In this document: piece after piece, positions 1-64,000 of the stretch
Layout of the letters: each line of letters starts with the position of its first letter
How positions within the stretch are numbered: position 1 is the stretch's first letter
Assembly: GCF_057098645.1 (NCBI RefSeq)
Contig: NZ_CM169472.1
Reading direction: 5' to 3' (one strand)
DNA: 64,000 nucleotides
Notes under the pieces: generated by a model
The model's database searches: none
What the model was told of the DNA's origin: nothing
The model's input: only the letters and a program-made list of their open reading frames with translations
Position numbers and translations under genes: made by a program

Positions 1-883
1 CGTTGGAGGTGGTCATGTCGATGCCTTCAGCATTACCCAGGGCTTCAGTCAGGGTCATGCCGCTAAAGTCCATTTTCAGGGTGCTCTGTTTCTTCACTTC
101 ACCCATCACAAATACTTTCAGATCATCATTACGCGGCACGTAGAGAATATCGCCGGGATAAAGCAGTCGGTTCTGATTGAGGTCGCCGTTTTGCATCAGC
201 GCCTGCAAAGAAATGCGTTCTTCACGACCATTGTGTGTTAGCACCACGTTGCGCCAGTCAGCGGTGTCGGTCAGGCCACCTGCGGCGTTGATGGCGTCGA
301 GAATAGTCAGTGGTACGTTGGTGATCGCCTGTTGACCGGATTTATTCACCTGACCTGAGATATAGGCCTTTTGTGAGCGGAAGGCGGCGATATTAACGTC
401 CACCTGCGGGTCAGCGATGTACGTCGCTAAGCGCCCGGTAATATCACTGCGGATTTCAGCGAGCGTTTTCCCGACTACGTGAACCTTGCCGATATACGGG
501 TAGAACATGGTGCCGTCAGGCTGTACCCAGTTGCCGGTGTCACTGGAGCTGCGGTACTGACCGGCTGGCGTGGTGAGTTCCGGGTGATCCCAGACGGTGA
601 CATTAAGAACGTCCCCCGGCCCGACGCGATACTGGTAATTCGCGATCTCGCTTTCCAGCGTCATATTGGGGCGCGCTACGTTGGGTCGTGGACGTAATTG
701 GTCAATCAGGCGCGGGGTCAACGGATAAACATTCACCATTTTGTCGAGATCGAAATCAGCGTCCTGCTGTTTGATGACGTCTTTGCCCATCGTCGACATA
801 TTGCTGCCCGGAAGTACTGTGCAACCGCTTATCAAGGTTACTGACACCAATAATGGCATCAATTTCATTTTGGATTTCATCAT
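1..883 (-). CDS. wza: Outer-membrane polysaccharide export lipoprotein Wza, N-terminal part (gene runs off the window start)
   Basis: Minus-strand translation from ATG at 881-883 gives [17 protein letters not shown](I)SGCT... with a lipobox Cys, matching Wza; the reading frame continues to position 1. Confidence 0.85.
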
Positions 884-1061
884 TGTTTATTTATCACTTT
901 GGCAGAGTAATTATCCTGTGCACTATTAATAGCAATGTCGCCATGCACATTTACCTTGCAGTTAATTGAATACAAATTTAACTGGCATCAGTCCTAAAAA
1001 AATTGATTTCATCCGCAGGCTATTGACAGAATAATTCAGACTGGTCTTTCAGGCATCCAGA

Positions 1062-1073
1062 CACGCTACCGCC
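1062..1073 (-). promoter_or_regulatory. ops element (GGCGGTAGCGTG) in the wza leader, RfaH recruitment site within a JUMPstart region
   Basis: Minus-strand sequence reads GGCGGTAGCGTG about 180 nt upstream of the wza start; matches the ops consensus GGCGGTAGnnTG. Confidence 0.6.
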
Positions 1074-1541
1074 CCTGGCTTTTTAGCTACCAATACACTG
1101 ATTTAGCTTAATTTTTCAAACCCTCTCTGCATACAATCGTTGATGAGAAAGGGTTATTGCGGAAATTAACTTCCGAATATAAGGTGACATTATGGTAATT
1201 GAATATTGGCTCTCCAATAATGCAGGAGGAAGTGTTACAGCTAACGGAATAGCAGGCAAGGTAACAATTCGGCAATTGGCTATTTTTAAGAATTATATTA
1301 AGTGTCATTCAATATGGTTTTTAGGAGTTTCTTTAGGTTGACAATATTTAATATTGCGTCTCCACATGCGATATTTCTTAAATAATGTTTTATTATTACC
1401 ACTTTTAATTCAGGGATAATGTGAGGTTATTACCCTCAAATAATATGAGATAAATAGTGCTGCAACATTGCATTTTTGCCCCGATTTATCCATGATCGAA
1501 TTGTGACATTTGTCATACAACGAATAGGTTTTGTACTTACT

Positions 1542-3125
1542 ATGGAATGGATTGCCGATCCGTCTATCTGGGCCGGGTTAATCACGCTGATTGTGATCGA
1601 ACTGGTCCTCGGCATTGATAACCTGGTCTTTATTGCCATCCTCGCCGAAAAACTACCGCCGAAGCAGCGCGACCGCGCACGGGTTACCGGGCTGCTGCTG
1701 GCGATGTTAATGCGCCTGTTACTGCTGGCGTCAATCTCCTGGCTGGTCACCCTGACTCAACCGCTGTTCAGCTTCCGCTCGTTTACCTTTAGCGCCCGCG
1801 ACTTAATCATGCTGTTTGGTGGTTTCTTCCTGTTGTTCAAAGCCACGATGGAGCTGAACGAACGGCTGGAAGGGAAAGACAGCAATAATCCCACACAACG
1901 CAAAGGTGCGAAGTTCTGGGGCGTGGTGACGCAAATTGTGGTACTGGACGCCATTTTCTCACTCGACTCAGTGATTACCGCCGTCGGGATGGTCGACCAT
2001 TTACTGGTCATGATGGCCGCCGTGGTTATCGCTATCAGCCTGATGTTGATGGCCAGCAAGCCGTTAACGCAATTTGTTAACAGTCACCCGACGATCGTTA
2101 TTCTCTGCTTAAGCTTCCTGTTGATGATTGGCTTTAGCCTGGTGGCAGAAGGTTTCGGCTTCGTCATTCCGAAAGGCTACCTGTACGCTGCCATTGGTTT
2201 CTCGGTGATGATCGAGGCGCTCAATCAGTTGGCTATCTTTAACCGGCGACGTTTTCTTTCCGCTAACCAGACGCTGCGCCAGCGGACTACCGAAGCGGTA
2301 ATGCGCCTGCTTAGCGGGCAAAAAGAAGATGCGGAACTGGACGCCGAAACCGCGTCCATGCTGGTGGATCATGGTAACCAGCAGATCTTTAATCCGCAGG
2401 AACGGCGGATGATTGAGCGGGTACTAAATCTTAACCAGCGTACCGTCAGCAGCATTATGACGTCGCGCCACGATATTGAGCATATCGATCTCAACGCGCC
2501 GGAAGACGAGATCCGCCAGTTGCTGGAGCGAAATCAGCATACGCGGCTGGTGGTTACCGACGGTGATGACGCAGAAGATTTGCTCGGTGTTGTTCACGTT
2601 ATCGACCTGCTACAACAGTCTCTGCGCGGCGAACCGCTCAACCTGCGGGTGTTGATTCGCCAGCCGCTGGTGTTCCCGGAAACCTTGCCGTTGTTACCTG
2701 CCCTGGAGCAGTTCCGTAATGCCCGCACGCACTTTGCTTTTGTGGTGGATGAGTTTGGCTCGGTGGAAGGGATTGTGACATTAAGTGACGTCACTGAAAC
2801 CATTGCCGGTAACTTACCGAACGAAGTGGAAGAGATCGACGCCCGCCATGATATTCAGAAGAATGCGGACGGTTCCTGGACGGCGAATGGTCATATGCCG
2901 CTGGAGGATCTGGTGCAATATGTGCCGCTGCCGCTGGATGAAAAACGTGAATATCACACCATTGCCGGGCTGTTGATGGAGTATTTGCAGCGTATTCCAA
3001 AACCTGGCGAAGAAGTTCAGGTGGGGGATTATTTGCTTAAAACGTTGCAGGTAGAAAGCCATCGCGTGCAGAAGGTGCAGATTATACCGCTGCGTAAGGA
3101 TGGCGAGATGGAGTACGAGGTGTGA
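1542..3125 (+). CDS. yegH: Inner-membrane TerC-family protein with C-terminal CBS pair and CorC/HlyC transporter-associated domain
   Basis: ORF 1476..3125; likely true start at MEWIADPS (1542). N-terminal multi-TM region with the GIDNLVF TerC-type motif, then CBS-like and CorC-like C-terminus. Confidence 0.85.
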
Positions 3126-3360
3126 TGGTATCGGTCATTTTACCCGATGCTGCGTAACGCCTTATAACTTCAGCAATGAAGCGTTGTCTGTGGTACATGG
3201 ACATCACAGCGGGGGTGTGGGCCCGGGTTGCCAGGGTGGTGGCGATTGAGCCACCCTGGCACGTTCACCGGCTTGAGCGTTCCATAGTAACGAGGAACAT
3301 CAAGTGAACGGAACAGCCTTCGATCTTACATATTCAGAATATAATGATGCCGCCACGAAC

Positions 3361-3400
3361 GCCTGATGCGACGCTTTACGCGTCTTATCAGGCCTACAGG
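3361..3400. repeat. REP (repetitive extragenic palindromic) element
   Basis: gcctgatgcgacgctttacgcgtcttatcaggcctac, the canonical E. coli REP palindrome, in the yegH-asmA intergenic region. Confidence 0.6.
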
Positions 3401-3417
3401 ACTGGTCACCTAGTAAC

Positions 3418-5271
3418 CTACATCTTCTCAAGCAACTTCTTCACATCTTTGCCATTACGGGAATCTTTATTCCGCTCGGCCCAGTCATTCAGGCGACGTT
3501 TCGCTTCGTCCTGTAGATGTTTGCGCAGTAACTGATCCACTTGCAGGCTGTAATTGAGTTGCTGCCAGTTGCCATAAACCCGCAGCGGTACTGGCGTTTC
3601 TTTCAGGAAATCAATCAGTTTGCTTTCCCCGTTCCAGCCACCCACGACCCGAATATCAAACTGGGTGTCGCAGGTTTGATCTGCCAGATTCAACATGCCT
3701 TCCCCTGTCAGCGCCAGCACAGGCGATTGACCTTGCATGTCGTTTAACGTCACGACGCCATCCTTCAACGTCAAATCGGTGGTAAAGCGGTCAAGCCGCG
3801 TCACGTTATCAAAGTTTTCAGCGGCCTTCACATCACCGCCATTACGCTCTACCGCTTGCTGAATCATCTGCTGGAAGTTCATCCCTTCCATGCGCGTGTC
3901 GGTCATTTCGACATGTGCCTGTCCTTGCCAGTTGTGGCGGAATGCGTCGGCATCTATGTCAGCACCGGAGAAATCACCAGCCAGTGACATTTTTCCGGTC
4001 AACGAAATCGGATAGTTAAACGCCTTCAGAATGGTACCAATCTCAACGTTTTCCAGCCGTGGCTGGAAGTTTATCCGCGGATTTATTGATGTCGCGTCCA
4101 GCGTGCCCGGCAGTGAAACCTGTCCACCGTTAAGCTTGCCCTGCAGTTGAGTAATTTCCAGCAAACCCGACTTGTTGGTCATTTGCGTGGCAACATCTGT
4201 AAAATTCATTCCGCGCCAGCGCACGTTACTGACCTGCAACAAAATATCAGCCGTAAAGCCTTGCAGTCCCTGATAGGCCGGTTCATCAATACGCGAAGAA
4301 ATAACCGGGCGCGGCAACGTTGATTGGCTCTGCCCCTGCTGCGCGGCACCGTTTTCACCATTCGCTGTTTCATTAAGCGGGATGAGGTTGTCAAGATTCA
4401 GTTGCGGGAATTGCAGCCTCAGCTGCCATTCCGGTTTCTCTGTCAGCGTAACCTGTGCTTGCCCGCTCAGCGTACTGTCATTGGCGGTCAAGCTGATTTG
4501 GTTAAATGAAAGGCGTTTATGTGACTCCTGCCACTGGGCCTGGAAACTCCCCTGCCCCTGAATACCTTGTTTTGGTAAATCGGCACCCTGCAACTGCCAG
4601 TTAATTTGTTCAATAGCCGCCGTTAAATCATGCGGATAATCAGAAGCATCTACCGTACCGTTAAGGGATATCGTGAGATCGCGCTGATCGCGATTAACCC
4701 GCCCGGAAAACTCAAATGAGCCACGATGTTGGGGATCTTGTTCCATTTGCAGGCGGATATTGCGGATTGTCACCTGCTCGTCATCTTCATGCTGGAACAC
4801 CAGAACGCTGTCCGCCACCTTAAGACTGGATATATCAAACGACCATCCGCGATCGTCTGACAGATCCGGCAAGGTATTGTCGCGCGGTGCAACCGGAGCG
4901 TCTTCACTGCGCACCGCTTCCGTCTGCGGCGTCAGTTGGATCACTGCCCCTTTTAGCATCACCTGCTTAACGCTCAGTTGATGACTCAGTAGTGGTAAAA
5001 GCGCCACGTCCAGACGCATGTTGTCGGCGCGAACCAGTGGCTGGCTTGCGCCCTGGGCGGTGAGAGACATTCGCCCGGAGAGGATACTAAGCTGCGGCCA
5101 GACGTGCCAACGCAGTGGCCCGTCGAGCTGCAATTGATAACCGCTACGTGCAGCAACTTGCTTGACCATATAGTCGCGGAAATCATTCGGATTCACCAGC
5201 AACACTAACGCAGATAACCCGGCCACCAGCACGACCAGGAGTATCATCAGCGTCGTCAGAAATCGTCTCAT
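3418..5271 (-). CDS. asmA: AsmA, outer-membrane assembly protein (AsmA family)
   Basis: 617-aa ORF with N-terminal signal anchor (MRRFLTTLMILLVVLVAGLSALVLL), Gln-rich middle region, overall AsmA-like. Confidence 0.9.
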   Translation of the reverse strand: MRRFLTTLMILLVVLVAGLSALVLLVNPNDFRDYMVKQVAARSGYQLQLDGPLRWHVWPQLSILSGRMSLTAQGASQPLVRADNMRLDVALLPLLSHQLSVKQVMLKGAVIQLTPQTEAVRSEDAPVAPRDNTLPDLSDDRGWSFDISSLKVADSVLVFQHEDDEQVTIRNIRLQMEQDPQHRGSFEFSGRVNRDQRDLTISLNGTVDASDYPHDLTAAIEQINWQLQGADLPKQGIQGQGSFQAQWQESHKRLSFNQISLTANDSTLSGQAQVTLTEKPEWQLRLQFPQLNLDNLIPLNETANGENGAAQQGQSQSTLPRPVISSRIDEPAYQGLQGFTADILLQVSNVRWRGMNFTDVATQMTNKSGLLEITQLQGKLNGGQVSLPGTLDATSINPRINFQPRLENVEIGTILKAFNYPISLTGKMSLAGDFSGADIDADAFRHNWQGQAHVEMTDTRMEGMNFQQMIQQAVERNGGDVKAAENFDNVTRLDRFTTDLTLKDGVVTLNDMQGQSPVLALTGEGMLNLADQTCDTQFDIRVVGGWNGESKLIDFLKETPVPLRVYGNWQQLNYSLQVDQLLRKHLQDEAKRRLNDWAERNKDSRNGKDVKKLLEKM

Positions 5272-5292
5272 GGTATCCTCAATGGGCCTGAA

Positions 5293-5874
5293 TTAGTCTT
5301 TATCGATTCGGCTGGCTACCGCGCCCTGCTGGTTGCGATATTTCGCATCTTCACGGCGGTTGTAAGGTCGCGCCGCCGGGCCGGAAAGCGGCTCAAAGCT
5401 CAGCGCACCAATTAACATGCCCGGACGCAGCGCCAGCGGCAGCTTACCGGAGTTGTAGAACTCCAGCACAATGCAACCAGACCAGCCCGGATCGATGCGG
5501 TGCGCGGTGACGTGCACCATCAGCCCCAGACGCGCCAGTGAGGAACGCCCGTCCAGCCAGCCCACCAGATCGGCTGGCAGCGTCACCGACTCCAGCGTCA
5601 CCGCCAGCGCCAGCTCTCCTGGGTGAAGATAGAACGCCTCGCCCTCGTCGAGAACGATCTCATCGCTCATCACGCGGTCAAGCGCGGCGCTCACTTCATC
5701 TTTGGGACCGCTCAGATCGATAAACGCTGCCGTGTGACCACGGAAGGTACGAAATTTATTGCCCAGGCGTACATCCACCGTCGCGCCGTTAATACGCTCC
5801 ACTGGCGGACGTGGGTTGATCGACAAACGGCCTTCATCAAGCCAGGCTTCAATATCTCGGTCACACAGACGCAT
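5293..5874 (-). CDS. dcd: dCTP deaminase
   Basis: 193-aa [15 protein letters not shown]..., dUTPase-fold dCTP deaminase. Confidence 0.9.
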
Positions 5875-5965
5875 GGCATTTTCTCCTTTCGCGCATCACT
5901 CCCTTAACGCCAATTACGTCAAGGGCATACCAGGTTATCACTGAACGGTACACAATTTATCAAGC

Positions 5966-6607
5966 TTATTCAAAGAACTGACTTATTTTCGCTTTCAATA
6001 TATCGATCGCGATGCGGTTTTTCCCGCCGCGCGGCACGATAATGTCCGCATATTGTTTAGAAGGCTCAATGAATTGCAGGAACATCGGGCGCACGGTTTT
6101 TTGATATTGCGCCATCACTGAATCCATTGAACGCCCACGCTCGTTAACGTCACGCTTGATGCGGCGCATCAGGCAGATATCCAGCGGGGTATCAACGAAA
6201 ATGGAGAAGTTAAGTTCGTCACGCAAACGCGCATCCGTCAGCAACAAAATGCCTTCGAGAATGATGACCTTCTTCGGCTCAACCGTCACCGTTTCTTTCA
6301 TACGCGTATGTTCAACATAGCTGTAAACCGGCAGGTCAATTGCCGAGCCGCGTTTCAACGCTTGTAAATGCTCAAGCAGCAGACTGTGATCCATCGCGCT
6401 GGGATGGTCGTAGTTGGTCTTAACGCGTTCTTCCATCGACAGATGGCTTTGATCTTTGTAATAGCAGTCTTCGGGAATTACGCCGATGTGTTCATCACCG
6501 ACTTGCTCACGCAATTCACGATAAAGGGTACTGGCAATAAGACTCTTGCCGGAAGCCGATGCGCCAGCGATACCGATAATGACGCACTGATGAGACTGAT
6601 CAGTCAT
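5966..6607 (-). CDS. udk: Uridine/cytidine kinase
   Basis: ORF 5966..6670; probable start at MTDQSHQC (6607) giving 213 aa; P-loop [11 protein letters not shown]. Confidence 0.9.
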
Positions 6608-6924
6608 ATATTTAGCGACCTGATTAACCTGGATGTTAGGAAGGGGGCGACGAAGCGCCAAACGCGGCAATTATAGGGATTTCATCCGTCTGATACCAGT
6701 CGAATAGCGTTGCCGCGCGCTCAGAGTTAATTGTTGACAAAGAATTCCCGGGGGCAAATTACGTTGATCAGTTTTATGTAAGGTAAAAAATGTTATACGC
6801 AGTTGCGCAAATTATCCGCCTTTACGTCACTTTATGAGCAATTCGCATATAAAATGTAAAACTTTTGTACTAGCATAAACACAGAAACGAATACTGGCGA
6901 CCAGGTCTTGCGGATAAAGCGGTA

Positions 6925-9900
6925 ATGAGCAAACAATCACAGCATGTATTAATTGCCCTGCCCCACCCGCTGCTTCACCTGGTCAGTTTAGGTTTAGTCT
7001 CGTTTATCTTTACCCTTTTCTCGCTTGAGCTTTCGCAGTTTGGCACCCAACTCGCCCCACTGTGGTTCCCGACGTCCATCATGATGGTGGCGTTTTATCG
7101 CCATGCCGGGCGCATGTGGCCGGGAATTGCGCTGAGCTGTTCGCTGGGAAATATCGCCGCATCCATCCTGCTTTTTTCCACCAGCTCGCTGAACATGACC
7201 TGGACGACCATCAATATTGTTGAAGCCGTGGTCGGGGCAGTGCTGCTACGTAAATTGCTGCCGTGGTATAACCCCTTGCAAAATCTGGCTGACTGGCTGC
7301 GTCTGGCACTCGGCAGCGCCATTGTTCCGCCTCTGTTGGGGGGTGTTCTGGTTGTCCTGCTGACGCCCGGAGACGATCCTCTCAGGGCATTTTTGATATG
7401 GGTACTGTCAGAATCCATCGGCGCTCTGGCACTGGTGCCGCTGGGATTGTTATTTAAACCACACTATCTGCTGCGCCATCGCAACCCACGGTTGCTTTTT
7501 GAGTCGCTGCTCACGTTAGCCATCACACTGACGTTAAGCTGGCTTTCGATGCTGTATCTGCCGTGGCCTTTTACTTTCATTATTGTGCTGTTGATGTGGA
7601 GCGCCGTGCGTCTGCCACGAATGGAAGCCTTTTTGATCTTCCTTACCACGGTGATGATGGTGTCGCTGATGATGGCCGCGGATCCCTCCCTGCTTGCTAC
7701 GCCGCGTACGTACCTGATGAGCCATATGCCGTGGCTACCGTTTTTGCTGATCCTGCTGCCCGCCAACATCATGACCATGGTGATGTATGCCTTTCGTGCG
7801 GAACGCAAACACATTTCCGAAAGCGAAACCCACTTTCGGAACGCGATGGAATATTCCGCTATCGGTATGGCGTTAGTGGGCACCGAGGGACAATGGCTGC
7901 AAACCAACAAAGCGCTCTGCCAGTTTCTCGGGTACAGTCAGGAAGAGCTGCGCGGACTCACCTTTCAGCAACTGACCTGGCCGGAGGATCTCAATAAAGA
8001 TCTCCAACAGGTTGAAAAGCTGATAAGCGGTGAAATAAACACCTATTCAATGGAAAAACGCTACTACAACCGCAATGGCGATGTTGTCTGGGCGTTGCTT
8101 GCCGTCTCACTGGTGCGCCACACGGATGGCACGCCGCTCTATTTTATCGCTCAGATTGAAGACATTAACGAGCTAAAACGCACCGAACAGGTCAATCAGC
8201 AACTGATGGAGCGCATCACGCTGGCTAACGAAGCGGGCGGGATTGGCATCTGGGAGTGGGAGTTGAAGCCGAATATTTTTAGCTGGGATAAGCGGATGTT
8301 CGAGCTGTATGAAATTCCTCCGCATATCAAACCGAACTGGCAGGTGTGGTACGAGTGTGTATTGCCGGAAGATCGCCAACACGCCGAAAAAGTGATTCGT
8401 GATTCGTTGCAATCACGCTCGCCCTTTAAGCTGGAATTTCGCATTGCCGTGAAAGATGGCATCCGCCATATCCGCGCCCTCGCCAACCGGGTACTGAATA
8501 AAGAAGGCGAAGTCGAACGCCTGCTCGGCATTAATATGGATATGACTGAGGTTAAACAGCTTAACGAGGCATTGTTTCAGGAAAAAGAGCGCCTGCACAT
8601 TACGCTTGATTCCATCGGTGAAGCCGTGGTCTGTATTGATATGGCGATGAAAATTACCTTTATGAATCCAGTGGCGGAGAAGATGAGCGGCTGGACGCAG
8701 GAAGAAGCGTTAGGTGTTCCGCTCCTGACGGTGTTGCATATTACTTTTGGCGACAACGGACCATTAATGGAGAACATTTACAGTGCCGACACCTCACGTT
8801 CCGCGATCGAGCAAGATGTGGTGTTGCACTGTCGGAGCGGCGGCAGTTACGACGTGCATTACTGTATTACGCCGTTAAGTACTCTGGACGGCAGCAATAT
8901 TGGTTCGGTTCTGGTGATTCAGGACGTTACCGAATCACGCAAAATGCTGCGCCAGCTGAGCTACAGCGCCTCCCATGATGCACTGACGCATCTCGCCAAC
9001 CGCGCCAGTTTTGAGAAACAACTGCGTATCCTGCTGCAAACGGTAAACAGTACACATCAGCGACATGCCCTGGTGTTTATCGATCTTGATCGCTTTAAAG
9101 CGGTGAATGACAGCGCCGGGCATGCGGCGGGTGACGCTTTGCTGCGCGAACTGGCGTCGTTAATGCTGAGTATGCTGCGTTCCAGCGACGTGCTGGCGCG
9201 ACTCGGTGGGGATGAATTTGGTCTGCTGCTACCAGACTGTAATGTTGAAAGCGCGCGTTTTATCGCTACACGCATTATCAGTGCCGTGAATGACTATCAC
9301 TTTATATGGGAAGGCCGTGTGCATCGGGTAGGTGCCAGTGCCGGGATTACCTTGATTGATGACAACAATCATCAGGCGGCAGAAGTGATGTCGCAGGCTG
9401 ATATCGCCTGTTATGCCTCCAAAAATGGTGGCCGGGGCCGGGTGACGGTTTACGAACCGCAGCAAGCTGCCGCACATAGCGAACGGGCGGCGATGTCGCT
9501 TGATGAACAGTGGCGGATGATTAAAGAGAATCAGTTGATGATGCTCGCCCACGGTGTCGCTTCGCCACGGATCCCGGAAGCGCGTAATTTGTGGCTGATT
9601 TCACTTAAGCTCTGGAGTTGCGAAGGCGAGATTATTGATGAACAAACATTTCGTCGTAGCTTCAGCGATCCGGCGCTTAGCCATGCTCTTGACCGCCGGG
9701 TATTCCACGAATTTTTCCAGCAGGCCGCAAAAGCGGTTGCCAGTAAAGGCATAAGCATCTCCCTCCCCCTTTCCGTTGCCGGTTTGAGTAGCGCCACGCT
9801 GGTGAATGATCTGCTTGAGCAGCTGGAAAATAGCCCTCTACCACCACGGTTATTACATCTGATTATTCCGGCTGAAGCGATTTTAGATCACGCAGAAAGC

Positions 9901-10242
9901 GTGCAAAAACTGCGGCTGGCGGGATGTCGGATAGTGCTCAGCCAGGTGGGCCGCGATCTGCAAATCTTCAACTCGCTGAAAGCGAATATGGCAGATTACC
10001 TGCTACTTGATGGTGAGTTATGCGCCAACGTGCAGGGTAATTTGATGGATGAGATGCTGATTACGATTATTCAGGGGCACGCTCAGCGACTCGGGATGAA
10101 AACCATCGCCGGGCCAGTCGTTTTACCCTTAGTGATGGATACGCTTTCTGGCATCGGCGTCGATCTGATTTATGGTGAGGTGATTGCCGATGCCCAACCG
10201 CTGGATTTGCTGGTGAATAGCAGTTATTTCGCGATTAACTGA
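6925..10242 (+). CDS. dgcE: Diguanylate cyclase DgcE: MASE1 membrane domain, PAS domains, GGDEF domain, C-terminal degenerate EAL-like region
   Basis: 1105-aa ORF; N-terminal multi-TM region; GGDEF motif present (RLGGDEFGLLL); long C-terminal extension. Confidence 0.9.
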   Translation: MSKQSQHVLIALPHPLLHLVSLGLVSFIFTLFSLELSQFGTQLAPLWFPTSIMMVAFYRHAGRMWPGIALSCSLGNIAASILLFSTSSLNMTWTTINIVEAVVGAVLLRKLLPWYNPLQNLADWLRLALGSAIVPPLLGGVLVVLLTPGDDPLRAFLIWVLSESIGALALVPLGLLFKPHYLLRHRNPRLLFESLLTLAITLTLSWLSMLYLPWPFTFIIVLLMWSAVRLPRMEAFLIFLTTVMMVSLMMAADPSLLATPRTYLMSHMPWLPFLLILLPANIMTMVMYAFRAERKHISESETHFRNAMEYSAIGMALVGTEGQWLQTNKALCQFLGYSQEELRGLTFQQLTWPEDLNKDLQQVEKLISGEINTYSMEKRYYNRNGDVVWALLAVSLVRHTDGTPLYFIAQIEDINELKRTEQVNQQLMERITLANEAGGIGIWEWELKPNIFSWDKRMFELYEIPPHIKPNWQVWYECVLPEDRQHAEKVIRDSLQSRSPFKLEFRIAVKDGIRHIRALANRVLNKEGEVERLLGINMDMTEVKQLNEALFQEKERLHITLDSIGEAVVCIDMAMKITFMNPVAEKMSGWTQEEALGVPLLTVLHITFGDNGPLMENIYSADTSRSAIEQDVVLHCRSGGSYDVHYCITPLSTLDGSNIGSVLVIQDVTESRKMLRQLSYSASHDALTHLANRASFEKQLRILLQTVNSTHQRHALVFIDLDRFKAVNDSAGHAAGDALLRELASLMLSMLRSSDVLARLGGDEFGLLLPDCNVESARFIATRIISAVNDYHFIWEGRVHRVGASAGITLIDDNNHQAAEVMSQADIACYASKNGGRGRVTVYEPQQAAAHSERAAMSLDEQWRMIKENQLMMLAHGVASPRIPEARNLWLISLKLWSCEGEIIDEQTFRRSFSDPALSHALDRRVFHEFFQQAAKAVASKGISISLPLSVAGLSSATLVNDLLEQLENSPLPPRLLHLIIPAEAILDHAESVQKLRLAGCRIVLSQVGRDLQIFNSLKANMADYLLLDGELCANVQGNLMDEMLITIIQGHAQRLGMKTIAGPVVLPLVMDTLSGIGVDLIYGEVIADAQPLDLLVNSSYFAIN

Positions 10243-10259
10243 GGGAGCGTTTGCCCATT

Positions 10260-10300
10260 GCCTGATGCGACGCTAACGCGTCTTATCAGGCCTACAAATC
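10260..10300. repeat. REP element
   Basis: cctgatgcgacgctaacgcgtcttatcaggcctac between dgcE and alkA. Confidence 0.6.
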
Positions 10301-10342
10301 GCTCATTCCGCAAGGCGCTCGCACCGCTTCCGGCGACCAACG

Positions 10343-11191
10343 TCATGCTTCGTCTGGCTGCCAGCCTTCCGTATACCAGATATGCAACAGCGCATAAGAA
10401 CGCCAGGGCTTCCAGCGCTCGGCATAACGGCGGATTTGCGCCGGTGTCATTCCCGGAAATCGCTGTTTAATCAGATAATCATCCGGCAGGAAAACATCTT
10501 TCGCCTGCCAGCCACGCAAAGCAAAATAATTCGCCGTCCAGCTCCCGATACCCGGAAAAGTTTGCAGCGTTTTCATCGCCTGCTCCACATCGCCCGGTAT
10601 TGTCATTGGTAAGGTGCCCTCCAGCGCCGCATTTGCCAGATGAATCAGCGCCTCTGCCCGTTTCAACGGCATACCTAACGCTTTTAATGCCTGCGGGTCT
10701 GCTGCTGCCAGCCGCTGAGGCGTGGGGAAGCAGATATACTCCGGAAAATCATCCAGCCGTTCGCCATAAAGCTGTGCCACTCTGGCGGTCAATTTTGCCG
10801 CCATCGCCACGCTCACCAGTTGGCCTAAAATCGCCCGCACGCCCTGCTCAAAAGCATCAACACTGCCGGGTAAACGCAATCCGGGCCGCGCCGCGCCTAA
10901 CTTGCCCAACGCACCGTTAACAATCTGCGGGTTACATTGCAGATCAAGCAGGCGGCTCATTTTCGCCAGACACTCAGCGGCAACGGGTTCTAAACCTACA
11001 CTTAAATTTATGTGCAGAGTATGGCGGGCTATATCCGGAACAGCAGTCACCACGCCGCGATATTCGCCCACCGCCAGACTACGGGCATAATAACTGTCCG
11101 CGACCGTTTCCACACCGCTCACCGCACGGGCGGCGAGAAATCCCAACATCCACGACCAGTCATACGGCGGCTGCCAGTTCAGGGTATACAT
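10343..11191 (-). CDS. alkA: 3-methyladenine DNA glycosylase II
   Basis: 282-aa ORF MYTLNWQPPYDWSWMLGFL..., HhH-GPD glycosylase. Confidence 0.9.
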   Translation of the reverse strand: MYTLNWQPPYDWSWMLGFLAARAVSGVETVADSYYARSLAVGEYRGVVTAVPDIARHTLHINLSVGLEPVAAECLAKMSRLLDLQCNPQIVNGALGKLGAARPGLRLPGSVDAFEQGVRAILGQLVSVAMAAKLTARVAQLYGERLDDFPEYICFPTPQRLAAADPQALKALGMPLKRAEALIHLANAALEGTLPMTIPGDVEQAMKTLQTFPGIGSWTANYFALRGWQAKDVFLPDDYLIKQRFPGMTPAQIRRYAERWKPWRSYALLHIWYTEGWQPDEA

Positions 11192-11324
11192 CGCATCTCC
11201 TTATTCATCCGCTTTCAGCATAAACGTTATTCAGACGCTACGCTTTGCTTTCATATTCCGGTTGTCGCGACGGCAACATTTCGCTAAAGTCACGCCCCTT
11301 CTTCACCGGCATGGGGATTAATTC

Positions 11325-12677
11325 GTGTTTATTGGTTTTGATTACGGTACAGCAAACTGTTCAGTGGCGGTCATGCGTGACGGTAAACCGCAATTACTGA
11401 AAATGGAAAACGACAGCACGCTGCTGCCTTCAATGCTTTGCGCGCCAACGCGTGAAGCAGTAAGTGAATGGCTGTACCGCCATCATGATGTTCCGGCAGA
11501 CGACGATGAAACGCAGGCGCTGTTATGTCGGGCGATTCGTTATAACCGCGAAGAAGATATCGATGTTACGGCGAAAAGCGTGCAGTTCGGTCTTTCCTCA
11601 CTGGCACAGTACATTGATGATCCAGAAGAAGTGTGGTTTGTGAAATCACCAAAATCGTTCCTCGGTGCCAGCGGCTTAAAACCGCAGCAGGTAGCGCTGT
11701 TTGAGGATCTGGTCTGCGCAATGATGTTGCACATTCGCCAGCAGGCGCAGGCGCAGCTGCCAGAAGCGATTACTCAGGCGGTGATTGGTCGCCCGATCAA
11801 CTTCCAGGGGCTGGGCGGCGATGAAGCAAACGCCCAGGCGCAAGGGATTCTGGAACGCGCGGCGAAGCGTGCCGGATTCAGGGACGTGGTATTCCAGTAC
11901 GAGCCGGTCGCGGCTGGGCTGGATTACGAAGCCACCTTGCAGGAAGAAAAACGGGTGCTGGTGGTGGATATCGGCGGTGGTACGACTGACTGTTCATTGC
12001 TGCTGATGGGACCGCAGTGGCGTTCGCGTCTCGATCGTGAAGCCAGCCTGCTGGGTCACAGTGGTTGTCGTATTGGCGGTAACGATCTGGATATCGCCCT
12101 GGCGTTTAAAAACCTGATGCCACTGCTGGGTATGGGTGGCGAAACCGAAAAAGGCATCGCCCTGCCGATCCTGCCGTGGTGGAATGCGGTTGCCATCAAC
12201 GACGTACCTGCGCAGAGTGATTTCTACAGTAGTGCCAACGGTCGTCTGCTTAACGATCTGGTACGCGATGCCCGCGAACCGGAAAAAGTGGCCCTGTTAC
12301 AGAAAGTCTGGCGTCAGCGTTTAAGCTATCGCCTGGTGCGTAGCGCAGAAGAGTGCAAAATTGCTCTTTCAAGCGTAGCGGAAACCCGCGCCTCACTGCC
12401 GTTTATCAGCAATGAACTGGCTACGCTGATTAGCCAGCGAGGGCTGGAAAGCGCCCTCAGCCAGCCACTGACGCGGATTCTGGAACAGGTGCAACTGGCC
12501 CTGGATAACGCCCAGGAAAAACCGGACGTTATCTACCTGACCGGCGGTAGCGCCCGTTCTCCGCTGATTAAAAAAGCGCTGGCAGAACAGTTGCCGGGCA
12601 TTCCGATTGCAGGCGGCGATGACTTTGGCTCCGTCACCGCCGGGCTGGCACGCTGGGCGGAAGTGGTGTTTCGTTAA
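11325..12677 (+). CDS. yegD: Hsp70/actin-fold ATPase-like protein of unknown function
   Basis: 450-aa ORF with Hsp70 phosphate-1-like FIGFDYGTANCSVAV and phosphate-2-like VVVDIGGGTTDCSLL motifs; no obvious substrate-binding domain. Confidence 0.85.
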   Translation: MFIGFDYGTANCSVAVMRDGKPQLLKMENDSTLLPSMLCAPTREAVSEWLYRHHDVPADDDETQALLCRAIRYNREEDIDVTAKSVQFGLSSLAQYIDDPEEVWFVKSPKSFLGASGLKPQQVALFEDLVCAMMLHIRQQAQAQLPEAITQAVIGRPINFQGLGGDEANAQAQGILERAAKRAGFRDVVFQYEPVAAGLDYEATLQEEKRVLVVDIGGGTTDCSLLLMGPQWRSRLDREASLLGHSGCRIGGNDLDIALAFKNLMPLLGMGGETEKGIALPILPWWNAVAINDVPAQSDFYSSANGRLLNDLVRDAREPEKVALLQKVWRQRLSYRLVRSAEECKIALSSVAETRASLPFISNELATLISQRGLESALSQPLTRILEQVQLALDNAQEKPDVIYLTGGSARSPLIKKALAEQLPGIPIAGGDDFGSVTAGLARWAEVVFR

Positions 12678-12689
12678 TTGAAAAATGGC

Positions 12690-14639
12690 TCAGCAGCGGC
12701 TTAAATCTGCCTGCGCCTGAGCCAGTTTTTCTGCTGCCTGACGTAACGGTTCCATCAACGGCATGGTCCGTGCTGGAGCATGAAGGCGGAATCGCTGCAA
12801 CTCTGTCGCGCCGACTGTCAACGCCGATTCCAGCCGATGTCGTTTGGCGGTCATTTTCGCCATTACCGCTTGTCTGTCTGCTGGCGTTATCGCTTCATTC
12901 GGCCTGAACACAAAACGGCGTTCACAGCTCGCTTTCCAGTCGATAACCGCCTGGGTCAGATGGTCGCCAAACCCTTTCACTTGCTTAACGCCACGACGGG
13001 TAACATCTGCGGCTGTTTCAATACCAAAAGACCGTAACGCCGCTTTACGCGCAGGGCCAACGCCGGGAATAGAGGCAACATCAATAAAAAATCCCTCCAG
13101 AAACTTCTGCTTCTGCCGTTCCCTTGCAGTGTCATGAAGTGCTGCCAGAGCGCGTTTCTCTTCTTCCGGTAACCCGAGAATTTCGTCCTTCATTTTTTCG
13201 AGCATCGTCCGTTTGGCGATAAAACCTTCCAGGCCGCCTACCTGCTGGATCTGGCGGACTAAATGGTCATAGTCCATTTTCGCACGATTAAATGCCTCAC
13301 GGCGTTGCTGAACTTCTGCTTTGTACGCTTTGCTTGTCAGACTGCCAATAATCCAGATAGCCGCCAGCACAGGAACCAAAATAATATAACGCGGTTCTGC
13401 CTGAAGGCCGCAAAGCAGCAGCGATAATGCTGACAGTGCGATCTCAAGCAGAATGATGTATTCGCGCCGTAACAGGCCTAAAGGAAGCGGCCTGCCAGTC
13501 GGTTGGAAATGATCGGGTAATGGCAGTTGCAATGCTGGCGGTGCTACTGACGCCATCACCATCGCCCAGACTTTCGCCAGCACAAAATTCCCGCCGGTGG
13601 TAATGACCTCTTCGCCGAGATCAATAAAATAGATAACGCCTTGATTATCCAGCGTACACCACGGGCAGTCGGTCAAATGAGCGGGATAAACATGCATTGC
13701 CGAAACGGTACATTTCTTTAACTGTTGGCGTAGAGAATCCAGTGCTGCTACCCACGCTTTAGCCGTCGGACGCCCGGTTGCTACACCACTTTCCGTAAAC
13801 GCCTGCTGAAACATGGCTTCAACATCGCCCGGTAACATCGACAGCGGAATCGATCGTGGCGGCGGTTTTAAACCACGTCGCTGATTATCTGACGCGTAGG
13901 CATAACGGAAATGGGCAATATCCGTCTCCAGCGCATTACCCGCATCAGAGATAAGCGGCACACCAGAATAAGGATGCCGCCCACCAAACAAGACGTGAAA
14001 AATAAGCAACGCAAGGCCAAAATTATCGTGATTCGCGGTACGTTCAAAACCGACAAATGATGGCAAGGTTTGTAGCTCTGGCGGCGTAAAATGCGACACG
14101 CCGACTTCGCATAAATGCAGTGTGCCATTGGCGTTAATCTGAAAGGAGTCACTATCGATCAACACCACTTTGCTGTCGCGACCTACCATAAAGCTGTTCT
14201 GGTTTACGTCCCCCACGACGTGCCCGTGCTCGTGAACCGTAGCAAAAGATGAAGCAATATTGCGCGCAACATAGAGTAGAAAATCCCACGCACAATGAGG
14301 GTAACTCTGGCGACGATGTGCCGGGCTATAGATCATATGAATCGGTTCTTTACCAGAAACTTTTGGCATCATAAAACCGATAACTTTTCCGCCTCGCCCA
14401 CCGTGAAGCGTTGCCTGCGGCCAGGCGACATAATTCAACAACTGCGCGTCAGCTGTCGCAGCCATAAAGGCAAGTTTGTCCTGTTTTAAGGCGGGTGGCG
14501 GCGTGTGATAAATCTTGGCGACGCTATCGGCAAACTCCTCGATATCATAAACCGCACCTTCACCGCCTTTGCCCAGTTCACGGCCTGGCGTAACGCACTC
14601 ACCAGTAGCAGTATATAAAGTGGGTTTCATGGTAACCAC
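12690..14639 (-). CDS. yegI: Atypical membrane Ser/Thr protein kinase-like protein (N-terminal kinase-like domain, central TM segments, C-terminal helix-hairpin-helix-like region)
   Basis: 649-aa ORF; glycine-rich loop GKGGEGAVYD, lysine in VAKIY, catalytic-loop-like HVVGDVNQN, DFG-like IDSDSF, hydrophobic TM stretch (YIILLEIALSALSLLLCGL...VPVLAAIWIIGSL). Confidence 0.8.
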   Translation of the reverse strand: MVTMKPTLYTATGECVTPGRELGKGGEGAVYDIEEFADSVAKIYHTPPPALKQDKLAFMAATADAQLLNYVAWPQATLHGGRGGKVIGFMMPKVSGKEPIHMIYSPAHRRQSYPHCAWDFLLYVARNIASSFATVHEHGHVVGDVNQNSFMVGRDSKVVLIDSDSFQINANGTLHLCEVGVSHFTPPELQTLPSFVGFERTANHDNFGLALLIFHVLFGGRHPYSGVPLISDAGNALETDIAHFRYAYASDNQRRGLKPPPRSIPLSMLPGDVEAMFQQAFTESGVATGRPTAKAWVAALDSLRQQLKKCTVSAMHVYPAHLTDCPWCTLDNQGVIYFIDLGEEVITTGGNFVLAKVWAMVMASVAPPALQLPLPDHFQPTGRPLPLGLLRREYIILLEIALSALSLLLCGLQAEPRYIILVPVLAAIWIIGSLTSKAYKAEVQQRREAFNRAKMDYDHLVRQIQQVGGLEGFIAKRTMLEKMKDEILGLPEEEKRALAALHDTARERQKQKFLEGFFIDVASIPGVGPARKAALRSFGIETAADVTRRGVKQVKGFGDHLTQAVIDWKASCERRFVFRPNEAITPADRQAVMAKMTAKRHRLESALTVGATELQRFRLHAPARTMPLMEPLRQAAEKLAQAQADLSRC

Positions 14640-15388
14640 AGCGCCAGTGCCAACGTTTTATCATCATCGGTACGCTCGTTTACCGCCGGGCTCGACAAAA
14701 ACTGCTTTAACAATTCAGGTAATAAATCGAGTTGTTCCTGCGTTGCTGCCGCCAGTCCATTGAAAAACGGGGTAAAGAAAGGCACATGCGGAGAATTATC
14801 CAGCATATTTAACGCCAGTCGCTGAATACCATCCGTAAATGCTGCAACTTTATGCGCACGCTCAGTGCTGGTGAAAGTTTCCAGTCTGGAAACAGCATCT
14901 TCATCGCTAATGAAATGCGTCATATTGGCATATTCACCCACCATCGGCGTGAGCAGCAGTTCCAGACCACGACCAAAATCCACCACTACACCGCCGTCGC
15001 CAATTTGCATAATCAATGTGCCGTTAGCCGATGAAATCAATCCCAGAAACGTGCAGGCAAAATCGCGAACTGCTAATGCTTTGGCTTCTGCCTCGGCAAA
15101 AAGTCGTTGACGAATGGTCAGTACCATATTTGTGGCGAGGACATCATTAAGCCCCAATTCACCGTCCTGTACTTTTTGCACCATAAACGCCATCGCTTCA
15201 TTGACGGCGAGCTTCGCGCCTTCTCCTCCCTGCGAAACGCTACCTGCGCCATCAGCAAGGAACATCACCAGTAATGGCTGCTGGTCATTTAGCCAGGCAA
15301 CCTGCATCTGGCAGGCATCCTGACAAGGTAAATCAGCGCTAATGTGCGACGTTCCAACAGCGGATGCATAAACCAGACGCCAGCTCAC
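14627..15388 (-). CDS. pphC: PP2C-family Ser/Thr protein phosphatase
   Basis: 253-aa ORF with PP2C-type acidic metal-binding motifs ([12 protein letters not shown]); start overlaps yegL stop (ATGA) and its 3' end overlaps the yegI start by 13 nt. Confidence 0.8.
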
Positions 15389-16044
15389 ACTGACGTCCAG
15401 CCTTTTGGCGCTTCCAGCACAACTTCCGTTCCCGGCGTGGAGCGGGAAACCGAACGCAGTGAACTGGATAACCAGCTAAACAGTTCGCGGAATTGTAATC
15501 CCTGCAGAGACAAAGGCTGACGGACGCTGATTTGGGCCAGCGTCTTCATATCCGCCCCCTGAACACCGATGGAAAAGAAGGCAAACTTCTTATCTTCTTC
15601 CCCCTGAAACACTTTGTTGGCGGCAGCCTGCCACTCATCGGTTGGAGCGCCATCGGTGATCAGGAAAATCCACGGGCGATAATACGAAATACCATTTGCA
15701 CGATACTCACGTTTCCGCTCCTCTACCATATCCAGGGCTTTGGTAATGGCGGCACCCATTGGTGTATCGCCCTGGGCAAACAGAATGGGCGGGAAAAAAT
15801 TAGCGGCGCTGGTAAAGGGTTGTTCCACATGCACCGGGCCGAACGTCACAATACCAAGTTCCACTCTTTTTAAGGCCAGCGGGTCGGCAAGCAGCTCATC
15901 GCGAAAGGTAACCAATCCGGCGTTAAGTTCATTAATGGGTCTACCGTTCATCGAACCAGAAACATCCAGCAGCAAAATGCAGGGGCAACGTGGTTCCGGG
16001 TTACTGGCAAAATCGCTGGTGGCAAACGTGATTTGTTCGCTCAT
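15385..16044 (-). CDS. yegL: von Willebrand factor A (vWA) domain protein, TerY-like
   Basis: 219-aa ORF with MIDAS motif DVSGSM (DxSxS) and downstream TDG, the vWA signature. Confidence 0.8.
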
Positions 16045-16227
16045 AAGAAATCCTTTCTTAGAGAATTATTGAGGTCCGGTATCATACCGATTGCAATAAT
16101 GAAATAAGAGCAAACGAAGAAACTTTCAGAATTAGGCCCGGCGGCGCAGAAAATTTTGCTATTCGCCTCGCAAGAACGGAGAGCCGTCGATTGACACTAA
16201 GGGCGGAGTGACATAATTACAGGAGTG

Positions 16228-16375
16228 AGGGTTAGGGAGAAGTTTCCCCCTCCCCCTGGTGTTCTTAGTAAGCCTGGAAGCTAATCACTAAGAGTATCAC
16301 CAGTATGATGACGTGCTTCATCATAACCCTTTCCTTATTTAAAAGCCCTCTTCTCCGGGAGAGGGTTCCCCGTTT
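16228..16375 (+). ncRNA. sibA: Sib antitoxin sRNA, copy 1 (boundaries approximate)
   Basis: Starts just downstream of TTGACA...TAATTA; fully antisense to ibs ORF 1; ends at hairpin ccctcttctccgggagaggg plus T-run. Confidence 0.55.
16265..16324 (-). CDS. ibsA: Ibs-type hydrophobic toxin peptide, copy 1 (MMKHVIILVILLVISFQAY)
   Basis: 19-codon ORF with tandem ATG start and strongly hydrophobic sequence typical of Ibs toxins. Confidence 0.6.
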   Translation of the reverse strand: MMKHVIILVILLVISFQAY

Positions 16376-16556
16376 TAGCGTCCCGCTGAAATCGTCGGCT
16401 TACCTCCTTTCGCCCTGAATGCAGTCTATCGCTGACTTGCGGATAAAATAGTTTCAAGTGTGATTATTGCGTAACGACTCGCAAAGAATATTTGCTGGCA
16501 GGATCGCAGACTGCAAAGCCTGCAGATTGACAATCTTATCGTGAAGGCATACTTTC

Positions 16557-16703
16557 AGGAGTGAGGGTAGAGCGGGGTTTCCCCCGCCCTGGTAGTCTTA
16601 GTAAGCGGGGAAGCTTATGACTAAGAGCACCACGATGATGAGTAGCTTCATCATGACCCTTTCCTTATTTAAGGCCCCTTCCTCGGGAGGGGCTTTCCCG
16701 TTT
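16557..16703 (+). ncRNA. sibB: Sib antitoxin sRNA, copy 2 (boundaries approximate)
   Basis: Promoter TTGACA-N17-TACTTT; antisense to ibs ORF 2; terminator hairpin plus T-run. Confidence 0.55.
16598..16654 (-). CDS. ibsB: Ibs-type toxin peptide, copy 2 (MMKLLIIVVLLVISFPAY)
   Basis: 18-codon hydrophobic ORF antisense to Sib copy 2. Confidence 0.6.
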   Translation of the reverse strand: MMKLLIIVVLLVISFPAY

Positions 16704-16884
16704 CAGCGTCCCGCTGAAATCTTCGGCTTACCTCCTTTCGCCCTGTATGCAGTCTATCGCTGACTTGCGGATAAAATAGTTTCAAGTGTGATTATTGCGT
16801 AACGACTCGCAAAGAATATTTGCTGGCAGGATCGCAGACTGCAAAGCCTGCAGATTGACAATCTTATCGTGAAGGCATACTTTC

Positions 16885-17031
16885 AGGAGTGAGGGTAGAG
16901 CGGGGTTTCCCCCGCCCTGGTAGTCTTAGTATGCTGGGTAGCTAATCACTAAGAGCACCACGATGATGAGTATCTTCATCATGACCCTTTCCTTATTTAT
17001 GGCCCCTTCCTCGGGAGGGGCTTTCCCGTTT
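16885..17031 (+). ncRNA. Sib antitoxin sRNA, copy 3 (boundaries approximate)
   Basis: Third repeat of the promoter/sRNA/terminator block. Confidence 0.5.
16926..16982 (-). CDS. Ibs-type toxin peptide, copy 3 (MMKILIIVVLLVISYPAY)
   Basis: 18-codon hydrophobic ORF in the third repeat; two residue differences from copy 2. Confidence 0.55.
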   Translation of the reverse strand: MMKILIIVVLLVISYPAY

Positions 17032-17189
17032 CAGCGTCCCGCTGAAATCGTCGGCTTACCTCCTTTCGCCATGCAAGCAGTCTATCGCTAACGCGTAGAT
17101 AAAATAGTTTCCTGTGTTATTACTGGATGCGTGCTCGCAAATGTGCCCGCCATTCAGACGATTCCCGATAGTGTTTCATAATTCCTCCA

Positions 17190-17207
17190 TTTTTCTCCCT
17201 TATTGGC
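17190..17207 (+). promoter_or_regulatory. BaeR response-regulator binding box upstream of mdtA
   Basis: TTTTTCTCCCTTATTGGC, about 55 nt upstream of the mdtA start; closely matches the published BaeR box as I recall it (TTTTTCTCCATDATTGGC). Confidence 0.5.
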
Positions 17208-17260
17208 TGGCTACACTAGTATCATTCCGCGAAACGTTTCAGGAAGAGAAACTCTTAACG

Positions 17261-18508
17261 ATGAAAGGCAGTTATAAATCCCGTTGGGTAATCGTAATCG
17301 TGGTGGTTATCGCCGCCATCGCCGCATTCTGGTTCTGGCAAGGCCGCAATGACTCCCAGAGTGCAGCCCCAGGGGCGACGAAACAAGCGCAGCAATCGCC
17401 AGCGGGTGGTCGCCGTGGTATGCGTTCCGGCCCATTAGCCCCGGTTCAGGCGGCGACCGCCGTAGAACAGGCAGTTCCGCGTTACCTCACCGGGCTTGGC
17501 ACCATTACCGCTGCTAACACCGTTACGGTGCGCAGCCGCGTAGATGGTCAGTTGATGGCGTTACATTTCCAGGAAGGCCAGCAGGTCAAAGCAGGCGATT
17601 TACTGGCAGAAATTGACCCCAGCCAGTTCAAAGTTGCATTAGCACAAGCCCAGGGCCAACTGGCAAAAGATAAAGCCACGCTTGCCAACGCCCGCCGTGA
17701 CCTGGCGCGTTATCAACAACTGGTAAAAACCAATCTCGTATCTCGTCAGGAACTGGATGCCCAACAAGCGCTGGTCAGTGAAACCGAAGGCACCATTAAG
17801 GCTGATGAAGCAAGCGTCGCCAGCGCACAGCTGCAACTCGACTGGAGCCGCATCACCGCACCAGTCGATGGTCGCGTTGGTCTCAAGCAGGTTGATGTTG
17901 GTAACCAAATCTCCAGTGGTGATACCACCGGAATTGTGGTGATCACCCAGACGCATCCTATCGATTTGCTCTTTACCCTGCCGGAAAGCGATATCGCTAC
18001 CGTTGTGCAGGCGCAAAAAGCCGGAAAACCGCTGGTGGTAGAAGCCTGGGATCGCACCAACTCGAAGAAATTAAGTGAAGGCACGCTGTTAAGTCTCGAT
18101 AACCAAATCGATGCCACTACCGGTACGATTAAAGTGAAAGCACGCTTTAATAATCAGGATGATGCGCTGTTTCCCAATCAGTTTGTTAACGCGCGCATGT
18201 TAGTCGACACCGAACAAAACGCCGTAGTGATCCCAACAGCCGCCCTGCAAATGGGCAATGAAGGCCATTTTGTCTGGGTGCTGAATAGCGAAAACAAGGT
18301 CAGCAAACATCTGGTGACGCCGGGCATTCAGGACAGTCAGAAAGTGGTGATCCGCGCAGGTATTTCTGCGGGCGATCGCGTGGTGACAGACGGCATTGAT
18401 CGCCTGACCGAAGGGGCGAAAGTGGAAGTGGTGGAAGCCCAGAGCGCCACCACTCCGGAAGAGAAAGCCACCAGCCGCGAATACGCGAAAAAAGGAGCAC
18501 GCTCCTGA
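17261..18508 (+). CDS. mdtA: Multidrug efflux membrane fusion (periplasmic adaptor) protein MdtA
   Basis: ORF 17114..18508; likely start at [15 protein letters not shown] (17261), 415 aa; RND adaptor (HlyD-like) architecture. Confidence 0.9.
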
Positions 18509-21500
18509 TGCAGGTGTTACCCCCGAGCAGCACAGGCGGCCCGTCGCGCCTGTTTATTATGCGTCCTGTGGCCACCACGCTGCTGATGGTGGCGATCTTA
18601 CTCGCCGGGATTATCGGTTATCGCGCCCTGCCCGTTTCGGCGCTGCCGGAAGTGGACTATCCGACCATTCAGGTGGTCACGCTCTACCCAGGTGCGAGCC
18701 CGGATGTCATGACCTCTGCCGTTACCGCGCCGCTCGAACGCCAGTTCGGGCAGATGTCTGGTCTGAAACAGATGTCGTCGCAAAGTTCCGGCGGTGCGTC
18801 AGTTATCACTTTGCAGTTCCAGCTAACATTACCGCTGGATGTCGCCGAGCAGGAAGTACAGGCCGCGATTAACGCTGCGACCAACTTGTTGCCGAGCGAT
18901 CTGCCTAACCCGCCGGTTTACAGCAAAGTGAACCCGGCAGATCCGCCGATCATGACGCTCGCCGTCACCTCAACAGCCATGCCGATGACGCAAGTGGAAG
19001 ATATGGTGGAAACCCGCGTCGCGCAGAAAATCTCGCAGATTTCCGGCGTCGGCCTGGTGTCGCTTTCCGGCGGCCAGCGTCCGGCTGTTCGCGTCAAACT
19101 TAACGCTCAGGCGATTGCCGCCCTCGGCCTGACCAGCGAAACCGTGCGCACCGCCATTACCGGCGCTAACGTTAACTCGGCAAAAGGTAGCCTCGACGGC
19201 CCTTCCCGCGCGGTTACGCTTTCCGCGAACGACCAGATGCAATCCGCCGAAGAGTATCGCCAGTTGATTATCGCCTACCAGAACGGCGCGCCGATTCGTC
19301 TGGGCGATGTCGCAACTGTAGAGCAAGGTGCAGAAAACAGCTGGCTCGGCGCATGGGCGAACAAAGAACAGGCCATTGTGATGAATGTTCAGCGCCAGCC
19401 CGGTGCTAACATTATCTCCACCGCCGACAGCATCCGGCAGATGCTGCCACAGCTCACCGAGAGTTTGCCGAAATCGGTGAAGGTGACGGTACTTTCTGAC
19501 CGTACCACCAATATCCGCGCATCTGTCGATGATACTCAGTTTGAATTGATGATGGCTATCGCGCTGGTAGTCATGATTATCTACCTGTTTTTGCGCAATA
19601 TTCCGGCGACCATCATTCCCGGTGTTGCCGTGCCGCTGTCGTTAATCGGCACTTTTGCGGTTATGGTGTTTCTCGATTTTTCAATCAATAACCTGACACT
19701 GATGGCGTTAACTATCGCCACCGGATTCGTGGTCGATGACGCCATCGTGGTGATCGAAAACATTTCCCGCTATATCGAAAAAGGCGAAAAACCGTTGGCG
19801 GCGGCGCTCAAGGGCGCAGGTGAAATCGGCTTTACCATTATCTCGCTGACCTTCTCACTGATTGCGGTGTTGATCCCACTGCTGTTTATGGGCGATATCG
19901 TCGGGCGACTGTTCCGCGAATTTGCTATTACCCTGGCGGTAGCGATTTTGATCTCAGCGGTGGTGTCGCTGACCCTGACACCGATGATGTGCGCGCGGAT
20001 GCTCAGCCAGGAGTCGTTGCGTAAACAGAACCGCTTCTCCCGTGCCTCGGAAAAAATGTTCGACAGGATAATCGCCGCCTATGGTCGTGGACTGGCGAAA
20101 GTGCTGAATCATCCGTGGCTGACCTTAAGCGTGGCACTCAGCACGCTGCTGCTTAGCGTGCTGCTGTGGGTGTTCATTCCGAAAGGTTTCTTCCCGGTAC
20201 AGGACAATGGCATTATTCAGGGCACTTTGCAGGCACCGCAATCCAGCTCCTTTGCCAATATGGCCCAGCGACAACGCCAGGTCGCGGACGTGATTTTGCA
20301 GGATCCGGCAGTGCAAAGCCTGACCTCATTTGTTGGCGTTGATGGCACTAACCCGTCGCTGAACAGTGCACGTTTACAAATCAACCTCAAACCGTTGGAT
20401 GAACGTGATGATCGGGTGCAAAAAGTCATCGCCCGTCTGCAAACGGCGGTAGATAAAGTGCCGGGCGTCGATCTCTTCCTGCAACCAACGCAGGATCTGA
20501 CTATTGATACTCAGGTCAGCCGCACCCAGTACCAGTTTACCTTGCAGGCCACGTCACTGGATGCGCTCAGTACCTGGGTGCCACAGTTGATGGAAAAACT
20601 CCAGCAACTGCCACAGCTTTCTGATGTCTCCAGCGACTGGCAGGACAAAGGGCTGGTGGCGTATGTCAATGTTGATCGCGACAGCGCCAGCCGTCTGGGG
20701 ATCAGCATGGCGGATGTCGATAACGCCCTGTACAACGCGTTTGGTCAGCGGCTGATTTCCACTATTTATACTCAGGCCAACCAGTATCGCGTGGTGCTGG
20801 AGCACAACACCGAAAATACCCCAGGCCTCGCGGCGCTGGATACCATTCGCCTGACCAGCAGCGACGGCGGCGTGGTGCCGCTAAGCTCAATTGCCAAAAT
20901 TGAGCAGCGTTTTGCGCCGCTCTCCATCAACCATCTGGATCAGTTCCCGGTAACGACCATCTCCTTTAACGTGCCGGATAACTATTCGCTGGGCGATGCG
21001 GTGCAGGCGATTATGGACACCGAAAAGACGCTGAATCTGCCGGTGGATATCACCACGCAGTTCCAGGGCAGCACCCTCGCCTTCCAGTCGGCGCTGGGCA
21101 GCACTGTCTGGCTGATTGTCGCGGCGGTGGTGGCGATGTATATCGTGCTCGGCATTCTGTACGAGAGCTTTATTCACCCGATCACCATTCTCTCGACGCT
21201 ACCCACCGCAGGGGTTGGCGCACTGCTGGCGTTGCTGATTGCTGGTAGCGAACTGGATGTGATTGCGATTATCGGCATTATTTTGCTGATCGGTATCGTG
21301 AAGAAGAACGCCATCATGATGATCGACTTCGCGCTGGCTGCCGAGCGCGAGCAAGGCATGTCGCCGCGCGAGGCAATCTACCAGGCTTGTCTGTTGCGTT
21401 TTCGTCCGATCCTGATGACCACCCTGGCGGCTCTGCTTGGCGCGCTGCCGCTGATGTTGAGTACCGGGGTCGGCGCGGAACTGCGTCGTCCGTTAGGTAT

Positions 21501-21630
21501 CGGCATGGTCGGCGGCCTGATTGTCAGCCAGGTGCTGACGCTGTTCACCACGCCGGTGATTTATCTGCTGTTCGACCGCCTGGCATTGTGGACCAAAAGC
21601 CGCTTTGCCCGTCATGAAGAGGAGGCGTAA
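18508..21630 (+). CDS. mdtB: RND multidrug efflux transporter MdtB
   Basis: 1040-aa ORF, 12-TM RND permease with large periplasmic loops; start overlaps mdtA stop. Confidence 0.9.
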
Positions 21631-24600
21631 GTGAAGTTTTTTGCCCTCTTCATTTACCGTCCGGTGGCGACGATTTTACTGTCGGTTGCCATTACCCTGT
21701 GCGGCATACTGGGCTTCCGTATGCTGCCGGTCGCCCCGCTGCCGCAGGTCGATTTTCCGGTGATTATGGTCAGCGCCTCGCTGCCCGGTGCGTCACCAGA
21801 AACAATGGCGTCTTCCGTTGCCACGCCGCTGGAGCGCTCACTTGGGCGCATTGCCGGAGTCAGTGAAATGACCTCCAGCAGTTCGCTCGGCAGCACGCGT
21901 ATTATTTTGCAGTTTGATTTTGACCGGGATATCAACGGCGCAGCGCGTGATGTGCAGGCGGCGATCAACGCTGCACAAAGTTTGCTGCCCAGTGGGATGC
22001 CCAGCCGCCCGACCTATCGCAAAGCGAACCCGTCGGATGCGCCAATTATGATCCTCACGCTGACGTCCGATACTTATTCGCAGGGTGAACTGTACGATTT
22101 CGCCTCGACGCAGCTGGCTCCGACGATTTCGCAAATCGACGGTGTTGGTGATGTCGATGTCGGAGGCAGCTCACTGCCCGCCGTACGCGTCGGGCTGAAT
22201 CCGCAGGCGCTGTTTAATCAGGGCGTGTCGCTGGACGACGTACGCACCGCCGTCAGCAATGCCAACGTGCGTAAACCGCAGGGCGCGCTGGAAGATGGCA
22301 CTCACCGCTGGCAGATCCAGACCAATGATGAGCTAAAAACCGCCGCTGAATATCAGCCGTTGATTATTCATTACAACAACGGCGGCGCGGTTCGTCTGGG
22401 CGATGTGGCGACGGTGACCGACTCAGTGCAGGATGTGCGCAACGCCGGGATGACCAACGCCAAACCGGCTATTTTACTGATGATCCGCAAACTGCCGGAA
22501 GCCAATATTATCCAGACGGTTGACAGCATCCGGGCAAAATTACCGGAGTTGCAGGAAACCATTCCGGCGGCGATTGATCTGCAAATTGCCCAGGATCGCT
22601 CCCCCACCATTCGCGCCTCGCTGGAAGAAGTCGAGCAAACGCTGATTATCTCGGTGGCGCTGGTGATTCTGGTGGTGTTTTTATTCCTGCGCTCGGGTCG
22701 CGCCACTATTATTCCCGCCGTTTCGGTGCCGGTTTCGCTGATTGGTACGTTTGCGGCGATGTACCTGTGCGGATTCAGTCTCAATAACCTTTCGTTAATG
22801 GCGCTCACCATCGCTACTGGTTTCGTGGTGGATGACGCCATCGTGGTGCTGGAAAACATTGCACGTCATCTGGAAGCGGGAATGAAACCGTTGCAAGCCG
22901 CACTGCAAGGTACTCGCGAAGTCGGTTTTACGGTGCTGTCGATGAGTCTGTCACTGGTGGCGGTGTTCCTGCCGCTGCTGTTGATGGGCGGATTGCCGGG
23001 CCGACTGTTACGCGAGTTTGCCGTGACGCTTTCTGTCGCCATTGGTATTTCGTTGCTGGTTTCTCTGACATTAACGCCAATGATGTGTGGCTGGATGCTG
23101 AAAGCCAGCAAGCCGCGCGAGCAAAAGCGACTGCGTGGTTTTGGTCGCATGTTGGTAGCCCTGCAACAAGGCTACGGCAAGTCACTGAAATGGGTGCTCA
23201 ATCATACCCGTCTGGTGGGCGTGGTGCTGCTTGGCACCATTGCGCTGAATATCTGGCTGTATATCTCGATCCCGAAAACCTTCTTCCCGGAGCAGGACAC
23301 TGGCGTGTTGATGGGCGGGATTCAGGCGGATCAGAGTATTTCGTTTCAGGCGATGCGCGGTAAGTTGCAGGATTTCATGAAAATTATCCGTGACGATCCG
23401 GCAGTGGATAATGTCACCGGCTTTACAGGCGGTTCGCGAGTGAACAGCGGGATGATGTTTATCACCCTCAAGCCACGCGACGAACGCAGCGAAACGGCGC
23501 AGCAAATTATCGACCGTCTGCGCGTAAAACTGGCGAAAGAACCGGGGGCGAATCTGTTCCTGATGGCGGTACAGGATATTCGCGTTGGTGGGCGTCAGTC
23601 GAACGCCAGCTACCAGTACACGTTGTTATCCGACGACCTGGCGGCACTGCGCGAATGGGAGCCGAAAATCCGCAAAAAACTGGCGACGTTGCCGGAACTG
23701 GCGGACGTGAACTCCGATCAGCAGGATAACGGCGCGGAGATGAATCTGGTTTACGACCGTGACACCATGGCACGGCTGGGAATCGACGTACAAGCCGCCA
23801 ACAGTCTGTTAAATAACGCCTTCGGTCAGCGGCAAATCTCGACCATTTACCAGCCGATGAACCAGTATAAAGTGGTGATGGAAGTGGATCCGCGCTATAC
23901 CCAGGACATCAGTGCGCTGGAAAAAATGTTCGTTATCAATAACGAAGGCAAAGCGATCCCGCTGTCGTATTTCGCTAAATGGCAACCGGCGAATGCCCCA
24001 CTATCGGTGAATCATCAGGGATTATCGGCGGCCTCGACCATTTCGTTCAACCTGCCGACCGGAAAATCGCTCTCGGACGCCAGTGCGGCGATCGATCGCG
24101 CAATGACCCAGCTTGGTGTGCCTTCGACGGTGCGCGGCAGTTTTGCCGGAACAGCGCAGGTGTTCCAGGAGACGATGAACTCACAGGTGATCCTGATTAT
24201 CGCCGCCATCGCCACGGTGTATATCGTGCTGGGTATCCTTTACGAGAGTTATGTGCACCCGCTGACGATTCTCTCCACCCTGCCCTCGGCGGGTGTTGGA
24301 GCGCTGCTGGCGCTGGAGCTGTTCAATGCCCCGTTCAGCCTAATCGCCCTGATAGGGATCATGCTATTAATCGGCATCGTGAAGAAAAACGCCATTATGA
24401 TGGTCGATTTTGCGCTTGAAGCCCAACGGCACGGTAACCTGACGCCGCAGGAAGCTATTTTCCAGGCCTGTCTGCTGCGTTTTCGCCCGATTATGATGAC
24501 TACCCTGGCGGCGCTGTTTGGCGCGCTGCCGCTGGTGTTGTCGGGCGGCGACGGCTCGGAGCTGCGGCAACCCCTGGGGATCACCATTGTCGGCGGACTG

Positions 24601-24708
24601 GTAATGAGCCAGCTCCTTACGCTGTATACCACGCCGGTGGTGTATCTCTTTTTCGACCGTCTGCGGCTGCGTTTTTCGCGTAAACCTAAACAAACGGTAA
24701 CCGAGTAA
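21631..24708 (+). CDS. mdtC: RND multidrug efflux transporter MdtC
   Basis: 1025-aa ORF paralogous to MdtB, immediately downstream. Confidence 0.9.
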
Positions 24709-26124
24709 ATGACAGATCTTCCCGACAGCACCCGTTGGCAATTGTGGATTGTGGCTTTCGGCTTCTTTATGCAGTCGCTGGACACCACCATCGTAAACAC
24801 CGCCCTTCCCTCAATGGCGCAAAGCCTCGGGGAAAGTCCGTTGCATATGCACATGGTCATTGTCTCTTATGTGCTGACCGTGGCGGTGATGCTGCCCGCC
24901 AGCGGCTGGCTGGCGGACAAAGTCGGCGTGCGCAATATTTTCTTTACCGCCATCGTGCTGTTTACTCTCGGTTCACTGTTTTGCGCGCTTTCCGGCACGC
25001 TGAACGAACTGTTGCTGGCACGCGCGTTACAGGGCGTTGGCGGCGCGATGATGGTGCCGGTCGGCAGATTGACGGTGATGAAAATCGTACCGCGCGAGCA
25101 ATATATGGCGGCGATGACCTTTGTCACGTTACCCGGTCAGGTCGGTCCGCTGCTCGGTCCGGCGCTCGGCGGTCTGCTGGTGGAGTACGCATCGTGGCAC
25201 TGGATCTTTTTGATCAACATTCCGGTGGGGATTATCGGTGCGATCGCCACATTGCTGTTAATGCCAAACTACACCATGCAGACGCGGCGCTTTGATCTCT
25301 CCGGATTTTTATTGCTGGCGGTTGGCATGGCGGTATTAACCCTGGCGCTGGACGGCAGTAAAGGTACAGGTTTATCGCCGCTGACGATTGCAGGCCTGGT
25401 CGCAGTTGGCGTGGTGGCACTGGTGCTTTATCTGCTGCACGCCAGAAATAACAACCGTGCCCTGTTCAGTCTGAAACTGTTCCGTACTCGTACCTTTTCG
25501 CTGGGCCTGGCGGGGAGCTTTGCCGGACGTATTGGCAGTGGCATGTTGCCCTTTATGACACCGGTTTTCCTGCAAATTGGCCTCGGTTTCTCGCCGTTTC
25601 ATGCCGGACTGATGATGATCCCGATGGTGCTTGGCAGCATGGGAATGAAGCGAATTGTGGTACAGGTGGTGAATCGCTTTGGTTATCGTCGGGTACTGGT
25701 AGCGACCACGCTGGGTCTGTCGCTGGTCACCCTGTTGTTTATGACTACCGCCCTGCTGGGCTGGTACTACGTTTTGCCGTTCGTCCTGTTTTTACAAGGG
25801 ATGGTCAACTCGACGCGTTTCTCCTCCATGAACACCCTGACGCTGAAAGATCTCCCGGACAATCTGGCGAGCAGCGGCAACAGCCTGCTGTCGATGATTA
25901 TGCAATTGTCGATGAGTATCGGCGTCACTATCGCCGGGCTGTTGCTGGGACTTTTTGGTTCACAGCATGTCAGCGTCGACAGCGGCACCACACAAACCGT
26001 CTTTATGTACACCTGGCTTAGCATGGCGTTGATCATCGCCCTTCCGGCGTTCATCTTTGCCAGAGTGCCGAACGATACGCATCAAAATGTAGCTATTTCG
26101 CGGCGAAAAAGGAGCGCGCAATGA
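24709..26124 (+). CDS. mdtD: MFS transporter MdtD
   Basis: 471-aa ORF, 14-TM MFS-like hydrophobic profile. Confidence 0.85.
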
Positions 26125-27524
26125 AGTTCTGGCGACCCGGTATTACCGGCAAACTGTTTCTGGCGATTTTCGCCACCTGCATTGTCTTGCTGATCAGTAT
26201 GCACTGGGCGGTGCGTATCAGTTTTGAGCGTGGCTTTATTGATTACATCAAGCATGGTAATGAACAGCGATTACAACTGTTAAGTGATGCGCTTGGCGAG
26301 CAGTATGCGCAGCATGGCAACTGGCGCTTCCTGCGCAACAATGATCGCTTTGTCTTTCAGATCCTGCGTTCATTTGAACACGATAATTCGGAAGATAAAC
26401 CCGGCCCGGGTATGCCACCGCACGGCTGGCGTACCCAGTTCTGGGTGGTTGATCAAAACAACAAAGTGCTGGTTGGTCCGCGAGCGCCGATTCCACCTGA
26501 CGGTACACGGCGACCCATTCTGGTCAACGGTGCGGAAGTTGGCGCGGTGATCGCCTCCCCCGTTGAGCGGTTAACGCGCAATACTGATATCAATTTCGAT
26601 AAACAACAGCGGCAAACCAGCTGGTTGATTGTCGCCCTGGCAACGTTACTCGCGGCACTTGCCACTTTTCTGCTGGCGCGCGGTTTACTGGCACCGGTAA
26701 AACGACTTGTCGATGGCACGCACAAACTGGCGGCGGGCGATTTCACTACCCGCGTAACGCCCACCAGTGAAGATGAACTGGGCAAACTGGCGCAAGACTT
26801 CAACCAGCTTGCCAGCACACTGGAGAAAAACCAGCAAATGCGGCGCGATTTTATGGCCGATATTTCTCACGAACTGCGTACGCCATTAGCGGTGCTGCGC
26901 GGTGAACTGGAAGCCATTCAGGATGGCGTGCGTAAATTCACGCCGGAGACGGTGGCGTCTTTACAGGCGGAGGTCGGTACACTGACCAAACTGGTTGACG
27001 ATCTCCATCAGTTGTCGATGTCTGATGAAGGCGCTCTCGCCTATCAAAAAGCACCGGTAGATTTGATCCCACTGCTGGAAGTGGCGGGCGGCGCATTTCG
27101 CGAACGATTCGCCAGTCGTGGCCTGAAACTGCAATTTTCCCTGCCAGACAGTATTACCGTATTTGGCGATCGCGACCGTTTAATGCAGTTATTCAATAAC
27201 TTACTGGAAAACAGCCTGCGCTACACTGACAGCGGCGGCAGCCTGCAAATCTCTGCCGGGCAGCGCGACAAAACGGTGCGCCTGACCTTTGCCGACAGTG
27301 CGCCAGGTGTCAGTGACGATCAGCTACAAAAATTGTTTGAACGTTTTTATCGCACCGAAGGTTCCCGCAACCGTGCCAGCGGCGGTTCCGGGCTGGGGCT
27401 GGCGATTTGCCTGAACATTGTTGAAGCACATAATGGTCGCATTATTGCTGCCCATTCGCCTTTTGGCGGGGTAAGCATTACAGTAGAGTTACCGCTGGAA
27501 CGGGATTTACAGAGAGAAGTATGA
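26121..27524 (+). CDS. baeS: Envelope-stress sensor histidine kinase BaeS
   Basis: 467-aa ORF; two TM segments, HAMP, H-box ISHELRTPL, ATPase G-boxes (GGSGLGLAI). Confidence 0.9.
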
Positions 27525-28243
27525 CCGAGTTACCAATCGACGAAAACACACCGCGTATTTTGATCGTGGAAGATGAACCGAAGCTGGGGCAGTTGCTCAT
27601 TGATTATCTGCGTGCTGCGAGCTATGCGCCGACGCTTATCAGCCACGGCGATCAGGTACTGCCGTATGTGCGCCAGACACCACCGGATCTGATCCTGTTA
27701 GATCTGATGCTCCCTGGCACCGATGGCCTGACGCTGTGCCGGGAAATTCGTCGTTTTTCTGACATTCCGATCGTGATGGTGACGGCAAAAATCGAAGAGA
27801 TCGATCGCCTGCTGGGGCTGGAGATTGGCGCAGATGATTATATCTGTAAGCCGTACAGCCCACGGGAAGTGGTAGCGCGCGTCAAAACCATTTTGCGCCG
27901 TTGCAAACCGCAGCGCGAGTTGCAGCAACAGGATGCTGAAAGCCCGTTGATTATCGACGAAGGTCGTTTTCAGGCTTCATGGCGCGGTAAAATGCTTGAC
28001 CTGACGCCTGCGGAATTTCGTCTGCTGAAAACGCTCTCTCACGAACCAGGAAAAGTGTTCTCCCGCGAGCAATTGCTCAATCATCTTTATGACGACTACC
28101 GCGTAGTAACCGACCGCACCATCGACAGCCACATTAAAAACCTGCGCCGCAAGCTGGAATCTCTCGACGCCGAACAGTCATTTATCCGCGCCGTTTATGG
28201 CGTCGGTTACCGCTGGGAAGCCGACGCCTGCCGCATCGTTTAG
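27521..28243 (+). CDS. baeR: OmpR-family response regulator BaeR
   Basis: 240-aa ORF; receiver domain ([12 protein letters not shown]) plus winged-helix output domain. Confidence 0.9.
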
Positions 28244-28433
28244 TTTTAGCGACATTATTTTGTTAGCCGGAGATGGCGTTCAGACCAGATCCGGCAACAT
28301 TATCCCACGCATGGTCAGCAAACTGACATTATCTCTCCGCCCTGGCAGGCATCAGAAAATCGCTCATACTTTAATCGGTAAACAGCACCTTTAGATGCTG
28401 TTTTCGATACACAATTTCAATCAAGGAGTCATT

Positions 28434-28766
28434 ATGGCTGGTTGGTTTGAACTCAGTAAGAGCAGTGATAATCAGTTCCGGTTTGTGCTAAAAGCGGGCA
28501 ATGGTGAGACTATCCTCACCAGCGAGCTTTATACCTCAAAAGCCTCTGCGGAAAAGGGCATCGCGTCGGTGCGTAGCAACAGCCCGCAAGAAGAACGCTA
28601 TGAGAAAAAAACGGCAAGTAACGGCAAATTCTATTTCAATCTGAAAGCCGCTAATCATCAAATTATCGGCTCCAGCCAGATGTACGCCACCGCGCAATCT
28701 CGTGAAACCGGAATTGCCTCCGTTAAAGCCAATGGCACAAGCCAGACGGTGAAAGACAATACGTAA
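28434..28766 (+). CDS. yegP: Small protein of unknown function with two tandem DUF1508-type repeats
   Basis: ORF 28395..28766; likely start MAGWFELSK (28434), 110 aa; internal duplication (FRFVLKAGNGETILTSELYTSKASAEKGIASVRSN / FYFNLKAANHQIIGSSQMYATAQSRETGIASVKAN). Confidence 0.75.
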   Translation: MAGWFELSKSSDNQFRFVLKAGNGETILTSELYTSKASAEKGIASVRSNSPQEERYEKKTASNGKFYFNLKAANHQIIGSSQMYATAQSRETGIASVKANGTSQTVKDNT

Positions 28767-28912
28767 TTACGATGCCGGGCGTGGGTTGTTGGCGTCCGGC
28801 GCTTTACCAGATCCCCCCACAGCGCTACAATGCCCGCCCTTAAAGTGGAGGCACTCCCCTAACCGCTTCATCAGGTGAAGCGGATCTGACCTGTCATCAG
28901 AACGAGAGAATT

Positions 28913-30274
28913 ATGTTTAAACCGGAACTCCTTTCCCCGGCGGGAACGCTGAAAAATATGCGTTACGCTTTCGCTTATGGCGCAGATGCTGTTTATGCGG
29001 GCCAGCCGCGTTACTCCCTGCGTGTGCGCAACAACGAATTCAACCACGAAAATCTTCAGCTCGGCATCAATGAAGCCCACGCGCTGGGGAAAAAGTTTTA
29101 TGTCGTGGTCAACATTGCACCGCACAACGCCAAGCTGAAAACCTTTATCCGTGACCTGAAACCGGTGGTGGAAATGGGGCCGGATGCGCTGATTATGTCC
29201 GATCCAGGGCTGATTATGCTGGTGCGTGAGCACTTCCCTGAAATGCCGATCCACCTCTCGGTGCAGGCTAACGCCGTAAACTGGGCGACGGTGAAATTCT
29301 GGCAGCAAATGGGCCTGACCCGCGTGATCCTCTCTCGCGAGCTGTCGCTGGAAGAGATTGAAGAGATCCGCAATCAGGTGCCGGATATGGAGATCGAGAT
29401 CTTCGTTCACGGCGCACTGTGCATGGCCTACTCCGGTCGCTGCCTGCTCTCTGGCTATATCAACAAGCGCGATCCGAACCAGGGTACCTGCACCAACGCC
29501 TGCCGCTGGGAGTACAACGTCCAGGAAGGGAAAGAAGATGACGTTGGCAACATCGTACACAAGTACGAGCCGATTCCGGTGCAAAATGTTGAGCCGACGC
29601 TGGGTATCGGCGCGCCAACCGACAAAGTGTTTATGATCGAAGAAGCCCAGCGTCCGGGCGAGTATATGACCGCGTTTGAAGATGAGCACGGCACTTACAT
29701 CATGAACTCGAAAGATCTGCGCGCCATCGCCCATGTAGAACGCCTGACCAAAATGGGCGTGCATTCGCTGAAAATCGAAGGCCGTACTAAATCTTTCTAC
29801 TATTGCGCACGCACCGCACAGGTTTACCGTAAAGCTATCGATGACGCCGCTGCGGGCAAACCGTTCGATACCAGCCTGCTGGAAACTCTGGAAGGTCTGG
29901 CGCATCGTGGCTATACCGAAGGTTTCCTGCGTCGTCATACTCACGACGATTATCAGAACTACGAATACGGTTATTCAGTTTCTGACCGCCAGCAGTTTGT
30001 TGGTGAGTTTACCGGTGAGCGCAAGGGGGACCTCGCGGCGGTAGCGGTGAAAAATAAATTCTCCGTTGGCGACAGCCTTGAGCTGATGACGCCGCAAGGC
30101 AACATTAACTTTACCCTTGAGCACATGGAAAACGCCAAAGGTGAAGCGATGCCGGTCGCACCAGGCGATGGTTATACTGTGTGGCTCCCGGTCCCGCAGG
30201 ATCTTGAGCTCAATTACGCTCTGCTGATGCGTAATTTCTCCGGGGAAACCACGCGTAACCCACACGGTAAGTGA
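28913..30274 (+). CDS. trhP: U32-family peptidase-like enzyme (tRNA hydroxylation TrhP/YegQ)
   Basis: 453-aa ORF MFKPELLSPAGTLKNMRYAFAYGADAVYAGQPRY..., U32 family with conserved Cys cluster. Confidence 0.85.
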   Translation: MFKPELLSPAGTLKNMRYAFAYGADAVYAGQPRYSLRVRNNEFNHENLQLGINEAHALGKKFYVVVNIAPHNAKLKTFIRDLKPVVEMGPDALIMSDPGLIMLVREHFPEMPIHLSVQANAVNWATVKFWQQMGLTRVILSRELSLEEIEEIRNQVPDMEIEIFVHGALCMAYSGRCLLSGYINKRDPNQGTCTNACRWEYNVQEGKEDDVGNIVHKYEPIPVQNVEPTLGIGAPTDKVFMIEEAQRPGEYMTAFEDEHGTYIMNSKDLRAIAHVERLTKMGVHSLKIEGRTKSFYYCARTAQVYRKAIDDAAAGKPFDTSLLETLEGLAHRGYTEGFLRRHTHDDYQNYEYGYSVSDRQQFVGEFTGERKGDLAAVAVKNKFSVGDSLELMTPQGNINFTLEHMENAKGEAMPVAPGDGYTVWLPVPQDLELNYALLMRNFSGETTRNPHGK

Positions 30275-30358
30275 TTAATTTCGATTATTTTTCCCGGATG
30301 GAAAATTCTTAGAAACCGATCACATACAGCTGCATTTATTAAGGTTATCATCCGTTTC

Positions 30359-30445
30359 GCTGAAAAACATAACCCATAAAATGCTAGCTGTACCAGGAAC
30401 CACCTCCTTAGCCTGTGTAATCTCCCTTACACGGGCTTATTTTTT
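30359..30445 (+). ncRNA. cyaR: CyaR (RyeE) Hfq-dependent sRNA
   Basis: gctgaaaaacataacccataaaatgctagctgtaccaggaaccacctccttagcctgtgtaatctcccttacacgggcttattttttt: CCUCCU anti-SD seed, then terminator hairpin gcctgtgtaa/ttacacgggc plus U-tract; CRP half-site-like TCACA upstream. Confidence 0.75.
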
Positions 30446-30604
30446 TATGCATAAGCCCTATCTCTGGTAACCGTCTTCCATTGACCACATCGATAGAATC
30501 CTCCTTCATAGCACGATGCCTTTCACTTATCGGCATCGTGCTCCCACAGGTTCCGGCTACGCACAGCCAGAACGCGCATATTTGACGCTTACCAAAAAAT
30601 ATTC

Positions 30605-30922
30605 TCACTCTCCACATTTGAATGTCAGACGAGCGACACCATGTAATCCTACACCTTCTGTCTTCAGCTCAACTATTTGCATTTTTTTGCCCTGAGTAAC
30701 ACAGAAATGAGTTGCATCATTTTTTACTATATTTTCTGCACCAGATATTCTACCCCTGGCTAAAGAAGCTTCGGCTTCGGTGTAGTATTGGTTATCGAGT
30801 TTACGCTGAATATTACTTTTATATGCAAGACCAAATTTACCGATACTTGTCTCATCATTATGCACAGCACAACCAGACATAATAAAAATACTAATTAATG
30901 ATATAGCAGCTATCTTTTTCAT
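30605..30922 (-). CDS. yegR: Small lipoprotein of unknown function
   Basis: ORF 30605..30982; likely start MKKIAAISLISIFIMSGC (30922), 105 aa; signal peptide plus lipobox Cys; AT-rich codon usage. Confidence 0.7.
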   Translation of the reverse strand: MKKIAAISLISIFIMSGCAVHNDETSIGKFGLAYKSNIQRKLDNQYYTEAEASLARGRISGAENIVKNDATHFCVTQGKKMQIVELKTEGVGLHGVARLTFKCGE

Positions 30923-31327
30923 CTCACCTTCCCCCATTAAATACCAACGACACTCTCTAGTGTTTAAATATAATAATGGCATGATTATTATAATTGAATA
31001 GGATTATAATAAATGTTCTGTACAACATTTCCTACATAAGTAGGAATTACGGACATTGAGGCCCTTCAGGGTAACTCCATGGGGGCTTTAATATATTATA
31101 TTGAAGATGCCACTGTTTAGTTGAATATTAGGTATATGCTCTTTTTTGAAATTTATCGGTGGCAGCCGTTAGTATTCGCTGTCCCCATTGCAAGCTCCTG
31201 GTGGTAACCACTGAATCCTCCATACTTGAACTGACTTTTTATCCTCCGACTTTCATCCTGTTCTGACTCCACCTTTTGTTTTCTGCTCTACACTATCTAC
31301 AGACCAATCATAAAGGCACATACGATC

Positions 31328-32227
31328 ATGGCAGAATTTCCCGCCAGCTTACTGATTCTTAATGGCAAAAGTACTGACAATTTACCCTTGCGCGAAGCAA
31401 TTATGCTGTTGCGTGAGGAAGGAATGACGATCCATGTGCGGGTCACCTGGGAGAAAGGCGATGCCGCACGATATGTAGAGGAGGCCCGGAAGTTGGGCGT
31501 CGCAACGGTGATTGCTGGTGGTGGCGATGGCACCATTAATGAAGTTTCTACGGCGTTGATTCAGTGTGAGGGGGATGACATACCCGCGCTGGGAATTTTG
31601 CTATTAGGAACCGCCAATGATTTTGCCACCAGTGTAGGGATTCCTGAGGCACTGGATAAGGCGCTGAAACTGGCAATTGCCGGTGACGCCATTGCGATAG
31701 ATATGGCGCAGGTCAACAAACAAACCTGTTTTATTAATATGGCGACAGGCGGATTTGGGACGCGTATTACCACAGAAACGCCGGAAAAATTAAAAGCCGC
31801 GCTGGGTAGCGTCTCTTACATCATTCATGGCTTAATGCGTATGGATACTCTGCAACCGGACCGTTGTGAAATCCGCGGTGAAAACTTTCACTGGCAAGGT
31901 GACGCCCTGGTCATTGGTATTGGTAACGGGCGTCAGGCCGGTGGCGGTCAGCAATTGTGTCCGAACGCGTTAATTAACGATGGCTTGCTGCAACTGCGCA
32001 TTTTTACCGGCGATGAAATACTTCCGGCTCTCGTATCAACCTTAAAATCTGACGAAGATAACCCGAATATTATCGAAGGCGCTTCGTCGTGGTTTGATAT
32101 TCAGGCACCACACGACATCACCTTTAATCTTGATGGCGAACCGTTGAGTGGGCAAAATTTTCATATTGAAATACTTCCGGCAGCGTTGCGTTGTCGATTA
32201 CCACCAGATTGTCCACTGTTGCGTTAA
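31328..32227 (+). CDS. yegS: Lipid kinase YegS (DAGK_cat family)
   Basis: 299-aa ORF with diacylglycerol-kinase catalytic-domain motif ([13 protein letters not shown]). Confidence 0.85.
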
Positions 32228-32264
32228 TCAAACTATTCTCTCTTGAACCAGGGAGAATCCGTAA

Positions 32265-32301
32265 TGCCGGATGCGGTGTAAACACCTTATCCGGCATACA
32301 G
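32265..32301. repeat. REP element
   Basis: gccggatgcggtgtaaacaccttatccggcatac between yegS and gatR. Confidence 0.6.
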
Positions 32302-32308
32302 AACAATA

Positions 32309-33088
32309 CTACACCGTAATTAATTTTACCCGCGTCTTCTGCAATGCCAGTTTATCCACCTCTGACACAGCATCATCGGTAATAATAATGTCAATTTTTT
32401 CGATTGGTAGTACCTGATTAAAACCGCGACGGTTAAATTTCGATGAATCGAGAACGGCAATCACTTTATTAGCGGCTGTGACCATCGCACCGCTAATAGA
32501 ATAACCTTCATTAAAGGTCGTAATACCATTAACCGCATCAATACCATCAGCACCGACAAACATTAAATCGGCATTAATATCCTGTAATGAACGCTCGGCA
32601 ATGGAACCATGCATCGAGCGCGTTTTATGGCGGACCGTGCCACCACAGACGACCAGAGTAATGTCTTTATTTTCGGAAAGGGCAAACGCTGCCGGGAGAC
32701 TGTTGGTAATCACCGTGATATTTTTGGCGGTCATTAATCCTTCGGCGATAAGCATTGTCGTACTTCCGCTGTCGAGAATAACGGTCATCCCTTCGTGGAT
32801 CATTTTGACTGCCGCCTGCGCTATTCTGTTTTTTGGCGCGCTGGCGAGCTGAAATCGCTCTTTAAACCCGACTTCCTGGGTCTCGGTTTCACTATTACCA
32901 GACATTATTTTCGCCGCACCGCCATGAAAGCGCGTAACCACGCCTTTTTGTTCGAGAAAGCGCAAATCGGCACGGATTGTCGCTTCCGAGGCAGCAAATA
33001 CTCCCGCCAGATCCTGAACAAGCACGGTTCCCTGTTCATTCACTAATTGGATGATCTTATTCCTTCGCTCGAATGAATTCATCGTCAT
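32309..33088 (-). CDS. gatR: DeoR-family galactitol operon repressor GatR, apparently intact
   Basis: 259-aa uninterrupted ORF with N-terminal HTH and C-terminal DeoR sugar-binding domain. Confidence 0.85.
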   Translation of the reverse strand: MTMNSFERRNKIIQLVNEQGTVLVQDLAGVFAASEATIRADLRFLEQKGVVTRFHGGAAKIMSGNSETETQEVGFKERFQLASAPKNRIAQAAVKMIHEGMTVILDSGSTTMLIAEGLMTAKNITVITNSLPAAFALSENKDITLVVCGGTVRHKTRSMHGSIAERSLQDINADLMFVGADGIDAVNGITTFNEGYSISGAMVTAANKVIAVLDSSKFNRRGFNQVLPIEKIDIIITDDAVSEVDKLALQKTRVKLITV

Positions 33089-33187
33089 TTACCCATATTC
33101 AATTGTGGCTAGTGTAAACGAAGGGGGACCATTGGTGAATGATCTGTTTTGCACAATACCGGGCCAGCATCACGCTGGCCCGCGGTT

Positions 33188-45521: not shown

Positions 45522-46340
45522 TTAAGGCGTTTCTTTAATCCCATCAACGAATGCCTGCAACTCCTCCACCGTGCCATTAAATACATTAAAATCCACCGGA
45601 CCATTGATGCCATCTACCTGTCCACGGTCGGAATGCTGCCAGAAGCGCCAGGCCATTCCGTCATTGTCCGGACGACGTTGATAGTAGTGAGCCACCCACC
45701 ACGGATATTCATTGAAATAGCCCGCCAGATTGGTGTGATAAAAAACGGCTCCTGAGTAAATAATCGGCTTTTTCCCCGTACTTTTTTCGACCATTTTTAG
45801 CCACTGACTTACCCGCTTGCGTAATTCTTTTGCCGATAATTTTCCCCGTTCTTCTACGTCCAGCACGGCAGGGAAATCGCCTTGTGAGAAATCCACCGTT
45901 TGCAGAAATAATCTCGCCTGAACTGAAGCGGATACCGACGGGGAGAAATAATGATACGCCCCACGCAGCAGGCCATTTTCGCGGCTTAGTTGCCAGTTAC
46001 GCGAAAAATAGGGGTCCACCAGCTTTTCGCCTTCCGTCGCCTTAATAAAAGCAAACTGTAAGCGGATACCGTTGTCGCGCATTTTTGCCACCCGCTGCCA
46101 GTCGATCCGCTCCTGCCAGCGCGAAACATCTATTCCGTGAATGGTGTAACTGGCAGGAATGCGAATAGCGAAAGATTTAACCGGGCGATAACCGTAGAAG
46201 TGGATGTAGTCTGTAATCTGAACTGCTGTCGAATAGAAAAAATTCACCGTCTGACGCGGATAAATTGCAACGATGGAAATTAGCCCAAGAGCGCATAATA
46301 GAGAGGTGAGTTTTTTTCGACTGGTAATTCTTAGCTGCAT
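45522..46340 (-). CDS. yegX: Glycoside hydrolase family 25 (lysozyme/muramidase-like) protein with N-terminal membrane anchor
   Basis: ORF 45522..46349 (start uncertain); hydrophobic N-terminus LTSLLCALGLISIVAIY followed by GH25-like domain (IHGIDVSRWQ...). Confidence 0.75.
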   Translation of the reverse strand: MQLRITSRKKLTSLLCALGLISIVAIYPRQTVNFFYSTAVQITDYIHFYGYRPVKSFAIRIPASYTIHGIDVSRWQERIDWQRVAKMRDNGIRLQFAFIKATEGEKLVDPYFSRNWQLSRENGLLRGAYHYFSPSVSASVQARLFLQTVDFSQGDFPAVLDVEERGKLSAKELRKRVSQWLKMVEKSTGKKPIIYSGAVFYHTNLAGYFNEYPWWVAHYYQRRPDNDGMAWRFWQHSDRGQVDGINGPVDFNVFNGTVEELQAFVDGIKETP

Positions 46341-46404
46341 TGGTTTCATCCCTGAATGTCAGTGCCAAAGGCTGACAATAACCAAAGCAGCTATAGTACG
46401 GTGC

Positions 46405-47205
46405 TCACCACCAGGCGTGGAAGTGGTGAACCGGACCAATACCGTGACCAACTTCCAGCGTGTCGGCCTGGGCTAACGCCGATGAAAGCCAGCTTTTTGC
46501 CTCCTGTACGGTGTCAGCCCAGTTTGTATGGCGCGGGCGTAGTGCAGCCAACGCCGCAGAGAGTGTACAACCAGTGCCGTGGGTGTTTTTGGTCATAATG
46601 CGCGGTGCGGTAAACCGTTGTTCACCCTCGCGGGTAAACAGCCAGTCCGGGCTTTGCTCATCATCCAGATGACCACCTTTCATTAGCACTGCGCCACAGC
46701 CCATCGCCAACAGCGATCGCCCTTGTTCCAGCATTTCCTGTTCGGTGCGCGCGTGTGGCGCGTCGAGCAAGGCGGCAGCTTCGGGCAAGTTTGGCGTTAT
46801 TAATGAAACCTGTGGCAATAATCGACTGCGCAGCGTAGCAACCGCCGAAGGTGAAAGCAGCGGGTCGCCGCTTTTTGCCAGCATAACGGTGTCGAGTACC
46901 ACGTTTTGGATCTGATAACGTTGCAACCGTTCTGCCACCGCTTCAACAATATCGGTTTCCGCCAGCATACCGATTTTAGTGGTATCGATTCGCACATCGC
47001 TGAACACCGAATCGAGCTGGGCGGCGACAAAATCAGGCTCAATGCGATACACCGACTGTACGCCACGGGTATTTTGCGCCACCAGTGCAGTAATAACTGA
47101 GCAACCATAAGCGCCAAGTGCCGAGAAGGTTTTAAGATCGGCCTGAATCCCCGCACCACCACTCGGATCAGTACCGGCAATCGTCAGAGCGTTAATTCGT
47201 TTCAT
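46405..47205 (-). CDS. thiD: Hydroxymethylpyrimidine/phosphomethylpyrimidine kinase
   Basis: 266-aa [30 protein letters not shown]... Confidence 0.9.
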
Positions 47206-47990
47206 GCCTGCACCTCCTGCGTCAATTGCCAGAGCGCATCAAGGAAATGTGGAACAAAACTGCCTGGCCCCTCGCTTCTGGCGACTGCGCGTTCTCCGGC
47301 TTGTTTCATCCAGTGACAGGCAGATGCGACATTTTCCAGCGTATCGCCTGGTAACGCACAGCAGGCAGCGACAACCGCCGATAATGCACAGCCAGTTCCT
47401 ACCACTTTGGTCATTAACGGATCACCACCGTGAATACCAATGATACGATGTCCATCGGTAACATAATCCATCTCGCCAGTGACCACGACGATTGCGCCAG
47501 TTTCCCGTGCCAGTGTTTGTGCAGCGGGTATCGCGTTAGCTGCGGCGTCAGTGGTATCCACTCCCCGTCCGCCATTAGCAATGCCAGCTAATGCCATGAT
47601 TTCCGAAGCATTACCACGTATCGCTGCCGGTTTAAAAGATAAAAGTTCATGACAAAAATGGCGGCGATAATCGAGCGCACCCACCGCTACTGGATCAAGC
47701 GTCCAGGGTGTTTGAGCGCTTTTTGCTTGCTCAACGGCAGCACGCATCGCCTGAGCGCGTGGCTGCGTCAGTGTGCCAACGTTAATCAACAAGGCACTGG
47801 CGATAGCCGCAAACTGACTGGCCTCTTCGGTTTCGATAACCATCGCTGGCGATGCACCGAGCGCCTGCAAGGTATTGGCGGTAAAGGTTTGCACCACATC
47901 ATTGGTCATGCAGTGCACAAGAGGGGAATGTTGGTGAAAAAGGTGTAACGCGTGCGCAGATTGCGCTGAACCCAGCAGGTCGACTTGCAT
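47202..47990 (-). CDS. thiM: Hydroxyethylthiazole kinase
   Basis: 262-aa ORF; start overlaps thiD. Confidence 0.9.
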
Positions 47991-47994
47991 AGTT

Positions 47995-48118
47995 TGCTCC
48001 TGCCATAACGTGAAGAAGCAATGACCTGGTGGTCCGTGACTTCCCTACGCTGGCATTATCCAGATCAGGTGATACGGGTATTTCTCAGCCTTCACGCAGA
48101 AGGGCACCCCGAGTCGTT
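47995..48118 (-). promoter_or_regulatory. TPP (THI-box) riboswitch in the thiM 5' leader
   Basis: Minus-strand leader reads ...ggggtgcccttctgcgtgaaggctgagaaatacccgtatcacctgatctggataatgccagcgtagggaa..., the conserved THI-element core (CUGAGA, ACCUGAUCUGGAUAAUGCCAGCG). Confidence 0.8.
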
Positions 48119-48212
48119 TGGTTGCGATGATAAATCGCAGAGGAGGATGGTAATGTCCAGCGCACGCGTTGTAAACGAGGAAAAACGGCAGTTTTACAAT
48201 CGCGTTAATAAA

Positions 48213-48485
48213 TTATTTGATATATGAATCCAGCACCTTCAGAACGACATCCAGATCTTCTTCACGTTTTAGCTCATCCCCCTGGTGAACGATGTGTTCC
48301 GTCAGATGACCTTTAATCACTTCCCGCATCAGACCGTTTACCGCGCCACGGATAGCAGCAATCTGTTGTAAAACTGCAGCGCATTCGTGCGGCTCGTCGA
48401 GCATTTTCTTGAGCGCCACGACCTGGCCCTGAATCTTACTGGCACGCGCTTTCAGTTTCTGTTTATCACGGATTGTATGAGACAT
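48213..48485 (-). CDS. rcnR: Ni/Co-responsive repressor RcnR (CsoR/RcnR family)
   Basis: 90-aa all-helical [24 protein letters not shown]... Confidence 0.9.
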
Positions 48486-48533
48486 GGCAACACCTGGTTA
48501 ACAAGAATATGAAAAATCATAGCACTATTAATC

Positions 48534-48568
48534 TACTGGGGGGTAGTATCAGGTACTGGGGGGGAGTA
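48534..48568. promoter_or_regulatory. Two tandem RcnR operators of TACT-G6/7-N-AGTA type in the rcnR-rcnA divergent promoter region
   Basis: tactggggggtagta (48534-48548) and tactgggggggagta (48554-48568). Confidence 0.7.
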
Positions 48569-48605
48569 GAATCAGATTGCCGAATTAATACTAAGAATTA
48601 TTATC

Positions 48606-49430
48606 ATGACCGAATGTACAACTCTTCTTCAGCAAGGAAACGCCTGGTTCTTCATCCCCAGCGCCATCTTACTTGGTGCGCTTCATGGCCTGGAACCAGG
48701 GCACTCAAAAACGATGATGGCGGCGTTTATCATCGCCATCAAAGGCACCATTAAACAAGCGGTGATGCTCGGACTGGCAGCAACTATTTCGCATACCGCA
48801 GTGGTCTGGTTAATTGCCTTTGGCGGGATGGTGATCAGTAAGCGCTTTACTGCTCAATCAGCAGAACCGTGGCTCCAGCTGATTTCCGCAGTGATCATTA
48901 TTAGCACCGCGTTCTGGATGTTCTGGCGTACCTGGCGCGGCGAACGCAACTGGCTGGAGAATATGCACGGGCATGATTATGAGCATCATCATCACGATCA
49001 CGAAGATCACCACGACCATGGACATCATCACCATCACGAACATGGCGAGTATCAGGATGCCCATGCACGAGCCCATGCCAATGATATTAAACGACGCTTT
49101 GATGGTAGAGAGGTCACCAACTGGCAAATTTTGTTATTTGGCTTAACAGGTGGTCTTATCCCCTGTCCGGCAGCAATTACCGTGCTGTTGATTTGCATTC
49201 AGTTGAAAGCCCTGACACTGGGCGCAACACTGGTCGTCAGTTTCAGCATTGGCCTGGCGTTAACGCTGGTCACCGTAGGCGTTGGCGCAGCAATCAGCGT
49301 TCAGCAGGTCGCAAAACGCTGGAGCGGATTTAACACTCTCGCTAAACGCGCCCCCTATTTTTCCAGTCTGTTGATTGGCTTAGTTGGTGTGTATATGGGC
49401 GTACATGGCTTCATGGGCATAATGCGATAA
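48606..49430 (+). CDS. rcnA: Ni/Co efflux membrane protein RcnA with histidine-rich cytoplasmic loop
   Basis: 274-aa ORF with loop HGHDYEHHHHDHEDHHDHGHHHHHEHGEYQDAHARAHA between TM segments. Confidence 0.9.
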   Translation: MTECTTLLQQGNAWFFIPSAILLGALHGLEPGHSKTMMAAFIIAIKGTIKQAVMLGLAATISHTAVVWLIAFGGMVISKRFTAQSAEPWLQLISAVIIISTAFWMFWRTWRGERNWLENMHGHDYEHHHHDHEDHHDHGHHHHHEHGEYQDAHARAHANDIKRRFDGREVTNWQILLFGLTGGLIPCPAAITVLLICIQLKALTLGATLVVSFSIGLALTLVTVGVGAAISVQQVAKRWSGFNTLAKRAPYFSSLLIGLVGVYMGVHGFMGIMR

Positions 49431-49648
49431 CTCAATCCTTTAGGCTTGCATGTTATCTTCAGCCCAGGATGATTCTTAAATCAGCTATTTCCGCTGACTC
49501 TCTGCTCGCTAAGGATGCTTTTAGGGCATCCTTTCATTTACACTTTTTACGAAATCATGGGATCACTAACAAAATATCGCTTGTCAGTTATATTGTATGG
49601 CAGGAAAGATATGCGACTGATATTACAGATCCCCAAAGTGGAGAGTTT

Positions 49649-49987
49649 ATGACCATTAAAAATAAGATGTTGCTGGGTGTGCTTTTGCTGGTTACCAGTG
49701 CCGCCTGGGCCGCACCAGCCACCGCGGGTTCGACCAATACCTCAGGAATTTCTAAGTATGAGTTAAGTAGTTTCATTGCTGACTTTAAGCATTTCAAACC
49801 AGGTGATACCGTCCCAGAGATGTACCGCACCGATGAGTACAACATTAAGCAGTGGCAGTTACGTAACCTGCCCGCGCCTGATGCCGGGACGCACTGGACC
49901 TATATGGGTGGCGCGTACGTGTTGATCAGCGACACCGACGGTAAAATCATTAAAGCCTACGACGGTGAGATTTTTTATCATCGCTAA
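49649..49987 (+). CDS. rcnB: Periplasmic Ni/Co homeostasis protein RcnB
   Basis: ORF 49469..49987; likely start MTIKNKMLLGVLLLVTSAAWA (signal peptide) at 49649, 112 aa. Confidence 0.8.
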   Translation: MTIKNKMLLGVLLLVTSAAWAAPATAGSTNTSGISKYELSSFIADFKHFKPGDTVPEMYRTDEYNIKQWQLRNLPAPDAGTHWTYMGGAYVLISDTDGKIIKAYDGEIFYHR

Positions 49988-50012
49988 AAAAATCCCCCTC
50001 ATCATGAGGGGG
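49984..50012. terminator. Hairpin terminator between convergent rcnB and yehA (clear U-tract on the minus strand)
   Basis: aaaaaaa-tccccctcatcatgaggggga: 10-bp GC-rich stem flanked by an A-run (T-run on the minus strand). Confidence 0.6.
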
Positions 50013-50068
50013 AAATGCAGACACCTTGTTATTTTTTATTATTAGCCACTTGCTCGTCTTGCTTGTTA

Positions 50069-51103
50069 TTAGTCGTATTTCACGTTGATTAATGCGGTTG
50101 CCTCCAGTGCGCCAGATTTAACTTTGTTTGTATCGTAGACGTAGTAACTGGCTGTTATCGGAATTGAAACCGTTGTATCTGTAAGTTTTGACTTTGCCGC
50201 AATTTCTTTTAAATTTGTGTATCCTTTGCTGTTATCAGTGATATTTAAAAGTGTGACTGGCGAACCATTACTTTCAAGAATAAATCCTACGCCATTATCT
50301 TCCGCACCTTTCAGTATTGTGTTGCTGTTGGTTAACAAGTCAGAACTTGATAAATACACCTGCATTTTCCGTGATGTTTGATTTTGTTGACCTAATAAAT
50401 TTTTACAACGCAGAATAATATCCCCTTTTTTACTATTTATTGTTGCTTTGTTACCTGTGGCTGGTAATTGTGAAACGGGAATACCCTCTAAAGTAATTAA
50501 TAAATCGTCCGGTTTGCAGGTTGTGGTTATCGGGTTGTATGACAAGGTCAGATTAAAGGAATAGACACCTGCATTTTGTGCCAATGCATTTCTATAGCTA
50601 TTTACACATGCATCCCATGACTTGCCACCTAATAAACACAGTAGAAATTGTACTGCGGCACTCCCGCGTGTCGATGATGAAGCACTGGATAATGTCGCAA
50701 CACCATTAATCATCACTGAACCGCCGCCCCCCGCAGAAACATTCACTTTTGCATTACTGGCCGCAGGTGTCACCGTTACCGAATAACCATTGGTGAAACT
50801 GGTCTGATTATTTGACAACGTGATGTTATTTTTATTGGTCCATTCAAAATGTAAATTTAATTTAATGGTATCGTTATAAAGTCCAACAATAATATCCGAC
50901 GGGCTCATAGGGGTGATAGTATTTGTACTCACGCATGACGAATCATTAAAATTATGCTCATATGTCGCCATTTGTGTTTGAGTAAGTGCAAAATCCCCCT
51001 GAACAACCAAGTTGTGCTGAACAGATAACTCACTATAACATGCCGCATAGCTCACAGGCATAACCATCATCATTAATATAAATAGCATTATGCGAATTTC
51101 CAT
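50069..51103 (-). CDS. yehA: Fimbrial adhesin-like tip protein (chaperone-usher pilus)
   Basis: 344-aa ORF with signal peptide and Ser/Thr/Asn-rich beta-strand composition typical of fimbrial subunits. Confidence 0.75.
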   Translation of the reverse strand: MEIRIMLFILMMMVMPVSYAACYSELSVQHNLVVQGDFALTQTQMATYEHNFNDSSCVSTNTITPMSPSDIIVGLYNDTIKLNLHFEWTNKNNITLSNNQTSFTNGYSVTVTPAASNAKVNVSAGGGGSVMINGVATLSSASSSTRGSAAVQFLLCLLGGKSWDACVNSYRNALAQNAGVYSFNLTLSYNPITTTCKPDDLLITLEGIPVSQLPATGNKATINSKKGDIILRCKNLLGQQNQTSRKMQVYLSSSDLLTNSNTILKGAEDNGVGFILESNGSPVTLLNITDNSKGYTNLKEIAAKSKLTDTTVSIPITASYYVYDTNKVKSGALEATALINVKYD

Positions 51104-51118
51104 AGAACCACCTGACTA

Positions 51119-53599
51119 TTACTGGCAAATATAATTTCTACTTTCATCAATCTCTTTACCGAAGGTGATTGTGCATGAAAGTCCTTGTTGCTTATCAATT
51201 GCTACATTAACCGATGGCGGTACTTCATTGGTGCGAATAAATAACTGGCTTCCCTGACCGACAACGCCAATATTATGACCATGGATATCATTGACTTCAT
51301 AACCAAACATTAATGGTTGCCCATCCGCTCTTAACGCTTTTATAAACCAGGGCTTGCGCTGATCGGTATCAAAATTAACCAGTACAACCGCGCCGCGATA
51401 AGGGGCGGCAATTTTCCGGTTGCCACGTAATTCTGCTTCGCTATCGCTTTGCGACACATCCAGCATCAGGTGATTTTCCCGATAAGGTGTCATTCCGTCG
51501 TATACCACCACTCCATTACGGTTTGTTGTGCGATATTTTTGCCCATTGACATAAGCATCTTTAATTCCTGGGGCATTCATCACAGCAAACGTTTCGGAAA
51601 GACGGTTCGCCAGATTAACGCCACCCGACCAGGCGACAATGCCCCCAGAAACACTGGCTCCAGCCTGTCGATAAGTACTCGACTGACTATAACTGCCATT
51701 CACTGTCGCAACCGGCGCGTTCCAGGTCAAATTCGCCCCAGCTGTCGTTTCATTTCCCTGATGCTGATAACTCAGGTTGACCCCATAGTTAAACTGATCC
51801 CGGCTTCCAACGGTTCCTGATAATCCCGTATTATTTGAGGCAAACCCCTGATCATCAAACGTCGTTGAGTTAGACATATATATTTGCCGACGAGGCGTCG
51901 TAACGTCATCACCCCAATCAAAGGGAATCGATATAAAAATATTAAATCGTTTCTCTTCATGATGATTCTCGTCATAAGCCTGGCTTGCCGCGAGGGTATA
52001 GCTTATCCGCCGCCAGTTATTGGAATAACTCAACTGATAATCCTTACTGCTGCCGCTACGTCCCCAGTAATCTCGCCATAACGTACTTAAGGACACAGAA
52101 CCCCAGCCTTCTGGCAATGACTGGCTCATATTGGCAGAAAAGCTATTTTTACGGCCAAAATCGTTCTGGTAATAATCGGCAATGTCATAGACATCGTTTT
52201 CATCACGGCGATAATTATCTTTATTGTTTGCCCAAACGTGATCATTAAATGTCCGGTAATCACGCGATGAATAACGCCAGGCCGCAAGACCAAAACGCGT
52301 CGACGTTTGGCTCACAAATTTGTTGTAGGCAATTTGATAACTTTGCCCGTCAAACACATCGCCGTTGTCTTGTTTACTATGCGACTTAGTGGCATCGACG
52401 GAAATGGCACCAATGCGTGTATTCCAGCCAGTCCCCAAAGTAAACGCGTAATAATTATTCGCGACCATCGAGCCGCCATACAGCGTCAATAAATTATTAA
52501 AACCATACTGATAACCCACCTGGACAAATTCACTTTGTTTGCTCGCCCCTTCAATATGGCTACGACCCGCCGCAAAATCATATTTCGACACGCCGGGTTG
52601 CAGCATATTTGGCACCGCTGCATAAGGCACCAGATAGGTGGTTACCGAACCGTCCGCCTCTTTCACGCTGACATCAAGATCTGCTCCACCACCGGCCAAC
52701 TGCAAATCTGTAATCGCGAACGGGCCAGGAGGAACCTCTTTCTGATAAACGACAAAACCATTCTGTTCAATAGTTACCAGCGCGTTACTCTGAGCAATCC
52801 CCTGCACCCGTGGCGTAAAATTTTGTTTCGAGTTAGGCAACATCTGCATATCACGAAACAACCGCACACCTCTGAAGCGAACAGAATCAAAAATATCGCT
52901 TGATGTGTACATATCACCCACGCGAAGCGTGCCGAGAAGTTGGGCAAATCCACGTTCCAGATACAGGGTATTGCTTTTCCACACCCCTGGATTGTTATTT
53001 GTTTTACTGAAACTGGCATCAGAATGCAGTTGCCACCCCAGTAAATTTAACCCGCTGTTAAAACGTACATATGTACTCTTGTTATTACCCGACGCTTTAT
53101 AGTCGCTGTAATACTGACTCAGATAATAAGAGGTATAAAACGCATTAATACCCCGCTCCCAGTTTTCCGGTGGAACATAGCCACTTTCCAGTTCTTCCAC
53201 CCAGGCCTGCGGGACACTGAAATCGAGACGAAAAACCCCGATATCCCAGGTATAGCTCCCACCCTGAACAAGTTGCTCAAATGTTAAACATTGCTTACCG
53301 CTGGCGAAGTTATCGCTATTAATGCCTAACCGCTTGATAACTTCTCTTGATAAACATGTTTCTTGCGGGTTGTCTTTAACAATAATCTCATATTTCCCGC
53401 GCCATTGCTTATTGACATAAATATCGATGTCATACTGCCCCGGTAAGGGTTGATTATCATCAAGACGAATATTTGCAACCTGCTGGTCTTTCATTCCACC
53501 TATCATAAAATGGGTATCAAAGGTTTCTTCAGCTGCATAAGCTTCAATGCCGAGCAATAACGCTACGATTGCTGATGCAAGTGGGGTCATTCTCAACAT
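51119..53599 (-). CDS. yehB: Fimbrial outer-membrane usher
   Basis: ORF 51119..53614; likely start MLRMTPLASAIVALLLGIEAYA (53599); about 826 aa, usher-like. Confidence 0.85.
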   Translation of the reverse strand: MLRMTPLASAIVALLLGIEAYAAEETFDTHFMIGGMKDQQVANIRLDDNQPLPGQYDIDIYVNKQWRGKYEIIVKDNPQETCLSREVIKRLGINSDNFASGKQCLTFEQLVQGGSYTWDIGVFRLDFSVPQAWVEELESGYVPPENWERGINAFYTSYYLSQYYSDYKASGNNKSTYVRFNSGLNLLGWQLHSDASFSKTNNNPGVWKSNTLYLERGFAQLLGTLRVGDMYTSSDIFDSVRFRGVRLFRDMQMLPNSKQNFTPRVQGIAQSNALVTIEQNGFVVYQKEVPPGPFAITDLQLAGGGADLDVSVKEADGSVTTYLVPYAAVPNMLQPGVSKYDFAAGRSHIEGASKQSEFVQVGYQYGFNNLLTLYGGSMVANNYYAFTLGTGWNTRIGAISVDATKSHSKQDNGDVFDGQSYQIAYNKFVSQTSTRFGLAAWRYSSRDYRTFNDHVWANNKDNYRRDENDVYDIADYYQNDFGRKNSFSANMSQSLPEGWGSVSLSTLWRDYWGRSGSSKDYQLSYSNNWRRISYTLAASQAYDENHHEEKRFNIFISIPFDWGDDVTTPRRQIYMSNSTTFDDQGFASNNTGLSGTVGSRDQFNYGVNLSYQHQGNETTAGANLTWNAPVATVNGSYSQSSTYRQAGASVSGGIVAWSGGVNLANRLSETFAVMNAPGIKDAYVNGQKYRTTNRNGVVVYDGMTPYRENHLMLDVSQSDSEAELRGNRKIAAPYRGAVVLVNFDTDQRKPWFIKALRADGQPLMFGYEVNDIHGHNIGVVGQGSQLFIRTNEVPPSVNVAIDKQQGLSCTITFGKEIDESRNYICQ

Positions 53600-53614
53600 A
53601 GGCAGCTCCTGCAA

Positions 53615-54334
53615 TTAAATTTTGTCACTAATATAGTTGCCATGGTCATCGATAATGGTCAGATGCCAGTTATTTGCATTATTACTTTTGACATTAACAC
53701 TCTGACTTTCTAAGGGGGCAATCATAATAGTTTCATAATTGACTTTGACATTATTAGCTTTGACATCCGAAATCGTCACCCAATTAGCTGAGTCATTTTT
53801 TATCACCAAACCATTGCCACTGCGATTTACCAGCAATTTTTTAAATGTCGCTTTATTTACCGGAGCAATACCCGCTGGCCGGTAAAACAACTTAATTCTG
53901 TTTTGCATCGCAAACTTCAGTGCATTCTTACCTTCTTGCTCTGGACTATTTGGTGGAATATCCAGAACATTCAGATAAAAAATGCTTTCTTTATTAGTGG
54001 GCAGTTTATTCGGCATAATTTTGATTTTTACTTGCTGCCCGGAATTTGCCCCTATTTTTGCCACTGGTGGCGTTAACATGAAAGGAACCTGAATTTTTTC
54101 TGGTGGTAATGACGTATCGCCATCATCAATCCACGCCTGCAGCAGCGAAGAACGGTTTCCCTGGTTCATCAACTGCACCATCACTTCTTTATTTTCTGCC
54201 GGGTAAATAATGCGCGTCCCGTAGATAACAATTCCGGCATGTGCAGGAAGGACCATAGAAAAAATGAGTAAAGATAATAATCCTTTCATTTTAATGCCTC
54301 TTAAATTAAAAGGCCGCCATGGGATAGCGGCCAT
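53615..54334 (-). CDS. yehC: Periplasmic fimbrial chaperone (PapD-like)
   Basis: 239-aa ORF (start may be the internal MKGLLSLLIF); PapD-like fold features. Confidence 0.8.
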   Translation of the reverse strand: MAAIPWRPFNLRGIKMKGLLSLLIFSMVLPAHAGIVIYGTRIIYPAENKEVMVQLMNQGNRSSLLQAWIDDGDTSLPPEKIQVPFMLTPPVAKIGANSGQQVKIKIMPNKLPTNKESIFYLNVLDIPPNSPEQEGKNALKFAMQNRIKLFYRPAGIAPVNKATFKKLLVNRSGNGLVIKNDSANWVTISDVKANNVKVNYETIMIAPLESQSVNVKSNNANNWHLTIIDDHGNYISDKI

Positions 54335-54368
54335 GTTTATTACCTGGAGAAACTTACAATTTTATTTA

Positions 54369-54911
54369 TTAATCCTGCGCCACACGCATAACCAGAGAAG
54401 ATAACACATAACCTGATTGCACTGAGTTATCTGTCAGTTTCAGGTATTTTGCTTTAAACGGAATAGCATATTGACCTTCCGCTGTTTTATAACTCTCAAT
54501 GTTAAAAGGTGCAGAAACATCCAGGACATCGCTGTTATCACCTAAATAGAGATAGTAACCCACGGTATCGTTGCTACTGGCTATCGCCTTATCGTTACCG
54601 GTTATTTTATCGTTGGTAATCAACGAGAGTTTTACACCAGCAACTTCTTTCGGGCAGCTAATTTTTAACATGCTGCTGGTTACACCGACTGCATCATCAT
54701 AGGTAGAATATTTAGCTTTACCTTCAAAGACACTGGTTGGTACAGTCGGCATATTAATACTTACTGAATCACCACCCGCTTCGAATTTACACGGAGATTC
54801 TGCAATATTCCCCTTAATAGTTAATGTTCCGGTATCAACGTCTGCAGCAAATACTCCAGCGCTCATAAAAAAAGAAGAAAAGACAGCGGCAGCAATAATT
54901 GAACGTTTCAT
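54369..54911 (-). CDS. yehD: Major fimbrial subunit
   Basis: 180-aa ORF with signal peptide MKRSIIAAAVFSSFFMSAGVFA and fimbrillin-like C-terminus. Confidence 0.8.
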   Translation of the reverse strand: MKRSIIAAAVFSSFFMSAGVFAADVDTGTLTIKGNIAESPCKFEAGGDSVSINMPTVPTSVFEGKAKYSTYDDAVGVTSSMLKISCPKEVAGVKLSLITNDKITGNDKAIASSNDTVGYYLYLGDNSDVLDVSAPFNIESYKTAEGQYAIPFKAKYLKLTDNSVQSGYVLSSLVMRVAQD

Positions 54912-55130
54912 AATATGTTCCTTAATAAAATTTATTTTTGGTTGTTAAGAGTCTGTATCTCTTGGAAACAAATTTCTCACATCAAAAAAGTTGCCGCAAT
55001 GTAAACACATTGTTTTATTGATTTAAAACAAATTAACCATTGCAATATAAATACAAAAAATATTTAAGAGTATTAACTGTTTATCGCATCTATCAATTAA
55101 TGTAGATTTATGTAAATGGTATTGTTGATA

Positions 55131-55174
55131 TCAATAAAAAAGCCAAAATCATTTATATAAATGATTTCGGCTTT
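55131..55174 (-). terminator. Candidate rho-independent terminator downstream of yehE
   Basis: Minus strand: aaagccgaaatcatttatataaatgattttggcttt hairpin followed by TTTTTTATT. Confidence 0.5.
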
Positions 55175-55203
55175 CTAAATGCAATTAAAATCAGGTTGCC
55201 AAA

Positions 55204-55485
55204 TTAATCGTAGCGATTTAACACGATTCGACGTTTGCTATCGCTACCTGCAACAACCACTTCTGTCGTTACACCTTTGACGGGCGAAGAAAACAGATGA
55301 CGGGTGTCAACATTATACGTTAACTGACCACAATGCTGTTGAGGTTGACCATTAACCATAGCCATACTGCATGTTGGGGGACTGATCCTGCCATTAATCG
55401 CTAATGTGGCAGTCTCTGAAGAGAATGCGGGAGAAGCCAATCCATAGGCAAGAAAAATAATTCCTGACAGCCAATACTTATTCAT
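55204..55485 (-). CDS. yehE: Small secreted protein of unknown function
   Basis: 93-aa ORF with signal peptide MNKYWLSGIIFLAYGLASPAFS. Confidence 0.7.
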   Translation of the reverse strand: MNKYWLSGIIFLAYGLASPAFSSETATLAINGRISPPTCSMAMVNGQPQQHCGQLTYNVDTRHLFSSPVKGVTTEVVVAGSDSKRRIVLNRYD

Positions 55486-55747
55486 TGAACGTTATCCCTG
55501 TAGTAAAGGTTATGCCTAGATAGAATGAGTGCATAACAAACTATAGCTGTACATCCACTACACAGCCACGAAGGATGATAATGAAGCATTGCCTGTATGA
55601 TCAATCGACTTTGTAGAGTTTCGGACGAAGGTCCGCAGAATATTCGCAGTATTAAATAAGTGTTCATTAATGCGGCAAAAACTAATACACCGCATCAATG
55701 TAACATCTCTGCGGTGTATGAAGAATAACCAGAATGGTTAATAGGCG

Positions 55748-56857
55748 TTAGACCGCGCGGAAGGAAATCTCGCCTGGAATGACTTCACCCTGCCAGTAGA
55801 GCTGAGCTGCAACGCGGTCAGCCAGCTGGCGGTAGATAGCGGTAAATTCGCTCTCCGGACGGCTGATAACCGTTGGCGTACCTTTATCGAGATCCTCACG
55901 TAAGGAGATGTGTAACGGCATCTGCCCCAGCAGCTGTGTATGGTATTTTTCAGCCAGTTTCTCTGCACCACCGGTACCGAAAATCGGTTCATGGTGACCA
56001 CAGTTACTGCAAATATGCACACTCATGTTCTCGACAATACCGAGCACCGGAACCTCGACTTTCTCGAACATCACAATGCCTTTTTTCGCATCGATCAGCG
56101 CGATGTCCTGCGGGGTGGTGACCACGACTGCACCGGTTACTGGAATGTTTTGCGCCAGCGTCAATTGAATGTCACCGGTGCCTGGCGGCATATCAAGCAC
56201 CAGATAGTCGAGATCCGGCCACAAGGTTTCCTGCAACATCTGCATTAACGCCTTGCTCGCCATCGGTCCACGCCACACCATCGCATTGTCGTCAGTGACC
56301 AGATAACCAATTGAATTGGTTGCCAGGCCATGAGACATAATCGGTGCCATATGGGTACCGTCCGGCGAAGTTGGACGCTGATTTTCTGCGCCCAACATTG
56401 TTGGGATTGATGGGCCGTAGATATCGGCGTCCAGAATGCCGACTTTCGCCCCTTCTGCCGCCAGCGCCAGTGCCAGGTTTACCGCCGTGGACGATTTACC
56501 CACGCCGCCTTTACCGGAACTCACCGCGATAATGTTCTTCACACCGTTAATTCCCGGCTGATTCTTCACGCGTTTCAGAGTGGCTATGTTATGCGACAGT
56601 TTCCAGTCGATAGCTTTCGCCCCGGTGATGCGCAGCAGTTCGGCGCTACATTGCTCTTTTAACTCTTCGAACGCGCTATGCCAGACAAACGGCATAACCA
56701 GTTCCACATGCAACGTGTCGTCCATCCAGGCGACATGGTGCAACGCTTTCAGCGTGGTGAGGTTATGCTTCAGGGTTGGGTGCTGAAAATTGGCCAGTGT
56801 CCCGGCGACCATTGCGCGCAAGGCTTCTGGTGATTTGGCCTGGGATTGTTCGTTCAT
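55748..56857 (-). CDS. apbC: Fe-S cluster carrier ATPase ApbC/Mrp
   Basis: ORF 55748..56887; likely start MNEQSQAKSPEAL (56857), 369 aa; deviant Walker A SSGKGGVGKSS and CxxC (CSNCGH). Confidence 0.9.
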   Translation of the reverse strand: MNEQSQAKSPEALRAMVAGTLANFQHPTLKHNLTTLKALHHVAWMDDTLHVELVMPFVWHSAFEELKEQCSAELLRITGAKAIDWKLSHNIATLKRVKNQPGINGVKNIIAVSSGKGGVGKSSTAVNLALALAAEGAKVGILDADIYGPSIPTMLGAENQRPTSPDGTHMAPIMSHGLATNSIGYLVTDDNAMVWRGPMASKALMQMLQETLWPDLDYLVLDMPPGTGDIQLTLAQNIPVTGAVVVTTPQDIALIDAKKGIVMFEKVEVPVLGIVENMSVHICSNCGHHEPIFGTGGAEKLAEKYHTQLLGQMPLHISLREDLDKGTPTVISRPESEFTAIYRQLADRVAAQLYWQGEVIPGEISFRAV

Positions 56858-56988
56858 CCCGACTCCTTTTTTGTATAGATAAACCATCAGCTGATAGTTT
56901 ACCTGAAGAATATAGAGAAGTACTTACTTAACATTTTCCCATTTGGTACTATCTAACCCCTTTTCACTATTAAGAAGTAATGCCTACT

Positions 56989-59022
56989 ATGACTCAAGTC
57001 GCGAAGAAAATTCTGGTGACGTGCGCACTGCCGTACGCTAACGGCTCAATCCACCTCGGCCATATGCTGGAGCACATCCAGGCTGATGTCTGGGTCCGTT
57101 ACCAGCGAATGCGCGGCCACGAGGTCAACTTCATCTGCGCCGACGATGCCCACGGTACACCGATCATGCTGAAAGCTCAGCAGCTTGGTATCACCCCGGA
57201 GCAGATGATTGGCGAAATGAGTCAGGAGCATCAGACTGATTTCGCAGGCTTTAACATCAGCTATGACAACTATCACTCGACGCACAGCGAAGAGAACCGC
57301 CAGTTGTCAGAACTTATCTACTCTCGCCTGAAAGAAAACGGTTTTATTAAAAACCGCACCATCTCTCAGCTGTACGATCCGGAAAAAGGCATGTTCCTGC
57401 CGGACCGTTTTGTGAAAGGCACCTGCCCGAAATGTAAATCCCCGGATCAATACGGCGATAACTGCGAAGTCTGCGGCGCGACCTACAGCCCGACTGAACT
57501 GATCGAGCCGAAATCGGTGGTTTCTGGCGCTACGCCGGTAATGCGTGATTCTGAACACTTCTTCTTTGATCTGCCCTCTTTCAGCGAAATGTTGCAGGCA
57601 TGGACCCGCAGCGGTGCGTTGCAGGAGCAGGTGGCAAATAAAATGCAGGAGTGGTTTGAATCTGGCCTGCAACAGTGGGATATCTCCCGCGACGCCCCTT
57701 ACTTCGGTTTTGAAATTCCGAACGCGCCGGGCAAATATTTCTACGTCTGGCTGGACGCACCGATTGGCTACATGGGTTCTTTCAAGAATCTGTGCGACAA
57801 GCGCGGCGACAGCGTAAGCTTCGATGAATACTGGAAGAAAGACTCCACCGCCGAGCTGTACCACTTCATCGGTAAAGATATTGTTTACTTCCACAGCCTG
57901 TTCTGGCCTGCCATGCTGGAAGGCAGCAACTTCCGCAAGCCGTCCAACCTGTTTGTTCATGGCTATGTGACGGTGAACGGCGCAAAGATGTCCAAGTCTC
58001 GCGGCACCTTTATTAAAGCCAGCACCTGGCTGAATCATTTTGACGCAGACAGCCTGCGTTACTACTACACTGCGAAACTCTCTTCGCGCATTGATGATAT
58101 CGATCTCAACCTGGAAGATTTCGTTCAGCGTGTGAATGCCGATATCGTTAACAAAGTGGTTAACCTGGCCTCCCGTAATGCGGGCTTTATCAACAAGCGT
58201 TTTGACGGCGTGCTGGCAAGCGAACTGGCTGACCCGCAGTTGTACAAAACCTTCACTGATGCCGCTGAAGTGATTGGTGAAGCGTGGGAAAGCCGTGAAT
58301 TTGGTAAAGCCGTGCGCGAAATCATGGCGCTGGCTGATCTGGCTAACCGCTATGTCGATGAACAGGCTCCGTGGGTGGTGGCGAAACAGGAAGGCCGCGA
58401 TGCCGACCTGCAGGCAATTTGCTCAATGGGCATCAACCTGTTCCGCGTACTGATGACTTACCTGAAGCCGGTACTGCCGAAACTGACCGAGCGTGCAGAA
58501 GCATTCCTCAATACGGAACTGACCTGGGATGGTATCCAGCAACCGCTGCTGGGCCACAAAGTGAATCCGTTCAAGGCGCTGTATAACCGCATCGATATGA
58601 GGCAGGTTGAAGCACTGGTGGAAGCCTCTAAAGAAGAAGTAAAAGCCGCTGCCGCGCCGGTAACTGGCCCGCTGGCAGATGATCCGATTCAGGAAACCAT
58701 CACCTTTGACGACTTCGCTAAAGTTGACCTGCGCGTGGCGCTGATTGAAAACGCAGAGTTTGTTGGAGGTTCTGACAAACTGCTGCGCCTGACGCTGGAT
58801 CTCGGCGGTGAAAAACGCAATGTCTTCTCCGGTATTCGTTCTGCTTACCCGGATCCGCAGGCACTGATTGGTCGTCACACCATTATGGTGGCTAACCTGG
58901 CACCACGTAAAATGCGCTTCGGTATCTCTGAAGGCATGGTGATGGCTGCCGGTCCTGGCGGGAAAGATATTTTCCTGCTAAGCCCGGATGCCGGTGCTAA
59001 ACCGGGTCATCAGGTGAAATAA
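56989..59022 (+). CDS. metG: Methionyl-tRNA synthetase
   Basis: ORF 56980..59022; likely start [11 protein letters not shown] (56989), 677 aa; HIGH-type motif (SIHLGHM), Zn knuckle CPKC...CEVC, KMSKS motif. Confidence 0.95.
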
Positions 59023-59031
59023 TCCCCCTTC

Positions 59032-59063
59032 AAGGCGCTGCATCGACAGCGCCTTTTCTTTAT
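59032..59063 (+). terminator. Rho-independent terminator of metG
   Basis: aaggcgctgcatcgacagcgcctt hairpin followed by ttctttat. Confidence 0.7.
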
Positions 59064-59162
59064 AAATTCCTAAAGTTGTTTTCTTGCGATTTTGTCTCTC
59101 TCTAACCCGCATAAATACTGGTAGCATCTGCATTCAACTGGATAAAATTACAGGGATGCAGA

Positions 59163-62100
59163 ATGAGACACTTTATCTATCAGGACGAAAAATCACATAA
59201 ATTCAGGGCAGTTGAGCAACAGGGAAACGAGTTGCATATCAGTTGGGGAAAAGTTGGCACCAAAGGGCAAAGCCAGATAAAAAGTTTTTCAGATGCTGCG
59301 GCAGCGGCAAAAGCGGAGCTTAAGCTGATTGCGGAGAAGGTGAAGAAGGGGTATGTGGAGCAAGCGAAGGATAATTCTTTGCAACCTTCCCAAACGGTAA
59401 CGGGCTCTCTCAAGGTAGCGGACTTATCCACCATTATTCAGGAACAACCCTCTTTCGTAGCAGAAACCCGTGCGCCTGACAAAAATACAGATGCTGTTTT
59501 ACCGTGGCTGGCGAAAGATATTGCTGTCGTTTTTCCGCCCGAAGTTGTACACACCACGTTAAGTCATCGCCGCTTTCCCGGAGTTCCTGTTCAGCAAGCA
59601 GACAAATTGCCCCAATTACGTCGCTTAGCCTGTAGTGTGTCGCAACGGGATAATAAAACAGCCACATTTGACTTCAGCGCCTGTTCTTTAGAATGGCAAA
59701 ACACCGTCGCCCAGGCGATCAGTCAGATCGACGGCCTGAAAACAACACAGTTACCATCACCAGTAATGGCTGTACTCACGGCACTTGAAATGAAATGCAC
59801 AAGATATAAAGTGCGTGAGGATGTTATGGATCAGATCGTCCAGGAAGGCGGTCTGGAATATGCTACTGATGTAATAATACACCTTCAACAGATTGATATT
59901 GAATGGGATTATGCGAATAATGTCATTATTATTCTGCCGTCTGGCATTGCACCTAGCTACTTGGAGCAATATTCCAGATTTGAATGACGCCTACGTAAAC
60001 ATTTATCACTGACGGAAGAGTCTCTCTGGCAAAAATGTGCACAAAAACTTATTGCCGCAATTTCACATATTCCAGAATGGCGGCAACCATTAATTGCTTT
60101 GTTATTACCCGAAAAACCAGAAATTGCACATGAAATTGCCCAGCGTCTACTGGGGCAAAAAAAATTACCCTCGCTTGAGTGGTTAAAAATAGTGGCGACT
60201 GATGAGCACATTCTTGCCTCATTAGAAAAATATCACGAACCATATGCCATTTTTGATGATTACTATTGTGGTGCGATATGGTCAGCCACCGTATTACAGG
60301 AGCAAGGTGTTGCAGCCCTGCCCCGATTTGCTCCCTATGCCGCAAGTGACTACTGCGCCGATGTGTTGCGTCATATCAATCATCCGTTCGCATTGACACT
60401 GCTTATACGTGTAGCCGGGCAAACTAAACGCTGTCACGATCGGATGACGAAAGCCATTGCTGCGTTCCCACATGCAGCAATGGCGGCACTGACGGAACTT
60501 CTTGGGCAAAAAGAAGAGAACAGTTGGCGCATTATGCTAATGACAATGCTTATCTCACAACCAGCACTGGCAGAACAGGTCATTCCCTGGCTCTCGACAC
60601 CCGCAGTTGCCGTACTGAAATCATGCCAGCAACAACTGACACAGCCCTCAAACCATGCCAGCGCCGATCTACTGCCAGCCGTAGTAGTCTCCCCTCCCTG
60701 GCTTTCGAAAAAGAAAAAATCGCCGATTCCGGTGCTGGATTTAGCGCCATTAGGCATTGAGCCAATCTGTTATCTGACAGAAGAAATCAGTAATCAACTT
60801 TTGGCGAAATATATCTGGTATTCAAAACACATCACGGTTAGCCATGAAGAAAGTACTACCAACCTGTTGGCAAGGATGGGTTTTCAACGACGGATCGCTG
60901 GTACATATATTAAAGCTCCCGAAGCGGTAGTTGAGGCATGGCTAAATGAAGATTATTCAACCTTACTAAGTGAATTTAAGGTGTTTCATTCACCTACCGG
61001 GCATTATTGGCAGTTGGGGATTTTGACAACATTGCCGCTGGAGAAAGCAGTAAAAGCATGGAATGCCCTTACCCTATCTCCACATACCGATACCGAATAC
61101 TCCATGTTACATTTTGGACTCAAAGGGTTACCTGGGTTAGTAAACTCACTTGCACGCTATCCACAAGAAGCCTTGCCCATCACGAATTACTTCGCAGCGA
61201 GTGAGCTGGCTCCTGCCGTCGCCCGTGCCTTCAACAAACTGAAAACGCTACGCGAAAACGCCCGTAGCTGGCTGTTGAAATACCCGGAACATGCCCTTAC
61301 CGGCCTGCTGCCTGCGGCGCTCGGCAAAGCCGGTGAAGCACAGGATAACGCCCGCGCTGCCTTGCGTATGCTTACCGAAAACGGTCATCAGCCATTACTG
61401 CAAGAAATCGCCCGACGTTATAACCAGCCGGAAGTAACCGATGCGGTGAACGCTCTGCTTGCGCTCGATCCCTTAGATAATCACCCGACAAAAATCCCCA
61501 CTCTTCCGGCCTTTTATCAGCCATCGCTCTGGACGCGCCCGGTATTAAAAGCAAATGCCCAATCACTGCCAGATAGCGCCCTCCTCCACCTCGGTGAAAT
61601 GCTCCGCTTCCCTCAGGAAGAGGCTCTGTATCCGGGATTATTGCAGGTGAAAGACGTCTGTTCCGCCGACTCACTGGCGGGATTTGCCTGGGATCTGTTT
61701 ACCGCCTGGCAGACCGCTGGCGCGCCGTCGAAAGAGAGTTGGGCGTTCACTGCGTTAGGCGTTCTCGGTAACGATGACACCGCCCGCAAACTGACGCCAT
61801 TAATACGCGCCTGGCCTGGTGAATCCCAGCATAAACGCGCCACCGTTGGGTTGGATATTCTCGCTGCTATCGGTAGTGATATCGCCCTTATGCAGCTTAA
61901 CGGCATCGCCCAGAAACTGAAATTCAAAGCATTACAGGAGCGGGCAAAAGAAAAAATTGCCGACATTGCCGAGAGCCGCGAACTCACGGTGGCGGAGCTT
62001 GAAGATCGGTTAGCACCGGATCTCGGTCTGGATGATAACGGTTCGCTGCTGCTGGATTTTGGCCCACGGCAGTTCACCGTCAGCTTTGATGAAACCTTAA

Positions 62101-62957
62101 AACCGTTTGTGCGTGATGTTTCCGGCAGCCGCCTGAAAGACCTGCCCAAACCGAACAAAAGCGATGATGAAACGCGGGCGAACGATGCGGTTAACCGCTA
62201 CAAATTGCTGAAAAAAGATGCGCGTACCATCGCCGCCCAGCAGGTAGCAAGGCTGGAATCCGCCATGTGCCTGCGCCGCCGCTGGTCGCTGGAAAACTTC
62301 CAGCTCTTCCTGGTTGAGCATCCGCTGGTTCGTCACTTAACCCGCCGTCTGATTTGGGGCGTTTATAGCGCCGAAAACCAGCTACTGGCTTGCTTTCGCG
62401 TAGCAGAAGATAACAGCTCCAGCACCGCTGACGATGATCTTTTCACCCTGCCGGAAGGCGATATCTCTATCGGCACTCCTCACGTTCTGGAAATATCACC
62501 AACGGATGCTGCCGCCTTTGGTCAGCTTTTTGCCGACTACGAACTGCTACCACCGTTCCGCCAGCTCGACCGTAACAGCTACGCCCTGACAGAAGCCGAG
62601 CGCAATGCCAGTGAACTGACCCGCTGGGCAGGCAGAAAATGCCCGAGTGGTCGGGTCATGGGGCTGGCGAATAAAGGCTGGATAAAGGGCGAACCACAGG
62701 ATGGAGGCTGGATCGGATGGATGATCAAACCTTTGGGTCGCTGGTCGTTAATCATGGAAATCGATGAAGGCTTTGCGGTAGGCATGTCGCCAGCCGAACT
62801 CAGCGCTGAGCAGCTCTTAAGCAAGCTGTGGCTATGGGAAGGCAAAGCAGAAAGATATGGCTGGGGGAGTAATTCAACACAGGAAGCGCAGTTCTCCGTA
62901 ATCGATGCCATCACCGCCAGCGAGCTAATTAACGATATTGAAGCCCTGTTTGAATAA
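59163..62957 (+). pseudogene. molR: Large WGR-domain / DUF4132-type protein gene (molR) interrupted by a single in-frame TGA at 59985-59987
   Basis: ORFs 59163..59987 and 60099..62957 are in the same frame; translation through the stop reads ...YSRFE*RLRKHLSLTEE..., matching ...EFDLRLRKHLSLAEE... in the downstream paralog. N-terminus has a WGR-like motif (ISWGKVGTKGQ). Confidence 0.7.
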
Positions 62958-62966
62958 GGAAAGAGC

Positions 62967-64000
62967 ATGGACAAGGAATTACCGTGGCTGGCGGATAACG
63001 CCCAACTGGAACTGAAATATAAAAAAGGCAAAACGCCGCTCAGTCATCGTCGCTGGCCGGGCGAACCAGTGTCCGTTATCACTGGAAGTCTCATCCAGAC
63101 ATTGGGTGATGAATTGCTACAAAAAGCTGAGAAGAAAAAAAACATTGTCTGGCGTTATGAGAATTTTTCACTGGAGTGGCAGTCCGCCATCACGCAGGCC
63201 ATCAACTTGATCGGCGAACACAAACCCTCAATCCCGGCCCGGACAATGGCGGCGCTAGCCTGTATCGCGCAAAATGACAGCCAACAGTTGCTCGACGAAA
63301 TCGTCCAACAAGAGGGGCTGGAATATGCGACTGAGGTGGTGATTGCACGCCAGTTTATTGCGCGGTGTTATGAGAGTGATCCTCTGGTAGTGACATTGCA
63401 GTATCAGGACGAGGATTATGGCTATGGTTATCGCTCAGAAACCTATAACGAATTCGATCTCCGACTGCGTAAGCATCTCTCTCTGGCAGAGGAAAGCTGC
63501 TGGCAGCGTTGCGCCGACAAACTCATTGCCGCACTACCAGGAATAACCAAAGTTCGCCGCCCTTTTATTGCGCTGATCCTCCCGGAAAAACCAGAAATAG
63601 CCAATGAGTTGGTAGGCCTTGAATGCCCGCGAACTCATTTTCATTCTAAGGAGTGGTTAAAAGTTGTTGCTAATGACCCCACAGCGGTGAGAAAACTCGA
63701 ACACTACTGGAGCCAGGATATATTTAGCGATCGAGAAGCCAGCTACATGTCGCATGAAAACCACTTCGGCTACGCGGCCTGCGCCGCCCTTTTGCGCGAA
63801 CAAGGACTGGCAGCCATTCCGCGCCTCGCGATGTATGCCCATAAAGAAGATTGCGGCAGTCTGCTGGTACAAATTAACCATCCGCAAGTCATCCGCACCT
63901 TGCTACTGGTGGCTGATAAAAACAAACCCAGCCTGCAACGTGTAGCTAAATACCATAAAAACTTCCCCCATGCGACGCTCGCCGCACTGGCAGAACTGCT
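62967..64000 (+). CDS. yehI: WGR/DUF4132-family protein, paralog of molR, N-terminal part (runs off the window end)
   Basis: ATG at 62967 with open frame to the window end; the N-terminal 340 residues show block-wise similarity to the upstream protein (GLEYAT, RLRKHLSL, PEKPEIA, HATLAALAEL). Confidence 0.75.
   Translation, partial: MDKELPWLADNAQLELKYKKGKTPLSHRRWPGEPVSVITGSLIQTLGDELLQKAEKKKNIVWRYENFSLEWQSAITQAINLIGEHKPSIPARTMAALACIAQNDSQQLLDEIVQQEGLEYATEVVIARQFIARCYESDPLVVTLQYQDEDYGYGYRSETYNEFDLRLRKHLSLAEESCWQRCADKLIAALPGITKVRRPFIALILPEKPEIANELVGLECPRTHFHSKEWLKVVANDPTAVRKLEHYWSQDIFSDREASYMSHENHFGYAACAALLREQGLAAIPRLAMYAHKEDCGSLLVQINHPQVIRTLLLVADKNKPSLQRVAKYHKNFPHATLAALAEL

What the first reader, a model, noticed from the sequence alone, without database searches (positions are those of the whole stretch)
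30359..30445. CyaR sRNA immediately downstream of trhP (yegQ)
The sequence contains the C-rich seed AACCACCUCCUUAGCC, which could pair with Shine-Dalgarno regions of target mRNAs, then a strong terminator hairpin with a U-tract. A CRP half-site-like TCACA lies just upstream. This matches the known CRP-activated sRNA CyaR by position and sequence.
Basis: partly seen in the sequence, partly recalled or inferred. Interest (0 to 1): 0.3.

Follow-up and report, generated by a model that had tools for sequence, protein, structure and literature searches.

The report
CyaR small RNA gene, E. coli

Summary
Confirmed and already known. Window 30359-30445 (+) is the cyaR (ryeE) gene. Rfam CyaR_RyeE (RF00112) matches 30357-30442 at 100.7 bits against a gathering score of 47 (E 6e-19). 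All 87 nt are identical to the annotated cyaR b4438 of E. coli K-12 MG1655. It lies 84 nt downstream of yegQ/trhP on the same strand.

Comparison with 52 other Enterobacterales species adds support. GATCACA is invariant, it always lies 21 nt upstream of a TAnnAT -10 hexamer (class II CRP geometry), 9 of 11 terminator pairs covary, and yegQ is upstream wherever enough DNA is held.

The last 27 nt of the gene (30419-30445) are identical to the attP core of phage P2. This strain has that integration site empty, whereas K-12 carries the ogrK-yegZ prophage remnant there. This too is documented.

Transcription, CRP dependence and Hfq binding cannot be tested here and rest on the literature. Interest is low.

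The parts
28913..30274 (+). yegQ / trhP coding sequence (453 aa), the conserved upstream neighbour of cyaR
   Evidence: ORF list. Annotated yegQ in ATCC 8739 and trhP in K-12. tblastn finds it directly upstream of the sRNA in 49 of 52 other species loci.
30309..30324 (+). CRP-like site TTAGAAACCGATCACA: a perfect right half-site TCACA and a weak left half-site TTAGA. Its centre is 32 bp upstream of the centre of the -10 hexamer, which is class II geometry.
   Evidence: Pattern match with 2 mismatches. GATCACA is invariant in 53/53 species and TTAGA is present in 45/53. CRP dependence of cyaR is taken from the literature (PMC5861431; bioRxiv 10.1101/2024.10.08.617194).
30346..30351 (+). -10 hexamer TATCAT of the cyaR promoter
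   Evidence: TAnnAT occupies this alignment column in 52 of 53 species (the exception is TATAGT), always 21 nt after GATCACA. It ends 8 nt before the annotated 5' end at 30359. The simple sigma-70 scan did not call it because there is no -35 match, as expected for an activator-dependent promoter.
30359..30445 (+). cyaR (ryeE) small RNA gene, 87 nt
   Evidence: Rfam RF00112 at 100.7 bits against a gathering score of 47. 87/87 identical to K-12 b4438. Promoter plus gene are present in 5423 of 5426 complete E. coli genomes.
30395..30408 (+). Seed hairpin AGGA-ACCACC-UCCU (RNA nt 37-50), carrying the C-rich anti-Shine-Dalgarno-like element. CACCUCCUUA (RNA nt 43-52) equals the 3' end of 16S rRNA.
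   Evidence: MFE and centroid structures and the Rfam consensus structure. There is a 9-nt perfect complement to ompX -9..-1 (GAGGUGGUU), with a duplex energy of -16.2 kcal/mol, and a 10-nt identity with the 16S 3' tail (the 16S tail sequence is from my own knowledge).
30410..30445 (+). Rho-independent terminator: an 11-bp stem (30410-30420 / 30427-30437), loop UCUCCC, then UAUUUUUU
   Evidence: Terminator scan and fold. 9 of 11 pairs show compensatory changes and 99.3% of cells are paired across 53 species.
30419..30445 (+). Unoccupied attachment site for phage P2: 27 nt identical to the P2 attP core
   Evidence: blastn against phages gives 27/27 to P2 AF063097 24356-24382, annotated 'attP' / 'Int attP core'. 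K-12 diverges from the window immediately after 30445 and carries the ogrK-yegZ remnant 'PR-X'. PMC3032704 Table 2 lists 'cyaR RNA' as a P2 insertion site that is empty in strain Crooks (ATCC 8739).

Best explanation
Window 30359-30445 (+) is the cyaR gene of an E. coli strain.

Shown here:
- It meets the CyaR_RyeE covariance model.
- It is identical to the K-12 gene.
- It sits in the conserved position after yegQ/trhP.
- It has a phylogenetically conserved promoter, made of a CRP-type site 32 bp upstream of a -10 hexamer.
- It ends in a covarying intrinsic terminator.

Inferred from published work on the identical RNA: cAMP-CRP bound at the class II site activates transcription when preferred carbon sources are exhausted. 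The ~87-nt RNA binds Hfq. Its C-rich hairpin loop, which mimics the anti-Shine-Dalgarno end of 16S rRNA, pairs with the ribosome-binding sites of mRNAs such as ompX, yqaE, nadE, luxS, yobF and hdeD. This blocks translation initiation and promotes RNase E-dependent decay.

In addition, the last 27 nt of the gene double as the chromosomal attachment core for phage P2. Because the phage carries the same 27 nt, integration regenerates the 3' end of cyaR. In this strain the site is empty.
For: - Rfam RF00112 matches at 100.7 bits against a gathering score of 47, E 6.2e-19, over the full model.
- The 87 nt are 87/87 identical to annotated cyaR b4438.
- The flanking genes are yegQ and yegR, as in E. 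coli ATCC 8739.
- The fold has a seed hairpin plus a terminator, z = -3.0, and the terminator scan is positive.
- In the 53-species alignment, GATCACA is invariant, its spacing to the -10 hexamer is fixed at 21 nt, and the -10 is TAnnAT in 52 of 53 (TATAGT in one).
- The terminator stem has 9/11 pairs with compensatory changes and a covariation score of 0.372 against 0.158 in shuffles, 0/500.
- yegQ synteny holds in 49/52 loci.
- There is a 9-bp perfect complement to the ompX Shine-Dalgarno/start region.
- Literature: CRP control, targets and the seed hairpin are described in PMC5861431. Seed conservation and CRP and Hfq dependence in Yersinia are described in bioRxiv 10.1101/2024.10.08.617194.
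- P2 attP core identity is 27/27, and cyaR is listed as a P2 insertion site in PMC3032704.
Against: Nothing contradicts it. The limits are these:
- No expression data exist for this strain.
- The left half of the CRP site (TTAGA) matches the consensus TGTGA at only 3 of 5 positions.
- The 16-mer pattern is not enriched in the window.
- With the annotated 5' end at 30359, the site centre computes to -42.5 rather than the textbook -41.5.
- The 9-bp ompX complement alone is only modestly unusual: 30 of 1000 shuffles reach 9 bp.
- Invariance of the seed, and largely of the loop, in my alignment is partly by construction, because of the search pattern and the filter.
Confidence: 0.97

Rival explanations
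1. The hairpin and T-run are simply the intrinsic terminator, or a 3'-UTR, of yegQ/trhP, with no independently transcribed RNA.
For: The element lies 84 nt downstream of the yegQ stop on the same strand. No other terminator-like site lies between them, so it probably also stops yegQ read-through.
Against: A conserved -10 hexamer and an invariant GATCACA at fixed spacing lie between the yegQ stop and the RNA, while surrounding intergenic sequence diverges. The 5' part and the seed hairpin match a curated sRNA model. The identical sequence is annotated as an ncRNA with a defined 5' end in K-12, and published work shows CRP-dependent expression.
Confidence: 0.02
2. The conservation reflects only its role as a phage P2 attachment site, not an RNA function.
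For: 30419-30445 is 27/27 identical to the P2 attP core. P2-type prophages or remnants occupy this site in many strains.
Against: The att core covers only the 3' 27 nt. The seed hairpin, the 5' region and the promoter lie outside it and are conserved in genera from Yersinia to Proteus. The stem half inside the core covaries with the half outside it, which is an RNA-structure constraint. The two roles are compatible rather than alternatives.
Confidence: 0.01

Closest known systems
CyaR (RyeE) of Escherichia coli K-12, gene b4438; Rfam family RF00112 CyaR_RyeE
   Same: The sequence is identical over all 87 nt. It has the same upstream neighbour (trhP/yegQ) at the same 84-nt distance, the same promoter sequence, the same seed hairpin and the same terminator.
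   Different: Nothing differs within the gene. Downstream, K-12 has the cryptic P2 remnant (ogrK, yegZ; 'PR-X') inserted at the 3' end of cyaR, whereas this window goes straight on to yegR.
Phage P2 chromosomal attachment site at cyaR, which I take to be the classical preferred site 'locI' (from my own knowledge, not verified here)
   Same: There is a 27-nt perfect identity with the annotated P2 attP core. P2-type prophages are integrated exactly here in other E. coli strains.
   Different: The site is unoccupied in this strain. The host flank at 30459-30493 additionally resembles the P2 IHF/P-arm stretch, which a plain attB need not do.
Other Hfq-dependent, CRP-controlled or anti-SD-like enterobacterial sRNAs (e.g. 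Spot 42; RprA on hdeD)
   Same: They share the general mechanism: a trans-acting sRNA with a short seed that pairs at ribosome-binding sites, plus a Rho-independent terminator with a U-tail.
   Different: They are different families with different sequences. No Rfam family other than CyaR_RyeE matches this stretch meaningfully. Spot 42 is repressed by CRP, whereas CyaR is activated by it (from my own knowledge).

Membership tests
CyaR_RyeE (Rfam RF00112) | Covariance-model score at or above the curated gathering score | tested here: met
   100.7 bits against 47, model positions 1-85 of 85, E 6.2e-19 in the 64-kb search.
CyaR_RyeE (Rfam RF00112) | Sequence correspondence to the type gene cyaR b4438 of E. 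coli K-12 | tested here: met
   87/87 identical, and identical through the upstream intergenic region back into yegQ.
CyaR_RyeE (Rfam RF00112) | Conserved genomic position: directly downstream of yegQ/trhP on the same strand | tested here: met
   yegQ ends at 30274 and cyaR starts at 30359. The same arrangement holds in 49 of 52 other species loci; the other 3 hold less than 250 nt of upstream DNA.
CyaR_RyeE (Rfam RF00112) | C-rich anti-SD-like seed presented in a short hairpin | tested here: met
   AGGA-ACCACC-UCCU at 30395-30408 appears in both the MFE and centroid folds and matches the capitalised Rfam consensus. It has a 9-bp perfect complement to the ompX SD region.
CyaR_RyeE (Rfam RF00112) | Rho-independent terminator supported by covariation | tested here: met
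   11-bp stem plus T-run. 9/11 pairs have compensatory changes, 99.3% of cells are paired, and slid controls reach at most 57%.
CyaR_RyeE (Rfam RF00112) | cAMP-CRP-activated promoter | tested here: inconclusive
   The sequence side is met: a CRP-type site with an invariant GATCACA at class II spacing from a conserved -10. Actual CRP binding and activation cannot be tested here. They are reported for the identical E. coli gene and for Yersinia.
CyaR_RyeE (Rfam RF00112) | An expressed ~87-nt, Hfq-binding transcript that represses ompX and other targets | not testable with these tools
   This rests on published experiments with the identical sequence (PMC5861431).
Phage P2 attB | Identity with the 27-nt attP core at which Int recombines | tested here: met
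   Window 30419-30445 equals P2 24356-24382, 27/27, annotated attP core.
Phage P2 attB | Prophages actually found integrated at this point | tested here: met
   K-12 has ogrK-yegZ starting inside the cyaR 3' end. The record for phage vB_EcoM-720R8 runs int - core - yegR - yegS. See also Table 2 of PMC3032704.

The most novel reading that the evidence does not exclude
The terminator loop AAUCUCCCUU is unchanged in all 53 species, while nine of the eleven stem pairs around it covary. Terminator loops are normally free to drift. The loop might therefore be a second functional site, either a second C-rich seed that pairs with GGGAG-type Shine-Dalgarno sequences or a protein contact. P2-type phages would then have chosen exactly this immutable stretch as their attachment core. 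A related reading is that the P-arm-like stretch at 30459-30493 marks an ancient P2-like insertion that has become fixed host sequence.
Probability: 0.15. Interest if true: 0.3.

Novelty: already known. Interest (0 to 1): 0.05.

Why it matters
It matters little as a discovery. CyaR is a textbook enterobacterial sRNA that links carbon-source status (cAMP-CRP) to outer-membrane protein, NAD and quorum-sensing functions. The value here is as a positive control: the first-stage reader identified a known sRNA correctly, to the base, from raw sequence. There is a small practical point. Under this 146-nt stretch, the eight PGAP-annotated RefSeq E. coli records shown carry no feature at all, while the curated K-12 record annotates cyaR. 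Automated annotation therefore appears to leave this gene unmarked. The overlap of an sRNA 3' end with a phage attachment core is a neat, already documented example of phages targeting conserved RNA genes.

Tried and rejected
- The bare CRP motif search (TGTGA-N6-TCACA, up to 2 mismatches) found 18 matches against 25 expected, so the motif alone proves nothing. I relied on phylogenetic footprinting instead.
- The sigma-70 scan found no promoter on the + strand upstream of cyaR. I do not count this as evidence against a promoter, because activator-dependent class II promoters lack a -35 match.
- RNAduplex of full-length CyaR against the ompX leader gave a long, loop-ridden duplex no better than shuffles (201/1000), so I discarded it. 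The seed-only analysis was used instead.
- Attempts to read De Lay & Gottesman 2009 (doi 10.1128/JB.01157-08, PMC2620814) failed because the paper is not held. Its specific statements on the promoter are therefore not cited.
- About half of the 120 genome-contig hits to the 15-mer seed were chance matches in unrelated phyla, with no hairpin or T-run, and were dropped. One Enterobacterales hit (Budvicia, L106) also lacked the hairpin and was dropped.
- A weak below-threshold Rfam match (ST7-AS2_1, 16 bits against a gathering score of 80) is noise.
- The minus-strand ORF 30408-30617 (69 aa), which overlaps the terminator, and the 'hypothetical protein' annotated over the core in a phage record were considered. 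I judged them spurious, but did not test this further.

Full report
**Observation**

I read window 30100-30700 directly. The string AACCACCTCCTTAGCC lies at 30398-30413. The hairpin AGCCTGTGTAATCTCCCTTACACGGGCT lies at 30410-30437 and is followed by TATTTTTTTA. It is the only terminator-like site in the 600-nt region. TCACA lies at 30320-30324. The 453-aa ORF at 28913-30274 is annotated yegQ in an identical E. coli genome (ATCC 8739) and trhP in K-12.

**Identity**

Rfam 15 cmscan over the whole window finds CyaR_RyeE (RF00112) at 30357-30442 on the + strand. The score is 100.7 bits against a gathering score of 47, E 6.2e-19, covering model positions 1-85 of 85. The alignment shows the seed hairpin and terminator in register.

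A 1.2-kb stretch around the site matches 5423 of 5426 complete E. coli genomes, so the window is E. coli. In the curated K-12 MG1655 record, cyaR (b4438) is annotated at 2167114-2167200, 84 nt after trhP. Alignment shows that window 30359-30445 is identical to it at all 87 positions, as is the whole intergenic region back into yegQ. The promoter-plus-gene stretch 30300-30445 is present in 5423 of 5426 genomes, at 99% identity or more in 5375 of the 5425 matching records.

**Structure**

As RNA, the 87 nt fold at -19.8 kcal/mol with z = -3.0 against dinucleotide shuffles. The fold has a 4-bp hairpin, AGGA/UCCU, presenting ACCACC (nt 37-50, window 30395-30408), and an 11-bp terminator stem (nt 52-79) followed by UAUUUUUU.

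**Comparative evidence**

After removing chance hits that lack a hairpin, 52 distinct orthologues remained. They come from Escherichia, Citrobacter, Enterobacter, Yersinia, Photorhabdus, Xenorhabdus, Proteus, Providencia, Morganella, Edwardsiella, Hafnia, Serratia, Pectobacterium, Dickeya and others. They were aligned with the window as alignment A2.

- Across the 15 pairs of the two hairpins, 99.5% of cells pair.
- In the terminator stem, 9 of 11 pairs show changes on both sides.
- The covariation score is 0.372 against 0.158 in shuffles (0 of 500 reach it), and slid controls collapse to 57% paired or less.
- The four pairs of the seed hairpin never vary, but that is by construction of the search pattern.

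Upstream, where nothing was imposed by the search:

- GATCACA is invariant in 53 of 53 sequences.
- The left half-site reads TTAGA in 45 of 53.
- A TAnnAT hexamer follows in 52 of 53 sequences (TATAGT in the other), and the spacer between GATCACA and that hexamer is 21 nt in all 53. Sequence in between and further upstream diverges freely.

The centre of TTAGAAACCGATCACA (between 30316 and 30317) lies 32 bp from the centre of the -10 hexamer (30346-30351). This is the geometry of a class II CRP-dependent promoter. With the annotated 5' end at 30359, the arithmetic gives -42.5.

As a bare motif the site is unremarkable: 18 matches in the window against 25 expected. The support comes from the footprint, not the motif. 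yegQ lies directly upstream on the same strand in 49 of 52 loci, and the other three hold less than 250 nt of upstream DNA.

**Mechanism**

Shown here:
- Family membership.
- The promoter architecture.
- The seed hairpin.
- The terminator.
- A 9-bp perfect complement between CyaR nt 40-48 (AACCACCUC) and ompX -9..-1 (GAGGUGGUU). The seed-only duplex is -16.2 kcal/mol, and 30 of 1000 shuffles reach 9 bp.
- CACCUCCUUA (nt 43-52) equals the 3' tail of 16S rRNA, so the seed reads Shine-Dalgarno sequences as the ribosome does (the 16S tail sequence is from my own knowledge).

Taken from the literature:
- CyaR is activated by cAMP-CRP and subject to catabolite repression.
- It is also influenced by CpxR.
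- It represses ompX, yqaE, nadE, luxS, yobF and hdeD by binding the ribosome-binding site, with Hfq- and RNase E-dependent decay.
- Its seed sits in a short stem-loop at about nt 36 (PMC5861431).
- In Yersinia the seed and a terminator-loop sequence are conserved, and the RNA is CRP- and Hfq-dependent (bioRxiv 10.1101/2024.10.08.617194).

Expression in this particular strain is inferred, not shown.

blastn against the phage collection shows that window 30419-30445, the last 27 nt of cyaR, is 27/27 identical to phage P2. That stretch runs from the terminator loop through the 3' stem to the T-run. In the P2 record the matching stretch is annotated 'attP' and 'Int attP core'.

K-12 and the window are identical up to 30445 and diverge immediately after. 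K-12 continues with P2 sequence (IHF site, P arm, ogr terminator, ogrK, yegZ), annotated 'cryptic prophage PR-X' from inside the cyaR 3' end. A phage record, vB_EcoM-720R8, runs int - core - yegR - yegS and so shows a prophage at this junction. Table 2 of the E. coli W genome paper lists 'cyaR RNA' as a P2 insertion site, empty in strain Crooks (ATCC 8739), with which the window is identical here (PMC3032704). So this strain carries the unoccupied site. This is documented biology, not a new finding.

**Rivals**

A pure yegQ terminator or 3'-UTR reading is contradicted by the conserved promoter elements between the yegQ stop and the RNA. A pure att-site reading fails because conservation and covariation extend well outside the 27-nt core. 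Neither excludes a dual role.

**Verdict**

Interest is 0.05.

**Caveats**

- Seed invariance, and largely loop invariance, are imposed by my selection.
- The primary paper on the E. coli promoter could not be read.

Noticed in passing
window 30459-30493: The host flank just after the P2 core resembles the P2 IHF-site/Int P-arm stretch (P2 locus L003 1556-1590), including a 15-nt exact run, CATTGACCACATCGA. The local alignment score is 38 against 13.8 +/- 2.1 in 2000 shuffles, with none reaching it. It may be a relic of an older P2-like insertion that is now part of the 'empty' site.
   Followed up: partly
window 16191-16339, 16527-16669, 16855-16997 (+): There are three tandem SIB RNA (Sib antitoxin / Ibs toxin) modules, each above 140 bits in Rfam. 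K-12 has only two, sibA/ibsA and sibB/ibsB, between yegL and mdtA, which I take to be the corresponding interval. This is a copy-number difference between strains.
   Followed up: partly
window 30420-30429 (CyaR terminator loop and closing pairs): AAUCUCCCUU is unchanged in all 53 species while 9 of 11 stem pairs covary, and it is capitalised in the Rfam consensus. That is unusual for a terminator loop. It coincides with the 5' part of the P2 att core. Caveat: my loci were filtered on TCTCCC, although only one Enterobacterales hit was lost that way.
   Followed up: partly
window 30300-30445: The eight PGAP-annotated RefSeq E. coli records shown list no feature under cyaR and its promoter. The curated K-12 record does annotate the ncRNA.
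   Followed up: no
window 48025-48121 (-): TPP riboswitch (RF00059, 71.2 bits against a gathering score of 54.3).
   Followed up: no
window 1062-1100 (-) and 40100-40170 (-): A JUMPstart element (RF01707, 57.3 bits) and an naRNA4 match (RF02564, 64.5 bits against a gathering score of 59.5).
   Followed up: no
L014 (Escherichia albertii NBRC 107761) around 4957: The sequence after the cyaR T-run reads ACGCGTAAT as in K-12, so E. albertii also seems to carry P2-type DNA at this site.
   Followed up: no

What the first reader, a model, noticed from the sequence alone, without database searches (positions are those of the whole stretch)
45522..46340. Membrane-anchored GH25-type muramidase-like protein YegX next to the thiamine genes
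A hydrophobic N-terminal segment is followed by a lysozyme/GH25-like domain. A chromosomal, non-prophage GH25 enzyme with a membrane anchor could be a peptidoglycan-remodelling or competition factor.
Basis: inference. Interest (0 to 1): 0.25.

Follow-up and report, generated by a model that had tools for sequence, protein, structure and literature searches.

The report
E. coli yegX, membrane-anchored GH25 lysozyme
This is the already-annotated E. coli core gene yegX, which encodes a lysozyme-type (GH25) cell-wall hydrolase tethered to the inner membrane; the description is correct but ordinary, and the enzyme's physiological role has not been tested.

Summary
Window 45522-46340 (- strand) is E. 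coli yegX, 272 aa. RefSeq annotates it as "glycoside hydrolase family 25 protein", and it is present in 5424 of 5426 complete E. coli genomes. It matches the whole Pfam GH25 profile (E = 9.5e-55). An AlphaFold model (pLDDT 90) superposes on solved GH25 lysozymes. The catalytic D-x-E motif (D161, E163) and the supporting D71 and D250 are invariant in 51 relatives. The N-terminus has a basic tail and one hydrophobic helix, with no lipobox and no conserved signal-peptidase site, so it is probably an uncleaved N-in/C-out anchor. This architecture is shared by the whole subfamily.

The gene is under purifying selection (dN/dS about 0.1) and sits among metabolic genes (thiMD, yegW/ggaR), not in a prophage. 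It has no holin, secretion-system or immunity neighbour, so the "competition factor" idea is unsupported.

Two observations go beyond the existing annotation. Among enterobacteria I found it only in Escherichia/Shigella and some Salmonella. Its other close relatives are an uncultured Chromobacteriaceae-like lineage and many Bacteroidota, which suggests old horizontal transfer.

I found no functional study of YegX. Verdict: already known, low interest.

The parts
45522..46340 (-). yegX coding sequence (272 aa plus stop), a GH25 family protein
   Evidence: ORF list. RefSeq annotation of the identical sequence. Pfam PF01183 at E = 9.5e-55. dN/dS 0.08-0.11 against E. albertii and a second Escherichia lineage.
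46341..46353 (-). Translation-initiation region: AGGGA Shine-Dalgarno (46349-46353) 8 nt upstream of the annotated ATG. The in-frame upstream ATG (46347-46349) would add MKP, but it overlaps the SD and is probably not used.
   Evidence: Read directly from the sequence. RefSeq start at MQL.
46257..46319 (-). Codons for residues 8-28: a single transmembrane helix that follows the basic tail R4/R8/K9/K10. Predicted to be an uncleaved signal-anchor with the N-terminus in the cytoplasm.
   Evidence: KD hydropathy 1.75, no lipobox, single non-conserved Cys16. AlphaFold helix 8-26. All 51 family members have a basic tail plus a TM segment (KD >= 1.75), and no small residues are conserved at positions -1/-3.
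46134..46256 (-). Codons for residues 29-69: a juxtamembrane helix (28-47) and two short strands that lead into the barrel. Y51, I59 and P62 are conserved across the family; F57 is conserved in the smaller sets.
   Evidence: AlphaFold secondary structure, pLDDT 73-92 in this stretch. Conservation in alignments A1-A3. Median distance from the TM segment to the HGID motif is 35 residues across the family.
45606..46133 (-). Codons for residues 70-245: the GH25 catalytic barrel
   Evidence: Pfam match covering the whole profile. PDB sequence hits 2wag (E = 9.5e-33) and 1jfx (E = 4.2e-27). Foldseek TM-score 0.79-0.85 normalised to the target for 2wag, 1jfx and 4kru.
46128..46130 (-). Codon of Asp71 (G-I-D-V-S motif), an active-site acid at the N-terminus of the barrel
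   Evidence: GAT read directly. Invariant in 51 sequences. Aligned with the equivalent Asp of 2wag and 4kru.
45852..45860 (-). Codons of Asp161-Val162-Glu163, the GH25 catalytic DXE motif
   Evidence: GAC GTA GAA read directly. D161 and E163 are invariant in 51 sequences. Aligned with the DVE of 2wag and the DIE of 4kru. The DXE motif is described as the catalytic pair in PMC7954357.
45591..45593 (-). Codon of Asp250 (V-D-F-N-V-F motif), a conserved C-terminal active-site acid
   Evidence: GAT read directly. D250, N252 and F254 are invariant.

Best explanation
yegX encodes a catalytically competent GH25 (Chalaropsis-type) N-acetylmuramidase. A single uncleaved N-terminal transmembrane helix holds it on the periplasmic face of the inner membrane, with the N-terminus in the cytoplasm and the catalytic barrel in the periplasm. 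There it would hydrolyse MurNAc-beta-1,4-GlcNAc bonds of the cell's own peptidoglycan, using the D161-x-E163 pair helped by D71 and D250. Because the tether is short (one roughly 20-residue helix), the likely substrates are membrane-proximal glycan strands or turnover material. It would be a non-essential housekeeping hydrolase, not a phage lysis enzyme or a weapon. What is shown: family membership, fold, intact active site, purifying selection, a subfamily-wide membrane-anchor architecture, and a non-phage context. What is inferred: the topology, the substrate and the physiological role. The gene appears to have entered an ancestor of Escherichia and Salmonella by horizontal transfer from a family that is otherwise mainly in Bacteroidota.
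For: Family and fold:
- Pfam GH25 at E = 9.5e-55 over the full profile.
- PDB sequence matches to characterised GH25 lysozymes, with the catalytic motifs aligned.
- AlphaFold pLDDT 90.2 and pTM 0.81.
- Foldseek top 19 PDB hits are all GH25 enzymes, with TM-score up to 0.85.
- D71, D161, E163 and D250 are invariant in 51 relatives. DXE is the catalytic motif according to PMC7954357.

Anchor:
- Basic tail plus a helix with KD 1.75, and no lipobox.
- The same architecture in all 51 relatives, with a median net N-terminal charge of +12 and no conserved cleavage motif.

Functional gene:
- dN/dS 0.08-0.11.
- Present in 5424 of 5426 complete E. coli genomes.

Not phage:
- All neighbours are metabolic or regulatory genes.
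- The best phage-database identity is 40%, on an unannotated faecal contig. The best viral structures are at most 31% identical.

Transcription:
- An RNA polymerase sigma-70 holoenzyme binding site is reported in the thiD/yegX spacer (PMC3946193).
- YegW/GgaR, encoded next door, binds only the yegTUV promoter region (PMC10819704).

Horizontal origin:
- Close homologues are restricted to Escherichia/Shigella and some Salmonella, an uncultured Chromobacteriaceae-like lineage, and many Bacteroidota.
- In a neighbour-joining tree the proteobacterial sequences form one clade in 92 of 100 bootstraps, and Bacteroidota are monophyletic in only 8 of 100.
- GC content is 48.1%, against 51-56% for the flanking genes.
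Against: - No enzymatic, localisation or clear phenotypic data for YegX were found. The only reports are weak Keio-screen sensitivities to boric acid and epetraborole and a 2.3-fold induction in ground beef.
- To my knowledge, E. coli glycan strands end in 1,6-anhydroMurNAc, the product of lytic transglycosylases. A hydrolytic muramidase would leave reducing MurNAc ends, which are not a recognised feature of E. coli peptidoglycan. Activity in vivo must therefore be low, conditional, or directed at a minor substrate.
- The YegX helix is the least hydrophobic of the 51 examined. Cleavage after V25-A26, or release from the membrane, cannot be excluded by sequence.
- The consensus scan found no promoter-like or terminator-like site in the gaps on either side of yegX, so the transcription unit is not defined.
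Confidence: 0.6

Rival explanations
1. The gene is a remnant or domesticated phage endolysin of the SAR (signal-arrest-release) type. The weakly hydrophobic N-terminal helix holds the enzyme inactive in the membrane, and the enzyme is released into the periplasm when the membrane is depolarised, causing autolysis.
For: PHROG endolysin families match (phrog_291 at E = 1e-46, phrog_6219 at E = 5e-38). GH25 is a common endolysin family. The YegX helix contains 7 small or polar residues out of 17 (T, S, C, A, G, S, A) and has the lowest hydropathy of the family.
Against: There is no holin, pinholin, spanin or any other phage gene within the annotated 17 kb. The nearest phage-database sequence is only 40% identical, while cellular relatives reach 45-58% over the full length. 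Orthologues in Bacteroidota and in the Chromobacteriaceae-like lineage sit in housekeeping chromosomal contexts, and most have strongly hydrophobic helices with KD around 2.0-2.5. The gene is under purifying selection and is core to the species.
Confidence: 0.08
2. The protein is an interbacterial competition factor, a lysozyme delivered to or released onto rival bacteria.
For: GH25 lysozymes are used as antibacterial weapons and have moved horizontally across the domains of life (PMC4241558; PMC12626018). The family shows a patchy, transfer-like distribution.
Against: The protein has an inner-membrane anchor and no cleavable export signal or effector-delivery domain. Neither the E. coli locus nor any of 81 related loci has a secretion-system, PAAR, VgrG, Rhs or CDI gene, or an immunity gene. 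The 51-nt and 64-nt flanking gaps leave no room for an immunity gene.
Confidence: 0.04
3. The protein is a soluble periplasmic (signal-peptide-cleaved) GH25 muramidase rather than a tethered one. The catalysis is the same, but the enzyme could diffuse freely to reach the sacculus.
For: The N-terminus has the n-region and h-region layout of a Sec signal. The sequence I24-V25-A26 | I27 could be a weak signal-peptidase I site (read from the sequence).
Against: There is no polar c-region. The residues at the would-be -1/-3 positions are not conserved in relatives (VAIY, IAVY, VAVY, CIVYY, SPFYY). The long, highly basic N-tails of relatives (up to 18 K/R) and helices of 19 or more residues are typical of signal anchors. 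Earlier annotation describes it as 'membrane-bound hydrolase'.
Confidence: 0.15
4. The protein is a GH25-fold protein that does not act on the cell's own mature sacculus. It would instead cleave another substrate: imported or foreign peptidoglycan fragments, lipid-linked nascent strands, or another MurNAc/GlcNAc-containing polymer.
For: Reducing-end muropeptides are not a recognised feature of E. coli peptidoglycan (my knowledge). The tether is short, with one helix (residues 28-47) between the membrane and the barrel. The family is widespread in Bacteroidota, several of which scavenge peptidoglycan (context only: bioRxiv 10.1101/2021.12.02.470905).
Against: To my knowledge of CAZy, every biochemically characterised GH25 member is a peptidoglycan muramidase (consistent with PMC7954357). 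The active-site residues are fully conserved. No transporter or salvage gene is consistently linked.
Confidence: 0.12

Closest known systems
Characterised bacterial GH25 lysozymes: Cellosyl from Streptomyces coelicolor (PDB 1JFX) and BaGH25c from Bacillus anthracis (PDB 2WAG)
   Same: [quoted passage not shown]
   Different: The crystallised chains (217-220 residues) are essentially the catalytic domain alone, and to my knowledge these enzymes are secreted by Gram-positive bacteria. YegX is from a Gram-negative bacterium and adds a basic tail, a transmembrane helix and a conserved linker of about 35 residues. Its activity has not been measured.
GH25 phage endolysins (e.g. Clostridium phage phiSM101 Psm, PDB 4KRT/4KRU; Geobacillus phage TP-84 endolysin)
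   Same: Homologous catalytic domain: 30-37% identity, E = 1.3e-28 for 4kru, and matches to PHROG endolysin families.
   Different: Endolysins sit in lysis cassettes and usually carry C-terminal wall-binding modules. YegX has neither: it is a core chromosomal gene between thiD and yegW, and it has an N-terminal membrane helix instead.
MltG (YceG) of E. coli, an inner-membrane-anchored glycan-strand terminase
   Same: The predicted topology is the same: a single N-terminal transmembrane helix with a periplasmic glycan-cleaving domain held close to the inner membrane. This is a comparison of how it may work, drawn from my knowledge of MltG.
   Different: The fold and chemistry are unrelated. MltG is a YceG-family lytic transglycosylase that makes 1,6-anhydroMurNAc ends, whereas YegX is a GH25 hydrolase expected to leave reducing MurNAc. 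No Pfam family other than GH25 matched YegX. No functional link has been tested.
The YegX-like subfamily in Bacteroidota (Pedobacter, Mucilaginibacter, Solitalea, Chitinophagaceae, Bacteroidaceae, Prevotella), annotated only as 'glycoside hydrolase family 25 protein' or 'lysozyme'
   Same: Full-length relatives at 41-55% identity with the identical architecture: basic tail, transmembrane helix, linker of about 35 residues, GH25 barrel. All catalytic residues are the same, and the genes stand alone in the chromosome.
   Different: They have longer and far more basic N-terminal tails (12-18 K/R against 3-4) and more hydrophobic helices. They are not next to thiamine genes. No source name or paper I saw indicates that any of them has been characterised.

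Membership tests
Glycoside hydrolase family 25 (CAZy GH25; Pfam PF01183) | Significant match to the family profile over its whole length | tested here: met
   PF01183 at E = 9.5e-55, 186 bits against a cut-off of 27, profile positions 1-180 of 180, residues 70-245.
Glycoside hydrolase family 25 (CAZy GH25; Pfam PF01183) | [quoted passage not shown] | tested here: met
   AlphaFold model with pLDDT 90.2. The Foldseek top 19 PDB hits are all GH25 structures: 2wag TM-score 0.85 and rmsd 2.2 A, 1jfx TM-score 0.79. This rests on a predicted structure, not a solved one.
Glycoside hydrolase family 25 (CAZy GH25; Pfam PF01183) | Catalytic D-x-E motif | tested here: met
   D161-V-E163 is present, aligned to the DVE of 2wag and the DIE of 4kru, and invariant in 51 relatives. 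The motif is defined in PMC7954357.
Glycoside hydrolase family 25 (CAZy GH25; Pfam PF01183) | Supporting acidic residues at the first strand (Cellosyl Asp9 equivalent) and near the C-terminus (D-x-N-x-F) | tested here: met
   D71 in GIDVS and D250 in VDFNVF are both invariant. The roles of these residues are recalled from the Cellosyl and Cpl-1 literature and were not checked here.
Glycoside hydrolase family 25 (CAZy GH25; Pfam PF01183) | N-acetylmuramidase activity on peptidoglycan | not testable with these tools
   No biochemical report on YegX was found in the paper library.
SAR (signal-arrest-release) phage endolysins | Gene lies in a phage lysis cassette with holin or pinholin and spanin genes | tested here: not met
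   The neighbours are yegW, thiD, thiM, rcnR and yegTUV, and no phage genes appear in the 17-kb annotation. Related loci are in housekeeping contexts.
SAR (signal-arrest-release) phage endolysins | Weakly hydrophobic, Gly/Ala/Ser-rich N-terminal helix able to leave the membrane | tested here: inconclusive
   The helix has KD 1.75 (the lowest of 51 relatives) and 7 of 17 small or polar residues, while most relatives have KD 2.0-2.5. Whether the helix can leave the membrane cannot be judged from sequence.
Bacterial lipoproteins | Lipobox [LVI][ASTVI][GAS]C at the end of the signal sequence | tested here: not met
   No lipobox match. The only cysteine, Cys16, is preceded by Leu-Leu and is not conserved in relatives.
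Contact-dependent or secreted antibacterial muramidase effectors (T6SS Tge-type and similar) | Adjacent cognate immunity gene and linkage to secretion or delivery genes | tested here: not met
   The flanking gaps are 51 and 64 nt, with no small ORF between genes. The annotation shows no secretion genes. No neighbour family is conserved across 81 loci.

The most novel reading that the evidence does not exclude
YegX and its Bacteroidota and Chromobacteriaceae-like relatives form a distinct, uncharacterised class of inner-membrane-tethered hydrolytic muramidases. They would act at the membrane surface on nascent, lipid-linked or un-cross-linked glycan strands, as a hydrolytic counterpart of the MltG terminase, rather than on the mature sacculus. 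That would make YegX the missing 'true lysozyme' in the E. coli peptidoglycan-hydrolase inventory, acquired by horizontal transfer from Bacteroidota.
Probability: 0.12. Interest if true: 0.55.

Novelty: already known. Interest (0 to 1): 0.18.

Why it matters
The finding as stated adds nothing to existing annotation. RefSeq already calls yegX a GH25 protein, and papers quoting existing annotation call it a putative glycosyl hydrolase and a putative membrane-bound hydrolase.

It does point to a modest gap. E. coli peptidoglycan cleavage is normally attributed to lytic transglycosylases. Yet a conserved, selectively maintained hydrolytic lysozyme sits in nearly every E. coli genome with no assigned role, and in the open-access library searched only one paper contains both 'yegX' and 'peptidoglycan'.

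If YegX is active, it would produce reducing-end muropeptides, and it could matter for glycan-strand length control, turnover, or release of immunostimulatory fragments. Its patchy distribution, with a large Bacteroidota family sharing the same anchor, also adds one more case of lysozyme gene transfer between phyla.

Tried and rejected
- NCBIfam gave no hit for YegX.
- The consensus promoter/terminator scan found nothing in the thiD-yegX or yegX-yegW gaps on the minus strand. The few sites found were no more than expected from shuffled sequence. By eye, the spacer has a TTGTCA -35-like hexamer with no matching -10, and a TGGCAC-N5-TTCA that lacks the sigma-54 -12 GC. I treat neither as a promoter.
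- Literature searches for yegX, b2102, and GH25 with Gram-negative or membrane-anchored terms found no characterisation. Most 'yegX' hits were chance strings in unrelated medical papers.
- Conserved-neighbour analysis over 81 related loci found no partner. The largest 'families' were antisense ORFs inside the GH25 gene itself, or lineage-specific neighbours such as UvrD (12 loci) and a probable M20 peptidase, assigned by position and N-terminal sequence (9 loci).
- A thiamine connection was considered because yegX abuts thiMD in both Escherichia and Salmonella. I rejected it as functional evidence because the gene is on opposite sides of thiMD in the two genera and is not near thiamine genes in any other lineage.
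- Regulation by the adjacent YegW/GgaR was considered. Published ChIP-chip shows binding only in the yegTUV promoter region (fbaB/yegT spacer and within yegT), and the paper does not mention yegX.
- phrog_23704 (E = 5e-83) looked like a phage link. It is a 134-aa family of unknown function that matches only the C-terminal 120 residues of YegX, and is most likely a host gene fragment swept into prophage predictions.
- The AFDB Foldseek library was unavailable.

Full report
**1. What is there**

The minus strand of the window carries an ORF at 45522-46349 (275 aa). RefSeq uses this start for the 100%-identical gene yegX, annotated "glycoside hydrolase family 25 protein". An AGGGA Shine-Dalgarno at 46349-46353 lies 8 nt upstream of this ATG and overlaps the alternative upstream ATG, so the annotated start is the better one.

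The locus is the E. coli yegTUV | yegW-yegX-thiD-thiM | rcnR-rcnA region. The TPP riboswitch lies upstream of thiM at 48025-48121. A 1.3-kb query spanning the gene matches 5424 of 5426 complete E. coli genomes, and 5411 of them over at least 80% of its length.

**2. Is it a GH25 enzyme with an intact active site?**

Yes, on four lines of evidence.

- Residues 70-245 match the entire Pfam Glyco_hydro_25 profile at E = 9.5e-55.
- Sequence search of the PDB finds only GH25 lysozymes and endolysins. The best are B. anthracis 2WAG (E = 9.5e-33), Clostridium phage Psm 4KRU/4KRT, and Cellosyl 1JFX (E = 4.2e-27). The printed alignments place YegX G-I-D71-V-S and D161-V-E163 opposite the equivalent motifs of 2WAG and 4KRU.
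- An AlphaFold2 model built on a 51-sequence alignment has mean pLDDT 90.2 and pTM 0.81. Its Foldseek matches in the PDB are GH25 structures for the first 19 ranks, with TM-scores up to 0.85 normalised to the target.
- D71, D161, E163 and D250 (in V-D-F-N-V-F) are invariant across 51 relatives. The D-x-E pair is the catalytic motif of the family according to PMC7954357.

**3. The N-terminal segment**

Residues 1-10 carry four basic residues (R4, R8, K9, K10). Residues 10-28 form the only strongly hydrophobic stretch, with KD 1.75, and AlphaFold models residues 8-26 as a helix.

There is no lipobox. The single cysteine, C16, is preceded by Leu-Leu and is not conserved. The positions that would need small residues for signal-peptidase I cleavage vary among relatives: VAIY, IAVY, VAVY, CIVYY, SPFYY.

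All 51 family members examined have a basic tail (median net charge +12), a hydrophobic helix (KD 1.75-2.48), about 35 residues from the end of that segment to the HGID motif, and then the barrel. The conserved feature is therefore a helix obeying the positive-inside rule, not a cleavage site. I infer an uncleaved N-in/C-out signal anchor. This agrees with an earlier annotation, 'putative membrane-bound hydrolase'. The E. coli helix is the least hydrophobic of the set, so processing or release cannot be excluded.

**4. Is the gene functional, and is it of phage origin?**

dN/dS is 0.08 against E. albertii (dS 0.86) and 0.11 against a second Escherichia lineage (dS 0.37), which indicates clear purifying selection. 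Comparisons with E. fergusonii and Salmonella are saturated at synonymous sites. YegX evolves about four times faster at the protein level than its neighbours: dN to Salmonella is 0.228, against 0.063 for thiD and 0.047 for yegW.

The gene is occasionally lost. IS1, IS903B and ISApl1 insertions split it in some complete genomes, and truncated forms are common in Shigella.

No phage gene is annotated within 17 kb. The closest sequence in the phage collection is 40% identical, on an unannotated 5.6-kb human-faecal contig, and named phage endolysins are at most 37-38% identical over the catalytic domain only. The best viral predicted structures are at most 31% identical. Cellular relatives are closer (section 5). 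The gaps to thiD (64 nt) and yegW (51 nt) leave no room for a small immunity gene.

**5. Where else the family occurs**

Homologues above 60% identity are confined to two groups:

- Escherichia and Shigella: E. albertii 89-90%, E. fergusonii 76%.
- A cluster at 67% identity from Salmonella enterica, named as subsp. indica, subsp. salamae and some subsp. enterica.

In Salmonella the gene lies between rcnB and the TPP riboswitch/thiM, on the other side of thiMD from its E. coli position. In E. fergusonii, two DUF6493 genes and a SWIM-domain gene follow it instead of yegW. In E. albertii an 846-aa ORF occupies the same position.

The next relatives (54-58% identity) are on metagenomic contigs beside fnr-like and hemN genes. 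The DnaB on one such contig is 83-85% identical to those of Crenobacter and Vogesella, which points to an uncultured Chromobacteriaceae-like betaproteobacterium.

Nearly all other named hits (about 41-55% identity, full length, same architecture) are Bacteroidota: Solitalea, Pedobacter, Mucilaginibacter, Chitinophagaceae, Bacteroidaceae and Prevotella.

A neighbour-joining tree of the catalytic domain, rooted with 2WAG and 4KRU, gives the following support in 100 bootstraps: enterobacterial sequences monophyletic in 99, all proteobacterial sequences monophyletic in 92, and Bacteroidota monophyletic in only 8. The proteobacterial clade therefore nests among Bacteroidota. yegX is also slightly AT-richer than its flanks, at 48.1% GC against 51-56%.

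I read this as old horizontal acquisition from a family that is mainly in Bacteroidota.

No neighbouring gene is conserved across 81 related loci. Context therefore gives no clue to function, and the thiamine adjacency looks positional rather than functional.

**6. How it most likely works**

Shown: a GH25 domain with a complete active site, maintained by selection and attached to a conserved membrane helix.

Inferred: the domain faces the periplasm and hydrolyses MurNAc-beta-1,4-GlcNAc bonds of peptidoglycan.

Only one helix (residues 28-47) and two short strands separate the membrane helix from the barrel. The enzyme is therefore probably held close to the inner membrane. Nascent or un-cross-linked strands, or turnover fragments, seem more plausible substrates than the distal sacculus. 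This step is speculation.

To my knowledge, E. coli glycan strands terminate in anhydroMurNAc, the product of lytic transglycosylases. Any hydrolytic activity must therefore be minor or conditional.

On expression, a sigma-70 holoenzyme SELEX site is reported in the thiD/yegX spacer (PMC3946193). My consensus scan found no promoter-like or terminator-like site in either flanking gap, so read-through from thiMD cannot be excluded. The adjacent regulator YegW/GgaR binds only the yegTUV promoter region (PMC10819704).

Reported phenotypes are limited to three items: low-level boric-acid sensitivity, delayed growth on epetraborole for the Keio mutant, and a 2.3-fold induction of the EHEC gene in ground beef. 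One thermally evolved clone carried a mutation in the yegX/thiD spacer.

**7. Rivals**

- *SAR-endolysin remnant.* Possible only on the basis of the modest hydrophobicity of the helix. Contradicted by the context, the conservation and the family's chromosomal distribution.
- *Competition factor.* No delivery or immunity genes, and the protein carries an anchor.
- *Cleaved soluble periplasmic enzyme.* Cannot be excluded, but is disfavoured by the lack of a conserved cleavage site.
- *Non-sacculus substrate.* Open.

**8. Comparison with what is known, and verdict**

YegX meets every computationally testable criterion for GH25 membership. It fails the context criterion for SAR endolysins, and the criteria for lipoproteins and for secreted effectors. 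Functionally it may resemble MltG in placement, though not in chemistry.

The finding restates an existing annotation, so I rate it 'already known' and of low interest. Two things are worth recording beyond the annotation. The membrane-anchored architecture defines a coherent subfamily that I found uncharacterised and that is shared with Bacteroidota. And E. coli's one predicted true lysozyme still lacks any experimental study in the literature I could search.

Noticed in passing
window 16191-16997 (+): Three tandem full-length Sib antitoxin sRNA copies (Rfam RF00113, 141-145 bits each). By my recollection E. coli K-12 has two at this locus (sibA, sibB), so this strain may carry an extra Ibs/Sib toxin-antitoxin repeat.
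   Followed up: no
L002 8001-8807 (Salmonella enterica contig), riboswitch at 9002-9098: The Salmonella yegX homologue (67% identity; subsp. indica, subsp. salamae and some subsp. enterica) lies between rcnB and the TPP riboswitch/thiM. This is the opposite side of thiMD from its E. coli position, and this locus lacks rcnR and rcnA.
   Followed up: partly
L003 2631-9226 (E. fergusonii) and L007 6902-9442 (E. albertii): In E. fergusonii, yegX is followed by two ORFs of 856 and 894 aa (Pfam DUF6493/DUF7824/DUF7825) and a SWIM-domain protein instead of yegW. In E. albertii an 846-aa ORF occupies the same position, but its family was not checked. This looks like an uncharacterised inserted gene set.
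   Followed up: no
L004 8001-8855, L005 3049-3894, L006 3446-4300: YegX-like genes at 54-58% identity lie next to fnr-like and hemN genes in an uncultured Chromobacteriaceae-like betaproteobacterium (DnaB 83-85% identical to Crenobacter and Vogesella). They are the closest non-enterobacterial relatives found.
   Followed up: partly
window 44724-44750: The convergent genes yegV (+, ends at 44750) and yegW/ggaR (-, ends at 44724) overlap by 27 nt at their 3' ends.
   Followed up: no
complete E. coli genomes NZ_AP027676.1, NZ_CP135649.1 and NZ_CP104788.1 (hits H1-H3): yegX is split by IS1X2, IS903B or ISApl1 insertions in these strains, and truncated yegX products are frequent in Shigella. The gene is dispensable in some lineages.
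   Followed up: partly
window 45525-45884 (YegX residues 153-272): PHROG family phrog_23704 (134 aa, 'unknown function') matches only the C-terminal 120 residues of YegX, at E = 5e-83. It is probably a fragment of this host gene captured in prophage predictions rather than a phage protein.
   Followed up: no
window 30357-30442 (+), 40100-40170 (-), 1062-1100 (-): CyaR sRNA, a naRNA4 (REP-derived nucleoid-associated RNA) element and a JUMPstart element were detected at Rfam gathering thresholds. All are expected features of this E. coli region.
   Followed up: no
L087 3138-3962 and 6001-6861 (Solitalea lacus): Two GH25 paralogues lie 2 kb apart, the first directly downstream of an M20 peptidase gene. 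An M20 peptidase also precedes the YegX-like gene in L004. A probable M20-peptidase cluster (assigned by position and N-terminal sequence, not by a Pfam scan) recurs in 9 of 81 loci, which is too few to call a conserved partnership.
   Followed up: partly

Follow-up and report, generated by a model that had tools for sequence, protein, structure and literature searches.

A TPP riboswitch ahead of thiMD: aptamer match, alternative Shine-Dalgarno pairings and identity with the E. coli thiM leader

The DNA analysed here, a stretch of 64 kb referred to as the window, carries the thiamine genes thiM and thiD on its minus strand, and the leader preceding them raises the question of whether the operon is controlled by a riboswitch that senses thiamine pyrophosphate (TPP) and, if so, by which mechanism. 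The original prediction, made from the raw sequence, had placed a TPP riboswitch with a THI-box core at 47995-48118, directly upstream of thiMD, and had proposed translational control. Our analysis leads to the conclusion that the leader, from about 48140 to 47977 on the minus strand, is almost certainly the E. coli thiM TPP riboswitch, working as proposed. All defining traits of the TPP riboswitch family that are open to an in silico check were found in this leader, and nothing substantive speaks against this explanation.

Aptamer match and gene context

In a pattern search, the THI-box motif, CTGAGA(N12)ACCTGATCTGGATAATGCCAGCG, has a single occurrence in the window, at 48088..48048 on the minus strand, and none of 100 shuffles of the window that preserve dinucleotide composition contained it. 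The core that had been read on this strand is thus present and unique, and the sequence quoted for it, GGCTGAGAAATACCCGTATCACCTGATCTGGATAATGCCAGCGTAGGGAAG, is contained in the minus-strand reading of 48500..47700. An Rfam TPP scan had been suggested as a check on the original prediction, and it gave a significant match to RF00059, above the curated threshold (71.2 bits, with a gathering score of 54.3; E = 5.1e-12 for the entire 64-kb window, both strands). The match spans model positions 1-105 of 105, with high posterior probabilities along its whole length, and its sole departure from the Rfam consensus is a missing optional P3a hairpin, which corresponds to an 11-position deletion. Neither RF00059 nor a covariance model of our own detected a second TPP aptamer in the 64-kb window.

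To place the secondary structure we used the residue numbering of the literature, in which nucleotide n corresponds to window position 48126-n. The consensus pairs of RF00059 mapped on the window are canonical in 21 of 23 cases, the two exceptions being the outermost P1 position and C24. The helices obtained are P1 (11-14/85-88), P2 (15-18/48-51), P3 (21-27/33-38, with C24 unpaired), P4 (57-60/79-82) and P5 (63-66/73-76), so that a three-way junction can be formed with standard pairs, in which P1 closes the two arms P2-P3 and P4-P5. Both ligand-contact sequences are exact in the window, namely UGAGA in J3-2, which forms the pyrimidine pocket, and ACCUGAUCUGGAUAAUGCCAGCG in the P4/P5 box of the pyrophosphate arm. 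The coordinates of these and all other features are collected in Table 1.

Table 1 Features of the thiM leader and operon in the window (nt, literature numbering; SD, Shine-Dalgarno; TSS, transcription start site)
Feature	Position	Strand	Basis
Promoter-like site, -35 TTTACA, 17-nt spacer, -10 TACCAT	48147..48175	-	Consensus scan, 9/12; consensus match alone
Putative TSS	48140	-	Numbering of PMC5499598
Small 5'-terminal stem-loop UGCGAU-UUAUC-AUCGCA	48123..48139	-	ViennaRNA fold of 48140..48100, -8.9 kcal/mol
TPP aptamer (THI element) RF00059	48025..48121	-	Rfam match; identical 97 nt labelled 'TPP riboswitch' by PGAP in RefSeq
J3-2 pyrimidine pocket, U39-A44	48082..48087	-	Sequence agrees with residues named in PMC2018614
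P4/P5/L5 THI-box core ACCUGAUCUGGAUAAUGCCAGCG, pyrophosphate-sensing arm	48048..48070	-	Motif search, consensus-pair mapping, P5 covariation
GAAG (nt 83-86), anti-anti-SD; part of the P1 3' strand with TPP	48040..48043	-	Free MFE; PMC1920254
Linker / switching region (nt 88-105), including G100 and G101	48021..48038	-	PMC1920254; folding
Anti-SD CUUC (nt 108-111)	48015..48018	-	SD partner in the aptamer-enforced fold
SD GGAG (nt 126-129)	47997..48000	-	6 nt upstream of AUG
thiM start codon AUG	47988..47990	-	Minus-strand reading, gene call
GACCUG, thiM codons 3-5, predicted 3' arm of the outer helix enclosing SD/AUG	47977..47982	-	Aptamer-enforced MFE
Rho loading/termination zone: C-rich, G-poor tract 47948..47912 and codons 20-34, 47933..47889	47889..47948	-	Composition; PMC5499598
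thiM, hydroxyethylthiazole kinase	47202..47990	-	TIGR00694, 336.4 bits (cut-off 256.4)
thiD, HMP/HMP-P kinase	46405..47205	-	TIGR00097, 362.6 bits (cut-off 204.95)

Between the end of the RF00059 match and the thiM AUG on the same strand there are 34 nt, and the two genes that follow the match, also on this strand, were identified as thiM by TIGR00694 and thiD by TIGR00097, which bears out the position directly upstream of thiMD that had been claimed. The stop codon of thiM and the start codon of thiD overlap by 4 nt (ATGA). Upstream of the leader lies rcnR, on the same strand (NF011613, 197 bits), with rcnA divergent from it. A mechanically called open reading frame of 68 amino acids (48021-48227, plus strand) runs antisense over the riboswitch and the rcnR-thiM spacer, where RefSeq annotates nothing.

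Further RNA elements were seen elsewhere in the window. Three tandem Sib antitoxin RNAs lie on the plus strand (16191-16339, 16527-16669 and 16855-16997; Rfam SIB_RNA, 141-145 bits each), so that three type I toxin-antitoxin modules of the Sib/Ibs kind follow one another at this locus; K-12 has two Sib RNAs here, sibA and sibB. The annotation of the Sib locus gives ibsA and two more Ibs toxins in many E. coli genomes, and two only in others; the best identity found for the 1-kb Sib stretch is 98.8%, with an exact match in 0 of 5426 E. coli genomes. Scores above the Rfam gathering score were also obtained for the CyaR sRNA (30357-30442, plus strand, 100.7 bits), for naRNA4, a nucleoid-associated RNA (40100-40170, minus strand, 64.5 bits), and for a JUMPstart element (1062-1100, minus strand, 57.3 bits), an element usually located ahead of polysaccharide gene clusters.

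Identity with the studied RNA, conservation and covariation

The residues named in two probing and fluorescence studies of the E. coli thiM RNA (PMC1920254 and PMC2018614) match in the window in 29 of 29 cases, the next best register reaching 14 of 29. They comprise G18, G19, C24, U39-A44, U46, A53, G60-U62, A69, A70, G72, U79, A84-U87, A96, A99, G100, G101, G126, G127 and G129, and include the J3-2 pocket, in which G40 forms hydrogen bonds and G42 and A43 stack on the ring of the ligand, as well as the tertiary contact between L5 and P3, in which A69 stacks on C24 (PMC2018614). The E. coli thiM RNA has a submicromolar KD for TPP, and its probing changes are TPP-dependent (PMC2018614, PMC1920254). 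Binding of TPP by the leader in the window can be expected on sequence grounds, as it is documented in the literature for an RNA of matching sequence. In many E. coli RefSeq chromosomes the 401-nt stretch 47900-48300 recurs with 100% identity, and an exact counterpart of the 220-nt leader 48180..47961 exists in one of them; the identical records carry a 97-nt feature, annotated by PGAP as 'TPP riboswitch', that coincides exactly with the Rfam coordinates and is flanked by rcnR and thiM.

Of 5426 complete E. coli genomes, 5424 contain the 144-nt leader, 4369 of them with an identity of at least 99%. For the 401-nt query 47900-48300, which includes the end of rcnR, approximately 700 of the 5426 E. 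coli genomes cover less than 80%, whereas only about 90 of the 5426 fall below 80% coverage with the 144-nt leader alone. This contrast indicates that, in a minority of strains, the part of the intergenic region next to rcnR varies or is missing, with the riboswitch retained. A few E. coli genomes match 47900-48300 at two or three places, and one match is plasmid-borne.

A degenerate THI-box pattern, applied to one genome per species, retrieved at least 120 loci. Among the matches listed, 23 have a ThiM homologue fewer than 130 nt downstream of the THI box; 14 of the 23 are enterobacterial and show a spacing of 55-74 nt, as in E. coli. In these 14 leaders and the window, the aptamer is invariant throughout, including P1, P2 and P3, which are absent from the search pattern. 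Across the same 15 thiM leaders, the TTCT block and the GGA of the SD are also invariant, and the C preceding TTCT is nearly so, with a variable, indel-rich linker around these conserved blocks, in which a hairpin is predicted in most cases. The thiM leader is better conserved than the flanking intergenic DNA.

Since the aptamer is invariant in the 15 thiM leaders, the wider set fetched with the pattern was used to analyse covariation. A covariance model was built from the 15 leaders, and 101 matches from 100 sources were aligned, giving 99 distinct rows. In this alignment, which was fitted to the model, the pair cells of the 99 distinct aptamers are standard in 93.9%, compared with 28-58% when the partners are slid by 1-3 columns, and 306 double-change cells were counted, compared with 97 ± 14 in column shuffles (0 of 500 shuffles reach 306). 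Covariation across the 99 aptamers is seen in all four P1 pairs, in the P3 pairs and in one P5 pair. The latter, in columns 114/125, is UA in 51 aptamers and CG in 48 and is never unpaired, in positions where the pattern allowed Y and R independently. Because the alignment follows the model and large parts of J3-2, P4 and P5 were predetermined by the fetch pattern, the informative positions are limited to P1, P3, one P2 pair and one P5 pair.

Transcript start and pairings of the expression platform

The published study of transcription at thiM counts from the TSS, with G142 in the ribosome-binding site and U152 in the AUG (PMC5499598). When A151 is set to 47990, nucleotide 1 falls on 48140 and G142 on 47999, which is a G inside the SD, and the -10 hexamer of the candidate promoter then ends 7 nt upstream of this start. 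From this agreement we infer the placement of the promoter and of the TSS. The small stem-loop at the 5' terminus, upstream of the aptamer, might act as an mRNA-stabilising 5' hairpin. The segment 48141-48213 (minus strand), which separates the rcnR stop at 48213 from the thiM promoter and leader, has no intrinsic-terminator-like site, and just a weak hairpin, without a U-run, is predicted in it (-13 kcal/mol). Because of this lack, some rcnR transcripts might read through into the thiM leader and carry the riboswitch internally. The supply of thiMD mRNA would then be weakly tied to the nickel/cobalt-responsive autoregulation of rcnR, and the riboswitch, together with Rho, would serve as an insulator. 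We regard such read-through as improbable, and the separate promoter-like site, which agrees with the published TSS, makes it unnecessary.

The switch was modelled by folding a 165-nt RNA with the aptamer helices enforced or unconstrained, for both the minimum free energy (MFE) structure and the ensemble. With the aptamer enforced, CUUC 108-111 pairs with the SD GGAG 126-129 in a hairpin that spans 105-132, which leaves the SD with an unpaired probability of 0.01, and CAGGUC 98-103 pairs with GACCUG 144-149 (codons 3-5), enclosing the AUG. In the unconstrained MFE structure, aptamer nucleotides 71-86 pair with 108-125; in the free ensemble, CUUC 108-111 pairs with GAAG 83-86 and the SD has an unpaired probability of 0.64. 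Folding of the leader, the other check suggested for the original prediction, thus recovers the alternative pairings of the SD. The pairings of SD, anti-SD and anti-anti-SD are predicted in silico to be mutually exclusive, in agreement with chemical and enzymatic probing of the E. coli RNA, in which nucleotides 71-86 of the TPP-free form pair with 108-125, the anti-SD being paired with 83-86, and protection of the SD depends on TPP (PMC1920254). Mutation of G100 and G101, in the linker, abolishes regulation (PMC1920254), and the expression platform also includes residues 151-172 in the count from the TSS, which correspond to window positions 47990..47969 (PMC5499598).

The aptamer-enforced state lies 6-9 kcal/mol above the free MFE, with a gap in ensemble energy of 7 kcal/mol, and this cost of the bound state is presumably paid by the ligand and the tertiary contacts. 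The unconstrained MFE was also tried as a test of structure, and gave -45.6 kcal/mol, which does not exceed the stability of shuffles (z = 0.22), in a fold that does not show the aptamer. We rejected this test for the leader, since an RNA that is bistable and stabilised by its ligand should not be conspicuous by its MFE.

These pairings also allow the interval of the original prediction to be judged. By and large its coordinates are correct, as all the aptamer helices (P1 begins at 48115) fall inside it together with linker, anti-SD and SD, but it slightly clips the 3' end of the expression platform. The interval ends 5 nt short of the thiM AUG, and the last pair of the SD-sequestering hairpin (nucleotide 132, at 47994) and the coding arm of the outer helix (47982..47977) lie outside it.

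Two-state equilibrium folding of the 14 orthologous leaders gave mixed results, with a large change in SD accessibility only in E. albertii and Superficieibacter. For several leaders of the Enterobacter kind, both ensembles have the SD predicted as paired or half-paired, with CC(U) of a linker hairpin as its partner and not CUUC. For this reason, the conservation of the mechanism is argued from the CUUCU and GGAG blocks instead. A long linker hairpin, for example CCUGUCCGG...CCGGGCAGG, was noted in leaders L026, L039, L070, L081, L068 and L066, which belong to Enterobacter spp., a Proteobacteria MAG (L070), Pseudescherichia, Pantoea and Serratia. The 5' arm of this hairpin and the start of the SD are predicted to form pairs, and the conserved CUUCU tract is placed in the loop. 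These leaders may therefore use an SD-sequestering helix other than that of E. coli, despite their identical aptamer.

Mode of control and comparison with known systems

In the mechanism that we favour, a three-way-junction aptamer (P1; P2-P3; P4-P5) would bind TPP. When TPP is scarce, nucleotides 71-86, including GAAG 83-86, would pair with the anti-SD tract (CUUC 108-111 and its neighbours), leaving the SD GGAG and the AUG free, so that thiM and thiD would be translated. In the bound state, P1, P4 and P5 would be locked, the released anti-SD would pair with the SD, and the outer helix would extend into codons 3-5, by which translation initiation would be blocked. In the account given in the literature, a C-rich rut region at codons ~17-30 is then exposed on the mRNA that is no longer translated, and Rho terminates transcription in codons 20-34, resulting in less thiMD mRNA. 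The aptamer match, the covariation, the gene context, the in silico pairings and the identity to the studied RNA were established in the present analysis. For the binding of TPP, the probing of both states and the dependence on Rho we draw on published work.

The part played by Rho deserves closer attention, as the regulatory output is not purely translational: Rho termination within thiM is a secondary effect, in which TPP-induced translational repression leads to Rho-dependent termination in codons 20-34, with a rut site at about nucleotide 200 and termination at nucleotides 231, 237 and 262 (PMC5499598). In the window, transcript nucleotides 193-229 (47948..47912) contain 36-44% C and 0-16% G in 25-nt windows, and this C-rich, G-poor tract is consistent, by its composition and position, with the published rut site. 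The presence of such a tract in early thiM, along with the observation that TPP reduces thiMD mRNA and that bicyclomycin abolishes the reduction (PMC5499598), would fit an alternative in which TPP acts chiefly on the mRNA, by directly promoting Rho termination or decay, with translation being secondary. However, a translational fusion of 6 codons is still repressed by TPP, whereas transcriptional fusions of 6 to 20 codons are unaffected; mutations in the ribosome-binding site or AUG reduce the mRNA by themselves; and a module of thiM codons 9-34 transfers Rho control to an unrelated riboswitch (PMC5499598). These fusion and mutation data indicate that the action of Rho is a consequence of translational repression, and a primary effect on the mRNA is very unlikely.

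A second alternative would be control of an intrinsic, Rho-independent terminator, the mode of action of many Gram-positive TPP riboswitches. The region 47900-48600 contains 0 sites with a terminator-like hairpin and U-run on either strand, which excludes an attenuation mechanism, and the segment between aptamer and AUG has just 34 nt, which are occupied by the SD and anti-SD, so that we give this possibility practically no weight. The translational control named in the original prediction, on the other hand, is upheld by the alternative pairings obtained by folding, by this lack of a terminator and by the identity with the probed E. coli RNA. That the motif is a chance or decayed THI box without a regulatory role has a negligible probability, given the E-value of 5e-12 with a score over the curated threshold, its recovery in 0 of 100 shuffles, the near-invariance of the element in 5424 E. 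coli genomes and 14 other enterobacterial species, and a sequence identical to that of an experimentally characterised RNA.

The E. coli thiM riboswitch was among the first riboswitches described, and is the source of aptamer crystal structures. It was reportedly described by Winkler, Nahvi & Breaker in 2002, and the crystal structures of its aptamer are said to be those of Serganov et al. (2006) and of Edwards & Ferre-D'Amare (2006). The element in the window is therefore already known, as a textbook riboswitch that is annotated automatically in RefSeq, and offers no new biology; its value is one of calibration, as the riboswitch, its strand, its operon and its mechanism were correctly named from raw sequence.

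The leader in the window and the E. coli thiM riboswitch have the same leader sequence, the same order rcnR-riboswitch-thiM-thiD and the same alternative pairings. The ThiM protein encoded in the window differs by about 2 residues (99.2% identity) from the ThiM of locus L001 of the THI-box pattern scan, which indicates a different strain. The other leaders of E. coli with a TPP riboswitch, those of thiC/thiCEFSGH and tbpA/thiBPQ, carry the same aptamer class and THI-box core as thiM, and are reported to be SD-sequestering platforms as well (PMC5234074, PMC11487190). A difference from the thiC and tbpA leaders is that the thiM aptamer has no P3a insertion, an optional element. The characterised TPP riboswitches of Bacillus subtilis control intrinsic terminators (PMC5499598), unlike the thiM leader, which is without one; the aptamer fold and the ligand are nevertheless common to thiM and the Gram-positive TPP riboswitches, such as the thi-box leaders of Bacillus.

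Follow-up and report, generated by a model that had tools for sequence, protein, structure and literature searches.

The rcnR-rcnA locus and its surroundings

The DNA analysed, called the window throughout, is a stretch of 64,000 nucleotides from contig NZ_CM169472.1 of the NCBI RefSeq assembly GCF_057098645.1. It belongs to an E. coli O145:H28-type chromosome, and many chromosomes of E. coli O145:H28 match a 1,351-bp rcnR-rcnA query taken from it with 100% identity. Among 5,426 complete E. coli genomes, 5,369 contain a match to this query. The interval 48486-49430, to which the original prediction referred, comprises the rcnR/rcnA intergenic region and rcnA. The genes concerned are listed below, with the evidence for each in brackets.

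48213-48485, minus strand: rcnR, Ni(II)/Co(II)-responsive repressor of the CsoR/RcnR family, 90 aa (NCBIfam, Pfam, K-12 identity)
48606-49430, plus strand: rcnA, Ni/Co efflux permease of the NicO family, 274 aa (NCBIfam, Pfam)
49649-49987, plus strand: rcnB, periplasmic accessory protein of the efflux system, 112 aa (Pfam PF11776)

The names rcnR and rcnA are those given to the matched features in the annotation of the 100%-identical O145 genomes, and the protein family memberships found here agree with them. The RcnR reading frame scores 197.3 bits against the NCBIfam equivalog NF011613 (cut-off 138) and 75.8 bits against Pfam PF02583, also above the cut-off; its scores against the FrmR and RicR models stay under the cut-offs of those models. 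The metal ligands of RcnR are His3, Cys35, His60 and His64. All four are present in the translation (MSH3...HEC35...GH60LTEH64), as is the RASK DNA-binding motif, which lies within KARASKIQ; the motif is named in PMC3902906. RcnA matches the nickel/cobalt efflux model NF007454 of NCBIfam over its full length with 555 bits (cut-off 195) and the NicO family of Pfam (PF03824) with 235.8 bits. RcnB scores 67.8 bits against PF11776, above the cut-off, and has the position and length of K-12 b2107; a search of NCBIfam with RcnB gave no match.

The minus-strand 90-aa ORF and the plus-strand 274-aa ORF are separated by an intergenic region of 120 bp (48486-48605). This region is identical to that of E. 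coli K-12 MG1655, the RcnR protein is likewise identical, and the gene order thiD-thiM-rcnR-rcnA-rcnB-yehA-yehB is the same. RcnA differs from its K-12 counterpart only by F4C and H134D. Hence, the locus is almost certainly the canonical E. coli rcnR-rcnA(-rcnB) nickel/cobalt efflux system with a shared divergent control region, and none of the results speaks against this. It is an ordinary and already known locus, with the control region of the laboratory strain K-12; it represents textbook metal homeostasis, and its presence in an O145 chromosome adds nothing new.

Several features flank the system. Between thiM and rcnR, the thiM leader holds a TPP riboswitch (RF00059; 71 bits, gathering score 54) at 48025-48121 on the minus strand. 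A plus-strand ORF of 68 aa (48021-48227) overlies this opposite-strand riboswitch and is almost certainly spurious. Downstream of rcnB, yehA- and yehB-like genes for a fimbrial adhesin and usher occupy 50069-53614 on the minus strand, as in K-12.

Two operators in the divergent control region

The original prediction placed two G-tract operators between rcnR and rcnA, with their starts 20 bp apart. Both are present there as exact matches.

48534-48548, no strand assigned: RcnR operator site 1, TACT-G6-T-AGTA, exact sequence TACTGGGGGGTAGTA, G-tract at 48538-48543 (exact match, K-12 identity)
48554-48568, no strand assigned: RcnR operator site 2, TACT-G7-AGTA, exact sequence TACTGGGGGGGAGTA, G-tract at 48558-48564 (exact match, K-12 identity)

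Site 2 is a case of TACT-G6-N-AGTA in which N is G. At both sites the TACT and AGTA inverted repeats stand 7 bp apart, and these 7 bp open with an unbroken G6. The ORF map and the annotation of identical genomes place the pair between the divergent rcnR and rcnA, which is the K-12 layout. In the whole 64 kb, the pattern TACTGGGGGGNAGTA is matched by these two sites only, and a tolerance of up to two mismatches brings up no others. Since shuffled sequence gives a mean of only 0.18 matches even at the two-mismatch threshold, a chance occurrence of the pair is ruled out.

The two TACT-G6-N-AGTA sites of the K-12 rcnR-rcnA region are the published RcnR operators according to three papers (PMC3902906, PMC7055735, PMC7105576) that refer to Iwig & Chivers 2009 and Blaha et al. 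2011. The proposal that the sites fit the RcnR recognition motif is thus borne out, as the control region and RcnR are both identical to those of K-12. Because the sequence is identical to a characterised region, the prediction is supported and the feature it describes is at the same time one already known.

For binding, stoichiometry and metal response, what can be said of the locus comes from the literature. According to the same three papers, RcnR binds the E. coli operators with a stoichiometry of 1:1, one tetramer per site, and contacts the TACT/AGTA repeats; the unbroken G-tract has an A-form-like character and serves shape readout; both rcnA and rcnR are repressed; and the binding of apo-RcnR and its release by Ni(II)/Co(II) are known for the identical K-12 sequence (PMC3902906, PMC7055735, PMC7105576). 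A related kind of site is the type-2 operator of CsoR, for example in Streptomyces lividans or B. subtilis. The repressors share the fold family PF02583, and both kinds of site are G/C-tract pseudopalindromes with GTA dyads. In a CsoR type-2 site the AT-rich repeats stand about 11 bp apart, the G/C tracts are short and two in number, and two tetramers bind; each site in the window instead has one unbroken G-tract with a spacing of 7 bp and takes a single tetramer (PMC3902906). The tandem type-1 pair of E. coli K-12 has the same 120-bp sequence, both operators, the 20-bp register and RcnR; the control region is without difference, and the two loci are told apart by F4C and H134D in RcnA, with one His fewer in its loop.

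Promoter elements and the proposed regulation

An alignment (MAFFT) of the intergenic regions of 78 species loci, described in the next section, was used together with the sequence itself to propose the promoter elements and a further conserved block.

48567-48572, plus strand: putative rcnA -10 hexamer TAGAAT, overlapping the right half-site of operator 2 (conservation)
48516-48524, minus strand: putative extended -10 of the rcnR promoter, TGCTATGAT (sequence and conservation)
48587-48605, plus strand: conserved A/T-rich, Fur-box-like block TAAGAATTATTATCATG just before the rcnA start codon, the block extending to 48608 (conservation, 14/19)

We infer that TAGAAT is the -10 element of rcnA and TGCTATGAT the extended -10 of rcnR. 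Positions 48569-48572, which lie outside the AGTA half-site, are 70-90% conserved across species. Similarly, TG, T1, A2 and T6 of TGCTATGAT are 90% conserved in the 78 aligned regions, and the neighbouring bases are not. A generic sigma-70 scan proposed two other candidates, TTGCCG-16-TATTAT (48577-48604) and, on the minus strand, TTAACC-18-TACAAT (48501-48472). Both were rejected, as they would put transcription starts inside or at the coding sequences and do not match the conservation pattern.

With these elements, site 1 would lie over the -35 regions of both promoters, and site 2 over the rcnA -10 and the spacer preceding it. If TAGAAT is the rcnA -10, it follows that G-tract 2 would stand within the rcnA promoter spacer. 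Taken together with the published work, the following sequence of events may be proposed. Metal-free RcnR tetramers would occupy the two adjacent type-1 operators, one on each TACT-G6-N-AGTA site, recognising both the inverted repeats TACT/AGTA and, between them, an uninterrupted G-tract of unusual shape. As the sites appear to span the -35 regions of both promoters as well as the spacer and -10 of rcnA, bound RcnR would keep rcnA-rcnB repressed, together with its own gene. On binding Ni(II) or Co(II) at His3, Cys35, His60 and His64, RcnR would then leave the DNA, and the RcnA pump would be made. The His/Asp/Glu-rich loop of RcnA presumably captures or senses the metal.

The A/T-rich block before rcnA is conserved at 48591-48608 across the 78 sequences. 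At 48587-48605 it agrees with the Fur-box consensus GATAATGATAATCATTATC at 14 of 19 positions on both strands, a score (14 or more) attained by only 16 of the 913 tiles of the window. The gene rcnA is listed in a Fur iModulon (PMC10164565). This block may be a binding site for Fur or may act in the initiation of translation. In Kosakonia, its counterpart is a perfect palindrome, GAGAATTATTCTC.

Conservation of the operator geometry across species

A scan with RcnR, taking one genome per species, collected 80 loci from Escherichia, Citrobacter, Salmonella, Raoultella, Kosakonia, Rahnella, Hafnia, Erwinia, Edwardsiella, Morganella and a Vibrio. A usable upstream region was available for 78 of these, in which 156 sites were scored; the two unscored loci are L018, where the intergenic region is deleted, and L019, with only 84 bp of upstream sequence. 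Every scored locus has at least one site (78/78), and 69 of the 78 have two or three: two sites are found in 60 loci, three in nine and one in nine. The distance between TACT and AGTA is 7 bp in 151 of the 156 sites, 6 bp in two and 8 bp in three. Neighbouring sites, which form 78 pairs, start 20 bp apart in 66 cases, 21 bp in 11 and 19 bp in one. No element of the region is better conserved than site 2, which is present in all 78 scored species loci; site 1 is kept in most of the 78 species. In the alignment the two sites are approximately 90-100% conserved, and the 4-bp spacer between them is not. The loci with three sites are those of the Kosakonia/Phytobacter group, which carry an additional AACT-G7-AGTT 21 bp upstream.

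The G-run itself is less uniform, with a G7 core in 82 of the 156 sites. In some species it is interrupted (for example, TACTAGGGGGGAGTA and TACTGGGTGGTAGTA), and the 7-bp spacing is nonetheless kept. The constancy of spacing and register across species is a mark of strong purifying selection, and such a pattern of conservation is to be expected where a protein binds a dyad with strict geometry. This bears on another explanation, in which the G-runs act mainly as non-B DNA such as a G-quadruplex, or as the site of another regulator, with recognition by RcnR being secondary. Two runs of G6-7 do lie near each other on one strand, and a separate conserved Fur-like block is found nearby. Yet the conservation of the TACT/AGTA arms with an exact 7-bp spacing is the signature of a dyad protein site, and this spacing persists where the run is broken, which makes the explanation extremely improbable. 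A G-quadruplex, judged on the sequence and not by computation, was rejected because two G-runs are too few for a stable intramolecular structure.

From Escherichia to Vibrio, and on IncHI2 plasmids as well, the 7-bp spacing and the 20-bp register hardly change, in agreement with the shape-readout model in the literature. For example, the rcnR-rcnA region of the IncHI2 plasmid pK29 is 77% identical overall and has the same two operators 20 bp apart.

The pK29 copy (Klebsiella; L092, locus 1197-2707) is a mobile rcnR-rcnA copy, found on approximately 420 plasmids, and its RcnA of 371 aa is of the long-loop type. Another exceptional locus is that of Escherichia whittamii (L018), which lacks the entire intergenic region and the 5' end of rcnA, so that the rcnR start codon adjoins approximately codon 12 of rcnA. 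This loss looks like a deletion between the short CCTGGTT repeats present at both ends.

Variation of G-tract length within E. coli

Within E. coli, the 71-bp core of the control region (48516-48586) is unchanged in 4,392 of 5,272 matching genomes, and 876 more show one to three differences. Many of these differences do not touch the tracts but are base changes elsewhere, for example CATG for CAGG in the spacer (LF82) and CACCATT for CACTATT. The tract lengths were counted with altered-tract queries against about 5,350 complete E. coli genomes, with the following result.

Site 2, G6: 118 genomes (exact match)
Site 2, G8: 97 genomes (exact match)
Site 1, G7: 27 genomes (exact match, query with a longer left flank)
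Site 1, G5: 36 genomes (70-nt query)

The 70-nt G5 query was taken to seed only on genuine G5 genomes, and its 36 matches are accordingly read as the G5 count. A 72-nt query for G7 at site 1 found no match, which was attributed to the low-complexity masking of both G7 runs, leaving no 28-base seed, and not to biology. Single genomes have G9 (SA31-1) or G5 plus G5 (25DN). Altogether, a non-standard tract length is found in approximately 5% of complete E. coli genomes and nearly always deviates by plus or minus one base. When compared across strains, as the original prediction had proposed, the tract lengths are therefore not invariant, and its description of the G-tracts as prone to slippage holds in a modest form, with some 5% of complete genomes off by one G.

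The variants are partly associated with lineages. For example, all six separately deposited O111 records that were examined (11128, RM9322, 110512, FWSEC0005, 8B and 14614) have G6 at site 2, and G8 is found at this site in at least four records named O121. O157:H7 is mixed, with G6 in EC4115, SS17, TT12B and Z1814 and G7 in PV15-279, Z563 and 2149. Changes in length also recur in unrelated backgrounds, including K-12 derivatives, and one O145 relative of the window has G6 at site 2.

A separate kind of change is seen in E. coli N47 (L006, NZ_CM165890.1, locus 229-283), in which a 20-bp tandem duplication, TACTGGGGGGTAGTATCAGG, results in three operators in register; it is known from one assembly only.

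The variation might be ascribed mostly to homopolymer errors in sequencing or assembly, the true sequence being invariant. Many of the variant records are from long-read-only projects (a dozen NZ_CP027xxx records stand among the first 60 matches to G6), and two of the odd assemblies have rcnA called as a pseudogene, namely SA31-1, the G9 genome, with an internal stop and strain B2 with a frameshift. It is likely that some of the tract variants are such errors, and error could also account for the singletons. However, G6 in six O111 records and G8 in at least four O121 records are coherent by lineage and not random, and a similar rate, approximately 3%, is found among the species representatives. 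As the main explanation, error is therefore rather unlikely.

Far less credit can be given to the G-tracts as a contingency (phase-variation) locus, in which slipped-strand changes of length would reversibly switch rcnA/rcnR through the half-site and promoter spacing. Such a switch would agree with the counts given above for both sites, with the recurrence of the changes in unrelated backgrounds (K-12 derivatives, one O145 relative and some O157:H7 strains, though not all) and with the placement of G-tract 2 in the putative rcnA promoter spacer. The tracts are, however, short (6-7), and the same length is found in approximately 95% of E. coli genomes and the same spacing in 151 of the 156 sites of 78 species; they are not free to drift, as shown by the 4,392 of 5,272 genomes identical over the 71-bp core; the variation is almost wholly of plus or minus one base; and the O111 length looks fixed rather than switching. 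A search of the available literature found no link of rcnA or rcnR to homopolymer or phase variation. These points make phase variation very unlikely.

Phase-variable promoters of Neisseria and Haemophilus typically have homopolymer tracts of 9 or more. They are alike in having a G-run in the promoter spacer, a putative one in the case of rcnA, and apparent single-base length differences between isolates, whereas the rcn run is shorter (6-7), has one length in approximately 95% of genomes and is conserved across genera. Rather than a phase-variation switch, the G-tracts look like a mutational hot spot under constraint: the plus-or-minus-one spectrum, the 95% majority and the constancy across genera suggest a slippage-prone tract held by purifying selection.

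Possibly, and with rather less than even probability, G6 in the O111 records examined, G8 in several O121 records and the sporadic G5 and G7 at site 1 are real regulatory variants, and the tract a hot spot that repeatedly supplies them. If so, the altered half-site spacing and rcnA promoter spacer would retune basal and induced Ni/Co efflux, and the N47 duplication would imitate the arrangement of three sites that Kosakonia and Phytobacter have by nature. What the present comparison adds to a known locus is a quantified conservation of operator geometry and a set of operator alleles that differ by one base and follow lineages: in at least O111, a major Shiga-toxin lineage, and probably in O121, a site is one G shorter or longer. 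Should these alleles alter repression, they would provide a natural test of how strict the spacing requirement of RcnR is, and might explain strain differences in nickel/cobalt tolerance.

The His-rich loop of RcnA

The second part of the region concerns the RcnA protein, whose His-rich loop falls between its two membrane halves.

48966-49043, plus strand: segment coding for the His-rich loop, residues 121-146, HGHDYEHHHHDHEDHHDHGHHHHHEH (translation)

The original prediction described a loop with about 17 His in 26 residues. The 26-residue His-rich loop is confirmed, but it has 16 His, together with 4 Asp and 3 Glu, 17 being the K-12 figure; the difference of one His is due to H134D in this allele.

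The loop is a known in-frame length polymorphism. A 251-bp loop query has the same length in approximately 87% of E. coli genomes, and in-frame length differences, from -39 to +33 nt, are found in approximately 12%. A total of 673 genomes falls in the identity bands of 80-95%, and the members sampled from these are 236 to 284 bp long, all at multiples of 3 from 251. For example, rcnA has 786 bp in LF82 against 825 bp in the window, and the loops of two O157:H7 strains differ by one HD repeat. The loop region corresponds to a VNTR reported in Salmonella Paratyphi A (PMC2658671), where, as in E. coli, the repeat number varies in frame within the His-loop coding region; set against this VNTR, the window carries the common 274-aa length class, which it shares with K-12.

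Between species the loop is highly variable: at one extreme it has short HD/HE repeats, and at the other an insert of about 100 aa. This insert is conserved (IDTGHG.VELSIFE...W.LRTLSG...IPEPH.F.V.L.LGH.GH.H.Y) in many genera, with shorter His runs on its flanks, and is absent from E. coli; its carriers include the species loci L036, L040, L049, L051, L072, L075, L083, L091 and others. In the genome 81EVA, an IS3 element lies within rcnA.

What the first reader, a model, noticed from the sequence alone, without database searches (positions are those of the whole stretch)
50069..55485. Cryptic chaperone-usher fimbrial operon yehABCD(E) with an internal terminator-like hairpin after yehE
Adhesin-like, usher, chaperone and major-subunit genes lie on the minus strand in a region more AT-rich than its flanks. 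A long AT-rich stretch at 54912-55203 precedes yehD. A hairpin plus U-tract on the minus strand at 55131-55174 lies between yehE and yehD, suggesting yehE is transcribed separately or attenuated. The composition and extended AT-rich leader are what one expects of a horizontally acquired, probably silenced fimbrial locus.
Basis: inference. Interest (0 to 1): 0.3.

Follow-up and report, generated by a model that had tools for sequence, protein, structure and literature searches.

The report
Yeh fimbrial operon and yehE terminator

Summary
Window 50069-55485 (minus strand) is E. coli yehA (adhesin), yehB (usher), yehC (chaperone), yehD (major subunit) and yehE (DUF2574), between rcnB and mrp/metG. 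The block has the lowest GC of the 64-kb window (0.415 against 0.518). The yehE-yehD spacer is the most AT-rich 292 bp in the window (GC 0.243).

The hairpin at 55131-55174 is real. It has a 13-bp core plus A/U extension (-14 to -20 kcal/mol) followed by UUUUUUAUU, about 30 nt after the yehE stop. It is kept by compensatory base changes across Escherichia, Citrobacter and Superficieibacter: 7 of 16 pairs covary and 0 of 500 shuffles match. It stays with yehE even where yehE is divergent from the operon. It is therefore best read as the intrinsic terminator of yehE.

Published data agree. RegulonDB lists yehE as its own unit. Full-length transcripts cover mrp or mrp-yehE but none reach yehD. 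The spacer is an H-NS-bound "promoter island", and yehDCBA is cryptic and H-NS-repressed. "Horizontally acquired" needs a caveat: the module and its AT-richness are ancestral to several genera.

Everything essential is already known, so interest is low. Side notes: a second conserved hairpin after yehD overlaps a probably mis-annotated yehC start, and YehE has a pilin-like N-terminus.

The parts
49993..50013 (-). Terminator-like hairpin (TCCCCCTCATGATGAGGGGGA followed by TTTTTTT) after yehA. It ends the yehDCBA operon and lies between the convergent genes rcnB and yehA.
   Evidence: Consensus scan and fold. A sub-threshold Rfam Hrs1 hit at the same place is only this hairpin.
50069..51103 (-). 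yehA, the two-domain tip adhesin (called YehD in UTI89 nomenclature).
   Evidence: Pfam Fimbrial matches residues 184-344. NCBIfam PRK15252 equivalog. Residues 21-193 match PDB 9n4g/9n4h/9n4i at E = 1e-107 to 1e-109. K-12 gene b2108.
51119..53599 (-). yehB, the outer-membrane usher. K-12 annotates 826 aa; the mechanical ORF runs on to a TTG at 53614.
   Evidence: Pfam PapC_N, Usher and PapC_C. NCBIfam PRK15217 aligns from residue 6. K-12 gene b2109.
53615..54289 (-). yehC, the periplasmic chaperone. The start is probably the ATG at 54289 (MKGLL...), not the annotated 54334.
   Evidence: Pfam PapD_N and PapD_C. The StcB and PRK15218 models begin at residue 16. A conserved AAGAGG Shine-Dalgarno plus ATG is present in all Escherichia species, while the upstream ATG is absent in E. 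whittamii.
54303..54332 (-). Intercistronic G+C-rich hairpin GGCCGCTAT-CCC-ATGGCGGCC followed by TTTTAATTT, between yehD and yehC. It is a partial terminator or an mRNA 3' stabiliser.
   Evidence: Consensus scan. In 7 Escherichia sequences 96.8% of cells are paired and 2 pairs show compensatory change. A hairpin of unrelated sequence occupies the same position in Citrobacter and Superficieibacter loci, often without a T-run.
54369..54911 (-). yehD, the major fimbrial subunit.
   Evidence: Pfam Fimbrial. NCBIfam PRK15220 'fimbrial protein YehD' is the best hit but, at 110.3 bits, lies below its curated cut-off of 136. K-12 gene b2111.
54918..54923 (-). AAGGAA Shine-Dalgarno of yehD, within the published CsrA-binding site of the yehD 5' UTR.
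   Evidence: Invariant across genera. CsrA gel shift in EHEC, PMC11287998.
54912..55203 (-). yehE-yehD spacer, GC 0.243. It is the published H-NS-bound 'promoter island' and holds the yehD promoter and leader.
   Evidence: Composition. PMC3661553 Table 1, entry 2190229_357 yehD/yehE.
54990..55050 (-). Conserved block (...TTTAAATCAATAAAACAA..GTTTACATTGCGGCAAC), about 80-140 bp upstream of the yehD ATG. It is the presumed yehD promoter or regulator site.
   Evidence: Alignment across Escherichia, Citrobacter and Superficieibacter, including a locus where yehE is divergent. The function is inferred.
55131..55176 (-). The hairpin of the finding, read as the intrinsic terminator of yehE. The core stem is 55171-55142 and the U-run is 55141-55133.
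   Evidence: Fold. Covariation: 93.8% of cells paired, 7 of 16 pairs with compensatory change, 0 of 500 shuffles as high. Hairpins lie after yehE orthologues in other genera.
55204..55485 (-). yehE, a 93-aa secreted DUF2574 protein with a pilin-like N-terminus.
   Evidence: Pfam DUF2574, E = 1.6e-52. hhalign against YehD residues 1-47, probability 91%. dN/dS 0.14-0.25.
55486..55620 (-). Region upstream of yehE. It holds a promoter-like site (TTGATC-18-TATCAT, 55604-55575) and lies approximately under a published sigmaS-RNAP ChIP-seq peak.
   Evidence: Consensus scan. PMC4447067 peak at 2190800-2190949 in U00096.2 coordinates. The coordinate conversion of about +1978 is from my own knowledge, so the overlap is approximate.
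55676..55717 (-). mrp (apbC) terminator: ACACCGCA...TGCGGTGT followed by ATTAGTTTTTG.
   Evidence: Sequence. SMRT-Cappable-seq end at K-12 2192991, which is window 55680: 56 of 90 reads end there and 9 read through. It matches a RegulonDB terminator.

Best explanation
The region is the E. coli core-genome Yeh (gamma-4, Salmonella Stc-type) chaperone-usher fimbrial module. The minus strand is organised as follows:
1. mrp ends at its own terminator.
2. yehE is a separate small unit. It is fed partly by read-through from mrp and probably also by a sigmaS-bound promoter of its own.
3. yehE ends about 30 nt after its stop codon at an intrinsic terminator, the hairpin at 55131-55174.
4. About 230 bp of extremely AT-rich DNA follows. 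It is bound by H-NS and contains the yehD promoter and the CsrA-bound leader.
5. yehDCBA is then transcribed as one operon. A second hairpin after yehD is likely to favour the major-subunit message.
6. A terminator follows yehA.

Mechanism of the hairpin: the nascent RNA folds into a 13-18-bp stem whose base is GCC/GGC, immediately followed by UUUUUUAUU, and RNA polymerase is released.

The consequence is inferred. Transcription from the housekeeping mrp promoter and from yehE is kept out of the H-NS-silenced yehD promoter region. Expression of yehE is thereby uncoupled from that of the cryptic fimbrial operon.

Shown here: gene identities, composition, the structure and its covariation. From the literature: silencing, H-NS binding and transcript extents. 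Inferred: actual termination efficiency and the insulating role.
For: - Gene identities.
- Composition.
- Hairpin stability well beyond shuffles: (z = -5.4). Energies and U-run.
- Compensatory evolution within Escherichia: the fourth pair is G.U, G-C, U-A or A-U, and one strain has C-G changed to U-A.
- Covariation over 11 sequences from several genera: 93.8% of cells paired, 7 of 16 pairs with both sides changed, 0 of 500 shuffles as high, slid controls 35-55%.
- In every other lineage examined except the Klebsiella loci L013/L014 (weak hairpin only), a hairpin lies 25-45 nt after the stop of the yehE orthologue, followed by a T-run or T-rich tail that is weak in Superficieibacter L012. The stems often have a different sequence.
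- In Superficieibacter L015/L016 yehE is divergent from the fimbrial genes and still carries its own hairpin.
- K-12 has G-C where this strain has G.U.
- The hairpin stretch is present in at least 5248 of 5426 E. coli genomes.
- Transcripts: RegulonDB lists b2112 as a separate operon. SMRT-Cappable-seq operon variants are b2113 and b2113|b2112 only.
- A sigmaS ChIP peak is assigned to yehE.
- Silencing and H-NS binding.
- yehD-to-yehA is a single transcript, and CsrA binds the yehD leader.
Against: - I found no direct 3'-end mapping at the hairpin. Supplements of three 3'-end or terminus studies either held no text or contained no yehE entry.
- The SMRT-Cappable-seq evidence rests on few read-through reads: 9 of 90. 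Their median extension of 284 bp ends inside yehE.
- The stem is A/U-rich, with 4 G-C pairs, so efficiency could be moderate.
- The simple terminator scan did not list the hairpin.
- One paper writes of a 'yehEDCBA operon', though without transcript evidence for that unit.
- In Superficieibacter L012 the tail after the hairpin is poor in U.
Confidence: 0.85

Rival explanations
1. The hairpin is a regulated attenuator in a long yehE-yehD co-transcript. On this view yehEDCBA is one operon, and conditional read-through of the hairpin controls fimbrial expression.
For: yehE is always next to a Yeh-type operon, and usually on the same strand with a spacer of about 270-300 bp. One paper calls the locus yehEDCBA. 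The A/U-rich stem may allow leakage.
Against: I see no alternative antiterminator pairing that is conserved; the 30 nt before the hairpin and the roughly 90 nt after it are the least conserved parts of the spacer. A block conserved across genera lies downstream of the hairpin, where a yehD promoter would be. In L015/L016 yehE is inverted and keeps the hairpin, while yehD keeps the conserved block. No b2112|b2111 transcript is listed in the SMRT-Cappable-seq operon table. RegulonDB separates the units.
Confidence: 0.08
2. The hairpin is mainly a 3' stabilising stem-loop, a barrier to exonucleases for the yehE message, and not a site of termination. Transcription would instead be ended further downstream by Rho and H-NS in the AT-rich spacer.
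For: Hairpins after yehE in some lineages have weak U-runs (L012, L017). The analogous hairpin after yehD is conserved without a conserved T-run. From general knowledge, H-NS-bound AT-rich DNA is a known context for Rho-dependent termination.
Against: In all seven Escherichia sequences aligned (and in E. fergusonii), the stem is followed directly by 6-7 U then AUU. That is the canonical intrinsic-terminator arrangement, and the U-run is invariant while flanking bases vary.
Confidence: 0.06
3. The inverted repeat acts at the DNA level, as an operator for a dimeric regulator, or it is a chance palindrome in AT-rich DNA.
For: The loop-proximal half-sites ATCATT / AATGAT are well conserved across genera. 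AT-rich DNA is rich in chance palindromes.
Against: The outer half of the stem changes by paired substitutions that preserve pairing but not sequence. That pattern fits an RNA structure and not a protein-recognition site. G.U pairs occur, which pair only in RNA. Shuffles never fold as well. Position and strand relative to the yehE stop are kept even where the sequence is unrelated.
Confidence: 0.02

Closest known systems
E. coli K-12 yehDCBA (Yeh fimbriae) and Salmonella stcABCD, gamma-4 chaperone-usher fimbriae
   Same: This is that locus. The genes, order, lengths and neighbours (rcnB, then yehABCDE, then mrp and metG) are the same. The Yeh/Stc-specific NCBIfam models match. The adhesin receptor-binding domain matches PDB 9n4g/h/i. 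The literature describes the locus as cryptic, H-NS-repressed, SlyA-inducible and core-associated.
   Different: Nothing of substance. The strain is not K-12: there are 65 substitutions over 5.7 kb, one of which turns a G-C pair of the hairpin into G.U.
Canonical Rho-independent (intrinsic) terminators of E. coli
   Same: There is a stem-loop with a G-C base, directly followed by a U-run of 6 then AUU. It lies about 30 nt after a stop codon on the coding strand. Its energy of -14 to -20 kcal/mol is within the usual range. Upstream A residues can pair with the U-run.
   Different: The stem is long and A/U-rich, with 4 G-C pairs among 17-18. I found no experimental 3' end at the site.
Intercistronic stem-loops after the major-subunit gene of fimbrial operons, such as pap and fim (from my own knowledge)
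   Same: The second hairpin, after yehD at 54312-54332, sits exactly where such elements occur, between the major-subunit and assembly genes. It is conserved as a structure across genera.
   Different: That is not the hairpin of the finding. The yehE hairpin lies upstream of the major-subunit gene and ends a different gene.
H-NS-bound 'promoter islands' (Panyukov and Ozoline 2013, PMC3661553)
   Same: The yehE-yehD spacer is one of the 78 listed islands. It is marked as H-NS-bound and as associated with predicted foreign genes. It is the most AT-rich stretch of the window.
   Different: The paper does not discuss the terminator at the upstream edge of the island or the conserved block within it.

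Membership tests
Chaperone-usher fimbrial operon (Yeh/Stc, gamma-4 clade) | Outer-membrane usher with PapC_N, Usher and PapC_C domains | tested here: met
   Pfam E = 2e-196, 4e-34 and 2.5e-8. NCBIfam PRK15217 at 1756 bits, above its cut-off of 933.
Chaperone-usher fimbrial operon (Yeh/Stc, gamma-4 clade) | PapD-like periplasmic chaperone | tested here: met
   Pfam PapD_N and PapD_C. The StcB and PRK15218 NCBIfam models align over their full length but score 342.6 and 318.8 bits, below their curated cut-offs of 500 and 372.
Chaperone-usher fimbrial operon (Yeh/Stc, gamma-4 clade) | Major pilin subunit, plus a two-domain adhesin with a C-terminal pilin domain | tested here: met
   YehD matches Pfam Fimbrial above its cut-off; the NCBIfam YehD equivalog is the top hit but, at 110.3 bits, is below its cut-off of 136. 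YehA has Fimbrial at residues 184-344. Its N-terminal residues 21-193 match the solved Yeh adhesin receptor-binding domain.
Chaperone-usher fimbrial operon (Yeh/Stc, gamma-4 clade) | Fixed chromosomal position next to mrp and metG | tested here: met
   K-12 annotation. The neighbours are the same in C. farmeri, C. freundii and an unnamed relative. The literature reports the same position in Salmonella and Citrobacter.
Intrinsic (Rho-independent) terminator | Stable stem-loop in the RNA of the coding strand, shortly after a stop codon | tested here: met
   Energy -14.4 to -19.8 kcal/mol, beginning about 27-30 nt after the yehE stop; z = -5.4 against shuffles.
Intrinsic (Rho-independent) terminator | U-rich tract immediately 3' of the stem | tested here: met
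   UUUUUUAUU at 55141-55133. It is invariant in the seven Escherichia sequences aligned. It is weaker in some other genera.
Intrinsic (Rho-independent) terminator | Structure maintained by selection (covariation) | tested here: met
   7 of 16 pairs have compensatory changes and 93.8% of cells are paired. 0 of 500 shuffles reach this, and slid controls reach 35-55%.
Intrinsic (Rho-independent) terminator | Transcript 3' ends at the U-run, in vivo or in vitro | not testable with these tools
   No 3'-end data were found for this site. The only evidence is indirect: mrp-yehE transcripts are listed, and none includes yehD.
H-NS-silenced, xenogeneic-type locus | AT-richness relative to the genome | tested here: met
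   GC 0.415 against 0.518. The spacer is 0.243. GC3 is 0.33-0.44 against 0.62.
H-NS-silenced, xenogeneic-type locus | H-NS occupancy, and derepression without H-NS | not testable with these tools
   Literature only. H-NS ChIP data are summarised in PMC3661553. H-NS repression is cited from Korea et al. 2010. The locus is a static EPOD, an extended protein occupancy domain.
H-NS-silenced, xenogeneic-type locus | Evidence of horizontal acquisition | tested here: inconclusive
   Composition-based predictors flag the locus. However, the module is syntenic and equally AT-rich in Escherichia, Citrobacter and relatives. It is described as ancestral to Escherichia and Salmonella.
DUF2574 / YehE family | Full-length match to the family profile | tested here: met
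   PF10836 at 175.7 bits over positions 1-93 of 93. The family has only 25 representatives at 50% identity among 1.84 billion proteins. All those named are Enterobacteriaceae.

The most novel reading that the evidence does not exclude
YehE may not be a bystander. It could be a pilin-derived mini-subunit that modulates Yeh pilus biogenesis, for example by occupying the YehC chaperone or the usher, or by capping or priming the fibre. It is expressed from its own sigmaS-linked, terminator-insulated unit, so its level is set independently of the silenced operon.

What the evidence shows:
- It has a signal peptide and an N-terminal strand motif homologous to those of fimbrial subunits.
- It has two conserved cysteines and a conserved C-terminal ...IVLNRYD with a penultimate Tyr.
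- It is under purifying selection.
- In nearly every locus examined it is next to a Yeh-type operon, whatever the other neighbours or its orientation. The exception is Klebsiella L013/L014, where none was called nearby.

The evidence does not exclude this reading, and it does not show any function.
Probability: 0.15. Interest if true: 0.45.

Novelty: already known. Interest (0 to 1): 0.1.

Why it matters
It matters little beyond good annotation. The locus, its cryptic state, its H-NS silencing and its AT-rich promoter island are all published. yehE is already treated as a separate transcription unit. This work adds comparative proof that the hairpin after yehE is a selected RNA structure, almost certainly its terminator. 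That explains why transcription reading through from the housekeeping gene mrp does not enter the silenced fimbrial promoter region.

Three by-products could help people working on Yeh/Stc pili:
- the start codon of yehC is probably annotated 15 codons too far upstream, inside a conserved intercistronic hairpin;
- a regulatory block upstream of yehD is conserved across genera;
- YehE has a pilin-like N-terminus and is tightly linked to the operon.

Tried and rejected
- **Rfam.** A permissive scan of 49400-57000 found no family at the hairpin or in the spacer. The only hit was a sub-threshold Hrs1 match on the rcnB/yehA terminator. I rejected the idea of a known riboswitch or sRNA.
- **Published 3' ends.** Adams 2021 supplements have no yehE entry. 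No supplementary text is held for Conway 2014 or Dar and Sorek 2018. The TRS paper has no entry. Thomason 2015 is not held.
- **Consensus terminator scan.** It missed the hairpin. I did not take that as evidence against it, because direct folding and covariation are stronger evidence.
- **Genome-collection scan with YehE peptides.** It returned only Escherichia. Other genera were reached through the exhaustive HMMER search and exact look-ups instead.
- **YehE structure.** The AlphaFold model is of moderate confidence: pLDDT 69, with a small five-strand sheet over residues 39-92. Foldseek against the PDB gave nothing significant; the best hit was E = 1.8. A profile search of PDB sequences gave only weak FimG N-terminal matches at E = 0.2. 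No fold assignment is claimed.
- **H-NS high-affinity motif (TCGATAAATT, up to 2 mismatches).** It gave two matches in the 1-kb stretch scanned (54800-55800), against a window average of 1.3 per kb. That is uninformative.
- **The 61-aa ORF at 55482-55667, overlapping the yehE start.** It has no family match and I treated it as spurious.
- **A repeated-element (REP-like) origin for the hairpin.** Rejected, because the hairpin is unique in the window.

Full report
**What is there**

The ORF list, Pfam and NCBIfam show five genes on the minus strand between 50069 and 55485:
- a 344-aa two-domain adhesin, with the Fimbrial domain at residues 184-344;
- an usher (PapC_N, Usher, PapC_C);
- a PapD-type chaperone;
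- a 180-aa fimbrial subunit;
- a 93-aa DUF2574 protein.

The K-12 record names these yehA, yehB, yehC, yehD and yehE (b2108-b2112). They lie between rcnR-rcnA-rcnB and mrp-metG, with identical lengths and spacing. A 1.5-kb piece of the region covers at least 80% of the query in 5280 of 5426 complete E. coli genomes. The strain is not K-12: there are 65 substitutions over 5.7 kb. The N-terminal domain of YehA matches the recently solved Yeh adhesin receptor-binding domain, PDB 9n4g/h/i. That protein is called YehD in UTI89 nomenclature (PMC12778044).

**Composition**

- The block has GC 0.415 against 0.518 for the rest of the window. It is the lowest of all 5.4-kb stretches in the window.
- GC3 is 0.33-0.44 in the yeh genes against 0.62 in mrp and metG.
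- The 292-bp yehE-yehD spacer (54912-55203) has GC 0.243. It is the most AT-rich stretch of that length in the 64 kb.

**The hairpin**

On the minus strand the sequence AGAAAGCCGAAAUCAUUU-AUAU-AAAUGAUUUUGGCUUUUU folds into a 13-bp core, G55171 to C55142, with one G.U pair. A/U pairs extend it to 17-18 bp. The tail UUUUUUAUU lies at 55141-55133. The stem starts about 27-30 nt after the yehE stop codon.
- In its 91-nt context it folds at -23.9 kcal/mol with z = -5.4; none of 200 shuffles folds as well.
- Alone it is -14.4 kcal/mol (core) to -19.8 kcal/mol (extended).
- It is unique in the window.
- No Rfam family matches it.
- The simple consensus scan did not list it. I attribute this to the scan extending the stem into the U-run, which is an inference.

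**Is the hairpin selected?**

I collected yehE loci from other Escherichia species. Through an exhaustive profile search and exact look-ups I also collected loci from Citrobacter farmeri, C. freundii, E. fergusonii, two Superficieibacter lineages, a Klebsiella lineage and one unnamed relative.

Within Escherichia the stem is kept by paired substitutions. The fourth pair is G.U here, G-C in K-12 and one Escherichia clade, U-A in another E. coli lineage, and A-U in E. whittamii and a cryptic clade. One strain changes the neighbouring C-G to U-A.

Over 11 alignable sequences:
- 93.8% of cells form pairs;
- 7 of 16 pairs show changes on both sides;
- 0 of 500 shuffles reach any of the five measures;
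- sliding the partner by 1-3 columns drops pairing to 35-55%.

In lineages where the sequence is not alignable, a different hairpin followed by a T-rich tail still sits 25-45 nt after the stop. This holds for C. freundii and the second Superficieibacter lineage. The Klebsiella loci L013/L014 show only a weak hairpin there. G.U pairs and pairing-preserving changes indicate an RNA structure and not a protein-binding palindrome.

**To which gene does the hairpin belong?**

In Superficieibacter L015/L016 the yehE-like gene is inverted, so it is divergent from the fimbrial genes. It still carries a strong hairpin after its stop. Meanwhile the fimbrial subunit gene keeps, on its own side, a block that is conserved in all genera...TTTAAATCAATAAAACAA..GTTTACATTGCGGTAAC, about 80-140 bp upstream of the ATG. 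The hairpin is therefore the 3' end of yehE. It is not part of the yehD leader, and the yehD control region lies downstream of it.

**Published transcript and chromatin data**

- *SMRT-Cappable-seq (PMC6131387).* Transcripts start at the mrp promoter, K-12 2194200. 56 of 90 reads end at 2192991, and 9 read through. That position is window 55680, the T-run of the mrp terminator hairpin at 55676-55717. The operon variants listed are b2113 and b2113|b2112, and none includes b2111. The RegulonDB column shows b2112 as its own operon.
- *SigmaS-RNAP ChIP-seq.* A peak is assigned to yehE (PMC4447067). By my approximate conversion of old K-12 coordinates, it lies over the yehE start and the 130 bp upstream. 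A promoter-like site occurs there.
- *The yehD/yehE spacer.* It is one of 78 'promoter islands' that bind RNA polymerase and H-NS but give little transcript. It is flagged as associated with predicted foreign genes (PMC3661553).
- *yehDCBA.* It is cryptic, H-NS-repressed and raised by SlyA (PMC5797941; PMC3559732). It lies in a static protein-occupancy domain. In EHEC it is a single yehD-to-yehA transcript whose leader binds CsrA at the Shine-Dalgarno region (PMC11287998). The AAGGAA there is invariant across genera.

I found no direct 3'-end mapping at the yehE hairpin.

**Best explanation**

The hairpin is the intrinsic terminator of yehE. It ends both yehE's own transcripts and the read-through from mrp, just before the H-NS-bound, extremely AT-rich yehD promoter region.
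- Shown: the structure, its U-run, its position and its covariation.
- From the literature: the transcript extents and the silencing.
- Inferred: the efficiency of termination and an insulating role, that is, protecting the silenced promoter from incoming polymerases.

Rivals, with my estimated probabilities:
- a regulated attenuator in a yehEDCBA co-transcript (0.08);
- a pure stabiliser, with Rho/H-NS termination further downstream (0.06);
- a DNA-level palindrome or a chance match (0.02).

All three fit the inverted-yehE loci, the covariation or the invariant U-run less well.

**On 'horizontally acquired'**

However, the module sits at the same place in Escherichia, Salmonella and Citrobacter. 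In every genus examined the fimbrial genes have GC 0.41-0.49 and the spacer 0.28-0.30, next to flanks of 0.52-0.56. The AT-richness is thus an old, maintained property and not a trace of recent transfer.

**Other anatomy noticed**

*Second hairpin.* A G+C-rich hairpin, GGCCGCUAU-CCC-AUGGCGGCC followed by UUUUAAUUU, lies at 54303-54332 between yehD and yehC. Within Escherichia it has two compensatory pairs, and 96.8% of cells are paired. Hairpins of unrelated sequence occupy the same position in other genera, often without a T-run. This is the place where fimbrial operons classically carry a stem-loop that favours the major-subunit message; that statement is from my own knowledge.

*yehC start.* The annotated yehC start (54334) lies inside this hairpin. 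The Yeh/Stc chaperone models begin at residue 16. A conserved AAGAGG plus ATG sits at 54289. The upstream ATG is missing in E. whittamii. The true start is therefore probably 54289.

*YehE.*
- It is under purifying selection: dN/dS is 0.14-0.25, against 0.06-0.10 for yehD.
- It belongs to a tiny family confined to Enterobacteriaceae.
- It is next to a Yeh-type operon in nearly every locus, whatever the other neighbours. The exception is the Klebsiella loci L013/L014, where no fimbrial genes were called within the 3.5 kb fetched on either side.
- Its first 45 residues are homologous to the signal peptide and N-terminal strand of fimbrial subunits: hhalign gives 91% probability against YehD, and there is a weak FimG match.
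- The rest models as a small five-strand sheet, pLDDT 69, with no significant structural neighbour.
- Its function remains unknown.

**Verdict**

The locus and its silencing are already well described, so novelty is 'already known' and interest is low. The only mildly open question is what YehE does.

Noticed in passing
window 54303-54334 (minus strand): A G+C-rich hairpin plus T-run lies between yehD and yehC. It is conserved as a structure across genera. The annotated yehC start codon (54334) lies inside it. A conserved Shine-Dalgarno plus ATG at 54289, and family models that begin at residue 16, indicate the annotated start is 15 codons too far upstream.
   Followed up: yes
window 54990-55050 (minus strand): A block of about 60 bp (TTTAAATCAATAAAACAA..GTTTACATTGCGGCAAC) lies 80-140 bp upstream of yehD. 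It is conserved from Escherichia to Citrobacter and Superficieibacter, even where yehE is inverted. It is probably the yehD promoter or a regulator site, but no regulator has been identified.
   Followed up: partly
window 55204-55485 (minus strand): YehE (DUF2574) has a pilin-like signal peptide and N-terminal strand, two conserved cysteines and a conserved C-terminal IVLNRYD. Its dN/dS is 0.14-0.25. It is next to a Yeh-type operon in nearly every locus examined; the Klebsiella loci L013/L014 showed none nearby. The AlphaFold model is a small beta-sheet with no PDB neighbour.
   Followed up: partly
window 16191-16997 (plus strand): Three tandem Sib antitoxin RNA copies (Rfam SIB_RNA, 141-145 bits each). 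As far as I recall, K-12 has two (sibA and sibB) at this locus, so this strain seems to carry an extra repeat.
   Followed up: no
L015 and L016 (Superficieibacter), about 3830-3900: A hexanucleotide array (CTGCTT)n begins right after the terminator hairpin of the yehE-like gene. It interrupts the assembly in L015, which has a run of N there.
   Followed up: no
window 55676-55717 (minus strand): The mrp (apbC) terminator hairpin. A published full-length-transcript end at K-12 2192991 maps to window 55680 in its T-run, with about 10% read-through into yehE.
   Followed up: yes
window 49986-50031: A hairpin is shared by the convergent genes rcnB and yehA (TCCCCCTCATGATGAGGGGGA). It gives a sub-threshold Rfam Hrs1 hit (26 bits against a gathering score of 56), which I take to be only the terminator.
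   Followed up: partly
window 48025-48121, 30357-30442, 40100-40170 and 1062-1100: Ordinary known RNA elements found by the whole-window Rfam scan: the TPP riboswitch (thiM leader), CyaR, naRNA4 and a JUMPstart element.
   Followed up: no
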